DNA of 64,000 nt from an uncultured bacterium (lineage in GTDB: Bacteria; Eisenbacteria; RBG-16-71-46; CAIMUX01; WJJG01), in contig CAZRWW010000020.1 of NCBI GenBank assembly GCA_964603725.1, forward strand, positions 3,291-67,290, read 5' to 3'. The first letter of the stretch is position 1. The number at the start of each line of letters is the position of its first letter. The position numbers were made by a program, and so were the translations under genes. This document shows, piece by piece, positions 1 to 64,000 of the stretch. The notes beneath the pieces are model-generated. The model ran no database searches and had not been told where the DNA came from. It saw nothing but the letters and a program-made list of their open reading frames with translations.

Positions 1-789
1 GATCACCGCCCCCGAGAAGGCCCCGATCAGCCCGCAGACGACGATGGCCGCACCGGCCGCCGCGCACATGGCGCCGGCTGACGCCCCCTCGCCGCCCAGG
101 TTCTTGATCAACCCGGCCGTCACGACGGCCGCCAGAGCGATCAGACTGCCCACGGACAGATCGATGCCCCCGGTGATGATCACCATCGTCATGCCGACGG
201 CCAGAATGGCGATGACCGCGATCTGGTTGGCGACGTTGAGCAGGTTCTCCGGCAGCAGAAACGTGGGCCACCGGTGGGACGGCGGCGTGAAGACGCGGAT
301 CTCGCACCGGGCCAACCGGGGCAGTGAGGAAGCCACCGTGCGCACGACCGGCGCGAAGCTGTGGTCGGTCGCCACCACGATCCGGGCCGGCAGCGGCTCC
401 GGCAGCCCGGCGAGCGCCGCGCGCAGCTCGGACGGATCGCCGTTGACGACCGCGGCGGGCCGGATGTGCGACTGCTCGAGCTGAAAGGCCGCCGCGCGCG
501 TGAAGCGCAGGTCTTGCTCCCCGGCGCGGGCGGCGACGATGTGGGCGTCGCGCCGATCGAGCTTCGGGCGCAGCTCGCCCATGAGCGCCTTCGCCCCGGC
601 CTCGCCGGTCGGGTGCTGCTCCTGGAGCGTGAGCAGAGAGAAGAGCCCGCCGAGAATGATGAGGACGCCCAACATGCCGTACTGGGAGATGAAGCGCGAG
701 AAGAGCGGAGCCGCGCGGGCCTCGGCACGCTTGGCCCGGCCGGCTTGTTCCGCGCCCGGTGACTCGCTCGTCTGGTTCAGCTTGCCCAT
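1..789 (-). CDS. rbsC: Sugar ABC transporter permease (RbsC-like), 3' end runs off the window
   Basis: Manual translation (absent from the ORF track): MGKLNQ...QYGMLGVLIILGG...ENLLNVANQIAVIAILAVGMTMVIITGGIDLSVGS. The ATG overlaps the rbsA stop (TGATG). Confidence 0.9.
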   Translation of the reverse strand, partial: MGKLNQTSESPGAEQAGRAKRAEARAAPLFSRFISQYGMLGVLIILGGLFSLLTLQEQHPTGEAGAKALMGELRPKLDRRDAHIVAARAGEQDLRFTRAAAFQLEQSHIRPAAVVNGDPSELRAALAGLPEPLPARIVVATDHSFAPVVRTVASSLPRLARCEIRVFTPPSHRWPTFLLPENLLNVANQIAVIAILAVGMTMVIITGGIDLSVGSLIALAAVVTAGLIKNLGGEGASAGAMCAAAGAAIVVCGLIGAFSGAVI

Positions 790-2285
790 CACTGCACCGC
801 CATGGCGAGCACCTGCTCCTGCGTCGCGGCCGCGACCTCGCGGATCTCGCCCGTGATCCGGCCGTCGCGCATCACCAGGATGCGATCGCTCAGACCCAGG
901 ATCTCCGGCAGCTCGGAGGAGATCATCACGATCGCCTTGCCGCGCGCTGCCAGTTCTCCCATGAGCAGATACATCTCGTACTTGGCCCCGACGTCGATGC
1001 CCCGCGTCGGCTCATCGAAGATGAGCAGCCGCGCGTCGTTCTCGAGCCAGCGCGCGACCAGAAGCTTCTGCTGGTTGCCGCCCGAGAGGTGCCCGGCCGG
1101 CTGGTCGGGGCCGGCCACCCGGATATTGAGCCCTTCGACGAAGCGCGCAAAGGCGCGCCGCTCGCGCCGCTGGTCGATCCAGCCAGCGCGCGACCAGTGG
1201 GCGAGATTGCCCAGCGCGAAGTTGTCGCGGGCGCTCAGCATGAGCACCAGGCCCTGGCCCTTGCGGTCCTCGGTCAGGAGCCCGATGCCCGAGCGGATGG
1301 CGTCGCGCGGCGAGCGCACCTTGAGCGGCCAGCCGGCCAGGAACACCCGGCCGCTCGTGGGGCGATCGGCTCCGAAGATCAGGCGCGCCAGCTCCGTGCG
1401 TCCCGCGCCCACGAGGCCCGCGATCCCGAGCACCTCCCCGCGCTTGACCGCAAAGGAAACCCCGTGCACTCCCGCGCCGTGCAGGTCCTCGACGACCAGG
1501 AGATCCTCTCCGAGCTTGACCTTGCGCCGCGGGAACTCCTGATCGAGGGGCCGGCCGACCATCAGCTCGATGAGGCGCTCGCGCGACAAGTCGGCCCGCG
1601 CCCAGGTGCCCAGGGTCTCGCCGTCGCGCATGACCGTGACGCGATCGGCGATGCGGAGCACCTCGTCCAGGCGGTGGCTGATGAAGAGCACGCCGCGGCC
1701 CTGGGCGCGCAGGTCGGCCAGCACGCCGAACAGCCGCTCCACCTCGCGGGGCGTGAGCGCGGCGGTCGGTTCGTCCATGATCAGCAGCCGCGCGTTGGCC
1801 AGCAGCGCGCGCGCGATCTCGACGAGCTGCTGGTGGGCCACGTGCAGATCGCGCGCCTGAGCCTCCGGGTCGATCTGCGCATCCAGGCGCTGGAGGATCG
1901 CCCGCACTCCTTCTCGCTCCTCGCGCGGCCGAGAGAAACCACGCTGGGCCGGTTCGCGCCCCAGGAAGATGTTCTCCCGCACGGTGAGCGCGGGCACGAG
2001 GTTGAACTCCTGGTAGATCGCGGCAATGCCCGCCGCCAGGGCATCGCTCGGGCGGCCGATCCACGCGGCCCGTCCATCCAGCTCGATGCGGCCCGCGTCG
2101 GGCTGGTGGGCGCCGGTGATGACCTTGATCAGCGTGCTCTTGCCGGCGCCGTTTTCGCCCACCAGGGCGTGGATCTCCCCGGAGCGGACATCGAGATCGG
2201 CCGATCGAATGGCCTTGACGCCCGGAAAGGACTTCTCGATGCCGTTCAGCCGCAGCAAGACGGGGGGGTCATTCGTCGCGGCCAT
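789..2285 (-). CDS. rbsA: Sugar ABC transporter ATP-binding protein with two ABC domains
   Basis: GENGAGKSTLIK, MDEPTAAL, LSGGNQQK and FDEPTRGIDVGAK motifs. Confidence 0.95.
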   Translation of the reverse strand: MAATNDPPVLLRLNGIEKSFPGVKAIRSADLDVRSGEIHALVGENGAGKSTLIKVITGAHQPDAGRIELDGRAAWIGRPSDALAAGIAAIYQEFNLVPALTVRENIFLGREPAQRGFSRPREEREGVRAILQRLDAQIDPEAQARDLHVAHQQLVEIARALLANARLLIMDEPTAALTPREVERLFGVLADLRAQGRGVLFISHRLDEVLRIADRVTVMRDGETLGTWARADLSRERLIELMVGRPLDQEFPRRKVKLGEDLLVVEDLHGAGVHGVSFAVKRGEVLGIAGLVGAGRTELARLIFGADRPTSGRVFLAGWPLKVRSPRDAIRSGIGLLTEDRKGQGLVLMLSARDNFALGNLAHWSRAGWIDQRRERRAFARFVEGLNIRVAGPDQPAGHLSGGNQQKLLVARWLENDARLLIFDEPTRGIDVGAKYEMYLLMGELAARGKAIVMISSELPEILGLSDRILVMRDGRITGEIREVAAATQEQVLAMAVQ

Positions 2286-2288
2286 GCC

Positions 2289-3347
2289 TCACCGTTCCGG
2301 CGCGCCCTGTTCGGCTCGCGCGTCGGCTTGTCGGAACAACTCGCAGGGAATCAGGATCTCGCGCGGGACCTCGCGGCCCGCCATGTAGGCGGCGATGGCG
2401 CCGATCGTGGTCGTCCCGATCCGCCGGGGCTGCTGGATGACATCGGCGTAGATCTTGCCGTCGGCGATCGCCTTGCGCGCCTCGGGAACCGCGTCGAACC
2501 CGATGATCTTGACGCGCGCTTGCCGGCCCGCCTTCTCCACCGCCGCCAGGGCCCCCAGGGCGCTGTCGTCGTTGATGCCGAAGATCGCGTCGAGATCCGG
2601 ATGGGCCTGGAGAACATCCTCGGCGGTCCGGAAGGCCATGTCCTTCATCCCGCGCCCGGTCAGCTTGGCCACGACGCGGATGTCAGGCATGGCGGCGATC
2701 TCCTCCTCGAAGCCGCGCACGCGCTGGATGACCGATTCGACCTCGGGATGATCGATGATCGCCACCTTGCCGTGTCCGCCGAGCGCCTCGCTCACTGCCT
2801 GCGCCGCCAGGCGGCCCCCGGCCACGTTGTCGGAGGCGACGTGGCAGACCACCTGCGCGCCCGGCGCCAGGACGGCGATGTCGGCGGTGAAGACCGGGAT
2901 GCCCGCGCTGTTGGCGGCCGCGATCGTCGTGCCGATCGACTTCGAGTCGCAGGGGCAGACGATGATCGCGCCGACCCGCCGAACGATGAAGTTCTCGAGC
3001 TGGTCCTTCTGCTTGGCGACGTCGAACTCGCCGGCCTGCACCACCAGCTCGTAGCCGTGCTCCGCGGCGGCGTCCAGGAGCCCGCGCTCGAGGTCCTGGT
3101 AGAAGGGGTGGGTGCGCGTCAGCAGGGAGACGCCGATCACAACCTTGGCCGCCGGCGCCCCGGCCTGCCCGGCGCCCGCGCCGCTCGCCGCGGGCGGCAG
3201 AGCCTGGTCCCCGCCGGAGGATTGCCCCCGCTGGCCGCTGTCGCCGCCGCAGCCGGCGGCAAGGACCAGCGCCAGGGCCGCCACCCAGACCCGCAGCGCG
3301 GCTCCCGGCCGCGCCATCCTGCCGTGCCCCCCGATCGCGTGCGCCAC
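2289..3347 (-). CDS. rbsB: Sugar ABC substrate-binding lipoprotein (RbsB-like)
   Basis: LAAGC lipobox, HPFYQDL, ASDNVAGG, GINDDSALGA and IIGFDA motifs. GTG start chosen from a GGAGG RBS; ATG at 3317 is an alternative. Confidence 0.9.
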   Translation of the reverse strand: MAHAIGGHGRMARPGAALRVWVAALALVLAAGCGGDSGQRGQSSGGDQALPPAASGAGAGQAGAPAAKVVIGVSLLTRTHPFYQDLERGLLDAAAEHGYELVVQAGEFDVAKQKDQLENFIVRRVGAIIVCPCDSKSIGTTIAAANSAGIPVFTADIAVLAPGAQVVCHVASDNVAGGRLAAQAVSEALGGHGKVAIIDHPEVESVIQRVRGFEEEIAAMPDIRVVAKLTGRGMKDMAFRTAEDVLQAHPDLDAIFGINDDSALGALAAVEKAGRQARVKIIGFDAVPEARKAIADGKIYADVIQQPRRIGTTTIGAIAAYMAGREVPREILIPCELFRQADARAEQGAPER

Positions 3348-3520
3348 GCTGCACCTCCCTGTGTCGGTTTCGGCGGCGATTCTAGCGCCTGGGGGCGCGC
3401 GGTCCAAGGGTATCGTGGGGCCGGATGTTTCGCTGGACTCCCGGACGCCGGCCGTGCAAGCTGCTGGACGATGCAGCGCCTGCGTCCGGATCCAGCCCCC
3501 CGTCAGCACGGAGCACCGTG

Positions 3521-3655
3521 ATGCATGTCTACGTCCTGTTCGCCCATCCCAGCTCGAGCTCATTCTGCCGATTGGTGCTCGAGGCCTTCATTCGGGGGCT
3601 CACGGATGCCGGACACACCTTCGAGGTAGGCAACTTGTACGCGAGGAGATCATGA
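3521..3655 (+). pseudogene. N-terminal remnant (44 aa) of an NAD(P)H-dependent flavodoxin-fold oxidoreductase (MdaB/KefF-like)
   Basis: MHVYVLFAHPSSSSFCRLVLEAFIRGLTDAGHTFEVGNLY matches the family N-terminus, then stops at the ATGA overlap with the next gene. Confidence 0.7.
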
Positions 3656-4980
3656 AACCCGGCTGCACCTGGTTGTTGGGCGCATTCGTGGGCGTGGCTT
3701 GGTCAACGCTGGGGTGTGAACAGATGAGGACGGAGGCCGTCACCGTGCCGATGACGCTCGATCACAACCGCATGCTGGTGGACGCCGAGATCCAGCGCCT
3801 GGATGGAAGCTGGCGCCCCGTCCGGCTGTGGGTCGACACGGGGAATCCCGAGTTCTTCATCAGCGAGGCCCTGGCGCGCGATCTCGGCCTCGACCTCTCG
3901 GCCGCCGGCGATGGCGCCGCGACCGGAGCGCTGGAAGTGGCGCCGCCCGCGGGCGTGCGGCTGGGCGGGATGGCGCTGGATTTCCAGGGTGTGACGTCCA
4001 GGGTGCTGTTCGAACCGCGCTGGCTGTTCGGGACCATGCACAACGACGCCAATCTGCCCTCCACGGTCTTGCAGCGCTATCACGTCGTCTTCGACTACCC
4101 CCAGTCGGGTCTCACGATCGCGGAGCCCGGCCGCCTGCGGCCGCAGGGGGTCCGTGCGCCCGCCAGTGTCAATCCCGCCACCGGCATCGTTCAGCTCGAC
4201 GCTCTGATCGATGGCGAGCCCTTCAGCTTCGCGCTGGACAACGGGGCCTCGTACAGCTTCGCCTCCGACGAGCTCGTCCGGCGTCTGGCCGAGGCGCACC
4301 CCGACTGGCCGCGCTGCACCGGAGCGGTCGGCTGCGCGAACATCTGGGGATGGTGGCCGCGCGAGGGCGCCTGGCCGGTCCTGCGCGTGCCCGAGCTCGA
4401 CTGGGGCGGCGTGCGCCTGACGGGCGTGGGCATCGCGGGGCTGCCACCGTTCTTCCAGGGCGGCTCCACGGTGGGCGCCTGGTACTCGCAGAAGACCGCC
4501 CACCCGGTGGAAGGCTTCCTCGGCCCGAACGCCTTCAAGGCCTTCCGCGTCGAGATCGACTACGCCGGCGGCGCCGTCTACTTCGCCCCGGGCGCCCGGG
4601 TCGGCGACGAGGCGCAAGGCACCAGGCCGGGCGACGAGGTGCAAGGCACCAGGCCGGGCGACGAGGCACAGGGCACCAGGCCGGGCGACGCCGCGCGGGC
4701 TGGCTCGCACGACATGGACCTCGTGGGCCTGACGCTGCGCCTGGGCGCCGACGGCCGCTACCTGGTGATCGGCGTCGCCGAGAAGAACGGGCAGCCGTCG
4801 GTCGCGGGCGTGGAGCCGGGCGACGTGCTGCTCGAGGTGGGGAATCTGATCGCCAACGGCGCCACCATGGGCGCCGTCGTCGACGCGCTCCGGGGCGAGC
4901 CGGGCGAGCTGCGCAGGCTCGTGCTCGAGCGCGACGGCGCGCGCATCGTCGTCGACGCGCGGGTGGAACGCCTCCTCTAG
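3652..4980 (+). CDS. Secreted/lipoprotein aspartyl protease (two retropepsin-like lobes) with C-terminal PDZ domain
   Basis: Signal ending in LGC, LWVDTG and FALDNG catalytic-like motifs, GFLGPNAFKAFRVEIDY, PDZ-like GVEPGDVLLEVG. GAGGAG RBS. Confidence 0.8.
   Translation: MKPGCTWLLGAFVGVAWSTLGCEQMRTEAVTVPMTLDHNRMLVDAEIQRLDGSWRPVRLWVDTGNPEFFISEALARDLGLDLSAAGDGAATGALEVAPPAGVRLGGMALDFQGVTSRVLFEPRWLFGTMHNDANLPSTVLQRYHVVFDYPQSGLTIAEPGRLRPQGVRAPASVNPATGIVQLDALIDGEPFSFALDNGASYSFASDELVRRLAEAHPDWPRCTGAVGCANIWGWWPREGAWPVLRVPELDWGGVRLTGVGIAGLPPFFQGGSTVGAWYSQKTAHPVEGFLGPNAFKAFRVEIDYAGGAVYFAPGARVGDEAQGTRPGDEVQGTRPGDEAQGTRPGDAARAGSHDMDLVGLTLRLGADGRYLVIGVAEKNGQPSVAGVEPGDVLLEVGNLIANGATMGAVVDALRGEPGELRRLVLERDGARIVVDARVERLL
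4603..4690 (+). repeat. In-frame 27-bp tandem repeat x3 encoding GDE(A/V)QGTRP
   Basis: Directly visible between the protease and PDZ parts. Confidence 0.95.
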
Positions 4981-5118
4981 CGCGCACGCTCGGCGCCCGG
5001 GCTGTAGACGCCCCCTTGCGGCCCCGCTATCATCCCCACGTGTGTCGCCGTCCCGCCGTACGATCCGCCGGGACGCGATGAGCTCGGATCACCCCACCCC
5101 CGGGAGGCCAGCACGCCC

Positions 5119-5670
5119 ATGCCGCGGCGCGCCCGACCGGCTGCAGCCAGAGGGAAGTCATCGGCCTGCGGTCGCGAGCCGCGCGCTGCGGGCCCGCTGC
5201 TCGCGTCGCTGGTTCTGCTCCTGATCCTGACGGCCTTCTGCGCATTCACCCGCTGGGGCGGAACCTACCCCCGGTTCGCCTCCGGCAGTTGGGGAGCCTG
5301 GCGGCTGTCGCGCGGGATGTCGGCCGATGCACGGCGGCTCGCGCTGTACGATGACACCTACCCGCTGCTGCTCTACCTGCGGGACTACCTGCCCGAAGAC
5401 GCCAGGGTCCTGCTGCCGCCCATCGACTTCATCCGGAGCCGCTACGGCCGCGAGATACCGCTCTTCGCCAGCGCCACGTCCACCTACAGCTTCATCTACC
5501 CGCGCGTCCCGGTGCACCACGGGCGGCCGTCGCCTTTCATGCACGACATCACGCACCTGCTGGTCTGGGAGCACTGGGGCCTCGACTACGTCGCGAGCGG
5601 CGAGCCACGGACCGAGGGCAACCGGATCATGATCTACGAGTGGCCGCAGGGCCTGGAGGTGTCATGGTAG
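5119..5670 (+). CDS. Hypothetical membrane-anchored protein
   Basis: One hydrophobic segment followed by a plausible globular sequence; its stop overlaps the next start. Confidence 0.65.
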   Translation: MPRRARPAAARGKSSACGREPRAAGPLLASLVLLLILTAFCAFTRWGGTYPRFASGSWGAWRLSRGMSADARRLALYDDTYPLLLYLRDYLPEDARVLLPPIDFIRSRYGREIPLFASATSTYSFIYPRVPVHHGRPSPFMHDITHLLVWEHWGLDYVASGEPRTEGNRIMIYEWPQGLEVSW

Positions 5671-7268
5671 GGGCGGGCACGGCAGCCACGGGCGCCGCCG
5701 GCGGGCCGGGATCGATCGCGGCCCTGCTGATGGGGCTGCTGGTGCTCCTGGCCTCCGGCGACGGCTTGCTGCGCTTACTGGGACGCGCCGGGCTGGTGCG
5801 CGCCGCGGGCGCTGCCGAGGGATTGGGCCTGCGCATCCTGCTCGCGCTCGCCTCCGTGCCGTGGTGGTGTCTGATCCTCGACCTGGCGACCGTGCCGATC
5901 ACGCGGGTGACCTTCGGCCTGCTCGCGCTGGCGCTCGCCGTCGCGGGCGGCTGGGTCGATCGCAGCGGCTGGATCGGGTTGCTCCCGCGCGCCGCGGGGG
6001 GCGCCGGCCGGCGGCCGGACGAGGGCGCCCGAGCGGGCGGGCGGGCGAGGTCGAACGAGCGCCCGCGGTCGGACGGCGCCCCGTCACCGGCGAGGCTGCG
6101 CGCGACAATCGCTCGCGCGCCGGCGGCCGCCGTCCTGGCGCTGGCCGTGGCGGGCATCGTGCTCTTCAGCCTCACGCAGGTCGGCCTGTCGGCGCCGCGC
6201 GCCTACGACGCCCTGGTCGGCTTCGATGCGGTGGGCAAGCTGATGGCCTACGAGGGCCGCCTGCGCTCGACGCTCTTCACCCACATCACGTACGATCCGC
6301 AGTGCGTCTATCCGCCTTTCACATCGTGCAACCAGGGGTTCTGGTACCTCTTCTTCCCGCCGATCCAGCGGCTCTGGGTTCCCCTGCTGGCGGCCGGATT
6401 CCTGCTGGCCTTCTGGGGCTGGATCCGGCGCTGGACCGCGTCGGCCACCGCGGCGGCCGTGGCCGCCTTTCTCGTGCTGCTGCCTCCCGAGCTGGCCTTC
6501 CATGTGACCGAGGGGCAGACCGATCTGCCGAGCATGATCTATACGACGATGGCGATGCTCTCCGCAGTGGCGTGGTTGCGGGGCCGCGGCGGCGCGGGCC
6601 CGGTCGCGCTGTACATGCTCTGCGCCACGACGGCGCGCAGCGAGAATGTGCTCTTTGCGGCCGCGCTGGCGCTGGCGGGCGCCATCGGCGCGCGCACGCG
6701 GCGCTGGACGGCGCTGTGGGTGGCGGCGGCGCCGGCCGCGTTCTTCGTCTTCTGGAACCTCATCTTCGTCAGGGGCTTGCTGGGCTACGATCCCGCGGCC
6801 CACTTCCGCCACGACGTGACGTTCGACCTGGCCCGCCTGGCCGAGGTGCTGGATCTGGCCGTGACGATCTTGTGGTCGCACGGCGCCTTCGGCGAATTCG
6901 CGTGGGCGATCCCGCTGGCGTCGGGGCTGTGGCTACTCGGCTGGTGGGCGCGGCGGACCGGCCGGCTCGCCGCCGCCCAGGATCCAGGGGTAACGGGCCC
7001 CCTACTGCTCCTGGTGGGCCTGGGATTTGTCTTCTACATGCCCTTCTTCTACATGTGGGACGACGTGCTCAACCCGCTGTGGACGATGGCGCATACGTAC
7101 AAGCGCGGCGTCTTCCGCTTCATCCCGCCGGTGACGGCGGCGCTGGTGGCGGCGCCGCCGCTGCTGGCGCTGCTGCGGCGCTGCGAGCGCCCGGCCGCGG
7201 AGCCGGCGCCGGGCAGGGGAGCTGCGGAGCCGGGCAAGGAAGGTCCGGCGCCCATCGGCGCTCAGTAG
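5664..7268 (+). CDS. Polytopic membrane protein, GT-C/ArnT-like glycosyltransferase candidate
   Basis: More than 10 TM segments, AYDALVGFD and GQTDLP acidic loop motifs, GGAGG RBS before ATG 5664. Confidence 0.6.
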   Translation: MVGAGTAATGAAGGPGSIAALLMGLLVLLASGDGLLRLLGRAGLVRAAGAAEGLGLRILLALASVPWWCLILDLATVPITRVTFGLLALALAVAGGWVDRSGWIGLLPRAAGGAGRRPDEGARAGGRARSNERPRSDGAPSPARLRATIARAPAAAVLALAVAGIVLFSLTQVGLSAPRAYDALVGFDAVGKLMAYEGRLRSTLFTHITYDPQCVYPPFTSCNQGFWYLFFPPIQRLWVPLLAAGFLLAFWGWIRRWTASATAAAVAAFLVLLPPELAFHVTEGQTDLPSMIYTTMAMLSAVAWLRGRGGAGPVALYMLCATTARSENVLFAAALALAGAIGARTRRWTALWVAAAPAAFFVFWNLIFVRGLLGYDPAAHFRHDVTFDLARLAEVLDLAVTILWSHGAFGEFAWAIPLASGLWLLGWWARRTGRLAAAQDPGVTGPLLLLVGLGFVFYMPFFYMWDDVLNPLWTMAHTYKRGVFRFIPPVTAALVAAPPLLALLRRCERPAAEPAPGRGAAEPGKEGPAPIGAQ

Positions 7269-8287
7269 CTCTCCTCCCCCAGCTCGACCTTGCCGGCGAA
7301 GACCCGATGGATGTAGATCGTGTAGGCGATCACGATCGGCATGCCGATGAGCGCGATGATGAGCATCGTCGTCAGGGTGCGGGGCGTCGAGGAAGCGTTG
7401 GCGATCGTCAGGCTGTGGGCGAGGTCCGTGAGCGACGGCACCAGGAGCGGGTAGAGGCTCGCGCCGACGAGGCCGATCTGGGCCGCGATCGCCGCCGATG
7501 AGACCACGAAGCCCAGCGCCGCCCGGCGGGCGCGGATCGCCACCGGCAGATAGAGCAACGCCGCCAGCAGCAGCGCGAGCAGCGCCCAGGCGATCGGGTT
7601 GCCCCGGGCCCCCGCCAGGAGCCATGGCGAGACGAAGCTCGTGAGCACCGTGGCGATCGCGTAGAGCGCCACCCAACCGATCCAGGCGCCGGACGCCCAG
7701 CGCAGCATGCGCTCGCGCAGCTCGCCCTCGCTCTTCTGCGCCATGTAGAGCGCGCCGTGACAGGTGAACATGACCAGGCCCAGCAGGCCCACCAGCAGCG
7801 CGTAAGGATGGAGCAGCCCCGGGAACGACCCGGTGAAGCGCCCGTGCGCGTCGAGCGGCAGGCCGCGCAGGATGTTGCCCACCGCCACGCCGAACAGCGT
7901 TGCGGCGACCAGGCTGCCCAGGCCGAAGCCCCAGTCCCAGAAGGACTGCCAGCGCGGGTGCTCGACCTTGCCGCGGAATTCGATCGACACGGCCCGGAAG
8001 ATGAGCGCCACCAAGAGCAGGATCAGCGCCAGGTAGAAGGCGCTAAAGACCGTGGCGTAGACGACCGGGAACGCCGCGAACAAGGCCCCCCCGCCGGTCA
8101 GGAGCCACACCTCGTTGCCGTCCCAGACCGGCCCGATCGCGTTCAGGTAGAGACGCTTCTCCCGGCCCTTGCGCCCGAACAGCGAGAGCACGCCCACGCC
8201 CAGGTCGAATCCGTCCAGGATCGCGTAGCCGATGATGAGCACGCCGAAGAGCAAGAACCAGACGGTCTGCAGAGCGGTCGGTTCCAT
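7262..8287 (-). CDS. cydB: Cytochrome bd ubiquinol oxidase subunit II
   Basis: YAILDGFDLGVG and IGPVWDGNEVWL motifs; AGGAGG RBS. Confidence 0.97.
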   Translation of the reverse strand: MEPTALQTVWFLLFGVLIIGYAILDGFDLGVGVLSLFGRKGREKRLYLNAIGPVWDGNEVWLLTGGGALFAAFPVVYATVFSAFYLALILLLVALIFRAVSIEFRGKVEHPRWQSFWDWGFGLGSLVAATLFGVAVGNILRGLPLDAHGRFTGSFPGLLHPYALLVGLLGLVMFTCHGALYMAQKSEGELRERMLRWASGAWIGWVALYAIATVLTSFVSPWLLAGARGNPIAWALLALLLAALLYLPVAIRARRAALGFVVSSAAIAAQIGLVGASLYPLLVPSLTDLAHSLTIANASSTPRTLTTMLIIALIGMPIVIAYTIYIHRVFAGKVELGEESY

Positions 8288-8299
8288 CGCGCACACCTC

Positions 8300-9694
8300 C
8301 TAGGCGTTGGCCGGGGCCGGCGTGTCCTGGTCCGGATCGTTCCGGGCCGGGCGCCCGCGGGCGCCCGCCGGCGCCTCGGGACCGGCCTGGATCTTGCGCC
8401 GCAGCAGGTAGACCCAGACCACGCCCAGAGCGAGGTAGATCAGCCCGAACAGGATGATCGAGAAGAGCACCTCCCCGGCGGATACCGTCGGCGAGACCGC
8501 GTCGCGGGTCCGCAGCAGCTTGTACACGATCCACGGCTGGCGGCCGACCTCGGCCGCGATCCAGCCAAACTGGCAGGCGATGATGGGCAGCGGAATCGAC
8601 CAACTCACGAGCTTCAGATACCAGCGCGTCTCGAAGAGCCGGCCGCGCCGCCACAGCCACAGGCCGAACGCCGTGGCGCCGACGAAGTAGAGCCCCAGGA
8701 TCACCATGTTGTGGAACGACACGAACGAGAACCACAACTCGGCCCCGCGCGGCACCTGATCGGGCGGGAAGTCGCTCAGCCCGCGGATGGGGGCGTGGGG
8801 ATCGCCGAATGCCATCCAGCTCAGCAGATTCGGCACCTCGATCCGGGCCTTGAGCTCCGGCGGGTCCGGATCGGGCAGCGCGAAGAAGACGAGCGGCGCG
8901 CCGGACTGCCCGACGTAGAGACCCTCGATCGCGGCGAACTTCTCGGGCTGGGTATGCGCCACCTGCCGCGCGTGCTCGTGGCCGAAGGGGAAGATCACCA
9001 GCACCGCGGCGATCAGCCCGCCGGCCAGCGACAGCGGGAGGGTCCGGCGCGCGACGTCGGTCCCGCGCTGCCGCAGAAGCAGCGTCGCCGAGATGCCCGC
9101 CATGAAGAACGCCCCGGTGACCAGCGCGGCCGTGATGGTGTGGAAGAAGCGCACGCCGGTCGAGGCGTTGAACACCGCGGCCCAGAAGCTCGTCAGCTCC
9201 GCGCGTCCGAGCGCTTCGTTGATCTGGTAGCCGGCCGGGGTCTGCTGCCAGGAGTTGGCCACCAGGATCCAGAAGGCCGAGATCGTCGCGCCCACGGCGA
9301 CCATCAGGCAGGAGAACCAGTGGGCCCCCGGCGACAGCCGCCGGCGGCCGAAGAGGTAGAGGCCGAGGAACCCCGACTCGAGGAAGAAGGCGAAGATCCC
9401 CTCGGCCGCGAGCGGCGCGCCGAAGATATCGCCCACGTACTTCGAGTAGCTCGCCCAGTTCGTGCCGAACTGGAACTCCATGACGATGCCCGTGGCGACC
9501 CCGACGGCGAAGGTCAGCGCGAAGAGCTTGGCGAAGAACCGGCCGGCGCGCTGGAAGACCTCATCACCCCGGCGCCAGCCCAGCCACTCGACCACGACCA
9601 GCAGCCAGGCCAGCCCGATCGTGATGGGCGGAAAGATGAAGTGGAACCCGATCGTCAGCGCGAATTGCAGCCGGGCCAACAGCACCGCATCCAT
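8300..9694 (-). CDS. cydA: Cytochrome bd ubiquinol oxidase subunit I
   Basis: ARLQFALTIGFHFIF, MEFQFGTNW, QPEKFAAIEG and AEVGRQPWIV motifs. Confidence 0.97.
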   Translation of the reverse strand: MDAVLLARLQFALTIGFHFIFPPITIGLAWLLVVVEWLGWRRGDEVFQRAGRFFAKLFALTFAVGVATGIVMEFQFGTNWASYSKYVGDIFGAPLAAEGIFAFFLESGFLGLYLFGRRRLSPGAHWFSCLMVAVGATISAFWILVANSWQQTPAGYQINEALGRAELTSFWAAVFNASTGVRFFHTITAALVTGAFFMAGISATLLLRQRGTDVARRTLPLSLAGGLIAAVLVIFPFGHEHARQVAHTQPEKFAAIEGLYVGQSGAPLVFFALPDPDPPELKARIEVPNLLSWMAFGDPHAPIRGLSDFPPDQVPRGAELWFSFVSFHNMVILGLYFVGATAFGLWLWRRGRLFETRWYLKLVSWSIPLPIIACQFGWIAAEVGRQPWIVYKLLRTRDAVSPTVSAGEVLFSIILFGLIYLALGVVWVYLLRRKIQAGPEAPAGARGRPARNDPDQDTPAPANA

Positions 9695-9790
9695 GCGCGC
9701 CCCCCTCGTGGCTTGCCGGTCGCTTCCGGGACCCGCCTTGGTCGCCGGCCAGCTTAGCAGCGCCGCGAAGGCCGCGGAAGCCCCGGCTGC

Positions 9791-9878
9791 CTCGACTCCG
9801 GCTGCTCGGCCCTGACCGCCTCGACCCCGGCTGCTCGGCCCTGACCGCCGCGGCCCCGGCTGCAGCGACCCTGACCGC
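9791..9878. repeat. Intergenic 29-30-bp tandem repeat x3 upstream of cydA
   Basis: Unit CTCGAC(T/C)CCGGCTGCTCGGCCCTGACCGC; the third copy is degenerate. Confidence 0.9.
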
Positions 9879-9929
9879 CGCGCCCGTGGCTGTGGCCGGC
9901 CCTGCCCCGGATCGCTCGGCCTACGCCGG

Positions 9930-9948
9930 CGCGTAACTCCCGCGTAAC
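9930..9948 (-). promoter_or_regulatory. GTTAC-N6-GTTAC direct repeat (11-bp period), candidate OmpR-family operator
   Basis: CGCGTAAC at 9930-9937 and 9941-9948, in the divergent region between cydA and the 10045 gene. Confidence 0.45.
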
Positions 9949-10044
9949 GGCCCTGTCGTCTACTGCAGTACGGTAGCCTTGGAGGCTGCCGTGAGCACAG
10001 GGCCGGTCTCCCAGCCGTGCTGGGACCAGAGGAGGAGGTGGCGG

Positions 10045-13000
10045 ATGAATCGAACCGCGCTTGCGTCCCGCCTGGTGGTGGTGGCGCTGGCAGGCAGTCT
10101 CGGCGCGCTGGCCGCATCGGCGGCGTCGTGGCCGATGAAGCAGCGCGACGCTCAGAACACCGGCCGCGCGGATTACACCGTGCCGGTCGAGCGCCTGAAC
10201 GACAGTTTCTTCAACGTGTTTCGCTGGCAGAAACCCTCGCCCGCCTCGCCCAACGAGAGCGGCTTCGGCGCCAGCACGATGTCCTTCTTCGACGGCGCCG
10301 GCCCGGGCGGCCAGGACATCGTCGTGGGCACCTACCACTGGCCCAAGGGCCTCCAGGGCATGGACCGCCACACGGGCGCTGCTCTTTGGTCGGGCCTGCC
10401 CGCCGGGGGCGAGACGATCGGCAGGATCACGCCCGCCTTCTCGAACGACGGCGCGACGATCTACGTGGTCAACGACGCCACTCAGAGCGGGTCGTATCCG
10501 GGCGGCCATCCCCTCATGGCTTTCCTCACGAGCGCCGGTCCGAGCACATTCTGGCACAACGGCGACAACCCGGACCCCAGCCATCTGGAGATGTCGTCGC
10601 CCACCCTCGCCGCCGATGGCCGCATCTTCCTGCACGGCTGGGTCGATCGTCCCTATGCGGGCAGCGACGATGGATCGACCATCACCGAGGTCTGGGGCGC
10701 CGCCACGCCCGCCGAGTGCGGCCTGAGCGATCCGGCGCTCTACGAGGACGAGGACTCCCTGCGCGTGGTGATCGGCTCCCGCTGGGGCCTGATCTTCTGC
10801 TACGACGGCAACAGCGGTGCCGAGCTCTGGTCGGTCGCCGCGGGCGGGCTCGTCGACGCCAGCGCGACGATCGATCCCGACAACGGCAACATCTACGTGG
10901 GCGCCGGCGACAACGACATCTATGTCGTCGGGCTCGACCAGGAAGGCAACCCGCTCTGGACCGTTCCCGCGCTGCGCGTCCACGAGTACATCCCGGGAAC
11001 GAACAACCCGCAACGCGCGCAGGCGACCGGCGCCCTCAGCTTCGACGGCGCCACCTACTACTTCCAGACCAGCAGCGTCGAAGGCGATGGCCTCTTGTAC
11101 GCCATCAACACGTGGGACGGGTCGATCAAGTGGACTTTCCCGACCGGGAGCCAGGGATGGGAAATGGAATCCTCCTCACCGGTCGTGACCGAGAACGGCG
11201 TGATCGTGATCGGCAACAACCGGGGAGACACCTACTTCGCGATCCTCGATGAGGGCACGAGCTGCACGCTGCTCGACATCCTGAGCGTCAATCCCGACCA
11301 GTGGGGGACGGACCAGAGCCACGCCGTCTCCAGCGCGACCATCTCCCCCGAGGGCGATTTGTACCTGCCGCTGCGCACCTACTGGACCACCGGCAACGGC
11401 GACGGCGATGTCCCCACTGGCGAGGTCGCCAACGTCTACACCGCGATCGACCTGCGGCCCGACGCCGTCACCGTGCTCCCCGGCCCCCCCTGGCAAGCGG
11501 CCTATGCGCTCAACGGGGCGGTCCAGCTCGCCTGGCAGCCCGTGTTCGACCCCCAGGAGGTGTTCGACCACTACGCCGTCTATCGCGACACGCAGCCCTT
11601 CGCTTCCGTGGCCGGGATGATGCCGATCGGCGCGGTCTATGACCGCGAGCAGATCGAGTACCTGGACGACTCGGCCCAGAACGGCACGAGCTACTTCTAC
11701 GCCGTCACCAGCGTCACCAGCCAGGGCGGCGAGTTCACGGCGGTCCAGCCCATCGGCCCGCGGACCCCGTTCGACGAGACCGACCTGCAGGTAGTCTCGA
11801 TCGCCCGCACGCCGCGGTTCCCGCGCTACGATCCGCACTACACCCTGCTCGAGATCACCGAGCCGAGCGGCTTCGGACCCTACTACTGCTCGACGGCCAC
11901 CGGACTTGGCAGCGGACAGACCGGTGACACGCAGCGCTGGCCCCAGATCGGGGACCCGGTGACCTACATCGCCACCGTCCGCAACCGCGGCACCAACACC
12001 CTGTACGAGACGATCACGGCCGTCTGGAGCGTCGACGGCGTCCCGCAGGAGTTCCCGGGGCAGATGGCCTTCCTCGAGCCCAACGACACCTGCACCTTCG
12101 AGTTCATCCGCGCCTGGGACGGCCAGTCGCATGAGATCGCCTTCACCCTGGACATCACCGACGACCGCCCGGAGAACAACTCGCTCGCCATCGACACCAA
12201 GTCGGTCGCCTTCCTGAGCTACATCGATCGCACCCGGATGGAGGAGTTCCGCGAGGAGACCGTTCAGTATCCCTCGCCGGCCACCGACGACTTCATCGAC
12301 TGGCTCAATCTTCACATGACGCGGTTCAACGCCATGTTCGCCGACTCGGGCTGCGCCAAGCGCGTGCATTTCGACGTGCTCGCGGTGCTCGACGACCACG
12401 CGGACGATCCCGATGTCGAGCGCATCCTCTGGGCGATCTTCCCGTTCCGCTACTACCGCGGTGAGGGCAGCCTGCGCCTGTCGGGCTACTACGCCCCCGA
12501 CGATGACCTCGACTACGGGCTGCTCCATGAAATGGGTCACCAGCTCGGACTGATCGACATCTATCAGCTCGACATCCCCGCCGAATGCAATCTGGTCACC
12601 GGCACGGCTTACACGGCGACGGATTGTCTGATGCGGAACGTGGCCCACCACCTGTCGCGCCACAGCGCCAATGCGATGAATCACTGGCAGGACGTGGCCC
12701 ACGGCTACTACGGCCAGTACTTGTACAGCCTGCCGGAGTTCGTGCGGCTGCGTCTGGTGGGCCTGGGCGGCGCGCCCCTCGACAGCGCGCAGGTCACGGT
12801 ATACCAGATCGCCGAGCGTCCGGGCCTGGGCAAGGTCATCACGGACCAGATCAAGGCCCAGGGCGTGACCGACGCGCAGGGCGAATGGACCCTCCCCAAC
12901 GTGGATGTCGATCCGGCGCTCGTGCCGCCGACTTTCGCCGGGGACGAGCTGCGCGACAATCCGTTCGGCTATGTCCACGTCGTCGGGACCAACGGCGTGC

Positions 13001-13944
13001 TGCTGCTGAAGGTGGAGCAGGGCGGCTACACGGACTACGCCTGGCTCGACATCACCGAGGTGAACAACGCCTACTGGGCCGGCCAGACCGGCACGGCGGT
13101 CGTCACCCGGCGCCTGCGCCTGGGCGGCGAGGTCCAGTACACCCCGCCCGCGGAGCTGACGGAGCTCAACGCCGCAAGCTGGTATGGCGGGGCGGAGGGG
13201 GCCACGCTGACCGTGACCGACGACACCGGATTCAAGCAGGTGGGCGCGGGATCGATCCGCATCGACACCGACGGCGGCTTCGACACCTGGGCCGGCTACC
13301 CCGGCGATCGCCTGGCGCTGTGGGATCTCACTCGCAAGCTGGCCATCCGCCTGTGGGTCTACGCCGCGAACCAGCACACCTTCCAGGGCTCCAACCCCTG
13401 GATCCGGCTGCTGTGCCGGAACGGCCGCTACGAATACTGGCCGACCGACGACTTCCTGACCGGCGCCATCGGCCAATGGGTGGAGCTGGTCATCCCGCTG
13501 GCCGGCGACGCGACCTGGATCCGGAGCGAGCACGGGTCTCCCAGCCTGGAAGCGGTGACCGGGATCGAGATCCACGCCGACACATGGGACAACGGATTCA
13601 CGCTGTGGCTGGACGGCCTCATGTTCGAGGACGATCCGGCCGCCGTGGGCGACGATCCGTCGCGGCCGGTGACGCTGAGTCTGGCGCAGAACGCGCCCAA
13701 TCCCTTCTCGGGCGGCACGCGCATCGGCTTCAGGCTGCCGGCGCCTGGTCGGGTGGAGCTGCGCGTCTTCGACCCCGCGGGTCGCGTGATCCGGACGCTG
13801 CTGTCGCAGAGCCTGCCCGCGGGCGCGCACCAATGCGCCTGGGACGGGCGCGACCAGGCCGGGCAGCCGGTGGGGACCGGCGTCTACTTCGCTCGACTCG
13901 CGGCCGGGAATCGGACGCTCGAGCGCAAGCTGGTGGTGCAGTAG
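10045..13944 (+). CDS. Large secreted multidomain protein: PQQ-like beta-propeller, FN3/CARDB-like Ig domains, HExxH zinc metallopeptidase, CBM-like domain, FlgD-Ig tail
   Basis: Signal peptide, WPMKQRDAQNTGRA, propeller repeats, LLHEMGHQLGLID, and C-terminal LAQNAPNPF...GVYFARL. AGGAGGAGG RBS. Confidence 0.8.
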   Translation: MNRTALASRLVVVALAGSLGALAASAASWPMKQRDAQNTGRADYTVPVERLNDSFFNVFRWQKPSPASPNESGFGASTMSFFDGAGPGGQDIVVGTYHWPKGLQGMDRHTGAALWSGLPAGGETIGRITPAFSNDGATIYVVNDATQSGSYPGGHPLMAFLTSAGPSTFWHNGDNPDPSHLEMSSPTLAADGRIFLHGWVDRPYAGSDDGSTITEVWGAATPAECGLSDPALYEDEDSLRVVIGSRWGLIFCYDGNSGAELWSVAAGGLVDASATIDPDNGNIYVGAGDNDIYVVGLDQEGNPLWTVPALRVHEYIPGTNNPQRAQATGALSFDGATYYFQTSSVEGDGLLYAINTWDGSIKWTFPTGSQGWEMESSSPVVTENGVIVIGNNRGDTYFAILDEGTSCTLLDILSVNPDQWGTDQSHAVSSATISPEGDLYLPLRTYWTTGNGDGDVPTGEVANVYTAIDLRPDAVTVLPGPPWQAAYALNGAVQLAWQPVFDPQEVFDHYAVYRDTQPFASVAGMMPIGAVYDREQIEYLDDSAQNGTSYFYAVTSVTSQGGEFTAVQPIGPRTPFDETDLQVVSIARTPRFPRYDPHYTLLEITEPSGFGPYYCSTATGLGSGQTGDTQRWPQIGDPVTYIATVRNRGTNTLYETITAVWSVDGVPQEFPGQMAFLEPNDTCTFEFIRAWDGQSHEIAFTLDITDDRPENNSLAIDTKSVAFLSYIDRTRMEEFREETVQYPSPATDDFIDWLNLHMTRFNAMFADSGCAKRVHFDVLAVLDDHADDPDVERILWAIFPFRYYRGEGSLRLSGYYAPDDDLDYGLLHEMGHQLGLIDIYQLDIPAECNLVTGTAYTATDCLMRNVAHHLSRHSANAMNHWQDVAHGYYGQYLYSLPEFVRLRLVGLGGAPLDSAQVTVYQIAERPGLGKVITDQIKAQGVTDAQGEWTLPNVDVDPALVPPTFAGDELRDNPFGYVHVVGTNGVLLLKVEQGGYTDYAWLDITEVNNAYWAGQTGTAVVTRRLRLGGEVQYTPPAELTELNAASWYGGAEGATLTVTDDTGFKQVGAGSIRIDTDGGFDTWAGYPGDRLALWDLTRKLAIRLWVYAANQHTFQGSNPWIRLLCRNGRYEYWPTDDFLTGAIGQWVELVIPLAGDATWIRSEHGSPSLEAVTGIEIHADTWDNGFTLWLDGLMFEDDPAAVGDDPSRPVTLSLAQNAPNPFSGGTRIGFRLPAPGRVELRVFDPAGRVIRTLLSQSLPAGAHQCAWDGRDQAGQPVGTGVYFARLAAGNRTLERKLVVQ

Positions 13945-14166
13945 CCAGTGGCGTGAGGTCCCGTGGCGCCGTGGTTACAGGGTCCGGCTGCCCTGTGGCA
14001 CGTGGCGCCCTGGTATTAACGAGCCAGCCTGGAACGGCGTGGAACGGGCCCGTGCTCGCCGCGAGGTGGGCGCGGGCCCGCTGCATCCTGCCCCGGACTC
14101 CCGCCGTACATCCCGGCACGCCCCCTGCGACGGCGCGCCCCCGCGACGCCAGACTGGAGAGACCCC

Positions 14167-17010
14167 ATGGAGTTGCGCAATCCGGCGGGCCGGGAAGCGG
14201 CACGGCCGGCCGCCGGCTGTGCCCGGCTGGTTTTTCCGTGCCCTCGGCCGGCTGCTTGGTTTGCTCAGCCGGCGTCTCGGCCCCAGCCGCAGCCGTTTCC
14301 CCGAAGGAGCCTCTCGGTCATCATCCTGGCGAGCCTCCTCGCGGGCTCGCTGCCGGCGGTCCGGGCTGGCGGCTGGGCCTGGGCGGGCAACGAAGTGAAC
14401 CCGCGGCCCGCCGCGGGGCCTAGCCCGATTCCCGCCGATCGCATCGAGGCGATCCGGCTGCGCGAGCCGGTGCGGCTCGACGGCATCCTCGACGAGGCGA
14501 TCTGGCAGCGCCCCACGGCCGCGCCGCTGATCCAGAACGAGCCGGACAACGGCGTGCCGCCGCGCGTCACGACGGATTGGTGGGTCGCCTATGACGACGA
14601 CGCCATCTACGTGGCCGCGCGCCTGCACGACGCCGCGCCCGAGTCGATCATGTGCAATCTGGGCCGACGCGACACGTACCCCAACTCCGACTGGCTCTAC
14701 ATCAACTTCGACACCTTCAATGACGATCGCACGGGCTACACCTTCGCCCTCAGCCCCTCGGGCGTGCAGATCGACGGGGTGCTCTACAACGACGGCTGGG
14801 ATGACAACGCCTGGGACGGGGTCTGGGACTACGGTGTCAGGATCGATGAGCAGGGTTGGGCGGCCGAGATCCGCATTCCATTCTCGCAGCTCAACTTCCC
14901 GGACCGAGACGAGCAGGTCTGGGGCATGAACCTGAGCCGTCGCACGCGCCGCCACCGCGAGCGCGATGACGTGATCTTCCTCCCCCGCGGCGAGGCCGGC
15001 TACATCCGGCGCTTTCCCGATCTCGTCGGGATCTCCGGCATCAGGTCCCGCCGCCCCCTCGAGGCGCTCGCCTACGCCGCCGGCAAGGGCGAGTTCCTGA
15101 ACGTGGCCGCCGGCGACCCATTCCGCGATGGCTCGGACTTCTCCGGCAACGCGGGCGCCGATCTGAAGTACGCCCTGGCCAGCAATCTCATGCTCAACGC
15201 GACGTTCAATCCCGACTTCGGGCAGGTCGAGGTCGATCCCGCGGTGGTCAATCTGAGCGACTACGAGACGTTCTTCCCCGAGCGCCGGCCCTTCTTCGTC
15301 AAGGATGCCAGCATGTTCAACTACGCGGAGGAGGGCACCAACAGCAACTGGAACTTCAACTGGGGCGACCCGCAGCCGTTCTACAGCCGCCGCATCGGGC
15401 GTGCGCCTTCGCTCGGCCTGGGCGATCACGACTACGCGAATATCCCCAGCGCGACGACGATTCTGGGGGCCGGCAAGCTCAGCGGGACGATCGGAGCCAC
15501 GACCGTGGGCGTCCTGAGCGCCTTCACGTCGGAGGAGGAGGCCGAGCTGGACCTGGATGGACGGAGAAGCCGGCAGGTCGTCGAGCCCTTCGCCAACTAC
15601 TCTGTGGCGCGCCTGAAGCGCGCCAGCCGGGACGGCCGCCGCGGCCTGGGGATCATGACCACCGGCGTCTGGCGGGACTTGTCGGATGAGCACAGCCGCA
15701 CGGAGCTCACGCGCAGCGCCTTGAGCGGCGGAATCGATGGATGGACGAAGCTGGACGACGATGCCGTCTGGGCCTTGCGCGGCTACGCGAGTGCCAGCCA
15801 TGTGGCGGGTGAAGAGACGGTGATCGACGCCATCCAGCGCTCCTCGCGCCACTACTACAAGAGACCGGGCGCGGATCACCTCGACTACGATCCGGCGCGC
15901 ACGAGCCTCAGCGGATGGACCGGCCGCCTGATGCTCAACAAGGAGTCGGGGCGCGCGCGGCTCAACACCGCTCTGGGAACGACGTCGCCCGGCTATGAGA
16001 TCAACGATCTCGGATTCCAGGGGCGCGCCGATCTCGTCAACTGGCATCTGGCCACCGGCTGGCGCTGGCTGGACCCCGGCAGGACCTTCCAGTTCGCGTC
16101 GGTCGACGTGGCCGGGTATCGCTCTTGGGACTACGGCGGCAACCCGGACCAGATCGGCGCCGGGGTCTTCTACAACGCCACACTGACCAATTGGTGGGCC
16201 TTCTGGGGCAACATCTTCTACAACCCGGAGCATGCCGGCCTGCGCTACACGCGGGGCGGTCCCGCGGTCGTCTGCCCGGAGCGCGTGGAGGCGGAGGCCT
16301 ACCTCGACAGCGATGGCCGCAAGAATGTCTATGGTATGGTCGGCGGCGATGCCGCCACGGCCGACGACGGCTCGCGCAGCGCCAGCGGACAGGTGTTCCT
16401 GCGGGTCAATCCCCGCAGTTCGCTGGAGCTGAGCATCAATCCGCGGATCTCCTGGTCGCATGACCGCTGGCAGTGGGTCGCCAACGTCGACGATCCATTG
16501 ATGGCGGCCACGTCCGGCTTGCGGTGCGTCTTCGGAGAGCTGGACTACCGGACGCTCAGCTTGACGACGCGCGTCGACTGGACCTTCACCCCCAAGCTGA
16601 CGCTGCAGACCTACATCCAGCCCCTGCTAGCCGCGGGCGAGTACCGCGATCTGAAGGAGCTGGCGCGGCCGGCCAGCTTCGACTTCAGCCGCTACGGCGA
16701 GGATAACGGATCGACGATCGCTCCCTCTCCCGAGAGGGAGAATCACTATCGCATAGACCCCGACGGGGATGGGCCGGCACCCTACTTCGATCTCAGGAAC
16801 CCCGACTTCAACTTCAAGTCGCTCAAGGTGAACATGATCCTGCGCTGGGAGTACCGCCCCGGCTCGACGCTCTACTTCGTCTGGACCCAGAACCGCACGA
16901 ACCACGACGATCCGGGGGACTTCGACGTCCCCCGCGACGCCCGCTCGCTGTTCGATGCCCCCAGCGAGAACGTGTTCATGGTCAAGGCGACGTACTGGTT
17001 CGAGATCTGA
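14167..17010 (+). CDS. CBM9-like/DUF5916 outer-membrane protein
   Basis: LDGILDEAIW, WAAEIRIPFSQL, NATFNPDFGQVEVD, FFPERRPFF and C-terminal FMVKATYWF motifs. Confidence 0.85.
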   Translation: MELRNPAGREAARPAAGCARLVFPCPRPAAWFAQPASRPQPQPFPRRSLSVIILASLLAGSLPAVRAGGWAWAGNEVNPRPAAGPSPIPADRIEAIRLREPVRLDGILDEAIWQRPTAAPLIQNEPDNGVPPRVTTDWWVAYDDDAIYVAARLHDAAPESIMCNLGRRDTYPNSDWLYINFDTFNDDRTGYTFALSPSGVQIDGVLYNDGWDDNAWDGVWDYGVRIDEQGWAAEIRIPFSQLNFPDRDEQVWGMNLSRRTRRHRERDDVIFLPRGEAGYIRRFPDLVGISGIRSRRPLEALAYAAGKGEFLNVAAGDPFRDGSDFSGNAGADLKYALASNLMLNATFNPDFGQVEVDPAVVNLSDYETFFPERRPFFVKDASMFNYAEEGTNSNWNFNWGDPQPFYSRRIGRAPSLGLGDHDYANIPSATTILGAGKLSGTIGATTVGVLSAFTSEEEAELDLDGRRSRQVVEPFANYSVARLKRASRDGRRGLGIMTTGVWRDLSDEHSRTELTRSALSGGIDGWTKLDDDAVWALRGYASASHVAGEETVIDAIQRSSRHYYKRPGADHLDYDPARTSLSGWTGRLMLNKESGRARLNTALGTTSPGYEINDLGFQGRADLVNWHLATGWRWLDPGRTFQFASVDVAGYRSWDYGGNPDQIGAGVFYNATLTNWWAFWGNIFYNPEHAGLRYTRGGPAVVCPERVEAEAYLDSDGRKNVYGMVGGDAATADDGSRSASGQVFLRVNPRSSLELSINPRISWSHDRWQWVANVDDPLMAATSGLRCVFGELDYRTLSLTTRVDWTFTPKLTLQTYIQPLLAAGEYRDLKELARPASFDFSRYGEDNGSTIAPSPERENHYRIDPDGDGPAPYFDLRNPDFNFKSLKVNMILRWEYRPGSTLYFVWTQNRTNHDDPGDFDVPRDARSLFDAPSENVFMVKATYWFEI

Positions 17011-17121
17011 GCGGCCTCGAATTCCCGCGAACCGCGCCGCACCGCCTCATAGGCGCAGCGCGACGGCGGTCCCAGCAGCCGGCGCTCACGCTGGAACAGG
17101 CCGCGCCCGGGACGGCGCCGA

Positions 17122-18948
17122 TCATCGCACGAGCAACAGGCGCCCGCCCGCCGCCGCGCCGTCCGCGGTGCGCGCGTGAACGAGGTAGATCCCCCCGGGA
17201 CATGGGCGACCGACCGCATCACGGCCATTCCAGACGAACTCGCCCGCCCCGTACCCGAGCCGCCCCTCGAACAGCCGGACGATCTCGCGGCCGGCGGGAT
17301 CGTGCACTGTCAGCCGCGCCAGACTCGAACGCGCAAGATCCAGCGTGATGAGCGCCCGGTCGCACGTGACCTGCGGCGCGATCTTCAGACGCAGGCCGGC
17401 CGGGATGCTCGCGGCGGGCGCCGCGTCCGCGGGTCCGCTGACGATCGTGAAGCTGTAGCATCCCGCCGGCGCAGTGCGGGGCAACGTCTCGAAGCGGCCG
17501 GAGTGGTCGGCAGCCGCCAGGTAGTACTCGACCGTGGTGCCGGGCACCTGCCAAGGGATGACGGCGACGAAGGAATCGACGCCCGCCGACTCCAGCAGCG
17601 GCGCCCTGCCCCACTCTGGTTCGCCCGCCCGACGCCACCACAACGCCAGCTCTTCAGGAATCAGCCCGGCCTCGCTGCGGTCGTCGATCAGCGCGGCGAT
17701 GCGATAGTCTGGCGCGAGCGCAACCTCGGCCTCCATCCGCCGGTGCCAAATCCGCAGCATGTGGCGGTCGAAGATGCCTATCGTGCGGCAGTGCAAGGCG
17801 TCATAGTAGTACCAAGCGCCGCTGTAGACCCCGATCACCTCGTAGCCCGGCATGGCGTCTCGGTAAACCTGCAAGGCTGGGCCGTCCGACGCGATTCCGA
17901 ACAGCGGCACCAGCACCTTGCGGTTGAGGATGAGCGAGTTCGTATAGGCCGCCACCGAATTGCCCGAGTACGACCCGCTGAAGACGCGCACGATCCGATA
18001 GGGCCGCCCGTAGCAGTTCACCCTGGCACTGATCTGGTCGACCAGCCGCTCGATGCACGCATACTCGGGATGGCCGGGCACAACCTGTTTGACGATCACG
18101 GTCTCCTCGTCCAGGAGCTTGGCATAGCAGTCGATATGCTGGATGCCGTGGACCTCGGGGTCATCGAGGATGTGATAGTCCTGGATGCCCAGGTACTCAC
18201 GGGCCAGTTGCCGAGATTGCGCCTCGGTCCAGAGTGCCGCATTCTCGTTCACCATCCTGCGGGTAGAGAATGCGATGCCGTGTCCGTCGCACATGATGTT
18301 GCCGCCCGTGCAGTAGGCCGGCATCTCGTGGAGCGGGCAGCCGAACTCGGCGGCGAGCACCGCGTTGACCGCATCATCCTCCTCATAGCCACGCAATCCC
18401 GATCGCGCCGAGGCCACCGCTGGCAGTGGTCCGGCGCCAGGCTCGAGGAAGCAACCTGACACCCACGGGTAGCCATTGAAGATGGGGTCGGTGATTCCGT
18501 ACACCCCTTGACCGTCAAAGACGCTGTGCGGGCCCCAATCGCGTGTCCAGTGGGAGTAAGTGTTGGCGCGAATGAACCGCACGTGGTTCAGATTGACCCC
18601 GTAGGACGCGAACGTCGCGCGCGCCTGGCTCTCCTGGCCCGCGGTCTCGACCAGCACATAGACGCTGTCATCCTCGGCCAGCTCGGCCACCAGCGCTCCG
18701 GGAATCCCCAGCGGCCAGCGGATGAGCGTGCCGAAGGCCGGCTCCCACTCGGCGCACATCCGTACGGGCTGAATCGGGCCTTGGGCCGCGCCGGTCGGAG
18801 GAGACGGCAGCGCCTGCAGGGCCAGCAGAGCCAAGACAGCCAGCCGGGCCAAGGTCGTCCCTTCCCCGCCCGGCGCCGCGGGCCGAGCCGCGCCCGGCCG
18901 GGCTACCCCCGCCCTGCGGCACCGAATCACACTCTCGAAAAGCTTCAT
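17122..18948 (-). CDS. Secreted agmatine/peptidylarginine deiminase (PPAD family) with FlgD-Ig tail
   Basis: MCAEWEP, WTRDWGP, GGN, HIDC and ALHC catalytic motifs; C-terminal WNGRDAVG...GIYL. Confidence 0.9.
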   Translation of the reverse strand: MKLFESVIRCRRAGVARPGAARPAAPGGEGTTLARLAVLALLALQALPSPPTGAAQGPIQPVRMCAEWEPAFGTLIRWPLGIPGALVAELAEDDSVYVLVETAGQESQARATFASYGVNLNHVRFIRANTYSHWTRDWGPHSVFDGQGVYGITDPIFNGYPWVSGCFLEPGAGPLPAVASARSGLRGYEEDDAVNAVLAAEFGCPLHEMPAYCTGGNIMCDGHGIAFSTRRMVNENAALWTEAQSRQLAREYLGIQDYHILDDPEVHGIQHIDCYAKLLDEETVIVKQVVPGHPEYACIERLVDQISARVNCYGRPYRIVRVFSGSYSGNSVAAYTNSLILNRKVLVPLFGIASDGPALQVYRDAMPGYEVIGVYSGAWYYYDALHCRTIGIFDRHMLRIWHRRMEAEVALAPDYRIAALIDDRSEAGLIPEELALWWRRAGEPEWGRAPLLESAGVDSFVAVIPWQVPGTTVEYYLAAADHSGRFETLPRTAPAGCYSFTIVSGPADAAPAASIPAGLRLKIAPQVTCDRALITLDLARSSLARLTVHDPAGREIVRLFEGRLGYGAGEFVWNGRDAVGRPCPGGIYLVHARTADGAAAGGRLLLVR

Positions 18949-19194
18949 GCGTCGCTCCCGTACGAGCCGCCCGAGCGTAAGAGTCGCCCGAGCGCGGCAT
19001 GCGTGGAGAAGGCGAAGCCGGGGGCTTTCCGGCACAGGGCAGCGCGCCTGTCTCGCGTGTCGACAAGTATACCGCATTCGCTCGCCATAGGACACGGAGC
19101 CAGCGCGCGATCCGGATTTCCCGCGTGCCCCGCCGGCAACCCCGAGGATAGAATCCCCCCGCGGGCCATGCGCCCGGAGGCGCGACGTCCGCGG

Positions 19195-19266
19195 CCCAAA
19201 CGGCTTCGCCTGATTCTGCACTATGTGTGAGCCAAAGTGACGGAGGGTCCGCGGAACACATGAAAG
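19195..19266 (-). repeat. Copy 1 of a ~72-bp inverted repeat (partner at 23420-23491)
   Basis: Reverse complement reads GCGGACCCTCCGTCACTTTGGCTCACACATAGTGCAGAATCAGGCGAAGCCGTTTGGG, with 6 mismatches to copy 2 over this 58-bp core. Confidence 0.92.
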
Positions 19267-19730
19267 ATGCGCTCGACCTTGTTGTCGTTCGGGCAATATG
19301 GCGGCAGGAACTGCTGACTGATCTTGGGCAAGTTGCGCATCGCGGCCTGCACCACCAAGCTCTTGTGGATGAGGTAGTTGTCAAGGATCACCTGGATCCG
19401 GGTCGCCCAGCTGTAGGCCGAGCACAGGGCGCGCAACAAGTTCAGGAACAGCCAGCTGACCTTACGGTCGCCGGTGACGTAGACGAAGCGATTGCGGAGC
19501 GGGTCGTAGGCGCCAGCGATGTGGTGCTTGCGGTTCTGGCCAGGCGTCAGGACATGGCGGCGATGACCTGTGAGCATCCAGTCGCGGCCGATGCGCGGGT
19601 TCAGGTGGATGTCGACCTCGTCGGCGAAGACCACCACGGCGCGCGGTCCGGGTCGCCGCGCCAGGCGCCGGAGATAGGCCAGGCGCCGCTCGCGCAGGGC
19701 CGCTTTCCAAGGGCATCCGACGACGGGGCG
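19221..19730 (-). mobile_element. IS630-family transposase remnant (DDE region only)
   Basis: PRPVVG...VVFADEVDIHLNP...VILDNYLIHKS...FLPPYCPNDNKVER. The N-terminal HTH is missing and the C-terminus is replaced by the repeat. Confidence 0.88.
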
Positions 19731-19748
19731 GGGGTCGCCCGCCGAACG

Positions 19749-21347
19749 TCACTCAACACGAATCAGAGCCAGCGCCCCGGGCTGTCCGATGGGGAACTCG
19801 GCGAGCGGGCGCGCCAGGTAGACGCCCCGGCTGACGCTGTGCCCGTGGCGATCGCGGCCGTCCCAATGAGCCACGAGGCGTCCATTGGGCGCCGCCATCA
19901 GCGGGAGCCGCGTCACGACCCGACCGGCGACGTCATGGATCGAGAGCATGACCGGCGGGGGGCCGCCGCTTCCTCGGAGGCCGGGCATGACGGGCGCGCA
20001 TGGGTCATGCCCCTGTACGGCCACGTAGATGGTCACCGCGCCCCTGGAGGGGTTGGGAGCGCACCTGGCATGGTAGGACAGCCCCACCGGGCACCCACCT
20101 GGTTGCTCCACAGCCGCGCTCCATTCACAGCCCACCGGGCAGGCGCCGATGAGCCCGCACTCCGGGCTCTGCTCGGGTGCGCAGGGCGAGCTGCCACGCA
20201 ATGTGAGCGGCTGCTCGGGGTTCAGCTCGAGACAATAGAGCGGATCCAGGCACAGGTTTCCGTCCTGGCCGAGCTGGCTGCTGATGTGGCCGGTCCAGTC
20301 ACCCCCGGCATTCCCGAAGATGTCGCAGCACTCGAAGGTGGGAATGAACGCTGGAACATCGCAGTAGACCGCCCCTCCCTGTGATCCGAAGGAAACGATC
20401 GTGTTGCGCATGACCGGCTGCGAACCGAAGCGGCAGGCCAGGCCGCCACCCACGTAGGCTCCGTTCGCGTGCAGCGTGCATCCCTGCAGGATCGGGGAGG
20501 AGTCGACGCAGTAGATCCCGCCCCCCATCGAGATCGCGGTATTGTCACTGATGATGCAGTCGGTCAGAAGGGCGTGCGAGGCCTGCCCGCAGTAGATCGC
20601 CCCACCTTGAATGGCCACGCCTCCGGAGATCCTCGACCTCTCGACCACGGGAGATGAGAGCGAATAGCAGAAGATGGCGCCACCCGTCTCGTAGGCCTGA
20701 TTGCCCTCGAAGACGCAGTCCTCAAGGACGGGCGATGCCGCGATGCACGAGAGCGCTCCGCCGGCCCACTCGAGTGCCTGGTTGCTCACGAACACGCACT
20801 CGCGCAGGATGGGATTCGAGGAACCGTCGCAAGCCACCGCTCCTCCCTCCGCGGCCACGTTGTTCGCGAAGATGCAGTTGCTCATCGCGGGCGAGCTGCC
20901 GTCGGTGCACAGGATCGCCCCGCCGCGACACCCAGGGCACGGGGCCATCGCCCGCCCGTTGACGATCCGCAGCCCCTCGATGCGGCTGTTCGAACCCTCG
21001 CCTTGCCCGAAGTAGAATCCCCGGTGGCAGACCTCCGGGTCTCCATCGCGCGCCGTGCAGTCGATGATGCACCGCGTCGGATCTCCGGATTGGGAGCGCA
21101 CCACCACGGCCTTGCCCAGAAAGTCGATGTTGTGGTTGTCGTCGCCCACGAAGGTCCCATCGGCCAGGAGAATCGTGTCGCCGTGGGTGGCGGCGGCCAT
21201 GGCCTGGCGGATCGTGGGGTAGTCTCCCGATCCGTCCGGAGCCACGTGGAGCGACACCGGGTGCGCCGCACCGGCCGCGCTGAGGAGGATCAGCCCGGCC
21301 GCGACCACGACGCGCCCCGCGCCTGTCGAGCTGGCGATGCTCCTCAT
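19749..21347 (-). CDS. Right-handed parallel beta-helix (pectin-lyase-fold) secreted protein with Cys-rich module and FlgD-Ig tail
   Basis: VAPDGSGDYPTIRQA, GGA(I/V)xC repeats, DPLYC...SPC...CGLIGA, WDGRD...GVYL. ATGA-coupled to the upstream paralog. Confidence 0.85.
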   Translation of the reverse strand: MRSIASSTGAGRVVVAAGLILLSAAGAAHPVSLHVAPDGSGDYPTIRQAMAAATHGDTILLADGTFVGDDNHNIDFLGKAVVVRSQSGDPTRCIIDCTARDGDPEVCHRGFYFGQGEGSNSRIEGLRIVNGRAMAPCPGCRGGAILCTDGSSPAMSNCIFANNVAAEGGAVACDGSSNPILRECVFVSNQALEWAGGALSCIAASPVLEDCVFEGNQAYETGGAIFCYSLSSPVVERSRISGGVAIQGGAIYCGQASHALLTDCIISDNTAISMGGGIYCVDSSPILQGCTLHANGAYVGGGLACRFGSQPVMRNTIVSFGSQGGAVYCDVPAFIPTFECCDIFGNAGGDWTGHISSQLGQDGNLCLDPLYCLELNPEQPLTLRGSSPCAPEQSPECGLIGACPVGCEWSAAVEQPGGCPVGLSYHARCAPNPSRGAVTIYVAVQGHDPCAPVMPGLRGSGGPPPVMLSIHDVAGRVVTRLPLMAAPNGRLVAHWDGRDRHGHSVSRGVYLARPLAEFPIGQPGALALIRVE

Positions 21348-22672
21348 CGCAACACCACCAGCGTCCGTGATGCGGCGTACGAGCCCGCAGTCACCCGACA
21401 CGCATAGACCCCGGCCGGCAACGCGGGCGTGATGCCCGCGACCAGGTCCAGGGTCGCCTCCCCGCGGCCACCGGGCCCGAGACGCACCGCGCCGCGCCAC
21501 GCGCAGCGCCCGCAGGCATCGTGAATGCTCACCGACGCGGTCGCGGCGATCGATCCGGCCGGAAGGTCGAGCACCAGGCGAAGAGATTCCCCTCCGCTGC
21601 GCAGCACCGAGGGCTGGATGCGCAGCCCATCCCCGTCCCTCGCCCAGGGCCCGGGCGTCACCGCCTGCCAGCTACACCCCACGCCCCAGGAGCCGATCAG
21701 ACCGCAGCCCGGGGTCATGCCCGGCGCACACGGGGAGTCGTCGCGCACGGCCCAGGGCTTGTCCGGGTTTTGATCGCCGCAGAAGAGCGGGTCGGCGCAG
21801 ATGTTCCCGTTGACGCCGTATTGCGGCGCGATCGCCCCGACCCAGTCGCCGCCCGCGTTGCCGAAGATATCGCAGCACGAGAGCGTGGCGGCCGCGCCCT
21901 GTTGGCAGTGGACCCCCGATCCGGCCGTGCTGAAGGCCATGATGCTGTTGGTGATCGTCGGACAGGTGCCCGCGTCGATGCAGCAGATGGCCCCACCGTA
22001 GTAGAAGCCGGCACCATCCACGAAGGTGCAGTTGTCGATGTGCGGCGTGGATCCGCCGTAGGCGAACACGCCGCCACCCCCATACGCCTCATTGGCTACG
22101 AACGTGCAGTGACTCACCAGGGGAGAGCCCTGGGCGATGAGCACACCTCCGCCGTAACGGGCCGTGTTGTTGATGAATAGGCACTCGATGATGGTCGGAG
22201 ACGTCACAGAGCAGAAGACCCCCGCGGCCCAGACCGTTGAGACGTTCTCGGAGAACACACAGCGCTTCAGGGTGGGCATCGCGTAGTTCGCGCAGATCAC
22301 CGCGGAGCCCACCGAGGAATACCCGTGCGCCACGGTGACGCCCTCGAGCGTGGCTTGCGGCAGCTCGCCCGAGTCGAACACGAAACCCCGTCCCGCCCCC
22401 TGGCAGTCGATCACGCACCTGGCGGGATCGCCCCTCTGCGAGCGGATCGTGATGAGCTTGCCCAGGAAGTTGATGTTGCGGTTGTCGGGTCCCTGGAAGA
22501 TGCCATCGGCCAGCTCGATGATATCCCCGCTGTGGACCGCCTGAACCGCGGCGCGGATGGTCGGGAAGTCGCCGGTGCCGTCGGGCTTCACCAGGTAGGT
22601 CGACACGGCGGCCCCATCGGCCGCGGCCCAAACACCGGCGGCGGCCAGCAGCAGGAGAAGGATGTGTCTCAT
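21344..22672 (-). CDS. Second beta-helix secreted paralog
   Basis: VKPDGTGDFPTIRAA, CCDIFGNAGGDW, DPLFC and C-terminal GVYACRV. Confidence 0.87.
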   Translation of the reverse strand: MRHILLLLLAAAGVWAAADGAAVSTYLVKPDGTGDFPTIRAAVQAVHSGDIIELADGIFQGPDNRNINFLGKLITIRSQRGDPARCVIDCQGAGRGFVFDSGELPQATLEGVTVAHGYSSVGSAVICANYAMPTLKRCVFSENVSTVWAAGVFCSVTSPTIIECLFINNTARYGGGVLIAQGSPLVSHCTFVANEAYGGGGVFAYGGSTPHIDNCTFVDGAGFYYGGAICCIDAGTCPTITNSIMAFSTAGSGVHCQQGAAATLSCCDIFGNAGGDWVGAIAPQYGVNGNICADPLFCGDQNPDKPWAVRDDSPCAPGMTPGCGLIGSWGVGCSWQAVTPGPWARDGDGLRIQPSVLRSGGESLRLVLDLPAGSIAATASVSIHDACGRCAWRGAVRLGPGGRGEATLDLVAGITPALPAGVYACRVTAGSYAASRTLVVLR

Positions 22673-22762
22673 GTCGGTACCCTCCTGTTACCAAGCGCTG
22701 GATCGCATGTCGATTCTCCGTCTTCCCTCAATCCTCTGACGCGGGCACCTTCTCCTAAGCTG

Positions 22763-23194
22763 CTATGGGCAGTTGGATTGCTTCACCGAGGTTCCCGTGG
22801 CTGGACAATCCTCCGGGCAGAGCATCACCACCTTGTACTGGTATCCGGCAACGCAGCCGGCTGCCGACGAGTCGACGTAAGTCATGCAGATGAAGTCACC
22901 CCAGGGATCTTCACATTCCTCAGGTTCTCCGTAGTACTCAACGGCGATGCGGACCCAATCGTCATACTCCGTACAGCAGCGCCGGTATATGTCGAACTTC
23001 ACGTCGCCGCATCCGGGAGAGATATCGAAGCACCACGTGATCTTGACCCCTCCCCCGGGATTGGGGTCGATGACGAGCGGGCAGCCTCCAAACTCACAGA
23101 CCCTTGCTTGACAGATGTCGGGCGTGAGGAACAGCAGCAGGATCAGACAGACAGACAGACAGACAGACAGCACGCTACTGGTTCTGGACATCAC
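22763..23194 (-). CDS. Small Cys-rich secreted protein (143 aa)
   Basis: AAGGAGG RBS, hydrophobic signal, about 13 Cys in the mature part, visibly lower GC than its neighbours. Confidence 0.7.
   Translation of the reverse strand: MMSRTSSVLSVCLSVCLILLLFLTPDICQARVCEFGGCPLVIDPNPGGGVKITWCFDISPGCGDVKFDIYRRCCTEYDDWVRIAVEYYGEPEECEDPWGDFICMTYVDSSAAGCVAGYQYKVVMLCPEDCPATGTSVKQSNCP
23144..23170. repeat. Tetranucleotide SSR (CAGA)6CAG in the signal-peptide coding region
   Basis: cagacagacagacagacagacagacag; encodes LSVCLSVCL on the minus strand. Confidence 0.95.
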
Positions 23195-23419
23195 TCGCCT
23201 CCTTCAGTGTGGGCACAAGAGTGACCGAGAATCCTGCACATGCGATCCAGTTGCCTTCAAGTGTAGTCTGGGGGCCAGGGGGTGTCAAGCAGTCCATGGC
23301 GGCGGTCATGGGCATGGTCGCAGCCATGTTCGCCTGGCTTCCCCCATCGCGTGGGGACCCGTCCGGAGAGAGAGCCTGCCACATCTCTAGCCGGATCGCG
23401 TTTGCATGCTCCCCGGTCC

Positions 23420-23491
23420 CTTTCGCATGTCCTGCGGTCCCTCTGTTGCTTTGGCTCACACATCGTGCAAAATCAGGCGAAGCCGTTTGGG
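23420..23491 (+). repeat. Copy 2 of the ~72-bp inverted repeat, ending in the RBS of the ABC operon
   Basis: GCGGTCCCTCTGTTGCTTTGGCTCACACATCGTGCAAAATCAGGCGAAGCCGTTTGGG, followed by AGGGG and a TTG start. Confidence 0.92.
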
Positions 23492-23502
23492 AGGGGTGCG
23501 AG

Positions 23503-24339
23503 TTGAACGCCAGGAAGTCCGGACAGCCTCTGCAACGTCGGGTATGCCCCCGCTGGGGTCGCTCCCGCTGGCCATCTCTCCTGCTGCTCCTCGCCCTGGC
23601 CGCCGGCTGGTCCTGCGGGCCCGGGGACGAGGACGCGATCGCGCGGATCCAGCGCACCGGCGTGCTGCGGATCGGCACCGACGCCACCTATCCGCCCTTC
23701 GAGTCGGTCGACCCGGCCACCGGCGAGCTGTCGGGCTTCGATGTCGACCTGGTGCGCGTCATCGCGGAGCGCCTGCGCGCCCGGGCGGAGTTCATCGTCG
23801 TGCCCTTCGACGGCATCGTGCCGGGGCTCAAGTCAGGCAAGTACGATTTGATCGTCTCGGCCATGACGATCACGCCCGAACGCGCCCGGCAGGTCCTGTT
23901 CACGCAGCCCTACACGGTCGCGGGCCAATCGATCGTCGTGCGCAGCTCCGAGGCTTCCGTCTCCGGCGCGGGCGACCTGGCGGGCAAGCGCATCGGCTGC
24001 CAGCTCGGCACGACCGGTGAGATGGAGGCCCGGAAGATCCCACGCGCCCAGGTGGTGAGCTTCGACGCCATCGGAGCCGCCTTCCGCGACCTCGAGAACG
24101 GCAATCTGGATGCGGCGATCGCCGACACGCCGACCGCGCGCATCTTCATCCGCGATCACGCCACGCTGCGCCTGGCCGGCGAGCCCCTGACCCGCGAGGA
24201 CTTCGGCATGGCCGTGCGCCCGCGGGACGCCGGCCTGGCCGAGGCGATCAACGAGATCCTGGACGCGCTGCGGGCCGATGGAACGATGCGGCTCATCGAG
24301 GAACGCTGGGGAATCGCCTCCCCCGGCGAATCCCCGTGA
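23503..24339 (+). CDS. Polar amino-acid ABC transporter substrate-binding protein
   Basis: LRIGTDATYPPFE, GFDVDL and FDGIVPGLKSGKYD motifs. Start uncertain (TTG after GGGAGG). Confidence 0.88.
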   Translation: MNARKSGQPLQRRVCPRWGRSRWPSLLLLLALAAGWSCGPGDEDAIARIQRTGVLRIGTDATYPPFESVDPATGELSGFDVDLVRVIAERLRARAEFIVVPFDGIVPGLKSGKYDLIVSAMTITPERARQVLFTQPYTVAGQSIVVRSSEASVSGAGDLAGKRIGCQLGTTGEMEARKIPRAQVVSFDAIGAAFRDLENGNLDAAIADTPTARIFIRDHATLRLAGEPLTREDFGMAVRPRDAGLAEAINEILDALRADGTMRLIEERWGIASPGESP

Positions 24340-24379
24340 TCCGCGCAGCGAGCTGAACCCCATTCGGGAGTGTGCCACG

Positions 24380-25039
24380 ATGGATCAACTGTCCCTGCTG
24401 GGTCGCATCGCGCTGTTCCTTCTGCCCACCGTGCCGCAAACGATCAAGATCACGATCATCTCCTTCGCGCTGGCATTGCTGCTGGGGCTGTTCGTCGGGG
24501 TCTTGCGGATCGCGCGCCGCGCGCCCTGGACCTGGATCGGCCGCTTGTACGTCGATGCCATCCGCGGCGTGCCGCTCCTGGTCTGGATCTTCTTCATCTA
24601 CTTCGGGCTGGGTCGGATCCTGCACCTGCCGCAGTTCCTGGCGGGCGTTCTGGCGATCGGGATCTGCTACAGCGCCTACGTGGGAGAGACGATCCGCGCC
24701 GGCATTCAGGCCATCGCGCGCGGGCAGTGGGAAGCGGCGGCCTCGCTGGGCCTCTCGCGCGGGCAGACCATGCGCCACATCATCCTGCCCCAGGCCGCGC
24801 GCGTCGTCGTGCCGCCCGTCATGAACGACTTCATCGCCTGCCTGAAGGACTCCTCCCTCGTTTCCATCATCGGACTGCGGGAGCTGACCCGGGCCGGCCG
24901 CGAGTACTCCTCGAGCACGTTCGTCGACTTTCAGACCTGGCTGATCGTCGGCCTGCTCTATCTGGCCATGACGATCGTGCTGACCAAGTGCTCGGCGCTC
25001 CTGGAAACCCGCCTGCGGCGATCGGAGGTCGCGGCCTGA
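24380..25039 (+). CDS. Polar amino-acid ABC transporter permease
   Basis: RGVPLLV, ETIRAGIQAI, GQWEAAASLGL and LKDSSLVS motifs. Confidence 0.93.
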   Translation: MDQLSLLGRIALFLLPTVPQTIKITIISFALALLLGLFVGVLRIARRAPWTWIGRLYVDAIRGVPLLVWIFFIYFGLGRILHLPQFLAGVLAIGICYSAYVGETIRAGIQAIARGQWEAAASLGLSRGQTMRHIILPQAARVVVPPVMNDFIACLKDSSLVSIIGLRELTRAGREYSSSTFVDFQTWLIVGLLYLAMTIVLTKCSALLETRLRRSEVAA

Positions 25040-25048
25040 CGCGCTCGG

Positions 25049-25129
25049 TGAGGATCCGCGGATGATCAAGGTCGATCAGGTGAGCACGCGTTGAGGAGCC
25101 CCGGATGATCAAGGTCGATCAAGTGAGCA
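25049..25129 (+). repeat. 38-bp direct duplication of the RBS and first codons of the ATPase gene (35/38 identical), creating a 10-aa uORF at 25062-25094
   Basis: TGAGGA...ATGATCAAGGTCGATCA(G/A)GTGAGCA at 25049 and 25092. Confidence 0.92.
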
Positions 25130-25827
25130 AGCGCTTCGGCGCCCACGTCGCTGTCGAGGCGGTCTCCTTTCACGTGCCCGCATCGACCGTCACGGTGCTC
25201 ATCGGTCCCTCGGGGTCCGGCAAGAGCACGGTGCTGCGGCTGATCAATGGCCTGGAACACCTCGACTCGGGGACGATCATCCTCGATGGTCTCCCGCTCG
25301 ATCCCGCCGGCAGCAACCTGGAGAAGATCCGCGCCGAGACGGGGATGGTCTTCCAGCAGTTCAATCTCTTCCCGCACCTGCGCGTGATCGAGAACCTCAC
25401 GCTCGCCCCCAGGCTCGTCCGGCGCCGTCCGGCCGGCGCCGTGCGGGATGAGGCTTGCGCCCTCCTCGAGAAGGTCGGCCTGGCGGACAAGGCCGAGCGC
25501 TATCCGGCGCAGCTCTCCGGGGGGGAGCAGCAGCGTGTGGCCATCGCCCGCGCGCTGTGCATGAAGCCCAAGGTCATGCTGTTCGACGAGCCCACCTCAT
25601 CGCTCGATCCCGAGATGATCCAGGAAGTGCTGGAGGTGATGAAGTCGCTCGCCCGCGAGGGCATGACGATGGTCGTGGCCACCCACGAGATGGGGTTCGC
25701 CCGCGAGGTGGCGCACGAGGTGCTCTTCCTCGACCGCGGCCGGCTGATCGAGGCTGGGCCGCCCGAGCAGATCTTCACGCGGCCGCGCGAGGATCGCACG
25801 CGGTCGTTCCTGGCGAAGGTGCTCTGA
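25105..25827 (+). CDS. Polar amino-acid ABC transporter ATP-binding protein (GlnQ-like)
   Basis: [34 protein letters not shown] and [11 protein letters not shown] motifs. Confidence 0.95.
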
Positions 25828-25953
25828 CGGCGCCTTTCGTGGCTGCAGCGGCAGGTGCGGCGGATCCGCGCGGCGGCAGGCCGCCCGCGCCCCCCCAGAC
25901 GCGAGCGACCCCCACCGCTCGAGCGACTCCGAATGTCCCGGGTAGCTCCCTGC

Positions 25954-27816
25954 CTATCCGACCACCGTGAGGCGATCGGTCAGCGTGACGGAGCCGCTTG
26001 AGAACCTACACAGGTACACGCCGGCCGCCAGGCCACGCACGCTCAGACGGTGCTCGCCCGCGGAGAGGAACCCATCGGCCAGGGCAGCCACGCGCCGCCC
26101 GGTCGCGTCGTACAGGTCCAGACTGACGCGACAGGACTCCGGCAGCGACAAGCGAACCTCCCCTTCTCCGCGGGCCGGGCCGGGCACATGCAGCCCGAAG
26201 CCGCGGGCACCGGATTGCGCGCCGTGCGGACCGGCGGATGCCGATTCCCATGACAGGCGAATCTCCTCGAGCACGGGCGATACGGATGGGTCGCCGGTGT
26301 CGAGCAGGACCTTGTACTGCAGGTAGCGTCCGAGCAGGTCGCTCACCTGGCCGGGCGATGCCAGCGGCACCGACCAGGGGCCCAGCTCCTCGGGATCCTC
26401 GCCGCTGCGCAGGCACACGCCCAGGCTCGTTCCGGCCGGTGTGCGCGCGCTCCAGCCGACGTCAACGGACGGCGGCGCCCCGCACAGATCGAGGACGGTG
26501 CCGGTCAACTCGCCGGCCGACTTGAACTGCGCCGCCCGCCACCAGGCGAACTCGCCAGGCAGGCGGGAGGTCGCCAGCAGGTCGAGTGCGCCATCGCCAT
26601 CCACGTCGCCGGCGCGGATGTTCATCGGATTGGGCCAGCTCGTCGTGAGATTGTGCTCCTCCCACACGAGCGGGTCGCCGCCCGCGTTGCGCCACCAGGC
26701 GACCGTGCTGTCGTAGTAGGCCGTGGCCATCACATCCAGACGACCGTCGCCGTCGACGTCGCCGGTCCAGACGCAGTGCCCGCCGTTGAACGCGGCGTCG
26801 ATGTCCTGGCGGGTCCAGGAGAGCGGCTCGCCGCCGTCATTGCGCCACCAGGTCACGTGATTCGCGAAGGCGGTCGCAACGACATCCAGCCGGCCGTCGC
26901 GGTTGATGTCGGCGACGTGCACGGCGCGCGCACCAGCGAAGCCCGAGGCGATGATGTGACGTTCCCAGACGATCGGATCGCCGCCCTGATTGCGCCACCA
27001 GGCCACATAGTTGTGCGTTCCGGCCGCGCCGACCACGTCCAGATCGCCATCGTCATCGAGATCGATCGCATACGCGTCGTGCGCGCCGCCGAAGTTGCCG
27101 TCGATGACTTGCCGGGTCCACGTGACCGGCTCGCCGCCGTTGTTCCGCCACCAGATGACGTCGCCGAGGCTCCACGACGTGGCCAGGACGTCGGGCCGCC
27201 CGTCGCGGTTGATGTCGGCGGTGGTGATCGAGCACGAGACGGGGCAGTAGTTGTCGAGGACCTGGCGGGTCCAGGTGATCGGCAGGCCGCCGTCGTTGCG
27301 CCACCAGGCCACCTTGTTGCCCGGGGTCTCGGCCGCGGCCACGATGTCCAGGTCGCCATCCCCGTCGATGTCGTCTGTGTGCACGCCGCTCGCGCCCGGG
27401 AAGGCGGCGTCGACGAGCTGCTGCGTCCAGCCCGGGGGAGACTGACCGTCGTTGTACCAGAGCGCCACGACCTGCGCCTGGCCGGCCCCGCCGATGACGT
27501 CGATGTCACCGTCCTGGTCGATGTCGACCGGGTGGACTCCGAAGGCGACCGCCAGCTCCCCGGCGATCGTGTGCTTCTGGGGCACCGCCAGCGGTTCGCC
27601 GGCCAGGGCGATCTGCCCCGGCAGGGCGAGCCAGGAGACGTCCTGGCAGGCCGCGAAGCGGTCGGTCCACTCCGTGACGGGGCCGATCTGCCCGTCCCCC
27701 TGACACCAGTCGGTCTGGGCGGCCTCCAGAGCCAGCGCCGCGCCCGCGAATCCGCAGCAGGCTCCACTCACGAGCAGCATGAAACCTCGGACCATCGATC
27801 CGTAACGCCTGTTCAT
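25954..27816 (-). CDS. FG-GAP/VCBS repeat beta-propeller secreted protein with C-terminal Ig-like tail
   Basis: About 7 repeats of DxDxDGxxD(V/I)...WWRNxGG; C-terminal LYDATGRRV...GVYLCR. Confidence 0.88.
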   Translation of the reverse strand: MNRRYGSMVRGFMLLVSGACCGFAGAALALEAAQTDWCQGDGQIGPVTEWTDRFAACQDVSWLALPGQIALAGEPLAVPQKHTIAGELAVAFGVHPVDIDQDGDIDVIGGAGQAQVVALWYNDGQSPPGWTQQLVDAAFPGASGVHTDDIDGDGDLDIVAAAETPGNKVAWWRNDGGLPITWTRQVLDNYCPVSCSITTADINRDGRPDVLATSWSLGDVIWWRNNGGEPVTWTRQVIDGNFGGAHDAYAIDLDDDGDLDVVGAAGTHNYVAWWRNQGGDPIVWERHIIASGFAGARAVHVADINRDGRLDVVATAFANHVTWWRNDGGEPLSWTRQDIDAAFNGGHCVWTGDVDGDGRLDVMATAYYDSTVAWWRNAGGDPLVWEEHNLTTSWPNPMNIRAGDVDGDGALDLLATSRLPGEFAWWRAAQFKSAGELTGTVLDLCGAPPSVDVGWSARTPAGTSLGVCLRSGEDPEELGPWSVPLASPGQVSDLLGRYLQYKVLLDTGDPSVSPVLEEIRLSWESASAGPHGAQSGARGFGLHVPGPARGEGEVRLSLPESCRVSLDLYDATGRRVAALADGFLSAGEHRLSVRGLAAGVYLCRFSSGSVTLTDRLTVVG

Positions 27817-28011
27817 CTTCGATCTCCCTCCGATGACCTCCGACTCCTCTCCGGCGACACGCAAACCCCGCGCCCCCTGTGAAGGTAGCCCGGAGCCATT
27901 GCCAGCGGCCTCACGGAGGGCTAAGGTTTGCCTCAGGATTCGCTCAAAGCAGCGCAGGGCGACGAACAGGCGGGGTGCTCACCCCCTTACGGCGACAGCC
28001 GGGAAGGTCCC

Positions 28012-30234
28012 ATGGAGCGTCACGCCCCCGGAAACTCATTGCGATACAACGAGTTCAGGCTTCGGGATCGTGTCATCCGACCCGATCTGAACCGCATCGA
28101 GCACGGCGGCGAGTCGGTGCCAGTCGAACCGCGCGTCATGGACGTGCTCGTCTATCTGGCCGAGAACTCCGGGCGGGTGGTCTCGCGCGACGAGCTGCTG
28201 GACCGCATCTGGGGTGAGACGGTGGTGGTCGAGCACGTGCTCACGCGCGCCATCTCGGAGCTGCGCCGGGTCCTGGCCGACGATTCCGAGCGGCCGCTCT
28301 TCGTGGAGACGATCCGCAAGCGCGGGTACCGGCTGGTGGCGCCCGTCGTGCGGCCGCCGGAGGCGGAGCGGGCCCACGCGTCGGTCGCGGGGCCGCAGCC
28401 TGGGCACCCTTCCGGGGGGCCTCCGGAAGCGCTCCCCGAGAATCGCCCGGAGGCGCCCCCCGCGCAGGGCGGCGCCCAGCAGGAGTCGGCGCGGCGCGAT
28501 GGCGTCCCCCGGTCGTCGCTGTGGGGACAGCTCGTCTGGCCGGCGATCGTCGTCCTCGTCGCGGCGCTCGTGTGGAACATCTGGCGGGACCACGCCCCCG
28601 GCCAGCGGCCGGTCGTGCTCGCCGCGACGCCGTTCACCTCCTACGTGGGCGACGAGCGCAATGCCGCCTTCTCGCCCGACGGCACCCGCATCGCGTTCAC
28701 GTGGGACGGACCGCAGCGCGACAACAACGACATCTACATCAAGCAGCGCGATACCGAATCGCCCTTGCGGCTGACCGACGACCCGGGCATCGACGACCAT
28801 GCCGCCTGGTCGCCGGACGGCAGCACCGTCGCCTTCGTTCGTTGGGACGGTGAAGTCGTGACGATCCGCAGCGTCCCGGCGATCGGCGGCGTTGAGCGGG
28901 CGCTTTATCAAGCGACTTCATGGGTCCCGGGCCTCGACTGGGCCCTGGACGGGCGGCGGATAGTCTTCGCGGAGCGCCCCGACGCCGAAGCCCCCTATCG
29001 GCTCCGCGTGCTCGATCTCGAGACGCTGCAGGCCCAGGACCTCGGCCCGACACCTGTACAGTGCAACGACACCGACCCTTGCGTATCGCCCGACGGACGC
29101 ACCGTGACATTCATCCGCGAGGATCTGGCCTGGCGCCAGCAGATCTGTACGATTCCCTTAGAAGGGAATGCCGAGCCGCATGTGCTGAGCGAGCCGTTCT
29201 TGATCATCCGCGGTCTCGCGTGGCGCAGCGACGGACGGGAGATCATCTTCACCTCGGCCCCCACGGGCCCGGCGAGCCTTTGGTGCCTGTCGCTCGGCAC
29301 GCGTTCGGTCACCCCGCTGGTCGTGCGAGACGAATGGGTCGGCAGTCCGAGTTGCCCTCGCCGAGGAGGCGGACTCGTTTACGAGACCTGGCGTTGCCAG
29401 TCGAATGTCTGGGAAGTACGGCTGCAGGCTGATGGCAGCGCGGTGGAGAATCCCGAGCCCCTGATCCAGTCCATGCGCTGGGATGGCCATGCGCGCATCT
29501 CTCCCGACGGCGCGCGCATCGTCTTCGCCTCAGCGCGCAGCGGGAGCGCCGAGCTGTGGGTCTGCCGCCGCGACGGCCGCGAGCTCGTCCGCCTGACCGG
29601 GCTGGGGGGACAGAGCCTGGGGTCGCCGTGCTGGTCGCCCGACAGCAGGTCGATTGCCTACAGCGCCTGCCCGGACGGCTATGCCGCCGTACACGTGATC
29701 GATGCGGCCGGGGGCCGACCGCGGCGCCTGTCGTTGGACCGGTGTCACGAGATCCCTTGCGGCTGGACGAGTGACGGGCCGTGGATCTACTTCGCCACCG
29801 ACCGCGGAGGGGAGTGGCAGATCTGGAGGATGCAGCTCGACGGCACGGGCCGCGCGCAGATCACCCAGGGCGGGGCGCTCGAGGGGATGCTCTCGAGCGA
29901 CGGCCGATGGATCTATTACATCAAGCCCATGGGTCAAGGAGTCTACCGCACGGCCGTCGCCGGAGGAGCCGAGGAGCAGGTCTGGACAGAGCTGTCGCGC
30001 GGCAATCGCACGAACTGGACGACCGACGGCACCTGCATCTACTTCTTCGCCCGCCAGGACGGGGGCCCGCAGCTCATGGGCTACGACATCGCGACTGCGG
30101 CGGTGCGTTCGCTGGTGCCGGTGCCGGGCTGGGGCGGGCCCGGAATCGCGGCGGCGCCGGACGGCCAAGCGGTGCTCTACGCGCGCACCGACGACGCGTT
30201 GATGGACCTGATGCTGGTCGAGGGGTTCCGGTGA
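28012..30234 (+). CDS. CadC/ToxR-like winged-helix one-component regulator with TM segment and PD40/TolB-like propeller
   Basis: VEPRVMDVLVYLAE...VETIRKRGYRL, one TM segment, then FSPDG/WSPDG repeats. Confidence 0.88.
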   Translation: MERHAPGNSLRYNEFRLRDRVIRPDLNRIEHGGESVPVEPRVMDVLVYLAENSGRVVSRDELLDRIWGETVVVEHVLTRAISELRRVLADDSERPLFVETIRKRGYRLVAPVVRPPEAERAHASVAGPQPGHPSGGPPEALPENRPEAPPAQGGAQQESARRDGVPRSSLWGQLVWPAIVVLVAALVWNIWRDHAPGQRPVVLAATPFTSYVGDERNAAFSPDGTRIAFTWDGPQRDNNDIYIKQRDTESPLRLTDDPGIDDHAAWSPDGSTVAFVRWDGEVVTIRSVPAIGGVERALYQATSWVPGLDWALDGRRIVFAERPDAEAPYRLRVLDLETLQAQDLGPTPVQCNDTDPCVSPDGRTVTFIREDLAWRQQICTIPLEGNAEPHVLSEPFLIIRGLAWRSDGREIIFTSAPTGPASLWCLSLGTRSVTPLVVRDEWVGSPSCPRRGGGLVYETWRCQSNVWEVRLQADGSAVENPEPLIQSMRWDGHARISPDGARIVFASARSGSAELWVCRRDGRELVRLTGLGGQSLGSPCWSPDSRSIAYSACPDGYAAVHVIDAAGGRPRRLSLDRCHEIPCGWTSDGPWIYFATDRGGEWQIWRMQLDGTGRAQITQGGALEGMLSSDGRWIYYIKPMGQGVYRTAVAGGAEEQVWTELSRGNRTNWTTDGTCIYFFARQDGGPQLMGYDIATAAVRSLVPVPGWGGPGIAAAPDGQAVLYARTDDALMDLMLVEGFR

Positions 30235-30419
30235 GGCAGACGGGCGAGCTCGGATTCGCCCCGATGGTCCGGAGCTGCCCCGTGGCCATGGAGTGCCGAC
30301 CCGTTCACGCTGACGATGCCCGACAACCGCTACTGGAGCGCGGGCGAGGAGCTCGGACGAGCGTGGTCCGTGGGGAAGGAGTATCGGGGAGCCTAGCTCG
30401 GGGATTTCGGTCCGTCTTC

Positions 30420-30717
30420 GCCGACAATGTCGGGCGTTGGCCTTCTTGTTCTAGATCAGGTCATCGCGGCCGATGATCGACACCTGGATACCCTCTGTGT
30501 CCACCTCCATCCGCCTGGGCCATGCCTCCTCGAAGGTCACGCCGTCGATTGCCGTGAGGACATCGATCCGACGGGGAGCGACGCCGATCTGGAACACGAT
30601 CCCGGCGGAGCAGAGATCCTGTTGGGTGAGATCCTGCAGCGGGGCGCCGACAATCATGTATTCAACTCGTTCGTCGTAGAACGCGGACAACATGTCGCGG
30701 TAGTCGGGGTTCAGCAA
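30420..30717 (-). pseudogene. Nucleotidyltransferase-family pseudogene (internal deletion plus premature TAG)
   Basis: LLNPDYRDMLSAF...MIVGA|PLQDL...RIDVLTAIDGVTFEEAW...GRDDLI*NKKA. The usual RxTxDxD segment is absent. Confidence 0.75.
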
Positions 30718-30865
30718 GGTCCGCCCCTCCCTTGAAGGCCCAGGCATCCAGCGTGAGCTGCCACATGATCGCCAGTCGTTCTGCCGGTGTGAGGGAACCG
30801 TAGTCGGTTCCCGACCGCGAGTCGGCGAGTCTGACGACGCGCACTTGGGTATCACGCTTCTTCAT
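30662..30865 (-). CDS. Small (67 aa) partner protein overlapping the nucleotidyltransferase start
   Basis: MKKRDTQV...LTPAERLAIMWQLTLDAWAF...EPRLPRHVVRV; overlaps the downstream gene by 56 bp. Confidence 0.65.
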   Translation of the reverse strand: MKKRDTQVRVVRLADSRSGTDYGSLTPAERLAIMWQLTLDAWAFKGGADLAEPRLPRHVVRVLRRTS

Positions 30866-30935
30866 GGTGCGAGAGTAGCACGTCCGCCTGCCGCGCAATA
30901 CGGCCGGCCTCATCGAGGCAGGTCATTTCGCCAGG

Positions 30936-32078
30936 TCACTTCGCGATGATGCCCCCGCCCACCACGAGGTCGCCATCGTAGAAGACCACCGCCTGACCCG
31001 GCGCGACGGCGCGCTGCGGCTCATCGAAGCGGACGACGACGACGGCGGGCCTTCCAGGTGCGGCGGCACCCGGAGGCCCTGCATCATCACCCGGAGGCCC
31101 GGCAGCATCGCCCGGCGCGACGGTATCCGCCGGCGCCACGGTGGCCTCCGCCGGCGCGTGCCGGTAGCGGATGCGCGCCTGGATGCGCAGCGGCTCGCGC
31201 AGCTCCGGAATCGCGATCCAGTTCAGATCGCCGGCCTCCAGATCGGGTCTCAACAGGCGATCGCCCGGACCCACGATGACGGCGTTGCGCTGCTCCTCGA
31301 TTGCCAACACGTACAGGGGCTCGGCGTGGGCGATGTTCAGGCCCCGGCGCTGGCCCACGGTGTAGTGCTCGATGCCGCGGTGCTCGCCGAGTCGACGGCC
31401 GCCCTCGTCCAGGATCGGCCCCGGCCGCCCTGGACTCGTGAAAAGGGCACCATAGCCTCCCGACACGAAGTCCTGGCTTTCAGGCTTCTCGGCCACCGGA
31501 AGGCGCAGATCGGCGGCCCGCCGGCGGATCTCGACCTTCGTGTGGGACCCGAGGGGCAGCAGCGTCTGCGCCAGCAGCTCTTGCGTGAGCTGGTACAGGA
31601 AGTAGGACTGGTCCTTGGCCCGATCTCTGCCGCAGCGCAGGATGTAGCGACCGCGACCCTCGTCGCGCTCGATGATCGCGTAGTGACCCGTCGCGAAGCG
31701 ATCGAACGCCACGCCCATCTCGCGGAGCCGCGCGGGAATCAGCTCGAACTTCATCGCGCGGTTGCAGTGCACGCACGGATTCGGGGTCAGGCCGGCCCTG
31801 TACTGGCGGGTGCATCGCTCGAGAACGAGCGCGTTGTACTCGCCTGAGAGGTCGAGGACATGGAGCGGGATGCCCAGATGGGCCGCGATCCGCTCGGCCT
31901 CGGCCACGTCCTCGATCTCGCCGGGCCCGTAGCAAGCGTGGCGGCCGGGTTCGCCGGCCAGCGGGCGGCCGTCCCAGATGCGCATGATCGCGCCGATGAC
32001 ATCGTGCCCCGCCTCCTTGAGGAGGGCCGCCGCCATCGCGGAATCCACGCCGCCGCTCAGAGCCACGACCACGCGCAT
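30936..32078 (-). CDS. mnmA: tRNA-specific 2-thiouridylase
   Basis: ALSGGVDS, TPNPCVHCN, ATGHY, KDQSYFL, YTVGQRRGL and PGQAVVFY motifs; low-complexity insert near 31040-31160. Confidence 0.97.
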   Translation of the reverse strand: MRVVVALSGGVDSAMAAALLKEAGHDVIGAIMRIWDGRPLAGEPGRHACYGPGEIEDVAEAERIAAHLGIPLHVLDLSGEYNALVLERCTRQYRAGLTPNPCVHCNRAMKFELIPARLREMGVAFDRFATGHYAIIERDEGRGRYILRCGRDRAKDQSYFLYQLTQELLAQTLLPLGSHTKVEIRRRAADLRLPVAEKPESQDFVSGGYGALFTSPGRPGPILDEGGRRLGEHRGIEHYTVGQRRGLNIAHAEPLYVLAIEEQRNAVIVGPGDRLLRPDLEAGDLNWIAIPELREPLRIQARIRYRHAPAEATVAPADTVAPGDAAGPPGDDAGPPGAAAPGRPAVVVVRFDEPQRAVAPGQAVVFYDGDLVVGGGIIAK

Positions 32079-32339
32079 CGTTTCCGCTCCATCTTCCCCA
32101 GCCAATCTCGTATCCGACCCCGGTGCCGGCGCCCGATACCCCCGCCCGGATGCCGCCTTCGGCCGGCGGCCCGGAGCAGGCCCGGCGCTCAGTATAGGGC
32201 GAGCGCGGCAGCGGCGTGAGAGGTTCCCTCTTCGCTGCCACGCCGGCTGGTGCTAGGATCCTGCAGTCTTGTTGCCGGCCCTCCTGCTCAGCGGCAGGAG
32301 GGCCGGACCGGCGCAAGGTGGTCCTTGGAGGGTTCGCGC

Positions 32340-34118
32340 ATGTCGCGTCTGCATCGCTACCTTCCCCCCCTCAACAGCGTTCGGTTTCACATCCTCTTGG
32401 GCGCCATCGCCATCCTGATCCTCGGCCCCCTGGGCGGCATCACCGCCGCCTACATGAACTTCTCCCTGGGGTTCTTCATCGGGGGACAGGTGCTGGCAGG
32501 AATCCTCGGCAGCGTGGTGACCTACGGCTACGGCTCCGAGGGCAAGCACGGCGCGAACTACATGCAGACGATGGCCGCCTCGGTGGCCAGCCTCTCGGGC
32601 ATGGCGGTGCTGATCCAGGCCATGACCTGGCTCGGGCTACCGGAGCCGGCGGTCTGGAAGCTGGTGCTCTATTTCCTGTGCATCGGCATGTTCGGCGTCG
32701 GCGTGGGCATGCTCTACACGCCGATCCTGGTCGACCGGATGCAGCTCGCGTTCCCGTCGGGCTTCGCGGTCGCCAACATTCTGCGCGCGCTCACCGATCT
32801 GCGGATCCTCAAGACCTCGATCGCCAAGCTCGGCGGCGGCGCGCTGGCCGGATTCGCCGGCGGGCTGGGCGCGAGCCTGACGGCACCCATCGCCGCCACG
32901 GGCTTTTCCTCCTCCACGCTCGGGGCCGGGATGATCGTCGGCGTGCGGATCGGATTGCCGGCCGCGTTCACCGGCGCGATCGGCCTGTGGCTCACGCCGT
33001 GGCTGCGGGCCAACGGGTGGCTGGGACCGCACGATCCGTTTCGCAAGATCGCCTTCATCGCGGCGCTCGGCATGATCCTCGGCGCGGCGCTGGTCGACAT
33101 GTCACTCCTGGCCGTGTCGGCCGCGCGCAGCTTCAAGGGGTCGCGCGGCAAGGCGTCGCCCCCGGCCGAGGACTGGAAGCGCACCGACAGCCGCATGCTC
33201 TGGATCTGGGTCGCCTTCTGGGCCGCCTGCCTGACCCTGGTCGCCACCGTGCTGCTCCAGCAACCACTCGGCTTCGTGCTCGTCGGCGTCGGGCTGGTCT
33301 TCGTCTTCCTCCTGGTCAACGGGATTTCGCTCGGCATCTCCGACAGCAACCCCATCTCGAGCGCGTTCGTGATCACGGTCTTCATCCTGGCCGCGCTCGG
33401 CCTCAAGAGCCCCATCATCGGCCTGATGTGCGCCGCGATCCTCCTCGTCTCCACCTCGGTGGGCTGCGACATGCAGCAGGACCGGTCCACCGGCTGGCGG
33501 CTGGGGACGAATCGGGTGAACCAGTTCCGCTACCAGGTCATCGGCGTCACGATGGGCGCCGTCATGAGCGTGCTGTTGGCGCGCCTCTTCATGAAGGCCT
33601 ACCCGATCCTCTCGATCAACCAGTACGCCCACCCGGACACGCCCGGGATCGAGAAGTGGCAGTCGGCGATGACCTTCAAGTTCGTCGGCGCCCTGGATGG
33701 CCTCGCCCACCCCAATCCCAAGGTCATGACCGCGCTGGCGCTGGGCATCGGCCTCGGCGTGCTCATCGAGGCGATCCGCAACATCCTGAAGAACCGGGCC
33801 GGTTACCGCCGGTGGACCACGGAAACGCGCCGCGGCCGCGTGACCGGCCTCATCCTCGATTGCAGCCTGCTGGCCAGCCCCTTCGCGTCGTCGTTCGGCG
33901 GGTTCGTCGACTTCCCCGTGGCGGCCTGGTTCGCGGGCGGAAGCCTGATCGCCTCGGTGTCGCAGTGGTTCGCGTCGCACCGCCCGCGCAAACCCGAGGA
34001 GAAGGATCTCCCGGAAGACATGAGCACCGTCTCGCTCGTGGGCGGCGGGCTCATCGCCGGCGACTCGCTGGCGGCGCTGGGGCTGGGCATCCACGGGCTG
34101 GTCAGGACGGTGCTGTGA
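32340..34118 (+). CDS. OPT/YSL-family oligopeptide transporter
   Basis: NYMQTMAAS, LAFPSGFAVA, DMQQDRSTGWRLG and GGGLIAGDSL motifs; many TM segments. Confidence 0.85.
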   Translation: MSRLHRYLPPLNSVRFHILLGAIAILILGPLGGITAAYMNFSLGFFIGGQVLAGILGSVVTYGYGSEGKHGANYMQTMAASVASLSGMAVLIQAMTWLGLPEPAVWKLVLYFLCIGMFGVGVGMLYTPILVDRMQLAFPSGFAVANILRALTDLRILKTSIAKLGGGALAGFAGGLGASLTAPIAATGFSSSTLGAGMIVGVRIGLPAAFTGAIGLWLTPWLRANGWLGPHDPFRKIAFIAALGMILGAALVDMSLLAVSAARSFKGSRGKASPPAEDWKRTDSRMLWIWVAFWAACLTLVATVLLQQPLGFVLVGVGLVFVFLLVNGISLGISDSNPISSAFVITVFILAALGLKSPIIGLMCAAILLVSTSVGCDMQQDRSTGWRLGTNRVNQFRYQVIGVTMGAVMSVLLARLFMKAYPILSINQYAHPDTPGIEKWQSAMTFKFVGALDGLAHPNPKVMTALALGIGLGVLIEAIRNILKNRAGYRRWTTETRRGRVTGLILDCSLLASPFASSFGGFVDFPVAAWFAGGSLIASVSQWFASHRPRKPEEKDLPEDMSTVSLVGGGLIAGDSLAALGLGIHGLVRTVL

Positions 34119-34198
34119 TGCGGATCGAGCGCGGGAGGTTCTCTGTGAGCGGGCGTGAGCGCGGGAAGTCAACCGTGAGCGAGGGCAATCCGTCATGA
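34118..34198 (+). other. 26-aa bridging mini-ORF made of ~20-nt degenerate repeats
   Basis: ATG overlaps the OPT stop (TGATG) and TGA overlaps the mtnN ATG (ATGA); (G/A)TGAGCG recurs at 34145, 34155, 34175 and 34195. Confidence 0.5.
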
Positions 34199-35097
34199 GC
34201 GCAGTTCGCCGCCGCTGGATCGCGCTCCTGCCGGCGCTGCTGCTGGCCGGCGGAATGTGGCTCGCGCAGGGTGCGCCCGCCGCAGCCGGAGGTTCCCTGG
34301 CCGCCTCCCGTGGCGGGGCGAACGGCGAGCGACCCGTGGCGATTCTCGGAGCGTTCGCCGACGAGACCCGCCCGATCGCGCGCGCCCTGGCCGACCCCGA
34401 GACCCTGAGCGTGCTCGGGCTGCGCTTCGTGCGCGGACGGCTGCATGGCTGCCCGGTGATCCTCGCCGAGACCGGTGTCGGCAAGGTCAACGCGGCGGCC
34501 GCGACCGCGCTCCTCCTGCTGCGCTTCGAGCCGCGCGCGGTCATCTTCACCGGCATCGCCGGAGGGCTCGATCCGGACCTGCATCCCGGCGACATCGTGA
34601 TCGGCGCCGCGACGACGCAGCACGACTTCGTGCACGCCACCGATGACAGCTTGATGCGATTCGCGCCGCGCAATCCCGTGGATGGATCGCGCAATCCCCT
34701 CCATCTGCCGGCCGATGCCGGGCTGCTCGAGGTCGTGCGTCGCGCGGCGGCGGGCACTGAGTTCCTGCCGGTGCGGTCCTCGGCCGGCGAAGGCCCGCCG
34801 CGCTGCGTCGCGGGTCTCATCGCCACGGGGGACGCGTTCGTCGCCTCGGAGCGGGTGAAGCGCGAGCTGCGCGAGAGCCTGCGGGCCGATGCGGTAGAGA
34901 TGGAGGGCGCCGCGGTGGCCCAGGTGTGCCATCAGAGCGACACGCCCTGCATCGTGATCCGCAGCCTCAGCGACAGCGCCGACGCGGCGGCCGCGGAGGA
35001 CCTCGAGCGCTTCTATGCGGTCGCCGCAGAGAACTCGGCCCGGGTGGTCGGCAGCACGGTCGCGCTGCTGGCCGCGGAACCGGACTCCGGCCGGTGA
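34195..35097 (+). CDS. mtnN: 5'-methylthioadenosine/S-adenosylhomocysteine nucleosidase with N-terminal signal-like extension
   Basis: GVGKVNAA, FTGIAGG, TGDAFV, VEMEGAAVAQVC and IRSLSD motifs. Confidence 0.9.
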   Translation: MSAVRRRWIALLPALLLAGGMWLAQGAPAAAGGSLAASRGGANGERPVAILGAFADETRPIARALADPETLSVLGLRFVRGRLHGCPVILAETGVGKVNAAAATALLLLRFEPRAVIFTGIAGGLDPDLHPGDIVIGAATTQHDFVHATDDSLMRFAPRNPVDGSRNPLHLPADAGLLEVVRRAAAGTEFLPVRSSAGEGPPRCVAGLIATGDAFVASERVKRELRESLRADAVEMEGAAVAQVCHQSDTPCIVIRSLSDSADAAAAEDLERFYAVAAENSARVVGSTVALLAAEPDSGR

Positions 35098-35181
35098 TGC
35101 TCCGTTCGACCCGTAATCCGCGCAGACTCGGCACGTGTGCCCGGGATGCCGCTTCCCCCGGCCGTGCTAGCATCCTGCCCC

Positions 35182-35340
35182 ATGCGCACACTCATTGTGG
35201 CCCTTCTCTCAGCCTTGCGCGCAGCCCTGAAGTCGCCGGCGCGGCGCTGGCCCGCGAGAACACAGCACTGCGCCAGCAGTTGGCCGCTTACGTGCGGATA
35301 TCGCAGCGCCTCCCCAGGTCTGCTGAACGAGCGCCACCCG
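35182..35340 (+). mobile_element. Frameshifted N-terminal remnant of an rve integrase-core transposase
   Basis: MRTLIVALLSALRAALKS / ALARENTALRQQLAAY resembles the LALENLALRQQL start of this family. Confidence 0.65.
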
Positions 35341-35444
35341 AGGCGCACCCTCCACCCGACCTCCTTCCTCTTGTGAGCAAGCCCCGCCCAAGCGACCCTA
35401 AACCCTTGAGATCTAGCTGCTTCCCGGATCTGCTCTGCTGGATA

Positions 35445-35473
35445 TTGACGGGCGTTTCGTCATTTGTTATGAC
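35445..35473 (+). promoter_or_regulatory. Sigma70-like promoter TTGACG-N17-TATGAC with an overlapping GTCAT-N5-ATGAC inverted repeat
   Basis: AT-rich island 40-70 bp upstream of the ATPase ATG, which has an AGGAGG RBS. Confidence 0.6.
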
Positions 35474-35514
35474 ATTTGACGATTTAGGTGACGCTGAGCT
35501 AACAGGAGGCTTCG

Positions 35515-36648
35515 ATGGACGTTCCGCGCGACCTGGATCTGCGCGCTTTGCTCGCCGACAAGTCCCACTTTCTCCTCGGTCCCCGCCAAACAGGGAAGAC
35601 CTACCTGATCCGCAACACGCTTCAGGACGCTCGCATCTACGACCTTCTCGATTCCTCCGTCTTCCTCGCCCTCAGTCGCAATCCCGGTCAGCTCGGGGAG
35701 GAACTCACCCCTGAGGACCACCTGGTGGTCATCGACGAGATCCAGCGTCTGCCGGAGCTACTGAGCGAGGTCCATCGGCTCATCGAGTCGCGGGGCACCC
35801 GCTTCCTGCTCACCGGATCCAGTGCCCGCAAGCTGCGCCGCGGAGGGGTCAATCTGCTGGGTGGCAGGGCGCGCACGCGCCTCCTGCACCCGCTCACATG
35901 CCATGAACTGGGCCGCGAGTTTGATCTTGGGCGCGCGGCAGAGCGTGGCCTGCTGCCCTCAATCTACTTCTCCGACGATCCCGCCGCAGATCTGGAATCC
36001 TACGCGGGATCGTACCTCCAGCACGAGATTGTGGCCGAGGGCGTCACCCGCAACGTCCCTGCGTTCAGCCGCTTTCTGCGCATTGCGGCGTTGTGCAATG
36101 GAACCATCATCAACTACACGAACATCGCCAACGACGCGCAGGTGCCAAGAACCACCGTCTACGAGTACTTCGAGATTCTGAAGGACACTCTCATTGTACA
36201 CGAGCTTCCTGCTTGGCGAAAGACTTCGAAGAGGAAGCCCCTGGCTTCTTCGAAATTCTACTTCTTCGATGTTGGAGTCGCCGGCGCCCTGCAGGGGCGG
36301 GTCTTCAAGCTCGGGACCCCCGAGTTCGGGCAGGCCTTCGAGACCTACATTCATCATGAGTTGCGCTGCTGCAGCGACTACGCTTCCCGTGAACCTTTGA
36401 GCTACTGGAGGTCAACCTCGGGATTTGAAGTCGATTTCGTCATTGGTGACCACACCGCGATCGAGGTGAAGGCCAAGAGCCACGTGACCGCCAACGACCT
36501 CAGGGGACTACGCGCGCTGGCGGAGGAGAAGAAGCTCAGGAGACTCTTGTGCGTCTGCCTGGAACCTCGCGCTCGGGTGGTCGACGGGATCCGGATACTG
36601 CCCTGGGCTACTTTTGTGGATGCTCTCTGGGCCAATCGATTCGAGTAG
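35515..36648 (+). CDS. AAA+ ATPase, AAA_14 plus DUF4143 family
   Basis: GPRQTGKT, VIDEIQ, LTGSSARKL, KFYFFDVG and EVDF...IEVK motifs. Confidence 0.92.
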   Translation: MDVPRDLDLRALLADKSHFLLGPRQTGKTYLIRNTLQDARIYDLLDSSVFLALSRNPGQLGEELTPEDHLVVIDEIQRLPELLSEVHRLIESRGTRFLLTGSSARKLRRGGVNLLGGRARTRLLHPLTCHELGREFDLGRAAERGLLPSIYFSDDPAADLESYAGSYLQHEIVAEGVTRNVPAFSRFLRIAALCNGTIINYTNIANDAQVPRTTVYEYFEILKDTLIVHELPAWRKTSKRKPLASSKFYFFDVGVAGALQGRVFKLGTPEFGQAFETYIHHELRCCSDYASREPLSYWRSTSGFEVDFVIGDHTAIEVKAKSHVTANDLRGLRALAEEKKLRRLLCVCLEPRARVVDGIRILPWATFVDALWANRFE

Positions 36649-36670
36649 CGTGATTGGGCGCGCAGCCACC

Positions 36671-36811
36671 TCATGGACCTGGCGCGCGTTCCTCAGGAAT
36701 CACATCAAGAACATCATCGCCGTCGACTTCTCCGTCGCACCTATCGTAAGGAATCAGATCCTGTTCGTCTTCCTCTCCCTCGCCCGCCAGCGACGGCGTG
36801 TCCTGCATCGT
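36671..36811 (+). mobile_element. Internal remnant of the same rve integrase-core transposase family
   Basis: SWTWRAFLRNHIKNIIAVDFSVAP...LFVFLSLARQRRRVLH resembles TWRTFLRNH...AxDFFTVP...RRRILH. Confidence 0.75.
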
Positions 36812-36845
36812 TATCCGCGGCCTGAGCGACAACGCCGCCGCACCC

Positions 36846-37868
36846 TCACCGCAGGCGCTCCTTCAACCACGCGATGCGGTCGGCCGGCCCTTCCAGCTCC
36901 GCCGGCCAGTTGGGGCCGAGCCGCTCGGCCGAGTGCAGGCAGCGGATGGTGACGACATCCGTGATGGTGCGGAACGGCTTGGCGGCGCCGTACTGGCGCT
37001 CGAAGAAGATCGGATAGTTGTAGCGGGCTGAGAGCTCCACCATCTCCTTGGGCTGGAGCTTGTGCAAGACCGAACCGGTCAGCGCCGTCTGGTGCAGGAA
37101 GATGCGCTTGCCCTGATCTGCCTTGCACATGGCGGCCAACACGCTGTCGCTGCAGAGCGTCTCGAAGTCGCGGGCCCATTGCCGCAGGATGCCCTTCTCC
37201 GGCCGCACGGCGAGCTGCCCGCAATGGAAGTAGGCCCGGATCTTCTGCTCGTCGGCCGGCGTCACCATCGGGAAGAGCATGTCGTCTGAAAGCCCCAGCC
37301 TCTCGTAGATGCGGCTCCAGAAGGGATTGGGTTCGACGCCGTAGAGCGTGCCAGAACGGTTGTGCATGACAGGGCAGTACGCGAGGCTGACGCCGGGCGC
37401 GAGGTCGAACTCGCGCGGCTCGTCGAACACGACGGTGTCCTCGTCCAGCCAGACGAGCAGGGCGAACCGGCCCGCCGCCGCCTCTTCCGCCGCCGCGGCG
37501 GCGAACGGCTTGCCGCCGTAGAAGAACCACCGAGCCGCCTCCGGCGTGGTGCTGGTGCGCGCCTCCGCGGCGAGGCCCCGGAGCCTCGCCCGCGCCTCGT
37601 CACTCTCGATGGTCGCGTCCGCGGGCATGTACACCCACACGGGGGCATCGCGCCAGGCGCCGCCGAATGCCCGTAGGCTCTCCGTCAGGCGGCTCGCGTT
37701 CGAGAGCTGAGCCGCCGACTCCACATAGGTCCCGAATACGACCGGCGTCATCGTCCCTCCAGATTCATCCGCAGGGGTGGCGAGAGCCCGCACGGGCACC
37801 GGGCCCAGGAGCCCCGCACCCAGAACCAGACCCAACGCCGCGGCGATTGCGAATTCGCTCCGCTTCAT
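36846..37868 (-). CDS. Exported hypothetical protein with GT-A-like motifs
   Basis: Signal peptide, WLDEDT (DxD), YFHCGQLAV and RYNYP motifs. Confidence 0.65.
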   Translation of the reverse strand: MKRSEFAIAAALGLVLGAGLLGPVPVRALATPADESGGTMTPVVFGTYVESAAQLSNASRLTESLRAFGGAWRDAPVWVYMPADATIESDEARARLRGLAAEARTSTTPEAARWFFYGGKPFAAAAAEEAAAGRFALLVWLDEDTVVFDEPREFDLAPGVSLAYCPVMHNRSGTLYGVEPNPFWSRIYERLGLSDDMLFPMVTPADEQKIRAYFHCGQLAVRPEKGILRQWARDFETLCSDSVLAAMCKADQGKRIFLHQTALTGSVLHKLQPKEMVELSARYNYPIFFERQYGAAKPFRTITDVVTIRCLHSAERLGPNWPAELEGPADRIAWLKERLR

Positions 37869-37968
37869 GTCGCTCGTCCTCTCTCGGGGGGATTCGAACC
37901 TCTCCGCGGGGGTGCGGGCCGCGCGAAGCATAGGGCAATCGAGCCCGGCCTGCCAATGGCGAGCCGCC

Positions 37969-37998
37969 TTGTCTCTTTGCTGGGCCAGGCGGTAGAAT
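37969..37998 (+). promoter_or_regulatory. Candidate sigma70 promoter TTGTCT-N18-TAGAAT
   Basis: Lies about 160 bp upstream of ATG 38157. Confidence 0.4.
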
Positions 37999-38156
37999 GG
38001 AAGCAGTTCGAGTGATCGTGGCCGAAGCGCGCTTCGCTGGATGCACGTAGCGTGGGGCGTCCCCCCCCCAGGCGCCGCGCTGCGCGCCATGATCGAGGCT
38101 GTGTAGCCGGGCGATTGGGGCGGTTCAACGCCCCCACGCTCACGGAGGTCAATCTC

Positions 38157-40111
38157 ATGCGACGCCTGCACTTGTACTCGAGAGCCTTTGTGATCGCCAG
38201 TGTCCTTGCGCTCGGACCTGCAGCCGCGACGACCTACCTGGTCAGGCCCGATGGAACGGGGCAATTCCCCACGATCCAGGAAGCCATCTGGGCTTGCGCC
38301 GGCGGGGACACGGTTCAGTTGGCCGATGGGACATTCACCGGAATGCTCAACCGCAACATCGACTTCACCGGCCTGGCGATCGTGGTGGAGTCCGCGAGCG
38401 CGGACCCGGCCGCTTGCATCCTCGATTGCGAGGGGGCGGCCGGGGAGGTGCGGCGGGGATTCCTCTTCCATTGCGGGGAGGGGCCGGCTTCGGTCTTGCG
38501 CGGCGTCACGATCCGCAACGGCCTGGCGTACGCCAGCTGAGGGTCGGAGGAAGGCGGCGCGGTCTGCTGCCGCAATGGATCCTCCCCGACGATCGCCAAC
38601 TGCCTGTTTGTCGAGAACGAGGCCGTGGGGCCCGGTGACGCCGTCTACTGCCACACCGCCTCGCCCCACTTCATGAACTGCGGCTTCCGCTTCAATGGAA
38701 TGACCTACAGCGAGGGGGCCGCACTGGCGTGCGACTCGCTTTCGTTTCCGGTCTGCCAGAGCTGCGTCTTCTCCGGAAACGTCGCGAGCGTCGGCGGAGC
38801 GGCCTATGCAATGGAGACCAGCGGACCCAGCTTCATCGATTGCGAATTCTCAGAGAACACCGCTGCCTCTGCCGGCGGGGCGATCTATGTCTGGCGGGCA
38901 GCGCTGACGCTCGTCGGCTGCACCTTCAGCGGCAACTCCGCGACGCATCAGGGAGGCGCGCTCTGCGCCGGGTACAGCTCGCCAGAGATCCACGCCTGCC
39001 TCTTCGAGAACAACACAACCTACTCCAGCGTTGTCAGCTGGGGCGGCGCGCTGTGCTTCAGGAACAGCTGCTCACCTCAGATCACAGACACGCGCTTCAT
39101 CGGAAACACGGCCGGAGGTCCGACGACATTGGTCGCGGGCGGTGCCGTCTGCTTCGCGCACGGATGTGCTCCCGCCTTCCAGAGGTGCACATTCAGCGGC
39201 AACCGCCTTCCGGGTGGAGGGGAAGGGGGCGCGGTCAGCTCCAACATGTCTTCGACTGCCATGTTCGAGGAATGCCGATTCCATGACAATTCCGCACTCT
39301 TCTATGGCGGGGCCGTGTGTCACGGGAACAGCGCCGGGGTCCTCGAGTTCGTGGGCTGCGAGTTCTCCGGCCACAGCGCGGAGTGGGGCGGCGCCTTGGA
39401 CCTGGTCGATGGTGTGGCCGTCTCGAGCGCTGCACCCTGGTTGACAACGCAGGCCAGAATGGGGGCGGCATCGCTGTCGAGGGAAACTCCGCGTGCGAGC
39501 TCGTGAACACGATCATCGCCTTCGGCAACCAGGGACCCGCAGTTTTGTGCGCTGGATCCTCAAACTGTACTCTGTCCTGCTGCGATCTTTACGGAAACGC
39601 GGGCGGCGACTGGGTCGGCGCGATCGCCGGACAGCTTGGTGTGGACGGCAACATCTGCGCCGATCCCCTCTTCTGCGGCGCCCAGAACCCCGAGATGCCC
39701 TATTCCGTGAGCGCGATCTCGCCGTGCGCTCCCGATTACAATCCGGAGTGCGGCCTGATCGGCGCCTGTCCGGTCGGGTGCGGTCTTTCCGCGGTGCGTG
39801 CCGTGGAACCATCCCAGCAGTCGCGGCTGAGCCTGGAGCTGATCGCCGTCGTGCCCAACCCGTTCATCGCGTCTGCGCGTATCGTCTATCGGCTCGGGGA
39901 CCTGGTCGATGGCACCGTCACGCTACGGGTCCACGACGTGGCCGGGCGGCTCGTGCGGTCGCTCTGCCCCGTGGCGCAGGATCCGGGCGATCACTCCCTG
40001 ACCTGGGACGGGCGTGGGACGGACGGCTCGCCTGTGGTTGCCGGGACGTATTTCCTGGAGCTGGCCGCGGCCGATCGGCGGGTCGTGCGGAGGGTCATCA
40101 TCACGCACTGA
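38157..40111 (+). pseudogene. Third beta-helix/FlgD paralog, interrupted by an in-frame TGA (38538-38540) and a -1 frameshift near 39415-39420
   Basis: The frame continues past the TGA (GSEEGGAVCCRNGSSPTI) into ORF 38625; the C-terminal CCDLYGNAGGDW...FlgD part lies in ORF 39317. Confidence 0.8.
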
Positions 40112-40123
40112 GTCGCGAGGCTC

Positions 40124-40597
40124 TCATCCCCCCAGCATGAGCGTCACGATCGCCTCGAGCCCTGATACGTCCTCGGCCGTGAAGGCCGCGATCTTGTCGG
40201 AGTCCACGTCGAGGACGCCGGTGACGCGACCGTCCCGGTCGCGCAGCGGCACGACCACCTCGCTCTTCGACCGCGCGTCGCAGGCCACGTGACCCGGGAA
40301 GGCGTGCACGTCGGGGACGAGGATCGATTCGGCGCGGCGGACACAAGCCCAGCAGACGCCCTCGGGCCCCGGCAGCACGGCGCACGCCACGGGACCCTGA
40401 TAGGGGCCGACAATGAGCTGGCCGTCCAGGAGCCGGTAGAAGCCCGTCCAGAAGAAGTGCGGCATCTTGTGGTGGAGCACCGCCGCGACCGTGGCCATGC
40501 GCGCCACGGGGTCATCGGTCTTCAGGAGCAGCTCGCGGAGCTGTTCGCGGATGCGGGCGTAGCGCTGCGCGCGCTGTTCGGACGCCGGGGCCGGCAT
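40124..40597 (-). CDS. msrC: GAF-domain free methionine-R-sulfoxide reductase
   Basis: WTGFY, VGPYQGPVAC, GVCW, VPDVHAFPGHVACD and SEVVVP motifs. Confidence 0.85.
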   Translation of the reverse strand: MPAPASEQRAQRYARIREQLRELLLKTDDPVARMATVAAVLHHKMPHFFWTGFYRLLDGQLIVGPYQGPVACAVLPGPEGVCWACVRRAESILVPDVHAFPGHVACDARSKSEVVVPLRDRDGRVTGVLDVDSDKIAAFTAEDVSGLEAIVTLMLGG

Positions 40598-40622
40598 GGC
40601 TGATCCTCCCTCGCAACGGATG

Positions 40623-40646
40623 CCGCATGGACACGGCTCGGCCCGC
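40623..40646. repeat. 24-bp exact direct repeat, copy 1
   Basis: CCGCATGGACACGGCTCGGCCCGC, identical to 42035-42058. Confidence 0.95.
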
Positions 40647-40649
40647 GAC

Positions 40650-41828
40650 TCAGCGCATGATCACGATCCGCCTCGCGCATCGCCCGTCCTCAGTCTTGAG
40701 ATTCAAGTAGTACACCCCGCTGGAGACTCCCCTGGGTGTCCAACCCCGTTGATGGTGTCCGGGGGCCAGCCTCTCTCTTTCCAAGCCCTCTACCTGTGCC
40801 CCCGTCACGTCATGCAAGGACACCCGGACGTCTTGCCACGTGGCCAGGTGAATGCTGAACCTGAGCCTTGGCCCCATCGGGTTCCCCTCGACTGTCAAGC
40901 TGGCGTTGCCGGCGGGCACCTCCGGGCTGCGAACCTCGGATTCGGGGCAGCCGATCCACAGCGGGCCGATGAGCTCCGAGCACGGGCTATTCCAAGGCAG
41001 GCAGGGAGAGTCGCTCCACAGCATGTAATCCGCAGGATCGCCGACGAAGAGATGGGGAGGGTGCTGATGGCAGAGAAGAGGATTCTCAAAACTGCTCTCA
41101 CCCTCAAAGACGACTCCGAATCCGGGCAGTCGGGTCGAATCAAGGCAGCAACACGAGACCGTGAACAGCCCCCCCGAACTGATTCCAATGTCTCGGTCTT
41201 GGTTGCCCCAAACAATGCACCGGGTCAAGACCGGAGTCGCCCCACCCTTGGCCCATACTCCTCCCACTGGAGGCGATCCATCGGTTACGCTCAGATTTCC
41301 CGAAATCGTGCAATCCGTAATCAGCGGTGAAGCGTTGTACATGCAGGCAATGCCGCCGCCGTTCCCGTTGAGCAAACCGGCCGATCTGTTTCCTACAATC
41401 ACACAGCGGGAGATGGTTGGTGACGAATTCACGATCGTCAGCGCGCCACCGTCTCCATCGCTGCGTAAGCCCGTCAGGGTGAAGCCTTCCAGGACTGAAG
41501 CACGACTCAAGCCAGCGCAAAACATGAAGCACGGTCCGTCACTGAGATCTCCATGCAGAACCGTGTGCGCGGCACCACTCTGCGACCGAATCACGAGGTT
41601 ACGCTCAGCAAGCGTAATGCCGACGAAATCATACCCGGTGTAGATACCTTCCGCGACCAGCACGGTGTCGCCATCACTCGCCACTGCGATAGCCCCACGA
41701 AGCGTTGGGTACTGAGACGTTGGGACTCTCAGCGTGGCTGCCCCGGAGGATGCAGGGACGAGGAATGGCAGCAGAAGCGCCAGGCGGCGTGCCAAGGACC
41801 AGCTATCTCGCGCGGGACGGTTGTGCAT
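40650..41828 (-). CDS. Fourth beta-helix secreted paralog, lower GC, with Ig-like tail
   Basis: VPTSQYPTLRGAI, GGGIACMYNASPLI, SPC...LIG...GC and GVYYLNL motifs; GGAGG RBS. Confidence 0.8.
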   Translation of the reverse strand: MHNRPARDSWSLARRLALLLPFLVPASSGAATLRVPTSQYPTLRGAIAVASDGDTVLVAEGIYTGYDFVGITLAERNLVIRSQSGAAHTVLHGDLSDGPCFMFCAGLSRASVLEGFTLTGLRSDGDGGALTIVNSSPTISRCVIVGNRSAGLLNGNGGGIACMYNASPLITDCTISGNLSVTDGSPPVGGVWAKGGATPVLTRCIVWGNQDRDIGISSGGLFTVSCCCLDSTRLPGFGVVFEGESSFENPLLCHQHPPHLFVGDPADYMLWSDSPCLPWNSPCSELIGPLWIGCPESEVRSPEVPAGNASLTVEGNPMGPRLRFSIHLATWQDVRVSLHDVTGAQVEGLERERLAPGHHQRGWTPRGVSSGVYYLNLKTEDGRCARRIVIMR

Positions 41829-42034
41829 CACACCCCTCCGCGGCAGTGTCAGGAGCTGCGCGCGTGCGCGCATGCTGCGAGGGTCCGCACGGATGCAAGT
41901 CTAGCTCCTCGGATTGCGAACGGGAAGATCGAAGTCAGGTCTCCGGCAGGGTCGTGGGTGTCTATCGGATGAAGGTGCTTCTAGACCGCGCGTCGCAGGC
42001 CACACAGGCCACGAGGGCGTGGGCGTCGGGGCTC

Positions 42035-42058
42035 CCGCATGGACACGGCTCGGCCCGC
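42035..42058. repeat. 24-bp exact direct repeat, copy 2
   Basis: Identical to 40623-40646. Confidence 0.95.
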
Positions 42059-42120
42059 CGGGTCCAGTCGCGAAGCGGGCGATCGGACCCAGCGGGCCGG
42101 AGGAGGATAGCCGTTCTCGA

Positions 42121-42747
42121 TCAGCGTGTGAACTGAGCCTTGATCGCACCCCAGGTGCAACTGCTCACCGGCGCCATGCCGCAGGCGCAGTCGGGTAACA
42201 CGCCCGAGAGCTCGCCGGTAACCATGTTCGGGCCTGCCTTGAGCGCCAGGAGCTCGTTGGGCGCAGCGACCGCCACCGGGGGCCAGTTGGAATAGAAGCA
42301 GAAGGTCGCTTCGCCCACCGGACCGGGCTCGCACTCGCCCTGCGCCACCGGCTCGAGCTTGATCAGCGGCAGGCCGATCCCCAGCGACGGATCGCCGGCG
42401 CAGGACCACTCCGCCTGGTAGAAGACCAGGCACACCTCGCCCTGGCCGCCCTCGCCCGTCGAGACCCCCGCCGGGTCCTGGGCCGCGAACGGAAACTCCT
42501 CGCACACGCACGGGCACGCTTCCAGGCCGAGCAGCAGATCGAGGTGGCTCAGGCCGTGCCGGCCCGTGTTCCAGCTCACCTCCACGCAGTACTTCCACGC
42601 CCCCAGGGCGGGATGGTCCGGATTCGCCACGGCGCTGCACTCGCCCACGAGGTAGCTCTGGTCCGCGCTCGCCAGCGGCAGGCTCAGCGCGATTGCCAGT
42701 GACATCATGCCAATCGTCAGCAGCTCTCTCGTCCAACGGTGAGGCAT
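42121..42747 (-). CDS. Secreted Cys-rich hypothetical protein ending in SSCTWGAIKAQFTR
   Basis: AAAGGAGG RBS, signal peptide, TWGxIK terminal motif. Confidence 0.8.
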   Translation of the reverse strand: MPHRWTRELLTIGMMSLAIALSLPLASADQSYLVGECSAVANPDHPALGAWKYCVEVSWNTGRHGLSHLDLLLGLEACPCVCEEFPFAAQDPAGVSTGEGGQGEVCLVFYQAEWSCAGDPSLGIGLPLIKLEPVAQGECEPGPVGEATFCFYSNWPPVAVAAPNELLALKAGPNMVTGELSGVLPDCACGMAPVSSCTWGAIKAQFTR

Positions 42748-43009
42748 CGATTCCTCCTTTAGGGGCGCATCGCGCCCTGTTGCGACGCCGCGGCGCCGCT
42801 CGGTAGTGATCCAGATCAGGGAGCTCAGGGACTTGATTCGACCCCGCAACGGCCGCCCACATTCACATCCGACACCCGTCCCACCCGGCTCATTGCGTTC
42901 GCAAGGAGAGAATCATATCACAGTCGTGAGTGTGGAATCAACGGTGATCATCGCTGGGTGATGCGAATGATCGAGGAAGCAGCACATCGATTGCTCGCGG
43001 CCATCGCTT

Positions 43010-43031
43010 GTGTACAACTCATGTTATACAC
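43010..43031. promoter_or_regulatory. Imperfect 9-4-9 inverted repeat GTGTACAAC-TCAT-GTTATACAC, containing a minus-strand TATAAC
   Basis: Lies in the AT-rich intergenic region upstream of the 42747 gene. Confidence 0.4.
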
Positions 43032-43123
43032 ACTTGGCTCAGAGCATGCAGACACGTGTGGCTGGTTTCAGCCACCTCGACGCCGTCAGTGCGCGGGCGT
43101 GCGGGACCGCGGCTCAGGGTGCG

Positions 43124-44317
43124 CTACGCCGCTTCCTGGCTCACCTGCAGCGTCGGCCCATCGGCGGTCACGTTGGGCGTGAGGAACCTCCAGCCGGCCG
43201 GGTCGCGCACCAGGAATCGCACGCTTTCACGCGCCCAGGCCCCGTCGGGCGCGCGCAGCGTCACGACGAGCGGGATCCCGCCGCGGCGGCAAAGCTGCAG
43301 GAAGGTCGCCACCTCGCGGGACGGCTCGACATCGACCACGACCGACTCCGGGTGCCAGCGCTCGAGCGCTTCCTGGGCCCGCGCCGGCCCGGCACCAGGG
43401 GGCACGATGATGTGCAGGATGCGCTGGCCGTCGCCGAGATCGTGGGTCGGCACGCCCGTGACGTAGAGCACCTGAAACCCGTCGGCGGCTTGCGCGGTGG
43501 CCAGGAGCGCGGCCAGCAGGCTCTTGCCCGCGCCGGTCGGACCGAAGATCCCGACGGCGGTCGCGCCGCACAGCATTGTCTCCAGCGCCTCACGATCGGG
43601 TATGTGCTTCTCGACCACCGGCGTGGGATAGGGGCGCACGATCCGATAGCCTTCTTCGCCCCACGAAAGGAAGAGACGCCGGCCGCCCTCGGACAACCAC
43701 TCGTTGCGGGGCGGGCCCTCGATCGCGCGGCCCAAGACGCGCCCGGGGTCCGGCGTCAGGGAAGCATCGAGCTGCTGGGCGGCGCCGTCCGCGCCGACGC
43801 CCATGAGGGGAAAGCCCGCCAGGTGCGCAAGGCTGCGCCCCGGCGCCTGCAGCAACCAGCCGCAGGCCGTGCCCGCGGCGCCGGGCGTGGTCGAGGCGGC
43901 CTGCGCGGTGATCGCGGCGAAGGTGCGCCTGAGCTCGTCGGCCGCCTCCAGGCTGGCGGCGACCTTGCGCTCGCCCTGGCCCGATTCGTCCATGAGCCGC
44001 GCGGTCTCGAGCAGCAGGTTCTCGGTGCCGAGGTCGATCTCCTCGGACGGCGGCACGGGCTCGGCCACGAAGTGGAACTCGCCCTCGGTCCACTTGAGCA
44101 TGTCCATCGCCGCCGCCTGCCCGTTGGTCAGATCGGGCCCGGCGGCGGAGACGATCTGCCCCTCCAGCACGTGCAGCTCGCCGCGCTTCTCGCCGCTCGA
44201 GAGATGCAGCACGCCGGTCTTGCGCCCCAGTAGGAGGAACTGCCCGAGCTCGAAGGGCGAGGCGAACTGCAGGCGTCCCGCCAGGCCGGCGCCGCGCGGC
44301 AACTCGTGCGAGTTCAC
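43124..44317 (-). CDS. DUF4388 (PatA-N-like) domain fused to a degenerate PilT-like P-loop domain
   Basis: ELGQFLLLGRKTGVLHL...WTEGEFHF...LLLETARLMDE, then GPTGAGKS. GGAGG RBS. Confidence 0.75.
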   Translation of the reverse strand: MNSHELPRGAGLAGRLQFASPFELGQFLLLGRKTGVLHLSSGEKRGELHVLEGQIVSAAGPDLTNGQAAAMDMLKWTEGEFHFVAEPVPPSEEIDLGTENLLLETARLMDESGQGERKVAASLEAADELRRTFAAITAQAASTTPGAAGTACGWLLQAPGRSLAHLAGFPLMGVGADGAAQQLDASLTPDPGRVLGRAIEGPPRNEWLSEGGRRLFLSWGEEGYRIVRPYPTPVVEKHIPDREALETMLCGATAVGIFGPTGAGKSLLAALLATAQAADGFQVLYVTGVPTHDLGDGQRILHIIVPPGAGPARAQEALERWHPESVVVDVEPSREVATFLQLCRRGGIPLVVTLRAPDGAWARESVRFLVRDPAGWRFLTPNVTADGPTLQVSQEAA

Positions 44318-44422
44318 AGGCTCCTCCTGGACACCATCCGGTCGTCTCGCGCTCCTCGCGCTGAGCCTTGTCCGGCCTCCGCCACGGCATCCCGCCGCGC
44401 CAGACCGTCACAGGCGCCTGAC

Positions 44423-45496
44423 CTAGGCCGCCATCTGCCCCGGCGCGCTGTGATCATCAAAGCGATCCCGGTGAGACGCGTGCCGCTGGGCCTCGAGCGC
44501 GTCGATGACGCCAGTGCGCAGCAGCTCGGCGATCGAGTCGTCCATGAGTTGCATGCCCAGCTTGCGCCCGGTCTGCATGGCCGTGGGGATCTGAAACGTC
44601 TTGCACTCGCGGATCATCGCCCGCACCGGCGGCGTGCCGACCAGCACCTCGAGGGCGGCGATGCGCCCCTTGCCGTCCTTGCGCTTCAGCAGGCGCTGGG
44701 CGACGACGCCCTGCAGCGACTCCGAGAGCATGGTGCGGATCTGGGCCTGGCTGCCCGCCTCGAAGACGTTGATCAGCCGGTCGATCGTGCCGGCCGCCGA
44801 GGCGGTGTGCAGCGTGCCGAACACGAGCTGGCCCGTCTCGGCCGCCGTGATCGCGAGCGAGATCGTCTCCAGATCGCGCATCTCGCCCACCAGGATGATG
44901 TTCGGGTCCTCTCGCAGCGCCGACCTGAGGGCCGTGTCGAAGCTCTTGGTGTGGCGCCGCACTTCGCGCTGGTTGATCAGCGAGAGCTTGTTGTCGTGCA
45001 CGTACTCGATCGGGTCCTCGATCGTGATGATGTGCTTGCGCTTGGTGCGATTGATGTGATCGATCAGAGCCGCCTGGGTGGTCGACTTGCCGCTCCCGGG
45101 GGGGCCGGTCACGACGACCAGGCCCTTGGTGACGTTGGCGAAGTTGCGCACGGCCTCGGGCAAGCCGAGCTGGTCCGCGGTGAAGATCTTGGTCGGCAGG
45201 ATGCGAAAGGCGCCGGCAATGCCGCGCCGCTGGCGGAACACGTTGCAGCGCACCCGCAGGACGCCGGGCACTTCGTAGCCGAAGTCCGCTTCGCCCTGCG
45301 ATTCGAAGACCGCCCAGTCCTCGGAGGCCATCATCTCGCGCAGGAGATCGGTGAGGGTCTCCTCCGAGAGCGCGTCGTACTCGACGGCCTGGATCTCGCC
45401 GTCCACGCGCAGCATCGGCGACGAACCGGTCGTGAGGTGAAGGTCGGATGCGCCCCGATCCCGCACCAGCTTGAAGATCGCATCGATACGCGCCAA
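44423..45496 (-). CDS. pilT: Type IV pilus retraction ATPase PilT/PilU family
   Basis: ASDLHL, GPPGSGKSTT, ITIEDPIE, ALREDPNIILVGEMRD and GTLHT motifs. Confidence 0.95.
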   Translation of the reverse strand: MARIDAIFKLVRDRGASDLHLTTGSSPMLRVDGEIQAVEYDALSEETLTDLLREMMASEDWAVFESQGEADFGYEVPGVLRVRCNVFRQRRGIAGAFRILPTKIFTADQLGLPEAVRNFANVTKGLVVVTGPPGSGKSTTQAALIDHINRTKRKHIITIEDPIEYVHDNKLSLINQREVRRHTKSFDTALRSALREDPNIILVGEMRDLETISLAITAAETGQLVFGTLHTASAAGTIDRLINVFEAGSQAQIRTMLSESLQGVVAQRLLKRKDGKGRIAALEVLVGTPPVRAMIRECKTFQIPTAMQTGRKLGMQLMDDSIAELLRTGVIDALEAQRHASHRDRFDDHSAPGQMAA

Positions 45497-45645
45497 GAAT
45501 GCCTCCCCGCGGCAGCGGCCCGGCCGCCAAGTTGTGGTCTACCAGTAGGATCGACTCAGCGGATGGCCAACTTGAGGGGCCGGCGGAGGCGGCCGGCGCC
45601 CGTTCTGGAGCGGCAACTCATTGGAAATACTACGATTGCCGGAGA

Positions 45646-46902
45646 TCACCAGGAGTTCGCGAGGCGGGACGACTCCGCGCCGAAGGCGAGCGCCAGACCC
45701 AGACCGCGCGCGTCGAAGGGATTGAGCGTGCCCGACGTTCGCGCCGCCAGGTCCACGGCCACGGGGCCGAAGGCGCAGCCGACGCTCGCCCCCAGCCGCG
45801 TGCCCTGCACGCCGCCCGCCCCTCCGGCCAGGCGCAGGGCCAGCCAGGGCCGCGGCATCCAGGCGGCGCCGAGCGACAGGCCCAGGCTCCCGCGTCCGAG
45901 CGGCCCGGTGCGCAGCGGGGCATCGAGGGCGGCGCAGGTCGCGGCCCGGCGGGTCAGCCGGCCGGCGCCGAGCACCACGGTCGCGGGCAGACTGGCCGCG
46001 AACGCGCCGGTCCGGGCGATCACCGTGCCCGTCTGCACGAGATCCTCCTCGAGATCGCCCAGGTTCATCTGCGGCACCGTGAAGAAGTCGGTGCGCTCGC
46101 GGACGCCGCGATTCCAGTGGATCCGCCCGATGAGGTCTCTGGCCGCCAGCGAGGCCACCCACTCGCGGCCGAGGTACCCCGAGACGCCCAGGTCGAGTCC
46201 GTAGCCCCAGCCGCCCGTGGCCTGGCGGGTCTTGAGCGTTCCGCTGCCGGAGATCGTCTCGGCGGTGGTCGTCACGCCCCCGGCGGCCTCACGCACCTCG
46301 GCGTGGCCCCAGCCGCGCAGGAGCTTCACCGATGCGCCCGCGTGCACGTGCTCGAGCGGCAGCGCGGTCGCGCGCGCCACCCCCGCGAGCGGACGCGCGC
46401 CGGAGAGCCGGAACTCGGTGAAGGCGAGCCCGCCCCCCTCGGCGTCACGCAGCGCGAAGGTCTCGCCGATGGTGTTGCCCTGCAGCATCAAGCGCAGCAG
46501 CTCCTTCGGCACGCGTAGGCGCGACAGCACGCGCGTCTCCGCGCAGGCGGCCAGGCCGTTCCAGGTGACGCCCAGCACCGCCGCGCTGCCGGACCCGGCC
46601 ATCGTGACGTGGTCCGATCTGACCTTGGCGAGAATCTCTTCCTTGTCTTCTTCGTTCCAGTAGGCGCCGTTGAAGCGGTTGTACTCGGCCAGCGAGTAGG
46701 CGTTGTTCCCCAGGGCGGCGTCGATCGCCAGCCCTTCGATGCCGTCGCGCGGCAGCAGGCTCAGGTTGGCCGGGTTGTACGCGAGGGCCCGGGAACCGGC
46801 GCTGACGGCGGCGAAGGCCGGATCTCGGTCGGCTAGCTGCACGTCCGCGCGGGGAACCGTCCCGATCAGGAACGCCGCGCTCAGAACGGCCGCCCACTTC
46901 AT
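45646..46902 (-). CDS. Putative outer-membrane beta-barrel (DUF5723/TraF-like)
   Basis: Signal peptide, ALAYNPANL, amphipathic strands such as GWGYGLDLG; ATGA-coupled to the upstream gene. Confidence 0.55.
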   Translation of the reverse strand: MKWAAVLSAAFLIGTVPRADVQLADRDPAFAAVSAGSRALAYNPANLSLLPRDGIEGLAIDAALGNNAYSLAEYNRFNGAYWNEEDKEEILAKVRSDHVTMAGSGSAAVLGVTWNGLAACAETRVLSRLRVPKELLRLMLQGNTIGETFALRDAEGGGLAFTEFRLSGARPLAGVARATALPLEHVHAGASVKLLRGWGHAEVREAAGGVTTTAETISGSGTLKTRQATGGWGYGLDLGVSGYLGREWVASLAARDLIGRIHWNRGVRERTDFFTVPQMNLGDLEEDLVQTGTVIARTGAFAASLPATVVLGAGRLTRRAATCAALDAPLRTGPLGRGSLGLSLGAAWMPRPWLALRLAGGAGGVQGTRLGASVGCAFGPVAVDLAARTSGTLNPFDARGLGLALAFGAESSRLANSW

Positions 46903-48977
46903 CGCACGCCCACTTCCAGCGTGGCCACGCCTTGAAACTGCAGATAGTCGGCGCCGCTGAACTCGACGGGGTGTTGGCCCCCGAGCAGATGCACCACGAT
47001 GGCCCCGTGCAACCGCTCGGCGGTGAACAGATGAATCTCGCCCGCCACCACGGCCAGGCTGACGGAGGTGACGCGGCTGGCCGTCACGCGGCCGCTCAGG
47101 GGATCCACCTCGCCCGCCGCAACCCACCCGGTGCGCAAGACCAGATCATCCGCGACGAGGAGATTCTCGGCCGCGAGCGCGAAGTGCACTTCCACCTCTG
47201 CGCTCACCGGGAAGTGATTCTCTATCTCGGCCTCGAGCACGAGGGCGTCGAGGTGGCCGCCGATGCGCTCGCGCACGTTCTGGGCCAGCTCCAGCTCGAA
47301 CGGCTCACCCGTGTGGCTCGTCGCCGGCAGCACGAAGCGCAGCGGAGCCACGACCTCGTAGCGACCCTCGACGCAGTCATCGGCCCGAAGACCCATCGTC
47401 GTTTCGCCATCCCCGACCAGCAGCATCCCTCCGACCGCGACGCTGTCCGGGCGCAGATCGATCAGCTCGAGGATGCTGGAGTTCGCCTCGTTCAGCTCGA
47501 GCCGGGTGTGGGCGGGGCGCCCCGCGGAACCGGCCGGGATGTCGATCCGCATCGGCAGGACGACTTGTCGTTGCGCGGCGCGGCCGACCACGGTCAGATC
47601 GGCGATCCCGCCGGCAGCCGAGGCGTTGTACAAGTCGATCGCCAGGGTGGCCGCCTGGAACGCGGCGCTATCGACCTCGGCGGGAACCTCGACGGCGATT
47701 CGCACGGGGGCGACCACCAGTTCCGTCGCCTGCAGCACGCCCGCCACGGCGCGCAGCTCGATCGCCGCGGGTTCCAGTGCGGCCATGATCCCGTCCTGCG
47801 AGCTGAGGCTCACGATGCCCTCGGTCGCCTCCGTCTCGACCGATATCTGCCAGTCCAGCGGACCGTCCCCCCACGCCTCGAGGCGCTCACCGCCGAGATC
47901 GAGCACCACGCGGCGAGTGGCGCGGGGATCGACCCGCACCTGGGCCGCCAGCGGCAGGCCGGTGGAGGCGACGATCAGGCCCGGCAGCTCGACGCGGGCG
48001 ACCGCGGCGACTGGCAAACTGCTCGTGAGGCGCCACGCGAGATGTCCGCGCTCCACTTCGGCCCAGTCCAGCGCGGCGACCGGGGACAGATCGAGCGTGC
48101 CGCGCACCTCGAAGCGCTGCGGGCGAGCAGGGGCTTCGAGGTAACTCACGCGCAGATCCGAGAGCGCCAGGAACAGGTCGAGGCCATCCGCCGGTCGGAT
48201 CATGATCGTCTCGCCGCCGCTGCCGGGAGATCCACCCTGGATCATGACCGCGAAATGGTTGCCCAGCGCCTGGCCGGCGAGATCCAGAGCGGCGCCGGCG
48301 GTCTGCCCCGGCGCCAGCGGCCTGTCGATCACCCAGACTCCGATGGTGCGCGCGGGATTGCGGCTGATGTCGCGCAGGACAATGCGCAGGGAGTGACCTG
48401 AGGACGACGGCCCGGACAGCGTGACGGGCAGGCGGTTCGTGAGGCTGAAGCGCAGCTCGCCCGAGGCGATCTCGACGCGCACGAAGTCCTCGATCACGCC
48501 CATGTCGATCGGCCCGATGCTGAAGAGGAAGGGATCGATCTGCGCGAGCAAGCCCTCCGACCCGACCGGGAAAGGCAGCACCTCGCCGGGCCGGAAGCGC
48601 ACGGTGTCGGCATACGGCGCATCGAGCGCGATCTGTGCGAGCACGCCGCGCGCGTTCAGGGGGGGCACATCGAGCGCGAGCAGACGCCCCAGCTCCACGC
48701 GGCCGAGCGAGCCGCCGAAGCGCAGCTCCAGCGGCCCCGTGCCGGCGGAATCGGCGTGGATCAACGGGCCCAACGAGTCGGCCAGATCGACGCCGGTGAT
48801 CCGTTCCTGTCCGATCGGGACCTGCAGCCGCGTTGTGAACTGCGGCACCTGCGGCATCTCGACGAGGCAACCAGGTTGCAGCCAGAGGAACAAGACGGCA
48901 GCAGTCAACGGGACGAGCGCGCGGGGGAGCGCCACATGCTGAGAGCGGCCGCGGGCGGCGTTGCTGCTTGCATCCAC
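46899..48977 (-). CDS. Large beta-rich hypothetical lipoprotein
   Basis: GGAGG RBS before GTG, LQPGC lipobox-like sequence, internally repeated beta-rich domains. Confidence 0.65.
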   Translation of the reverse strand: MDASSNAARGRSQHVALPRALVPLTAAVLFLWLQPGCLVEMPQVPQFTTRLQVPIGQERITGVDLADSLGPLIHADSAGTGPLELRFGGSLGRVELGRLLALDVPPLNARGVLAQIALDAPYADTVRFRPGEVLPFPVGSEGLLAQIDPFLFSIGPIDMGVIEDFVRVEIASGELRFSLTNRLPVTLSGPSSSGHSLRIVLRDISRNPARTIGVWVIDRPLAPGQTAGAALDLAGQALGNHFAVMIQGGSPGSGGETIMIRPADGLDLFLALSDLRVSYLEAPARPQRFEVRGTLDLSPVAALDWAEVERGHLAWRLTSSLPVAAVARVELPGLIVASTGLPLAAQVRVDPRATRRVVLDLGGERLEAWGDGPLDWQISVETEATEGIVSLSSQDGIMAALEPAAIELRAVAGVLQATELVVAPVRIAVEVPAEVDSAAFQAATLAIDLYNASAAGGIADLTVVGRAAQRQVVLPMRIDIPAGSAGRPAHTRLELNEANSSILELIDLRPDSVAVGGMLLVGDGETTMGLRADDCVEGRYEVVAPLRFVLPATSHTGEPFELELAQNVRERIGGHLDALVLEAEIENHFPVSAEVEVHFALAAENLLVADDLVLRTGWVAAGEVDPLSGRVTASRVTSVSLAVVAGEIHLFTAERLHGAIVVHLLGGQHPVEFSGADYLQFQGVATLEVGVR

Positions 48978-49257
48978 GTTGGACCTCCCCGCGGCGGCCG
49001 GCGCCAGGGTCCCACGCTGCGCCGCCACCGGCGATTGACCAGTGCGCGCAGGGCCACCGGCCGGGCACCACGAATTCTACCTCACCACAGCCCGGCGGTT
49101 CCGCCCCCATCTGACGCCTGACTCAAGAAGCTCCGCCCGGGTCACGATGTAGGTCAGGAGAACTTGGACCGGGGAGGATTCGAACGTGTGCGAATGGTGC
49201 TTCTGAGGGTTGCGATCGCCATCCCACACCATCCAGCGATGACGAAGGGGGTTTCGC

Positions 49258-49665
49258 ATGCCTTTGATCGAATGGAGTGACTCTCTCAGCGTGCAGATCG
49301 CGGAGATCGACGCCCAGCACCAGCAACTCGTGGGCATGATCAATGAGCTGCACGACGCCATGAAGGCCGGCAGGGCGCAGCACAGCCTGGGGAACATCGT
49401 CACCCGGCTGGCCTACTACGCCGAGACGCACTTCGCCACCGAGGAGCGCTACTTCACCGATTACGCGTACCCCAGAGCGTCGGCGCATACGGCCGAACAT
49501 CACGCCTTCATGGAGAAGGTGAAGGGCTACGAGCGCGATCTCACCGCCGGGCGCCTGATGCTCTCGATGGATGTGATGAAGTTTCTCGGCGACTGGCTCG
49601 TCCGCCACATTCAAGGCGTGGACCAGCAATACACCGAGCACTTCCGGGCCCGCGGCGCCGCCTGA
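49258..49665 (+). CDS. Single-domain bacteriohemerythrin
   Basis: IDAQH, HFATEE, HTAEH and WLVRHIQGVD ligand pattern. Confidence 0.95.
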   Translation: MPLIEWSDSLSVQIAEIDAQHQQLVGMINELHDAMKAGRAQHSLGNIVTRLAYYAETHFATEERYFTDYAYPRASAHTAEHHAFMEKVKGYERDLTAGRLMLSMDVMKFLGDWLVRHIQGVDQQYTEHFRARGAA

Positions 49666-49699
49666 TCGACCGCTGCATCGGTGCGGTGTGGCCGCCCGG

Positions 49700-50590
<891 letters not shown>

Positions 50591-50670
50591 CGCCTCATCC
50601 TCCGCGGATCGCCCGGCGAACGGGCGCGGTCAGCCGCGCGCCCTGCGCGCAGCAGGGCAGGGCCTGACGG

Positions 50671-51303
50671 TCAAGCCATGAGCGCCTTGACGCGCTCGAC
50701 CGCATTGGCCGCATCGTAGGCGTAGCCATCGGCGCCGATCTCGCGCGCGAACTCGGCCGACACCGGCGCCCCGCCGACGACCGTGCGCACGCGGCCGGCC
50801 AGCCCCTCGGACGCCAGTAGCTCGACGACCTGCTTCATCACCGGCATCGTCGTCGTGAGCAGCGCCGACATGCCGATCACCGTGGCCTGCGCATCGCGGG
50901 CCGCCTCGACAAACCGGCGCGGCTCGACGTCCTTGCCCAGGTCGATCACCTCGAAGCCCGCGCCCTTGAGCATGATGCCGACGAGGTTCTTGCCGATGTC
51001 GTGGAGATCGCCCTTGACCGTCCCGATGACCACGCGGCCCGCCATCGGCACGCCCTCGCCCGCCAGGAGCGGCTTGATCACCTCCAGGCCGGCGTACATC
51101 GCCTTGGCCGCCATCAGCACATCGGGCAGGAAGATCTCGTGCGTGCGGAACTGCTCGCCGACGACGTTCATGCCGGCGAGGAGCCCTTGATCGAGGATTT
51201 GGCGCGGCGCGATCCCCTGAGCAAGCGCGTCGCGCGTGAGGGCGAGCACGCGCTCATCGTCACCAGCCTGCAGGTTCCGGGCGATGTCCTTCAGGATTTC
51301 CAT
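50671..51303 (-). CDS. Stand-alone corrinoid (B12-binding) protein, cap plus Rossmann domain
   Basis: GLLAGMNVVG, FLPDVL, GTVKGDLHDIGKNLV (DxHxxG), SALLTTT and GGAP motifs. Confidence 0.95.
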   Translation of the reverse strand: MEILKDIARNLQAGDDERVLALTRDALAQGIAPRQILDQGLLAGMNVVGEQFRTHEIFLPDVLMAAKAMYAGLEVIKPLLAGEGVPMAGRVVIGTVKGDLHDIGKNLVGIMLKGAGFEVIDLGKDVEPRRFVEAARDAQATVIGMSALLTTTMPVMKQVVELLASEGLAGRVRTVVGGAPVSAEFAREIGADGYAYDAANAVERVKALMA

Positions 51304-51374
51304 GATCCTTCCTCTGGGTTGTGGCGCCCCGTTCATCCTCCGGGGTCAGGGGGACCGGGGCGGCAACTGGGCTA

Positions 51375-51404
51375 AACGTACACAGTTGCAGGGGTACTCG
51401 TCAA
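51375..51404 (-). promoter_or_regulatory. Candidate sigma70 promoter TTGACG-N18-TACGTT for the corrinoid/Hcy-MT pair
   Basis: Read on the minus strand about 70-100 bp upstream of ATG 51303. Confidence 0.5.
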
Positions 51405-51490
51405 TGGGAAGCGATCGCGTGGGGCGTACTGCCGCGTTGCCCGATGCGGGCGCGCCTTTCGGCGTCGCCTCCGCCGGACGGCGCCGGGCG

Positions 51491-52654
51491 TCACGAGGCG
51501 ACCCACCGCAGGAGACCGGCGAGGCCGCCGCCGGCGATGAGCCAGGTCGAGTTCACCCGATACCGCGCAAGCAGGACCAGGGCGGCGAGCGCGAGGCCGA
51601 TGGTCAGCGGATCGATCAGGGAGATCGCCCCCAGGTGCCACATCACGCCGGCCATCAGGGCCAACGACGCGGCGTTGATTCCATCCAGCAAGCCGCTGAG
51701 CCACGGCGAGCGCCGCAGCCGCGGGATGAAGGGATTGGATGCGGCCACGAACACGAAGGACGGCAGGAAGATGCCCAGCGTGGCGATCAGCGCGCCGGGC
51801 GCGCCGCCCAGGATGTAGCCGATGAAGGTGGCCGCGGTGAAGACCGGCCCCGGGGTCACCTGTCCGATGGCGACGGCATCCAGAAGCTGCTGCTCCGTCA
51901 GCCACCCCAGGCGCGTGACGAAGTCGGCGCGCAGGAAGGCGAGCAGCACATAGCCGCTGCCGTAGAGCACGGAGCCGATCTTGAGAAAGATCAGGAAGAG
52001 CTGGGGCAGATTGAAGGGGACGGCCGCGGCCACGGGCAGTCCGACCGCGGCCAGCGGCAGTCCCGCCAGGCCGGCCAGATGCCTCCCGGGCCGATGGAGA
52101 TTGTTCGCCAGCATCACGAGCCCGCCGGCGGCGAGCAGCAGGGCGATCTCGTTCAGGCCCGCGAAGTAGCCCGCCAGCACCAACCCGGCGGCCGCGATCG
52201 TCAACCGACCCTTGAGGGCGGTGCGCCCAAGGCTCCACAGGGCTTTGGCGATGATCGCGATCACCACCGGCTTGACGCCGTACAGGAGCCACTGGGCCTG
52301 AGGCGTCTCGCCGAACCGCACGTAGACCGCCGCCAGAACAAGCACGATGACCATCGATGGAATGATGAAGCATGCTCCGCCCAGAACGAGGCCGCGCCAG
52401 CCGGCGCGCAGGAATCCCAGGTGGATCGTCATCTCGGTCGAGTTGGGACCCGGTATCAGGTTCGTGGCCCCGACAAGGTCGAGGAAGGACTGCTCGCTCA
52501 GCCAGCGCCGCCGTTTGACGACCTCATCGTGCATCATCGCGATGTGGGCCGCGGGGCCGCCGAAGCCTACGATCCCCAGCCGGAGGAACAGGCGCACGAC
52601 CTCGAGCAGTCTCGAGGGCGAACGCGCGCCCGGTGTCGCCGCCGTCCCGCTCAT
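51491..52654 (-). CDS. chrA: Chromate efflux transporter (CHR family)
   Basis: GFGGPAAH, NLIPGPNSTE, YGSGYVL and GQVTPGPVF motifs. Confidence 0.93.
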   Translation of the reverse strand: MSGTAATPGARSPSRLLEVVRLFLRLGIVGFGGPAAHIAMMHDEVVKRRRWLSEQSFLDLVGATNLIPGPNSTEMTIHLGFLRAGWRGLVLGGACFIIPSMVIVLVLAAVYVRFGETPQAQWLLYGVKPVVIAIIAKALWSLGRTALKGRLTIAAAGLVLAGYFAGLNEIALLLAAGGLVMLANNLHRPGRHLAGLAGLPLAAVGLPVAAAVPFNLPQLFLIFLKIGSVLYGSGYVLLAFLRADFVTRLGWLTEQQLLDAVAIGQVTPGPVFTAATFIGYILGGAPGALIATLGIFLPSFVFVAASNPFIPRLRRSPWLSGLLDGINAASLALMAGVMWHLGAISLIDPLTIGLALAALVLLARYRVNSTWLIAGGGLAGLLRWVAS

Positions 52655-52720
52655 CGCGCTACCCCCACCGCGCTGCCCCACCGCGCTGCCCTCACCGCGC
52701 CGCCCTCACCGCGCTGCCCC
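52652..52720 (-). repeat. Five 13-14-bp tandem units GGG(C/T)(A/G)GCGCG(G/A)TG filling the whole spacer before chrA
   Basis: Each unit ends in GTG or ATG; the last supplies the chrA ATG. Confidence 0.88.
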
Positions 52721-54385
52721 CTAGTGCGCCGCCTGGTAGAGAAACACGCGCGTGTTTCCCGGGGTGAGCGGCCGGCGGCGCAGGTCGGGCCGGCTGGAGA
52801 CCACGAACTCGGCCGTGCTCTCGTTCTCCTGGAAGTAGTTTCCCGCGAGATAGAACCCCACCGCATGCTGGGCGTTCCCGAGACCGGCGTAGTCGCCGTC
52901 GACATGGAGCGTGCGCCCCGTGCCCACGCGATCGGCGATCCGCTGGAAGTCGGCCACCCGCGCCGCTTCACCAGGATCGGTCCCCGACACCTTGACGAGC
53001 GCGAGATGGAGACTGGAGAGGGAAAAGAGGACCACGGCCGCGATCGCGAAACCGATGCCGGCCGCCCGAGCGGACTTCTGTACAACTTGCGCCAGCGCGC
53101 AGAAGAACATCAGGGTTACCCCGACGTAGAACATGCACTGGAAATCGTGAAAGGCCACGAAATGGCGCATCGGCAGCGCCCAGCACAACGCCGACAAGAC
53201 CAGGCTTCCGGTCAGAATCCGGGCCCGCGAGAGTCTGATCCCGATCAAGGAGGCCAGCAGGACGCATCCCCCCAGCAAGGAGAACACCGCGCGCGACTCC
53301 GTGTAGTGCACGAGGATATCGGGGATGGACATGCGGCCCAGCCGGTACACCTGATTCCCGAGGAAGGCCGGCCAGCTCAGCGTCTCGGCATAGGGATCGT
53401 AGGCCTCCGCGGCGCCGAGGCCAATCCGCCACAGCATCGTGCGGACGGTGGGCAGCTCGCCGAAGGGCGCCTGGACGGCCAGATGTTCGCCGAGCAGGTT
53501 GCTTGCCAGAATCACCGCTCCGAATGCCAGCGACACGGCGCCCAGGACGAAGAAGCGGCTGCCCACGACGCGCCGCAACGAGCGCGTGGCGCGCAGGTCT
53601 CCCAGACACCCCAGGGCGACGAAGGGCAGCAAGAGCGCGTAGACCTGCCACCCCAGCAGGAGCGCGGCGGCGCTCTTGATGATAAGCTGCCTGAACCGCC
53701 CTTCCTGGACGAAGACCACCATGCCGTGGAAGACGAGGAGGATTCCGAAGAGCGCGGGGACATCGTTGAAGACCATGTCGCTGTAGTGGAGGCAGTAGTA
53801 GGAGGACAAGGCGAGCAGGGTCGCCGCCAGCGCGACCCACCGACCGCGGGCAAGCTGCTCGCTCGCGCCGTAGGGTTGCCCCGCTACGCGGGAGGGTTGC
53901 CCCCCGGCGCGGGAGCTTTGCCCCCCCGCGCCGGAGAATCGCCCACTGGCGCCGGAGGATCGCCCAGCCGCGCCGGTGAGCCGCACCAGCGAGAGGTAGG
54001 CGCAAACCGCCGCCGCCGCGAAGAAGGCGCCCATCAGCAGGCGCGCCGCCAGAAGCTGTAGCCGCAGGTCGCGGCCGAAGGGCAGAATGACGAGCTTGAT
54101 CGCGGCGAAGGCTCCGGGCGGGAAGCGGTTGTACGCCTCGTAGCGCACGGCGCCGTCCGCGTCGCGCCCCATCTTGTTGAAGAGCAGGAAATGGTGCTCC
54201 GGGGAGAGATTGGCCGCGAGCGCCATGCCGTGCGACGACAGGTAGCCGTGGTGGCGCGGCAGGAACCCGTGGCGTTCCCCCTGGAAGGCGAAGATGGTGG
54301 CAAGGGCGAGGAGCAGGAGCAGCGCCGGAGGCCCCGCTTGTTCGCGGAAGCGGCGGATCGGGTTTCGGCGTCCGGACTGCGCCAT
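52721..54385 (-). CDS. Polytopic membrane protein, GT-C-like candidate
   Basis: Many TM segments, YNRFPPG, FNDVPALFG and LLGWQVY motifs; contains a repeat insert. Confidence 0.6.
   Translation of the reverse strand: MAQSGRRNPIRRFREQAGPPALLLLLALATIFAFQGERHGFLPRHHGYLSSHGMALAANLSPEHHFLLFNKMGRDADGAVRYEAYNRFPPGAFAAIKLVILPFGRDLRLQLLAARLLMGAFFAAAAVCAYLSLVRLTGAAGRSSGASGRFSGAGGQSSRAGGQPSRVAGQPYGASEQLARGRWVALAATLLALSSYYCLHYSDMVFNDVPALFGILLVFHGMVVFVQEGRFRQLIIKSAAALLLGWQVYALLLPFVALGCLGDLRATRSLRRVVGSRFFVLGAVSLAFGAVILASNLLGEHLAVQAPFGELPTVRTMLWRIGLGAAEAYDPYAETLSWPAFLGNQVYRLGRMSIPDILVHYTESRAVFSLLGGCVLLASLIGIRLSRARILTGSLVLSALCWALPMRHFVAFHDFQCMFYVGVTLMFFCALAQVVQKSARAAGIGFAIAAVVLFSLSSLHLALVKVSGTDPGEAARVADFQRIADRVGTGRTLHVDGDYAGLGNAQHAVGFYLAGNYFQENESTAEFVVSSRPDLRRRPLTPGNTRVFLYQAAH
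53865..53976. repeat. In-frame 21-bp degenerate tandem repeat x5 (GGQPSRA-like)
   Basis: Units start at 53865, 53886, 53907, 53928 and 53949. Confidence 0.85.
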
Positions 54386-54550
54386 GCTCCTCCCCGTCAT
54401 CCGTGGTCCTGCGGCCTCCGATTCACGCGGGCTCCGGGTCGCCTGCGGAACGGCCAAGGGATGGTAGCATGGCGCGAAGCGGGGACCAACTCGGGCGGCG
54501 GCCGGAGTGCCGTAGCCCGCGCTCTCGTCGCGGCCCGCCGCGCCCCTTTG

Positions 54551-55809
54551 TCACAGGCAATGCCACGGCAAGGCGATGATCTTCTCGTGCAGTCTCAGAG
54601 GGCGGGGGCAACGACAGATGATGTACCCGCAGCGGGCCTGGCGGGGATGCTCGTCCAGGAACGTCAGCAGGTGACGCGCGGCCGACAGACCGGGGTTCTC
54701 GGTCCACTTGATCTGAATCGGCGTGAGTGACGCGCCGCGCTCGATGATGAAGTCGATCTCGGCGCCGTCGCGCGTTCGCAAGTAATGCAGCGATCCGTCC
54801 CCCAGGTACTGCAGCCGCTTCCACAGCTCGATTCCAACCCATTGCTCCAGCAGTGGGCCCGGCGTGGCTCTCACCAGTTCCCTCGCTGGGGCGAGACCCG
54901 CGGCGGCGTGCCGCACGCCAAGGTCGAAGAACAGGAAGCGGGGCGTGGACAGCAGATTCTTGCGGGGACTGCGGGCGAACGCTGGAACCCGGAAGCCCAC
55001 CAGCATGTCTTCGAGGAGCTGGTAGTAGCCCTTCACGGTGGGCTGGGACACACCCGCCTCGCGAGAGATGGCCGCGTGGTTGAGGACCTGTCCTGACTCC
55101 TGAGCCGCCAGTTGCAGGAATCGTACGAACGCGCCCCAGTCCCGCACGATCGATTCTCGGCGGATCTCTTCTTCCAGGTGCACGACGGAGAACGCCTTGA
55201 GCAGATCCCCCCGGTCGCGCTCTTCGCTCGCGACAATGCCGGGGAGGGCACCGTAGGCCAATCTCTCCTCCAGGTCCCAAGCCGGGAAGGGGTCTTGGGG
55301 ACCCATCCCCTTCGGCCAAGGAAATGGAAGCGGGGACAAGGCGTCGCCGCAGAGGGCGTCGCCTGAGGTTGGCGTCGCCGGGGGATGCTCGCTGAGGGTG
55401 AGCGGATAGAGCCGGTGTAGGAAGCTGCGTCCTGGGAGGAGATTGGCGCCGGTCGCGCGCAGCTTGCGTGCCGAGCTGCCGCACAGGATGAATCGCCAGC
55501 GCTTCTTTTCCCGATCGTAGAGGTGCTGAACCCCGTCGAAGATGGCAGGAACGGTCTGCACCTCGTCGACGAACACAAAGTGCCCGCCGCGACGGGTTGG
55601 AAGCGCTCGGCAGGCCTCGACGAACAGACCCGGCCGCGCCAGGAGACGGGATCGCTCGGCGGGGTCCGCTAGATCGAAGACCGTGGCGTCATCCGGTAAG
55701 AGGCGCCTGAGGAGCGTGGATTTCCGGTCTGCCGCGCCCCGAAGAGAAGGTGCACGAAGGGCCGTGCCAGTTTGTCGGCCAGCACATCTGAATACCAACG
55801 ACTGAACAT
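54551..55809 (-). pseudogene. Second AAA_14/DUF4143 ATPase with a 1-nt frameshift inside Walker A
   Basis: ATG 55809 gives MFSRWYSDVLADKLARPFVHLLFGARQTG; GGAAATCC has one A too few to continue as KSTLLRRLLP, which lies in ORF 54551. FVDEVQ and LCGSSARKL motifs follow. Confidence 0.8.
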
Positions 55810-55815
55810 GCCGAG

Positions 55816-55821
55816 ATTCTA
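55816..55821 (-). promoter_or_regulatory. TAGAAT -10 box 6 nt before ATG 55809, suggesting a leaderless transcript
   Basis: AT-rich upstream region and no SD sequence. Confidence 0.5.
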
Positions 55822-55970
55822 CCTCTAAAATCACAATGTCGCTTCACTTTTATCGCCTTAATGCGATGTCGACTTGATTCTCTGCCGTTCCCGGGGGTCG
55901 ATTGCTGTAGCACGCTAAGAAAAAAACACTTACGTCACAGAGGGTGACCTGCCGCCGCCGATCTGCGCTG

Positions 55971-56645
55971 CTACGGGTCGGCCGTTACGAGCACGACGGC
56001 CAGCCCATCATGACCCTTGCGGCCGACGGTCTGGAGCGCCACGGCGCTCGCGCGCGGCTCGGCCGCGACGGCCTCGAAGAACCGGCGCACGCCGCGGACG
56101 TCGGGGTCGCCGCTGCCGCCGTCCACGACGGCCCCATGGCGGACGACGTTGTCGACGAGAATCAGACTGCCGCGCCGGGAGAGTTTTACGGCCCAGGCGA
56201 AGTAGTCCGGGATGTTCGCCTTGTCGGCATCGATGAAGACCAGGTCGAAGGGACCATGCCCCTCCGGCGCGAGCCGCGGCAGCGTCTCCAGGGCCTGGCC
56301 CAGGCGGAGATCGACGACATCGGCCAGGCCAGCTCGCTCGATGTTGGCGCGCGCGACCTGGGCGTGTCGCGGATCGGCCTCCAGGGTGATCAGGCGGCCT
56401 CCGTCGGGAAGGGCTCGCGCGAGCCAGATCGTGCTGTAGCCGCCCAGGGTCCCGATCTCCAGGATCGCCCGCGCCCTCAGGGATCGCGCCAGCAGCCACA
56501 GCAGCTTGCCCTGCAGCGGCGAGACCTGGATTGCGGGCAGCCCGGCGGCGGCGCTGGCCCGGAGGGCTTCATCGAGCACACGATCGGAAGGAACGAGGAC
56601 TTCCTCGAAATAGCGGTCTACTGTGGTCCACTGATCTTGTGTCAT
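55971..56645 (-). CDS. Class I O-methyltransferase (COMT/caffeoyl-CoA type)
   Basis: ILEIGTLGGYSTIWLA, FDLVFIDADK and VDNVV motifs. Confidence 0.92.
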   Translation of the reverse strand: MTQDQWTTVDRYFEEVLVPSDRVLDEALRASAAAGLPAIQVSPLQGKLLWLLARSLRARAILEIGTLGGYSTIWLARALPDGGRLITLEADPRHAQVARANIERAGLADVVDLRLGQALETLPRLAPEGHGPFDLVFIDADKANIPDYFAWAVKLSRRGSLILVDNVVRHGAVVDGGSGDPDVRGVRRFFEAVAAEPRASAVALQTVGRKGHDGLAVVLVTADP

Positions 56646-56747
56646 GGATCTCAAGCTCCTGGCAGCCACCCCTGGAAACCCAGCGTGGCGGCCCTGGACG
56701 CGCACCATGCGACTCGCGGCCGGTAGCCGGGTGCGCTGAGTTCCAAC

Positions 56748-57230
56748 ACATCGCCGCGAGGACGTTGGCCCCGGATGACATCCCCGCGAACAGGGCTTCC
56801 TCGCGGGCGAGGCGTCTCGTCATGTCTTTGGCTTCTTCGGTTCCGACCGGGAAAACCTCGCCCACGAACGCCGGTTCCCAGAGCGGAGGTGTGTTGCCGA
56901 TGCCGACGCCCTCGATCTTGTGAGGCCCGGCCGAGCCCCCGGACAACACCGCGGACTCCGCGGGCTCCACCACGACGATCCTGACACCCGGCTTGAGCCG
57001 CTTCAGCACCGTGGCGACCCCGCGCGACGAGGCAGCCGTGCCCACGCAGTGCACGAAGGCGTTGGAGGTGACGATCCGGATCCGGTATCCCCGGGCGGCG
57101 CAAACGAGCGCCAGCGATGCGCCCGTGCCGCCACCCGTGTATTCGACGACGGTGTCTCCGGGCCTCAGCCGGCCGTCTTGCTCGGCCCGTGAGACCACCG
57201 CCAGCGCCATGCGACTCAAGGTGCCGCGTC
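56748..57230 (-). pseudogene. cysK: Cysteine synthase-family (PLP) pseudogene
   Basis: GRLRPGDTVVEYTGGGTG...SNAF|VHCVGT...HKIEGVGIG...EEALFAGMSSGANV. The central part and the PLP-Lys N-terminus are missing. Confidence 0.78.
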
Positions 57231-57875
57231 CGTCTGTCCGGCCAGAATCACCATCTCGCGGCACCCGTGCCAGAACACCGATTGCCGCACGACCGCCGCT
57301 CCCAGCCGCGGATCAGTCAGGATGCCACTGATCCCTCCGGCCGCGAGATAATCCGCAAAGGGACGATAGTGCTCTCGCCCACCCGATGCCTCCACGACTC
57401 GGAGCGCGATACCGTGTAGATTCCTGGGAAGAGGCACGAGTGAATCGACGGCCACGACCAGGCGAGCGACTCGCAAGGCCTCTTTGAGGACCGCGATCTG
57501 CTTCTCCCTGGGCACTTCGTGCAGGAGGAAGAGGATCGTGGCGTAGTCGAAGACGCTCGGCTCCAGGCCGGTCAAGTTCGCCGCGTCGCAATGATAGAGC
57601 CGCACGGTGTCGTGTCGATTGCGCTTCCGGGCGAAGTCGATCATTCGCCTCGACAGATCAACCCCCACAACCCTACAGCCCTTCTCCGCTGCCAGCGCGA
57701 AGCACAGCTCGCCCGTGCCACAGGCGATGTCCACGACCGTGGCGCCCGGGGGCACGAGGTCGACGACAACCCGGCGAGCCTCCGCGAGCGGCGGATCAAA
57801 CAACGCGTGGTAGACGCGTCCGTATGTGGGTCGGCTCGTATCCGTGACGACACACCTGCGCGGGCTCACCCTCAA
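57216..57875 (-). CDS. Class I SAM-dependent methyltransferase
   Basis: VVDIACGTG, VGVDLS, CDA and FLLHE motifs; start uncertain. Confidence 0.85.
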   Translation of the reverse strand: MRVSPRRCVVTDTSRPTYGRVYHALFDPPLAEARRVVVDLVPPGATVVDIACGTGELCFALAAEKGCRVVGVDLSRRMIDFARKRNRHDTVRLYHCDAANLTGLEPSVFDYATILFLLHEVPREKQIAVLKEALRVARLVVAVDSLVPLPRNLHGIALRVVEASGGREHYRPFADYLAAGGISGILTDPRLGAAVVRQSVFWHGCREMVILAGQTDAAP

Positions 57876-57888
57876 CGGCGGTCCCGGC

Positions 57889-58635
57889 TTACCCGCCCAG
57901 CTCCTTCAGTCTCGCGCGGCAGCTCCATTCCCGGCACCGCGCGCAAAACGGATAGTCATTCGCGAACCTGTGGATCGCGGCGGGGCCGGCGATCAGCACG
58001 CCGCTCACCGACTTGATCGGCCGCATCAAGCAGCTCTCGCTGAGCGTGATCCCGACCGCTTCCGGTTGGAGCGCCCGAAACAGCGCCCGCTGCCCGCTGA
58101 CGTTCCATCCGCAGTAGCCGGGGCTGTAGCGCAGGGCCCGCAATTCGCCGCCCGCCGCGCCCATCGCGGCCTCCCACCGCTCCTGCACCACGCCCGCCGC
58201 CCGCTCCGCTCCCTCCGACGCCGTCGCGTCCAGCACCGCGCCGAGCGGATACTCCCCCGCCTGGAACAGCTCCCCGATCCGCGTGGTCACCGCCTCGCCG
58301 GCGGTCACCGCGAAGAGCGCGAGCCGCTCCGCGCGCGGGAAGATCTCCTCGAGCGGCGTTTCGGGCTCGTTCCCGCCCTCGCCGCGGTAGACGCCGGCGA
58401 ACTCCTCGCGCGTCACATCGCGCCACAGGCCCGCCGGCTGCGCCAGCTCCAGAAACAGCGCGCCGGCGGCCGCCAGCAATCGGGATAGCCGCTCATCGGG
58501 CGCTGGCGTCGCGCCCCCCGCGGTCCGCGCCGAGTCCGGCGCCCGGCCCGCATCCGGGGGCCGGCCCAGCGCCCGCAGCACGTCCTCCGCGCTGGGAATG
58601 ATCGCTTCGGCCGCGATGGGGACGATCTCGCTCAC
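57889..58635 (-). CDS. Stand-alone MetH SAM-dependent reactivation domain protein
   Basis: FAVTAG, RYSPGYCGW...GQRALF...GITLSESCLMRPIKSVSG and C-terminal CxxCxxxxC; GTG overlaps the MttB stop (GTGA). Confidence 0.88.
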   Translation of the reverse strand: MSEIVPIAAEAIIPSAEDVLRALGRPPDAGRAPDSARTAGGATPAPDERLSRLLAAAGALFLELAQPAGLWRDVTREEFAGVYRGEGGNEPETPLEEIFPRAERLALFAVTAGEAVTTRIGELFQAGEYPLGAVLDATASEGAERAAGVVQERWEAAMGAAGGELRALRYSPGYCGWNVSGQRALFRALQPEAVGITLSESCLMRPIKSVSGVLIAGPAAIHRFANDYPFCARCREWSCRARLKELGG

Positions 58636-60092
58636 GCCTCCCGCTCCGGCAGCGGCTCGAGACCGTACTTGCGCGCCTCCCGCGCCATGACCTCCTCGAT
58701 CCCTGCCCGCACCGCTGACCCCAGCCGCGGCGGCTCCCAGGCGTCCAGCATCCGCGCCACCTCGGAGTGCGCCCGCGCCCGCAGCGTGCTGCTGCCCTCG
58801 GCCTCCCAGCGCGCGCGATTGGCACGTTCGATGACGGGCCCGGGGTAGTAGTGCTCGGTCTTCAGGTGCTTGCGCGTGTGCTTCGAGATCAGCAGGTGCC
58901 CCTCGGCCAGCATCTCCTCGAAGCGCGGCAGCGCGGGGAAGTCCTCGCGCGGCGTGATCCCGCGAGCAATCCGCTGCGTCATCCCGACGATCTCGTTGTC
59001 GACGACCAACTTCTCCAGGCTTATACAGCTCTCGAAGTCGAGCATCCCCGGGCCCGATACGCTGTTGATGCCGGAGAGGACCGCCAGAGTCGCGCCCATC
59101 GACGACTCGAGCCCCGCCTGCGCGTCGAGCTGCTTGGCGTCGCTCAGCGAGATGTACGCCTGGGTGGGGAGACCCAGGTGCTTGCCGATCTCGTTGTAGG
59201 CGCAGTCGATCATCATCGTCTCGGCGGCGCCCATGGGGGTCGTCTCGAAGCGGATGTCGAACGCCGCGGGCGAGCCGCCGTAGAGCACGGGACACCCCGG
59301 CCGGGCGAGCTGACTCATGACGAGGCCGCTCAGTGTCTCGGCCGTATGCTGCACGAGCGAGCCGACCAGCGTGACCGGGCCGATAAAGCCGGCCAGCGGC
59401 ATCGAGATGTACTCGACCGGGATCCCGGCGCGCGCGCAGTCGAGCAGATTCTGCGACGTCACCTCGCTCCACTTGAGCGGCGCCGTGGGGCAAACCGAGA
59501 AGATCGTGAGCGGCTTGGCTTTGAGCTCGGCTTCCGTGCCGCGCACCGCGACCTGCAGCGACTTCATCGTCTCGAACGACGGGATGGTGAAGGCGCCGGT
59601 GACAATGGGCTTCTCGCAGTGGAGAAGGCTCAGGTAGAGCCGGTAGCTGTCCTGCATCGGCTCGGGCACGTCGAAAGCGATGAAGGCCGTGCTCTGCGCG
59701 GGAATGTGATCCAGCTGGCTGACGAGCTTCGCGTAGCGCACGTAGTCGACCGTGTGCGGGGCGCGCATCTGACCTGTGTGATGGTCGAGCACCGTGATCC
59801 CACAGGAACCCGGCGTGAAGTAGACATTGTCGCCCTGGAAGTCGTGGGTCTCCTGTCCGAGCACGTCGTACAACTTGAACGAGCGGGGCGCGGCGGCGAT
59901 CGCCCGATCGATGAGCGCACCGGGGAAGCGCACGCGGCGCGTCGCCTCGTCGACCTGCGCGCCGTGGTCGGCCAGGAGCGCCCGGGCGCGCTCGTTCTGG
60001 ATCTCGCACCCCAGGCGGTGCAAAACGTCGCGCGCTTCGTCCAGGATCCGGGTGATCAGCTCGTCGTCCAGAAAGCGCAGCTTGGGTCTCAC
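58632..60092 (-). CDS. mttB: Trimethylamine methyltransferase (MttB) superfamily protein, non-pyrrolysine
   Basis: PLKWSEV, PVTLVGSLVQHTAETLSGL, DAKQLDAQAGLES and GPGMLDFESCISLEKLVVDNE motifs; no in-frame TAG; GAGGAG RBS. Confidence 0.93.
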   Translation of the reverse strand: MRPKLRFLDDELITRILDEARDVLHRLGCEIQNERARALLADHGAQVDEATRRVRFPGALIDRAIAAAPRSFKLYDVLGQETHDFQGDNVYFTPGSCGITVLDHHTGQMRAPHTVDYVRYAKLVSQLDHIPAQSTAFIAFDVPEPMQDSYRLYLSLLHCEKPIVTGAFTIPSFETMKSLQVAVRGTEAELKAKPLTIFSVCPTAPLKWSEVTSQNLLDCARAGIPVEYISMPLAGFIGPVTLVGSLVQHTAETLSGLVMSQLARPGCPVLYGGSPAAFDIRFETTPMGAAETMMIDCAYNEIGKHLGLPTQAYISLSDAKQLDAQAGLESSMGATLAVLSGINSVSGPGMLDFESCISLEKLVVDNEIVGMTQRIARGITPREDFPALPRFEEMLAEGHLLISKHTRKHLKTEHYYPGPVIERANRARWEAEGSSTLRARAHSEVARMLDAWEPPRLGSAVRAGIEEVMAREARKYGLEPLPEREA

Positions 60093-60302
60093 GTCTCCTC
60101 CCCTTCTGTCGCTGGCCACCCCAGGGCCCCAGCACGCGCACGGCGGGACCGGCCCCGGGCTTCAAGCCCAGGAGCCTACCATCCCCAGCCCCCGCCGCGC
60201 TATCCGGCCCGCCCTCCGGCCGATAGCCGGCCGCACGCCGCGGCTCGCCCGGCCGCGGGCGGCCCGACCGTCCGCCCGAACGGCCGCCCGACCGGCCGCC
60301 CA

Positions 60303-60378
60303 GCCTCGCACCGTGCGCCCACCCTCGCACCCCGCGCCCGCCCTCGCACCCCGCGCCCACCCTCGCACCCTGCGCCCG
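60303..60378. repeat. Intergenic 19-bp tandem repeat x4, with a 12-bp x3 repeat at 60264-60299
   Basis: CCCTCGCACCCCGCGCCC(A/G) units at 60303, 60322, 60341 and 60360. Confidence 0.9.
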
Positions 60379-60507
60379 ACCGCTGCCTGAGTCCGCTCGC
60401 ACCTGGGATCTGCTCAAGGCCCCGGCCTCAAGCTCCGACCATTCATACAGAGGCCCGGTCACCACCTGGGCGACCACCCGGGCCCGATCGAGCCCGGCGG
60501 TCTCTGT

Positions 60508-60615
60508 GTGACCGGCCGCGACCACGGCCTCCACTGGCCCGTCATGACCGGCCGCGGCCATGGCCTCGGCGGCCTCGCCGTGACCGGCAGCGACCGCGGC
60601 TCCAGCGGCGCTGGC
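60508..60615. repeat. Intergenic 36-bp degenerate tandem repeat x3
   Basis: (G/A)TGACCGGC(C/A)GCG at 60508, 60544 and 60580. Confidence 0.8.
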
Positions 60616-60637
60616 AGCAGGCAGGAGAGCAAAGATC

Positions 60638-61987
60638 ATGAACCCTGAGACCCCTCAGCGCGACCCTGGGCAGCCGAAGGTCCACCCCCCGGCAGAGAAT
60701 CCGTTTGGACTGCCTCGCGCGCAGGCGGCCCGGCCTCCCATCCAGGACGTCGACGAGCTGAAGGCCTCGTGCTCGCTGCCCGGTCCGCTCTTCCGCGTGC
60801 TCAACGCCTTGTCCGATGATCGCGGGACGAAGTTCACCGTGGCCCGCGCGCTCGAAGAGGACCCCGATCTGGCCGAGCGCGTGCTCAAGGCCGCCAACAG
60901 CCCGGTCTACCTGACCTACGAGGATCACATCGGCGAGGCGGGCGCGGGCATCACGAACTTGCCCACCGCGGTGCTGCGCATCGGCCTGTCGGCGGTGCGG
61001 AACCTGGCCTACACGCAGGGCGTCTGCCAGCTCGCCGGCGACGGCGGCAACCTGGGCCTGGGCGTGCTTGCCCACCTGCTGGTCGTAGCCGAAATCGGCT
61101 GGGCGCTGGGCAACCGCGTCAGTCGCCCGTACGCCGAGGACGCCTATCTGGCCGGCCTGCTGCACGACTTCGGGAAGATAGTCCTGCTCAAGACGCTGCC
61201 CGAGGACTATGCCGCCATCGCCGCCTGGTGCCGCCAGCATCATCGGCCGACGCGCGAGGTCGAGGTCGAGTGCTTCGGCCAGCGCCAGCCGTTCCTGCTC
61301 GATCACGTCAAGACCGGCTCGGAGCTGATGCGGGCGCATTACATCCCCGAGCAGGTTCTGTTCACGGTGGAGCACCATCACGATCCCCACATCCTGGAGC
61401 TTCACGGGCGCAACCCGCGGCATCTCACCGCCACCGTGATCGTCGCCAATCAGATTGCCCACGCCTTCGGGCTGGGAGACGGATTCGGCGCGCCCGGCGC
61501 CGACTACCTGACGGCCGAGACGCTGGCGGAGTTGATCGGCAGGGAGCCGGAGTGGCTGCGGACGCTGGCGAAGGAGGCCTTCGAGCGCGGGCACGAGGCC
61601 GTCCGGGACTTGCCCCGGCGCGAGGCGCCGGCCGCCCTCGAGCTGATCCGCGGCGGTCACACTCCCGTGACCGCGGACGCCGCCGGGGAGCTGCCCCAAC
61701 CGGTGAGCCCGGACTATCGCGCCTATGAGAAGCTCATCGGCTTCGCGCGGGCGGTCACGCGATTCAGTCTCCAGGACGCCCATGCGCACACGGCCATCAA
61801 CACCACGACGCTCGAGGACCTGCTCGGGCGGCTCGAAGACAAGGGCTTCTTGAAGCGCGACCGGCGGCACACCTACGTGCAGGTCTATCGGGCACTGCCG
61901 CCCTTGCAGCGATCGTCGGTGCAGGAGATCCTCTCGACCATGGCGGTCGACGGCTGGCGCCGCCCTGGCCGCCCGCGCGCCGCCTGA
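60638..61987 (+). CDS. HDOD-domain protein with a possible C-terminal winged-helix
   Basis: DPDLAERVLKAANSP, AVLRIG, AGLLHDFGKIVL and HH motifs; CAGGAG RBS. Confidence 0.88.
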   Translation: MNPETPQRDPGQPKVHPPAENPFGLPRAQAARPPIQDVDELKASCSLPGPLFRVLNALSDDRGTKFTVARALEEDPDLAERVLKAANSPVYLTYEDHIGEAGAGITNLPTAVLRIGLSAVRNLAYTQGVCQLAGDGGNLGLGVLAHLLVVAEIGWALGNRVSRPYAEDAYLAGLLHDFGKIVLLKTLPEDYAAIAAWCRQHHRPTREVEVECFGQRQPFLLDHVKTGSELMRAHYIPEQVLFTVEHHHDPHILELHGRNPRHLTATVIVANQIAHAFGLGDGFGAPGADYLTAETLAELIGREPEWLRTLAKEAFERGHEAVRDLPRREAPAALELIRGGHTPVTADAAGELPQPVSPDYRAYEKLIGFARAVTRFSLQDAHAHTAINTTTLEDLLGRLEDKGFLKRDRRHTYVQVYRALPPLQRSSVQEILSTMAVDGWRRPGRPRAA

Positions 61988-62015
61988 TGTTGATCATCCC
62001 GGCACTCGGATGATC

Positions 62016-62045
62016 TTGGGCCCGCCCATCTGGCCCCCGTATAAT
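62016..62045 (+). promoter_or_regulatory. Candidate sigma70 promoter TTGGGC-N18-TATAAT
   Basis: Perfect -10 box about 55 bp before ATG 62098. Confidence 0.5.
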
Positions 62046-62097
62046 CACAGGCGCAAGTAGGCAGCCTTGGCTTCGGGCATGCACCACGGGGGACTCG

Positions 62098-64000
62098 ATG
62101 TCCGGCAAGAAACTCATCCTGCTCAGCCTGCTGTTCTCGACCATTCTGCTCGGCCCGCCTGGCTCGATCGCGCGCGGCGCGGAAACGTCGCTCTCGGGGC
62201 CCACGCCGCTCCCGGCGCCGATCCCTGAGCGGGCAGCGCCGCTCGAGCGCGCGGCCGTGCTCGAGCGCGCGGCCGTGCTCGAGCGCGCGGCGGTGCTCGA
62301 GCGGGCGGCGGTGCTCGAGCGCGCGGCGGTGCACGAGCGGGCGGCGGTGCTCGAGCGGGCCCCCGCGCCGACGCGATGGATGGCGCCTCCCGGCGTCGAG
62401 CGCGCGCCGCACCAGCCGTGGCAGGCCAGCGGTCCCTTCGCCATCAGCGAGCTTCGGTCCTGGCCGGCCGAGGGCGCCCGCGAGCAGGGCCGCGTTGCCA
62501 TCGTCGTGGAAGCCGTGCTCGAGCCGGTGATCGGACCGGCGGTGACGCAGTACGGCGCCGACCTGGCCGCCAGGGGCTACGGGCCGATCATCTCGGTCGT
62601 GAGCGGCGGCACGCCCGCGGACCTGCGGGCCTACCTGATCCAGCTCCACACCGAGCCGGGCGGGTTGGCCGGCGCCATCTTCGTCGGCAATGTACCCTAC
62701 GCCATCTACGAGCTGGAGCAGCACTGGGACGCCGGTCCCGGCGACGGCCGCGAGTACGAGGACTTCCCGTGCGACATCTTCTTCATGGACATGAACGGCT
62801 CGTGGTTCGACGACGGCGCCGGCGGCACGGTCCCGGCCGGCAACGGCAAGTACGACCGCTGGATCGATCCGCAGCAGCGGATCGAGATCTGGGTGGGCCG
62901 GATGCGGGTCGACACGCTGAGCCAACTGGGGTCGCCGCCCGCGATTCTGAACGCCTACTTCGCCCGCAATCACCTCTACCGCACCGGCCAGCTCGTGTCG
63001 CCGATCCCGCCCGCGCGGGCGCTGGCCTACGTGGACGACGACTGGGGCTACATGGTGCCCGGAACCGGCGGCGACGCGTGGTGCCTGGGGCAGGTCTACG
63101 CGGATGTGACCAGCGTCTATGACGTCGGCAGCAGTCCCGGCAACAACGCGACCTCCCAGAACTACCGCGCGGAGCACCTGCCGGCCAACTACCAGATGAT
63201 CCACGTGCGCTCTCATGGAAGTCCCCCGGCGCACGGCTTCTACGAGAACTACGGGGGCAGCTTCAACTGGGTCTACGGCACGCAGTACTTGAGCATCGAT
63301 CCCCCCGCGCAGTTCTTCTCGATGTTCATCTGCTCGGGGTGCGACTACACGGCGCAATACGGGCAGTACACGAGCTACCTCGGCGGGGTGGCCGCCTTCA
63401 ACGAGCACGCGGGACTCGCCGCCTGGGGCTCGACCAAGACCGGCGGCATGTGGAACGACGCCGACTTCTACTCGGTCCTGGGGCAGGGCCGGTGCCTGGG
63501 CGCCGCGTTCGTTCAGTGGTTCAACGCCTGCCACGCGGCCTGGCCGCAGTATGCCCCGCAGTGGTGGTACGGGATGGTCCTGATCGGCGATGCGGCTCTC
63601 GTGCCCAACGGCGACTACTTCGCCCCCGCGGCCCCGACCGGGCTCACTGCGGTGGCTGAGACCGACGGCGTCGCCCTGAGCTGGAACGCCAATACCGAGC
63701 CCGACCTGGATCGCTATCACCTCTACCGCGCCGATGGCCTGCAGCCAAGCGAGTGGATCGCGGCGGTCGACGCCCCCGGCACGACCTACTGGGACACCGA
63801 TCTGCTCGGCGGTCACACCTACACGTACTGGCTGACGGCCGTGGATCACCTCGACAATGAGAGCGCACTCTCGGAGCCCGATAGCGTAACCTTCGGGGTC
63901 TTCTCTGCGGCAGAGCCCCCTGCGGCGGTCGCGGCCGCGATGCTCACGGCCCGTCCGAGCCCGTTTCACGCCGAGACGACGTTCATCATGACGCTGTCCC
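62098..64000 (+). CDS. Secreted peptidase C25 (gingipain-like) with FN3 domain, 3' end runs off the window
   Basis: Manual translation (absent from the ORF track): MSGKKLILLSLL..., FPCDIFFMD, EIWVGRM, HVRSHG, FICSGCDY, IGDA, then FN3-like PAAPTGLTA...LSWNAN. Confidence 0.78.
   Translation, partial: MSGKKLILLSLLFSTILLGPPGSIARGAETSLSGPTPLPAPIPERAAPLERAAVLERAAVLERAAVLERAAVLERAAVHERAAVLERAPAPTRWMAPPGVERAPHQPWQASGPFAISELRSWPAEGAREQGRVAIVVEAVLEPVIGPAVTQYGADLAARGYGPIISVVSGGTPADLRAYLIQLHTEPGGLAGAIFVGNVPYAIYELEQHWDAGPGDGREYEDFPCDIFFMDMNGSWFDDGAGGTVPAGNGKYDRWIDPQQRIEIWVGRMRVDTLSQLGSPPAILNAYFARNHLYRTGQLVSPIPPARALAYVDDDWGYMVPGTGGDAWCLGQVYADVTSVYDVGSSPGNNATSQNYRAEHLPANYQMIHVRSHGSPPAHGFYENYGGSFNWVYGTQYLSIDPPAQFFSMFICSGCDYTAQYGQYTSYLGGVAAFNEHAGLAAWGSTKTGGMWNDADFYSVLGQGRCLGAAFVQWFNACHAAWPQYAPQWWYGMVLIGDAALVPNGDYFAPAAPTGLTAVAETDGVALSWNANTEPDLDRYHLYRADGLQPSEWIAAVDAPGTTYWDTDLLGGHTYTYWLTAVDHLDNESALSEPDSVTFGVFSAAEPPAAVAAAMLTARPSPFHAETTFIMTLS
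62227..62361 (+). repeat. In-frame 18-bp tandem repeat x7 encoding ERAAVL
   Basis: GAGCG(C/G)GCGGC(C/G)GTGCTC units just after the signal peptide. Confidence 0.95.

Follow-up and report, generated by a model that had tools for sequence, protein, structure and literature searches.

A PATAN-fused, degenerate PilT-like protein encoded directly after pilT: a candidate non-catalytic adaptor of the retraction ATPase

The window, a 64,000-nucleotide stretch of DNA, carries a pilT gene followed by a gene for a 397-residue protein, hereafter called the partner, which is built from a PATAN/DUF4388 domain (residues 13-111), a helical and disordered linker and a divergent two-domain PilT-like module (residues ~150-372). 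The best reading of the data presented below is that the partner is a non-catalytic, PilT-binding adaptor or regulator, a function that we infer. We find it reasonably probable that the pair is a two-gene operon coding for a working PilT-type hexameric retraction ATPase and for a non-catalytic PilT paralogue acting as its accessory subunit. Type IV pilus biology has yet to explain how PilT is brought to the base of the pilus and let go again.

Results

A bona fide pilT precedes the partner gene

Both ORFs were present on the minus strand at the positions listed in Table 1. The upstream product scored 452 bits against TIGR01420 (cut-off 319.1), as expected for a bona fide PilT, and 151 bits against PF00437 (E 4e-44; cut-off 24.9). 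It is ~60% identical to the P. aeruginosa PilT of known structure (3jvu; phmmer E 1.6e-109) and has the Walker A motif GPPGSGKS (K137), the Asp box E160-D161-P-I-E164 and the Walker B Glu (E205). In its His box, ETGQLVFGTLH, the second His (H230) is kept and the first is replaced by Gln (Q223), ETGQ standing where all four solved reference PilTs that were compared have ETGH. In P. aeruginosa, the PilT H222A substitution lowers twitching, which is still present (PMC10187167). Gln occupied the first His position in 42 of the 43 paired PilTs for which it could be determined. The window PilT ends in -MAA, and an -AA C-terminus was observed in 38 of 52 paired PilTs and in 19 of 21 partners, versus 3 of ~140 other ORFs. 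Neither trait is a strict prerequisite for having a partner, an idea that was rejected because an H-type, non-AA PilT (P0156, locus L022) has a PATAN partner.

Table 1. Coordinates of the two genes and of the features of the partner protein in the window.
Feature	Position in window	Strand	Description or basis
pilT	44423..45496	(-)	357-aa PilT/PilU-family ATPase; TIGR01420, PF00437, phmmer vs 3jvu
pilT-partner spacer	44318..44422	(-)	105 nt; sequence read and terminator scan
Partner gene	43124..44317	(-)	397-aa PATAN-fused degenerate PilT-like protein; stop codon 43124-43126
PATAN/DUF4388 domain, residues 13-111	43985..44281	(-)	PF14332 E 1.2e-19; pLDDT ~80-90
Linker, residues 112-149	43871..43984	(-)	Long helix 114-137, then low-confidence variable stretch
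PilT N2D-like domain, residues ~150-229	43631..43870	(-)	Secondary-structure order, hhalign, Foldseek
Degenerate RecA-like ATPase domain, residues ~230-372	43202..43630	(-)	hhalign vs PilT, Foldseek, length comparison
Walker A GPTGAGKS, residues 259-266	43520..43543	(-)	Family alignments
Walker B region RWHPESVVVDVEP, residues 320-332	43322..43360	(-)	hhalign columns and column contents
His-box remnant GGIPLVVTLRAP, residues 346-357	43247..43282	(-)	hhalign and column contents
C-terminal beta-hairpin, residues 373-397, ending in -Ala-Ala	43127..43201	(-)	Strands 376-384 and 389-394 (AF2 model)

The spacer between the two genes holds a Shine-Dalgarno sequence, AGGAGG, at 44323-44328, 5 nt ahead of the GTG start of the partner gene at 44317, and nothing resembling a terminator came up when this spacer was scanned. 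Co-transcription of the two genes is probable. Among the relatives, their spacing ranges from a 17-20 nt overlap (loci L001 and L006) to a distance of ~120 nt.

The pairing with pilT is conserved, but the pil context is absent

Homologues of the partner form 22 clusters (41-92% identity) and make up a narrow family found in Candidatus Eisenbacteria; one carrier of the pair is OZ245046.1, a 6.45-Mb Eiseniibacteriota chromosome. An earlier note on this DNA had left to be checked whether the pairing with pilT is conserved, and this proved to be the case: pilT lies directly upstream of the partner gene, on the same strand, at 17/17 assembly and genome loci, these being all 11 distinct loci of the partner family and all 6 loci of wider PilT clades, and at 45 of the 47 informative metagenome loci. 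This near-universal pairing points to the partner being a subunit that assists the retraction motor and has so far gone undescribed. Two candidates were discarded while the family was being assembled. A Gemmatimonadales protein (L016) matched through its PATAN domain only and has no pilT nearby, and was for these reasons left out of the family count; a 625-aa "PilT" (P0070), considered as a PilT-partner fusion, derives from pilT and pilU by read-through or fusion; its motifs are canonical and it bears no relation to the partner.

The genes around the pair otherwise vary from locus to locus. The same note had stated that no other pilus genes are nearby, which is true for the 25.9-62 kb part of the window that was scanned, where no pilB, pilC, pilM-Q or pilin gene was found. 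Just upstream of the pair and on the same strand, the window and the closest relative examined both encode a DUF5723 barrel-like protein and a 680-710-aa protein. An orphan pair, with no flanking pil genes at any locus seen, and the presence of these two upstream proteins would fit a scenario in which PilT and the partner serve no type IV pilus but a different machine driven by PilT (of the secretion, DNA-uptake or gliding type, for example), or make up a self-contained signalling module that has the partner as specific adaptor. We regard this scenario as unlikely: the barrel-like protein and its neighbour are not kept at more distant loci, the PilT resembles that of P. aeruginosa closely and stands well over the TIGR01420 cut-off, and in well-studied bacteria pilT is often unlinked to other pil genes. 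The reading of the partner as an accessory protein of a retraction ATPase takes for granted that an actual type IV pilus is at work.

The partner has lost catalytic residues of PilT

The C-terminal half of the partner had been aligned by eye to PilT in the earlier note, and a profile-profile comparison (hhalign) recovered the same columns, pairing YRIV with FRIL, GPTGAGKS with GPPGSGKS, RWHPESVVVDV with REDPNIILVGE and TLRA with TLHT (partner and PilT, respectively). The window protein and 17 of the 21 orthologues have an intact Walker A; the Lys of this motif is Arg in three others and Asn in one. In the Walker B region, the invariant D329 is aligned with G204 of PilT, and V330 with the catalytic Glu (E205); the latter position is never Asp or Glu in the 21 sequences, being always hydrophobic or His. 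In the His box, which reads GGIPLVVTLRA in the partner, R355 takes the position of H230, and the first His is not retained either. The second His is replaced in 20 of the 21 orthologues (by Arg in most, by Gln in one and by Gly in one) and is kept in a single one. The region corresponding to the Asp box, TGVPTHDLGDG, has kept only one or two of the acidic residues of EDPxE. Among the orthologues, D293 is invariant and D296 nearly so. Finally, the RecA-like domain is shorter than that of PilT, as the C-terminal helical subdomain with its AIRNLIRE motif is missing.

Sister families extend this decay. Family A5 is homologous to the partner from end to end (366 columns, E 7.7e-28); it has no P-loop, yet it folds like DotB/PilT (E 1e-14, ~300 columns). 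The P-loop-less sister families share both the pairing with pilT and the PilT-like fold. The losses of the Walker B Glu and of the His box that the earlier note had proposed are borne out across the family. Its further proposal, that the partner is catalytically impaired, is supported by the never-acidic Glu position and by the sister families that dispense with the P-loop while keeping fold and pairing.

The intact Walker A in most orthologues and the conserved acidic residues D329, D293 and, nearly so, D296 call for a different reading to be weighed, in which the partner would be an accessory motor that hydrolyses ATP, analogous to PilU in function and working through non-canonical residues such as D293, D296, D329 or E331. 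A perfect Walker A together with an invariant Asp at the Walker B position could allow residual catalysis of this kind; PilU is, moreover, the best structural match of the partner (see below), and the partner gene occupies the position that pilU has in pilTU operons (PMC13584747). Against this stand the Arg or Asn that 4 of 21 orthologues carry in place of the Walker A Lys, the lack of a P-loop in sister families whose pairing and fold are the same, and a catalytic Glu position that is invariably taken by a hydrophobic residue or by His. The partner also lacks the His box and the C-terminal subdomain, and its sequence changes at a much higher rate than that of PilT (41-92% identity, versus 65-90% for PilT across the loci compared). 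An active partner is, in our estimation, quite improbable. In the subfamily of the window, the intact Walker A and the invariant Walker B Asp suggest that nucleotide binding without turnover may tune the function of a non-catalytic partner.

The PATAN domain is added to a PilT-type body

The presence of a DUF4388/PatA_N domain at the N-terminus of the partner, also put forward in the earlier note, was confirmed with a PF14332 match of 71 bits (cut-off 25) covering profile positions 1-120 of 122. This domain is the best-conserved region of the partner family. The linker that follows has pLDDT values below 50 at residues 127-148, and its columns are variable across the family alignment. No Response_reg match to a CheY-like receiver was obtained in the partner, the C-terminal part of which is PilT-like instead.

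The AF2 model of the partner had a mean pLDDT of 81.7, and a pTM of 0.62, which reflects an uncertain relative placement of the domains. In a Foldseek search of the PDB with this model, the top 50 matches were all ATPases of the PilU/PilT/DotB/CpaF/FlaI/VirB11/PilB type, the best one being PilU (9n32_A, E 4.6e-9, 276 columns). Full-length hhalign comparison with PilT gave a probability of 81% (E 1.2e-5), and comparison of the C-terminal part with the cognate PilTs gave 89% (E 2.3e-6, 180 columns), the latter alignment reaching into PilT residues 55-100. Residues ~150-229 of the model follow the helix, three-strand, helix, three-strand order of the PilT N2D domain, and W154, G160, W207 and R214 are invariant in this region. 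The one statement of the earlier note that did not stand is that DUF4388 has replaced the N-terminal domain of PilT: an N2D-like domain is kept, and the Foldseek alignments run over ~270-276 columns of whole PilU/PilT chains. The PATAN domain is an N-terminal addition ahead of this retained domain.

The similarity is remote, though real. BLASTP of the partner against PilT was not significant, returning P-loop fragments only (E 0.2-0.4) that are unusable as evidence, and neither PF00437 (T2SSE) nor TIGR01420 matched the partner even at E<=1, where only short generic P-loop matches were seen. In an unbiased HMM search that covered 1.84 billion representatives, the long-stretch weak matches examined were T2SSE proteins (5 of the 10 scanned), spanning 120-190 profile positions. 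Together with the AF2/Foldseek and hhalign results, these data establish that the C-terminal module of the partner is a divergent two-domain PilT-like module. It models as a PilT/PilU-type secretion ATPase, and not as an unrelated P-loop family with an intact Glu, the outcome that would have spoken against the earlier note.

PDB searches with the sequence alone, whether single or as a profile, ranked V-ATPase B and ArsA/Get3 first, owing to short stretches matching at the P-loop. That the module might be another P-loop NTPase fused to PATAN (ArsA/MinD-type SIMIBI or KaiC/RecA-type), with a coincidental pilT neighbour, is very improbable: the ArsA/Get3 matches (E 5.5e-4), the resemblance of GKGGVGKT...DPAHSLSD in ArsA/Get3 to GPSGSGKS...VPTHDLGD and the ArsA and KaiC proteins among the weak HMM matches are outweighed by matches of only ~40-55 residues around the P-loop for ArsA and for one of the two KaiC-type proteins, by structural alignments that take in the superfamily-specific N2D domain and by a pairing too regular to be a coincidence. 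A SIMIBI/ArsA origin was accordingly ruled out on fold and match length, with no SIMIBI protein among the top 50 structural matches.

Discussion

We propose that the partner acts on PilT without being a motor itself. The earlier note had suggested a regulatory subunit or a polar-targeting adaptor, roles that the partner may have. It keeps the N2D-like and RecA-like body, which is the part that PilT-like ATPases use to pack against neighbouring subunits. Neither the catalytic Glu nor the His box is left, little of the Asp box survives, and the helical subdomain at the C-terminal end of PilT has gone, whereas a PATAN domain on a flexible linker has been gained. The PilT-like body could then dock on, or intercalate into, the PilT ring, and the PATAN domain could tether or steer this ring at the pilus base or at the cell pole, so that the timing and place of retraction would be controlled. 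That the partner touches PilT, what its PATAN domain targets, that it binds nucleotide and that an actual pilus is involved are all elements that we infer.

Work on Synechocystis bears on the role of the added domain. The PATAN domains of PixG, PixE and LsiR bind PilB1 and the N-terminal domain of PilC in yeast two-hybrid assays, and these regulators do not bind PilT1 or PilT2 (bioRxiv 10.1101/2021.06.11.447907), which makes the PATAN domain itself unlikely to be the PilT-contacting part of the partner. The combination of a dead PilT paralogue, of the only domain type shown to bind PilB/PilC and of a lock to a distinct PilT subclade makes the partner a candidate coupler between motor and platform. 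A more speculative extension, which we hold to be doubtful, is that the pair represents an unrecognised and widespread retraction motor, in which a PilT with a Gln-type His box would work obligately with a PATAN pseudo-PilT that couples the ring to the PilB/PilC platform or to the pole and sets the switch between extension and retraction; both proteins might be degraded together through a C-terminal Ala-Ala degron of the ClpXP type.

Many "DUF4388 domain-containing proteins" have no annotation over their C-terminal two thirds, a region to which the proposal assigns a tentative function, and the forms from P-loop-retaining to P-loop-less offer a natural series for studying how a motor subunit changes into a scaffold. 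We searched the literature for PATAN/DUF4388 in connection with PilT or with a pseudo-ATPase and came across no account of the partner architecture. To our knowledge, the PilT accessory proteins described so far are either active paralogues (PilU) or unrelated regulators.

The closest parallel is PilU, whose gene comes immediately after pilT, on the same strand, in Pseudomonas, Vibrio and Neisseria. This PilT paralogue shares the two-domain fold and probably acts with PilT or by way of it. PilU, however, is an active ATPase with all catalytic motifs and no extra domain, whereas the partner has neither catalytic Glu nor His box nor C-terminal subdomain, carries an N-terminal PATAN domain and falls outside TIGR01420. 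The cyanobacterial PatA-type regulators PixG, PixE, LsiR and PilG share the N-terminal family PF14332 with the partner; in these, PATAN is fused to a CheY-like receiver that reads phosphorylation, while in the partner it sits on a degenerate PilT body locked to pilT. FlaH/ArlH of the archaellum, a RecA-superfamily protein with a Walker A and an incomplete Walker B, binds ATP and both associates with and regulates FlaI/ArlI, a motor of the PilT superfamily, but it is archaeal, KaiC-like and devoid of PATAN, the partner being PilT-like. Finally, in TadZ/CpaE of the Tad pili an N-terminal domain that serves localisation or resembles a receiver is fused to a P-loop domain of atypical kind, which positions the pilus ATPase at the pole. 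The concept is similar, but the ATPase domain of TadZ is of the MinD/ParA type (SIMIBI) and that of the partner is of the PilT type.

An ordinary PilT is followed by a partner with a PilT-like fold

The minus strand carries pilT and then the partner gene in head-to-tail order, separated by 105 nt that hold an AGGAGG five nt 5' of the partner's GTG start and in which a terminator scan and reading of the sequence found no terminator-like hairpin. By all sequence tests, the pilT product is an ordinary PilT: it scores 452 bits against TIGR01420 (cut-off 319), matches PF00437 at E 4e-44, aligns over its full length with the P. aeruginosa, Geobacter and Aquifex PilT structures, and keeps the Walker A motif, the Asp box, the Walker B Glu and the second His-box His. 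Its sole departure is the replacement of the first His-box His by Gln (ETGQL vs ETGHL in all four printed references).

Coordinates of the gene pair, its shared traits and its surroundings (window, unless a relative's locus, L, is named)
Feature	Position	Strand	Remark
pilT	44423-45496	-	ORF, 357 aa
Partner gene	43124-44317	-	ORF, 397 aa
First His-box position of PilT (Q223)	44828-44830	-	
-Ala-Ala ends	44423-44431 (PilT), 43127-43132 (partner)	-	seen across L001-L074
DUF5723 (TraF-like barrel) protein and 709-aa protein without family match	45646-49028	-	directly upstream of pilT
Corrinoid methyl-transfer cluster	49700-51336, 58632-60119	-	
Paralogous AAA_14 + DUF4143 ATPases	35515-36648 (+), 54551-55834 (-)		
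Right-handed beta-helix / PMP-repeat proteins	38625-40111 (+), 40650-41873 (-)		
Regulators preceding the pair	L001 3604-6718, L006 1854-4664		response regulator, sigma-54 activator, two DUF507 genes
Regulators preceding the pair	L017/L018 1-4916		GAF-sigma-54 activator, Ser/Thr kinase

The partner carries a PATAN domain (DUF4388, PF14332; 71 bits vs 25) at residues 13-111, past which the only Pfam and NCBIfam matches were short, generic P-loop ones around GPTGAGKS. The earlier note had aligned its C-terminal half by eye with the neighbouring PilT; BLASTP between the two proteins found no significant similarity, so this alignment needed independent support. Partner homologues were gathered (22 clusters, 41-92% identity) and 21 sequences were aligned. 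Profile-profile comparison (hhalign) of this family with the cognate PilTs gave E 1.2e-5 at full length and E 2.3e-6 over 180 columns for the C-terminal 250 residues, matching the by-eye alignment column for column. An AF2 model of the partner (mean pLDDT 81.7) was compared with the PDB using Foldseek: the top 50 matches were all PilT-superfamily ATPases, with PilU (9n32; E 4.6e-9, ~270 columns aligned) ahead of PilT, DotB, CpaF, FlaI, PilT2, PilF, VirB11 and GspE. A search of 1.84 billion representative proteins with an HMM of the C-terminal 250 residues returned only six clusters at E < 1e-30, every one from the partner's own family. Ten weak matches (E 5e-6 to 1e-3) were scanned, of which five were PF00437 proteins over 120-190 profile positions; an ArsA match and one KaiC-type match spanned only ~40-55 residues around the P-loop.

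It had also been proposed that DUF4388 replaces the PilT N-terminal domain (N2D), which proved wrong. In the AF2 model, residues 150-229 form a helix, three strands, a helix and three strands, the order found in N2D, and the hhalign alignment of the C-terminal part extends into PilT residues 55-100; N2D is therefore retained, with PATAN added before it. The two are joined by residues 112-149, a long helix and then a linker modelled with low confidence. The ATPase domain is shorter than that of PilT, ending after the His-box strand, with one helix and a beta-hairpin in place of the helical C-terminal subdomain. We hold this structural description, taken alone, with high confidence.

The catalytic motifs of the partner are degenerate

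Walker A is perfect in the window's partner (G259-PTGAGK265-S266), its Lys being Arg in three and Asn in one of the 21 aligned sequences. The Asp-box region reads VTGVPTHDLGDG, in which P290, D293, G297 and H302 are invariant and the EDPxE acidic pattern is lost. In the Walker-B strand, RWHPESVVVDVEP, the invariant D329 lies opposite PilT G204, and V330 opposite the catalytic Glu E205, a column that is Asp or Glu in 0/21 sequences. The His box is cut down to TLRA, with R355 at the position of PilT H230 and His there in one orthologue only. Of the losses read by eye, that of the Walker B Glu holds in all 21 sequences and that of the second His-box His in 20 of 21. Judging from these motifs, the partner may still bind nucleotide, and ATP hydrolysis in the manner of PilT is very unlikely.

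The pairing with pilT is conserved and extends to a larger group

All 11 distinct loci of the window's family have pilT directly upstream of the partner gene in the same orientation, and at most of them the genes around the pair vary. Where records of this family carry a name, it is Candidatus Eisenbacteria/Eiseniibacteriota. The pairing was likewise found at 6/6 wider-clade loci. A metagenome scan with PATAN-domain patterns returned 52 loci, five with <160 nt of upstream sequence; pilT immediately preceded the partner gene, in the same orientation, at 45, and two informative loci lacked it there, so that the pairing holds at 45 of 47 informative loci. Spacing between the genes varies from a 17-20-nt overlap to a gap of a few hundred nt. 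Across these comparisons, divergence is faster in the partner (41-92% identity to the window's protein) than in PilT (65-90%), as would be expected once catalysis no longer constrains a protein.

The window's family forms a single branch of a far larger group. A search with the window's PilT found paired PilTs (65-90% identity) shading into other PilT clades at 57-64% identity; the six homologues looked up in these clades (P0080, P0111, P0122, P0094, P0104 and P0156) all have a 442-489-aa PatA_N protein directly downstream. A sister partner family is homologous to the window's (hhalign 99.8%, E 7.7e-28, 366 columns); Walker A is absent altogether from its 21 aligned sequences, and its AF2 model (pLDDT 81) matches DotB, PilT, PilU and PilB at E 1e-14 over ~300 columns. 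The L022 partner, which accompanies an H-type PilT, aligns to the window's family (98.9%, E 3e-17) with GPLALDRT where the P-loop is expected. GxxxxGK[ST] survives in the window's branch alone, so ATP hydrolysis cannot be the conserved function of the superfamily; conservation lies in the fold, in PATAN and in the association with pilT.

Genomic surroundings

Over 25.9-62 kb of the window no pilB, pilC, pilM-Q or pilin gene was found, and for this range the remark that no other pilus genes are nearby holds. Neighbours of the pair include a GAF protein, beta-helix proteins, a hemerythrin and the corrinoid methyltransferase cluster. The DUF5723 and 709-aa proteins recur in the close relative L007 (63% identity); they are missing from more distant loci and are therefore outside the conserved core. 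In several relatives, regulators come before the pair and may be inputs controlling it: in L001 and L006 a sigma-54 activator, a single-domain response regulator and two DUF507 genes, in L017 and L018 a GAF-sigma-54 activator with a ~1100-aa Ser/Thr kinase.

The corrinoid cluster comprises an MttB-family methyltransferase (495 aa), a B12-binding protein and a homocysteine S-methyltransferase-type protein; in L005 and L007, an S-methyltransferase with B12-binding or Met_synt_B12 genes adjoins the pair too. The window also holds two paralogous AAA_14 + DUF4143 ATPases. Its two beta-helix proteins have similar C-termini (...YFLELAAADRRVVRRVIITH and ...YYLNLKTEDGRCARRIVIMR) resembling a common sorting domain; Pfam gave no match to the C-terminal part of either at E<=1e-3.

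PilT and partner share unusual traits

C-terminal Ala-Ala is a classic ClpXP recognition feature (ssrA tag, Caulobacter CtrA). Such an end occurs in 38 of the 52 distinct paired PilTs and in 19/21 partner orthologues, in both proteins after a tail that otherwise varies; none was seen on an ETGH-type PilT among the best 120 PilT homologues. Across the window and L001-L022, 25 of 164 distinct ORFs end in -AA, 22 of them PilTs or partners, leaving 3 of about 140 other ORFs. This common end, which resembles the ssrA/CtrA type of ClpXP signal, suggests that the two proteins are under joint proteolytic control or dock through the same motif; co-regulated proteolysis of PilT and partner is a testable idea.

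Gln occupies the first His-box position in 42 of the 43 PATAN-paired PilTs (52 distinct) in which that residue could be determined. Solved PilTs have His there, and P. aeruginosa H222A lowers twitching and reportedly leaves the pilus machine more often (PMC10187167). One may speculate that a tethering partner compensates for the His-to-Gln change; against this, one H-type PilT has a partner as well.

A proposed bridge between PilT and the platform or pole

PilT-like ATPases are assembled by N2D-to-CTD contacts between adjacent subunits, and both of these domains are present in the partner. It is most economically modelled as a bridge: we infer that its pseudo-PilT body would hold PilT and its PATAN domain the platform or pole. 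It would thereby control whether the retraction motor is recruited, retained or sequestered, a control that nucleotide binding might modulate in the window's branch. The architecture, the loss of catalytic motifs and the pairing with pilT are demonstrated here; on balance we favour, with moderate confidence, a non-catalytic PilT-associated adaptor or regulator.

Pfam and NCBIfam hold no family model for the C-terminal two thirds of the partner, and source names are only 'DUF4388 domain-containing' or 'hypothetical'. A search of the full-text literature for PATAN/DUF4388 with PilT, pilus or pseudo-ATPase yielded no account of either the fusion or the gene pair. The partner is not a new kind of system; it combines two known parts, the PilT-superfamily fold and the PATAN domain.
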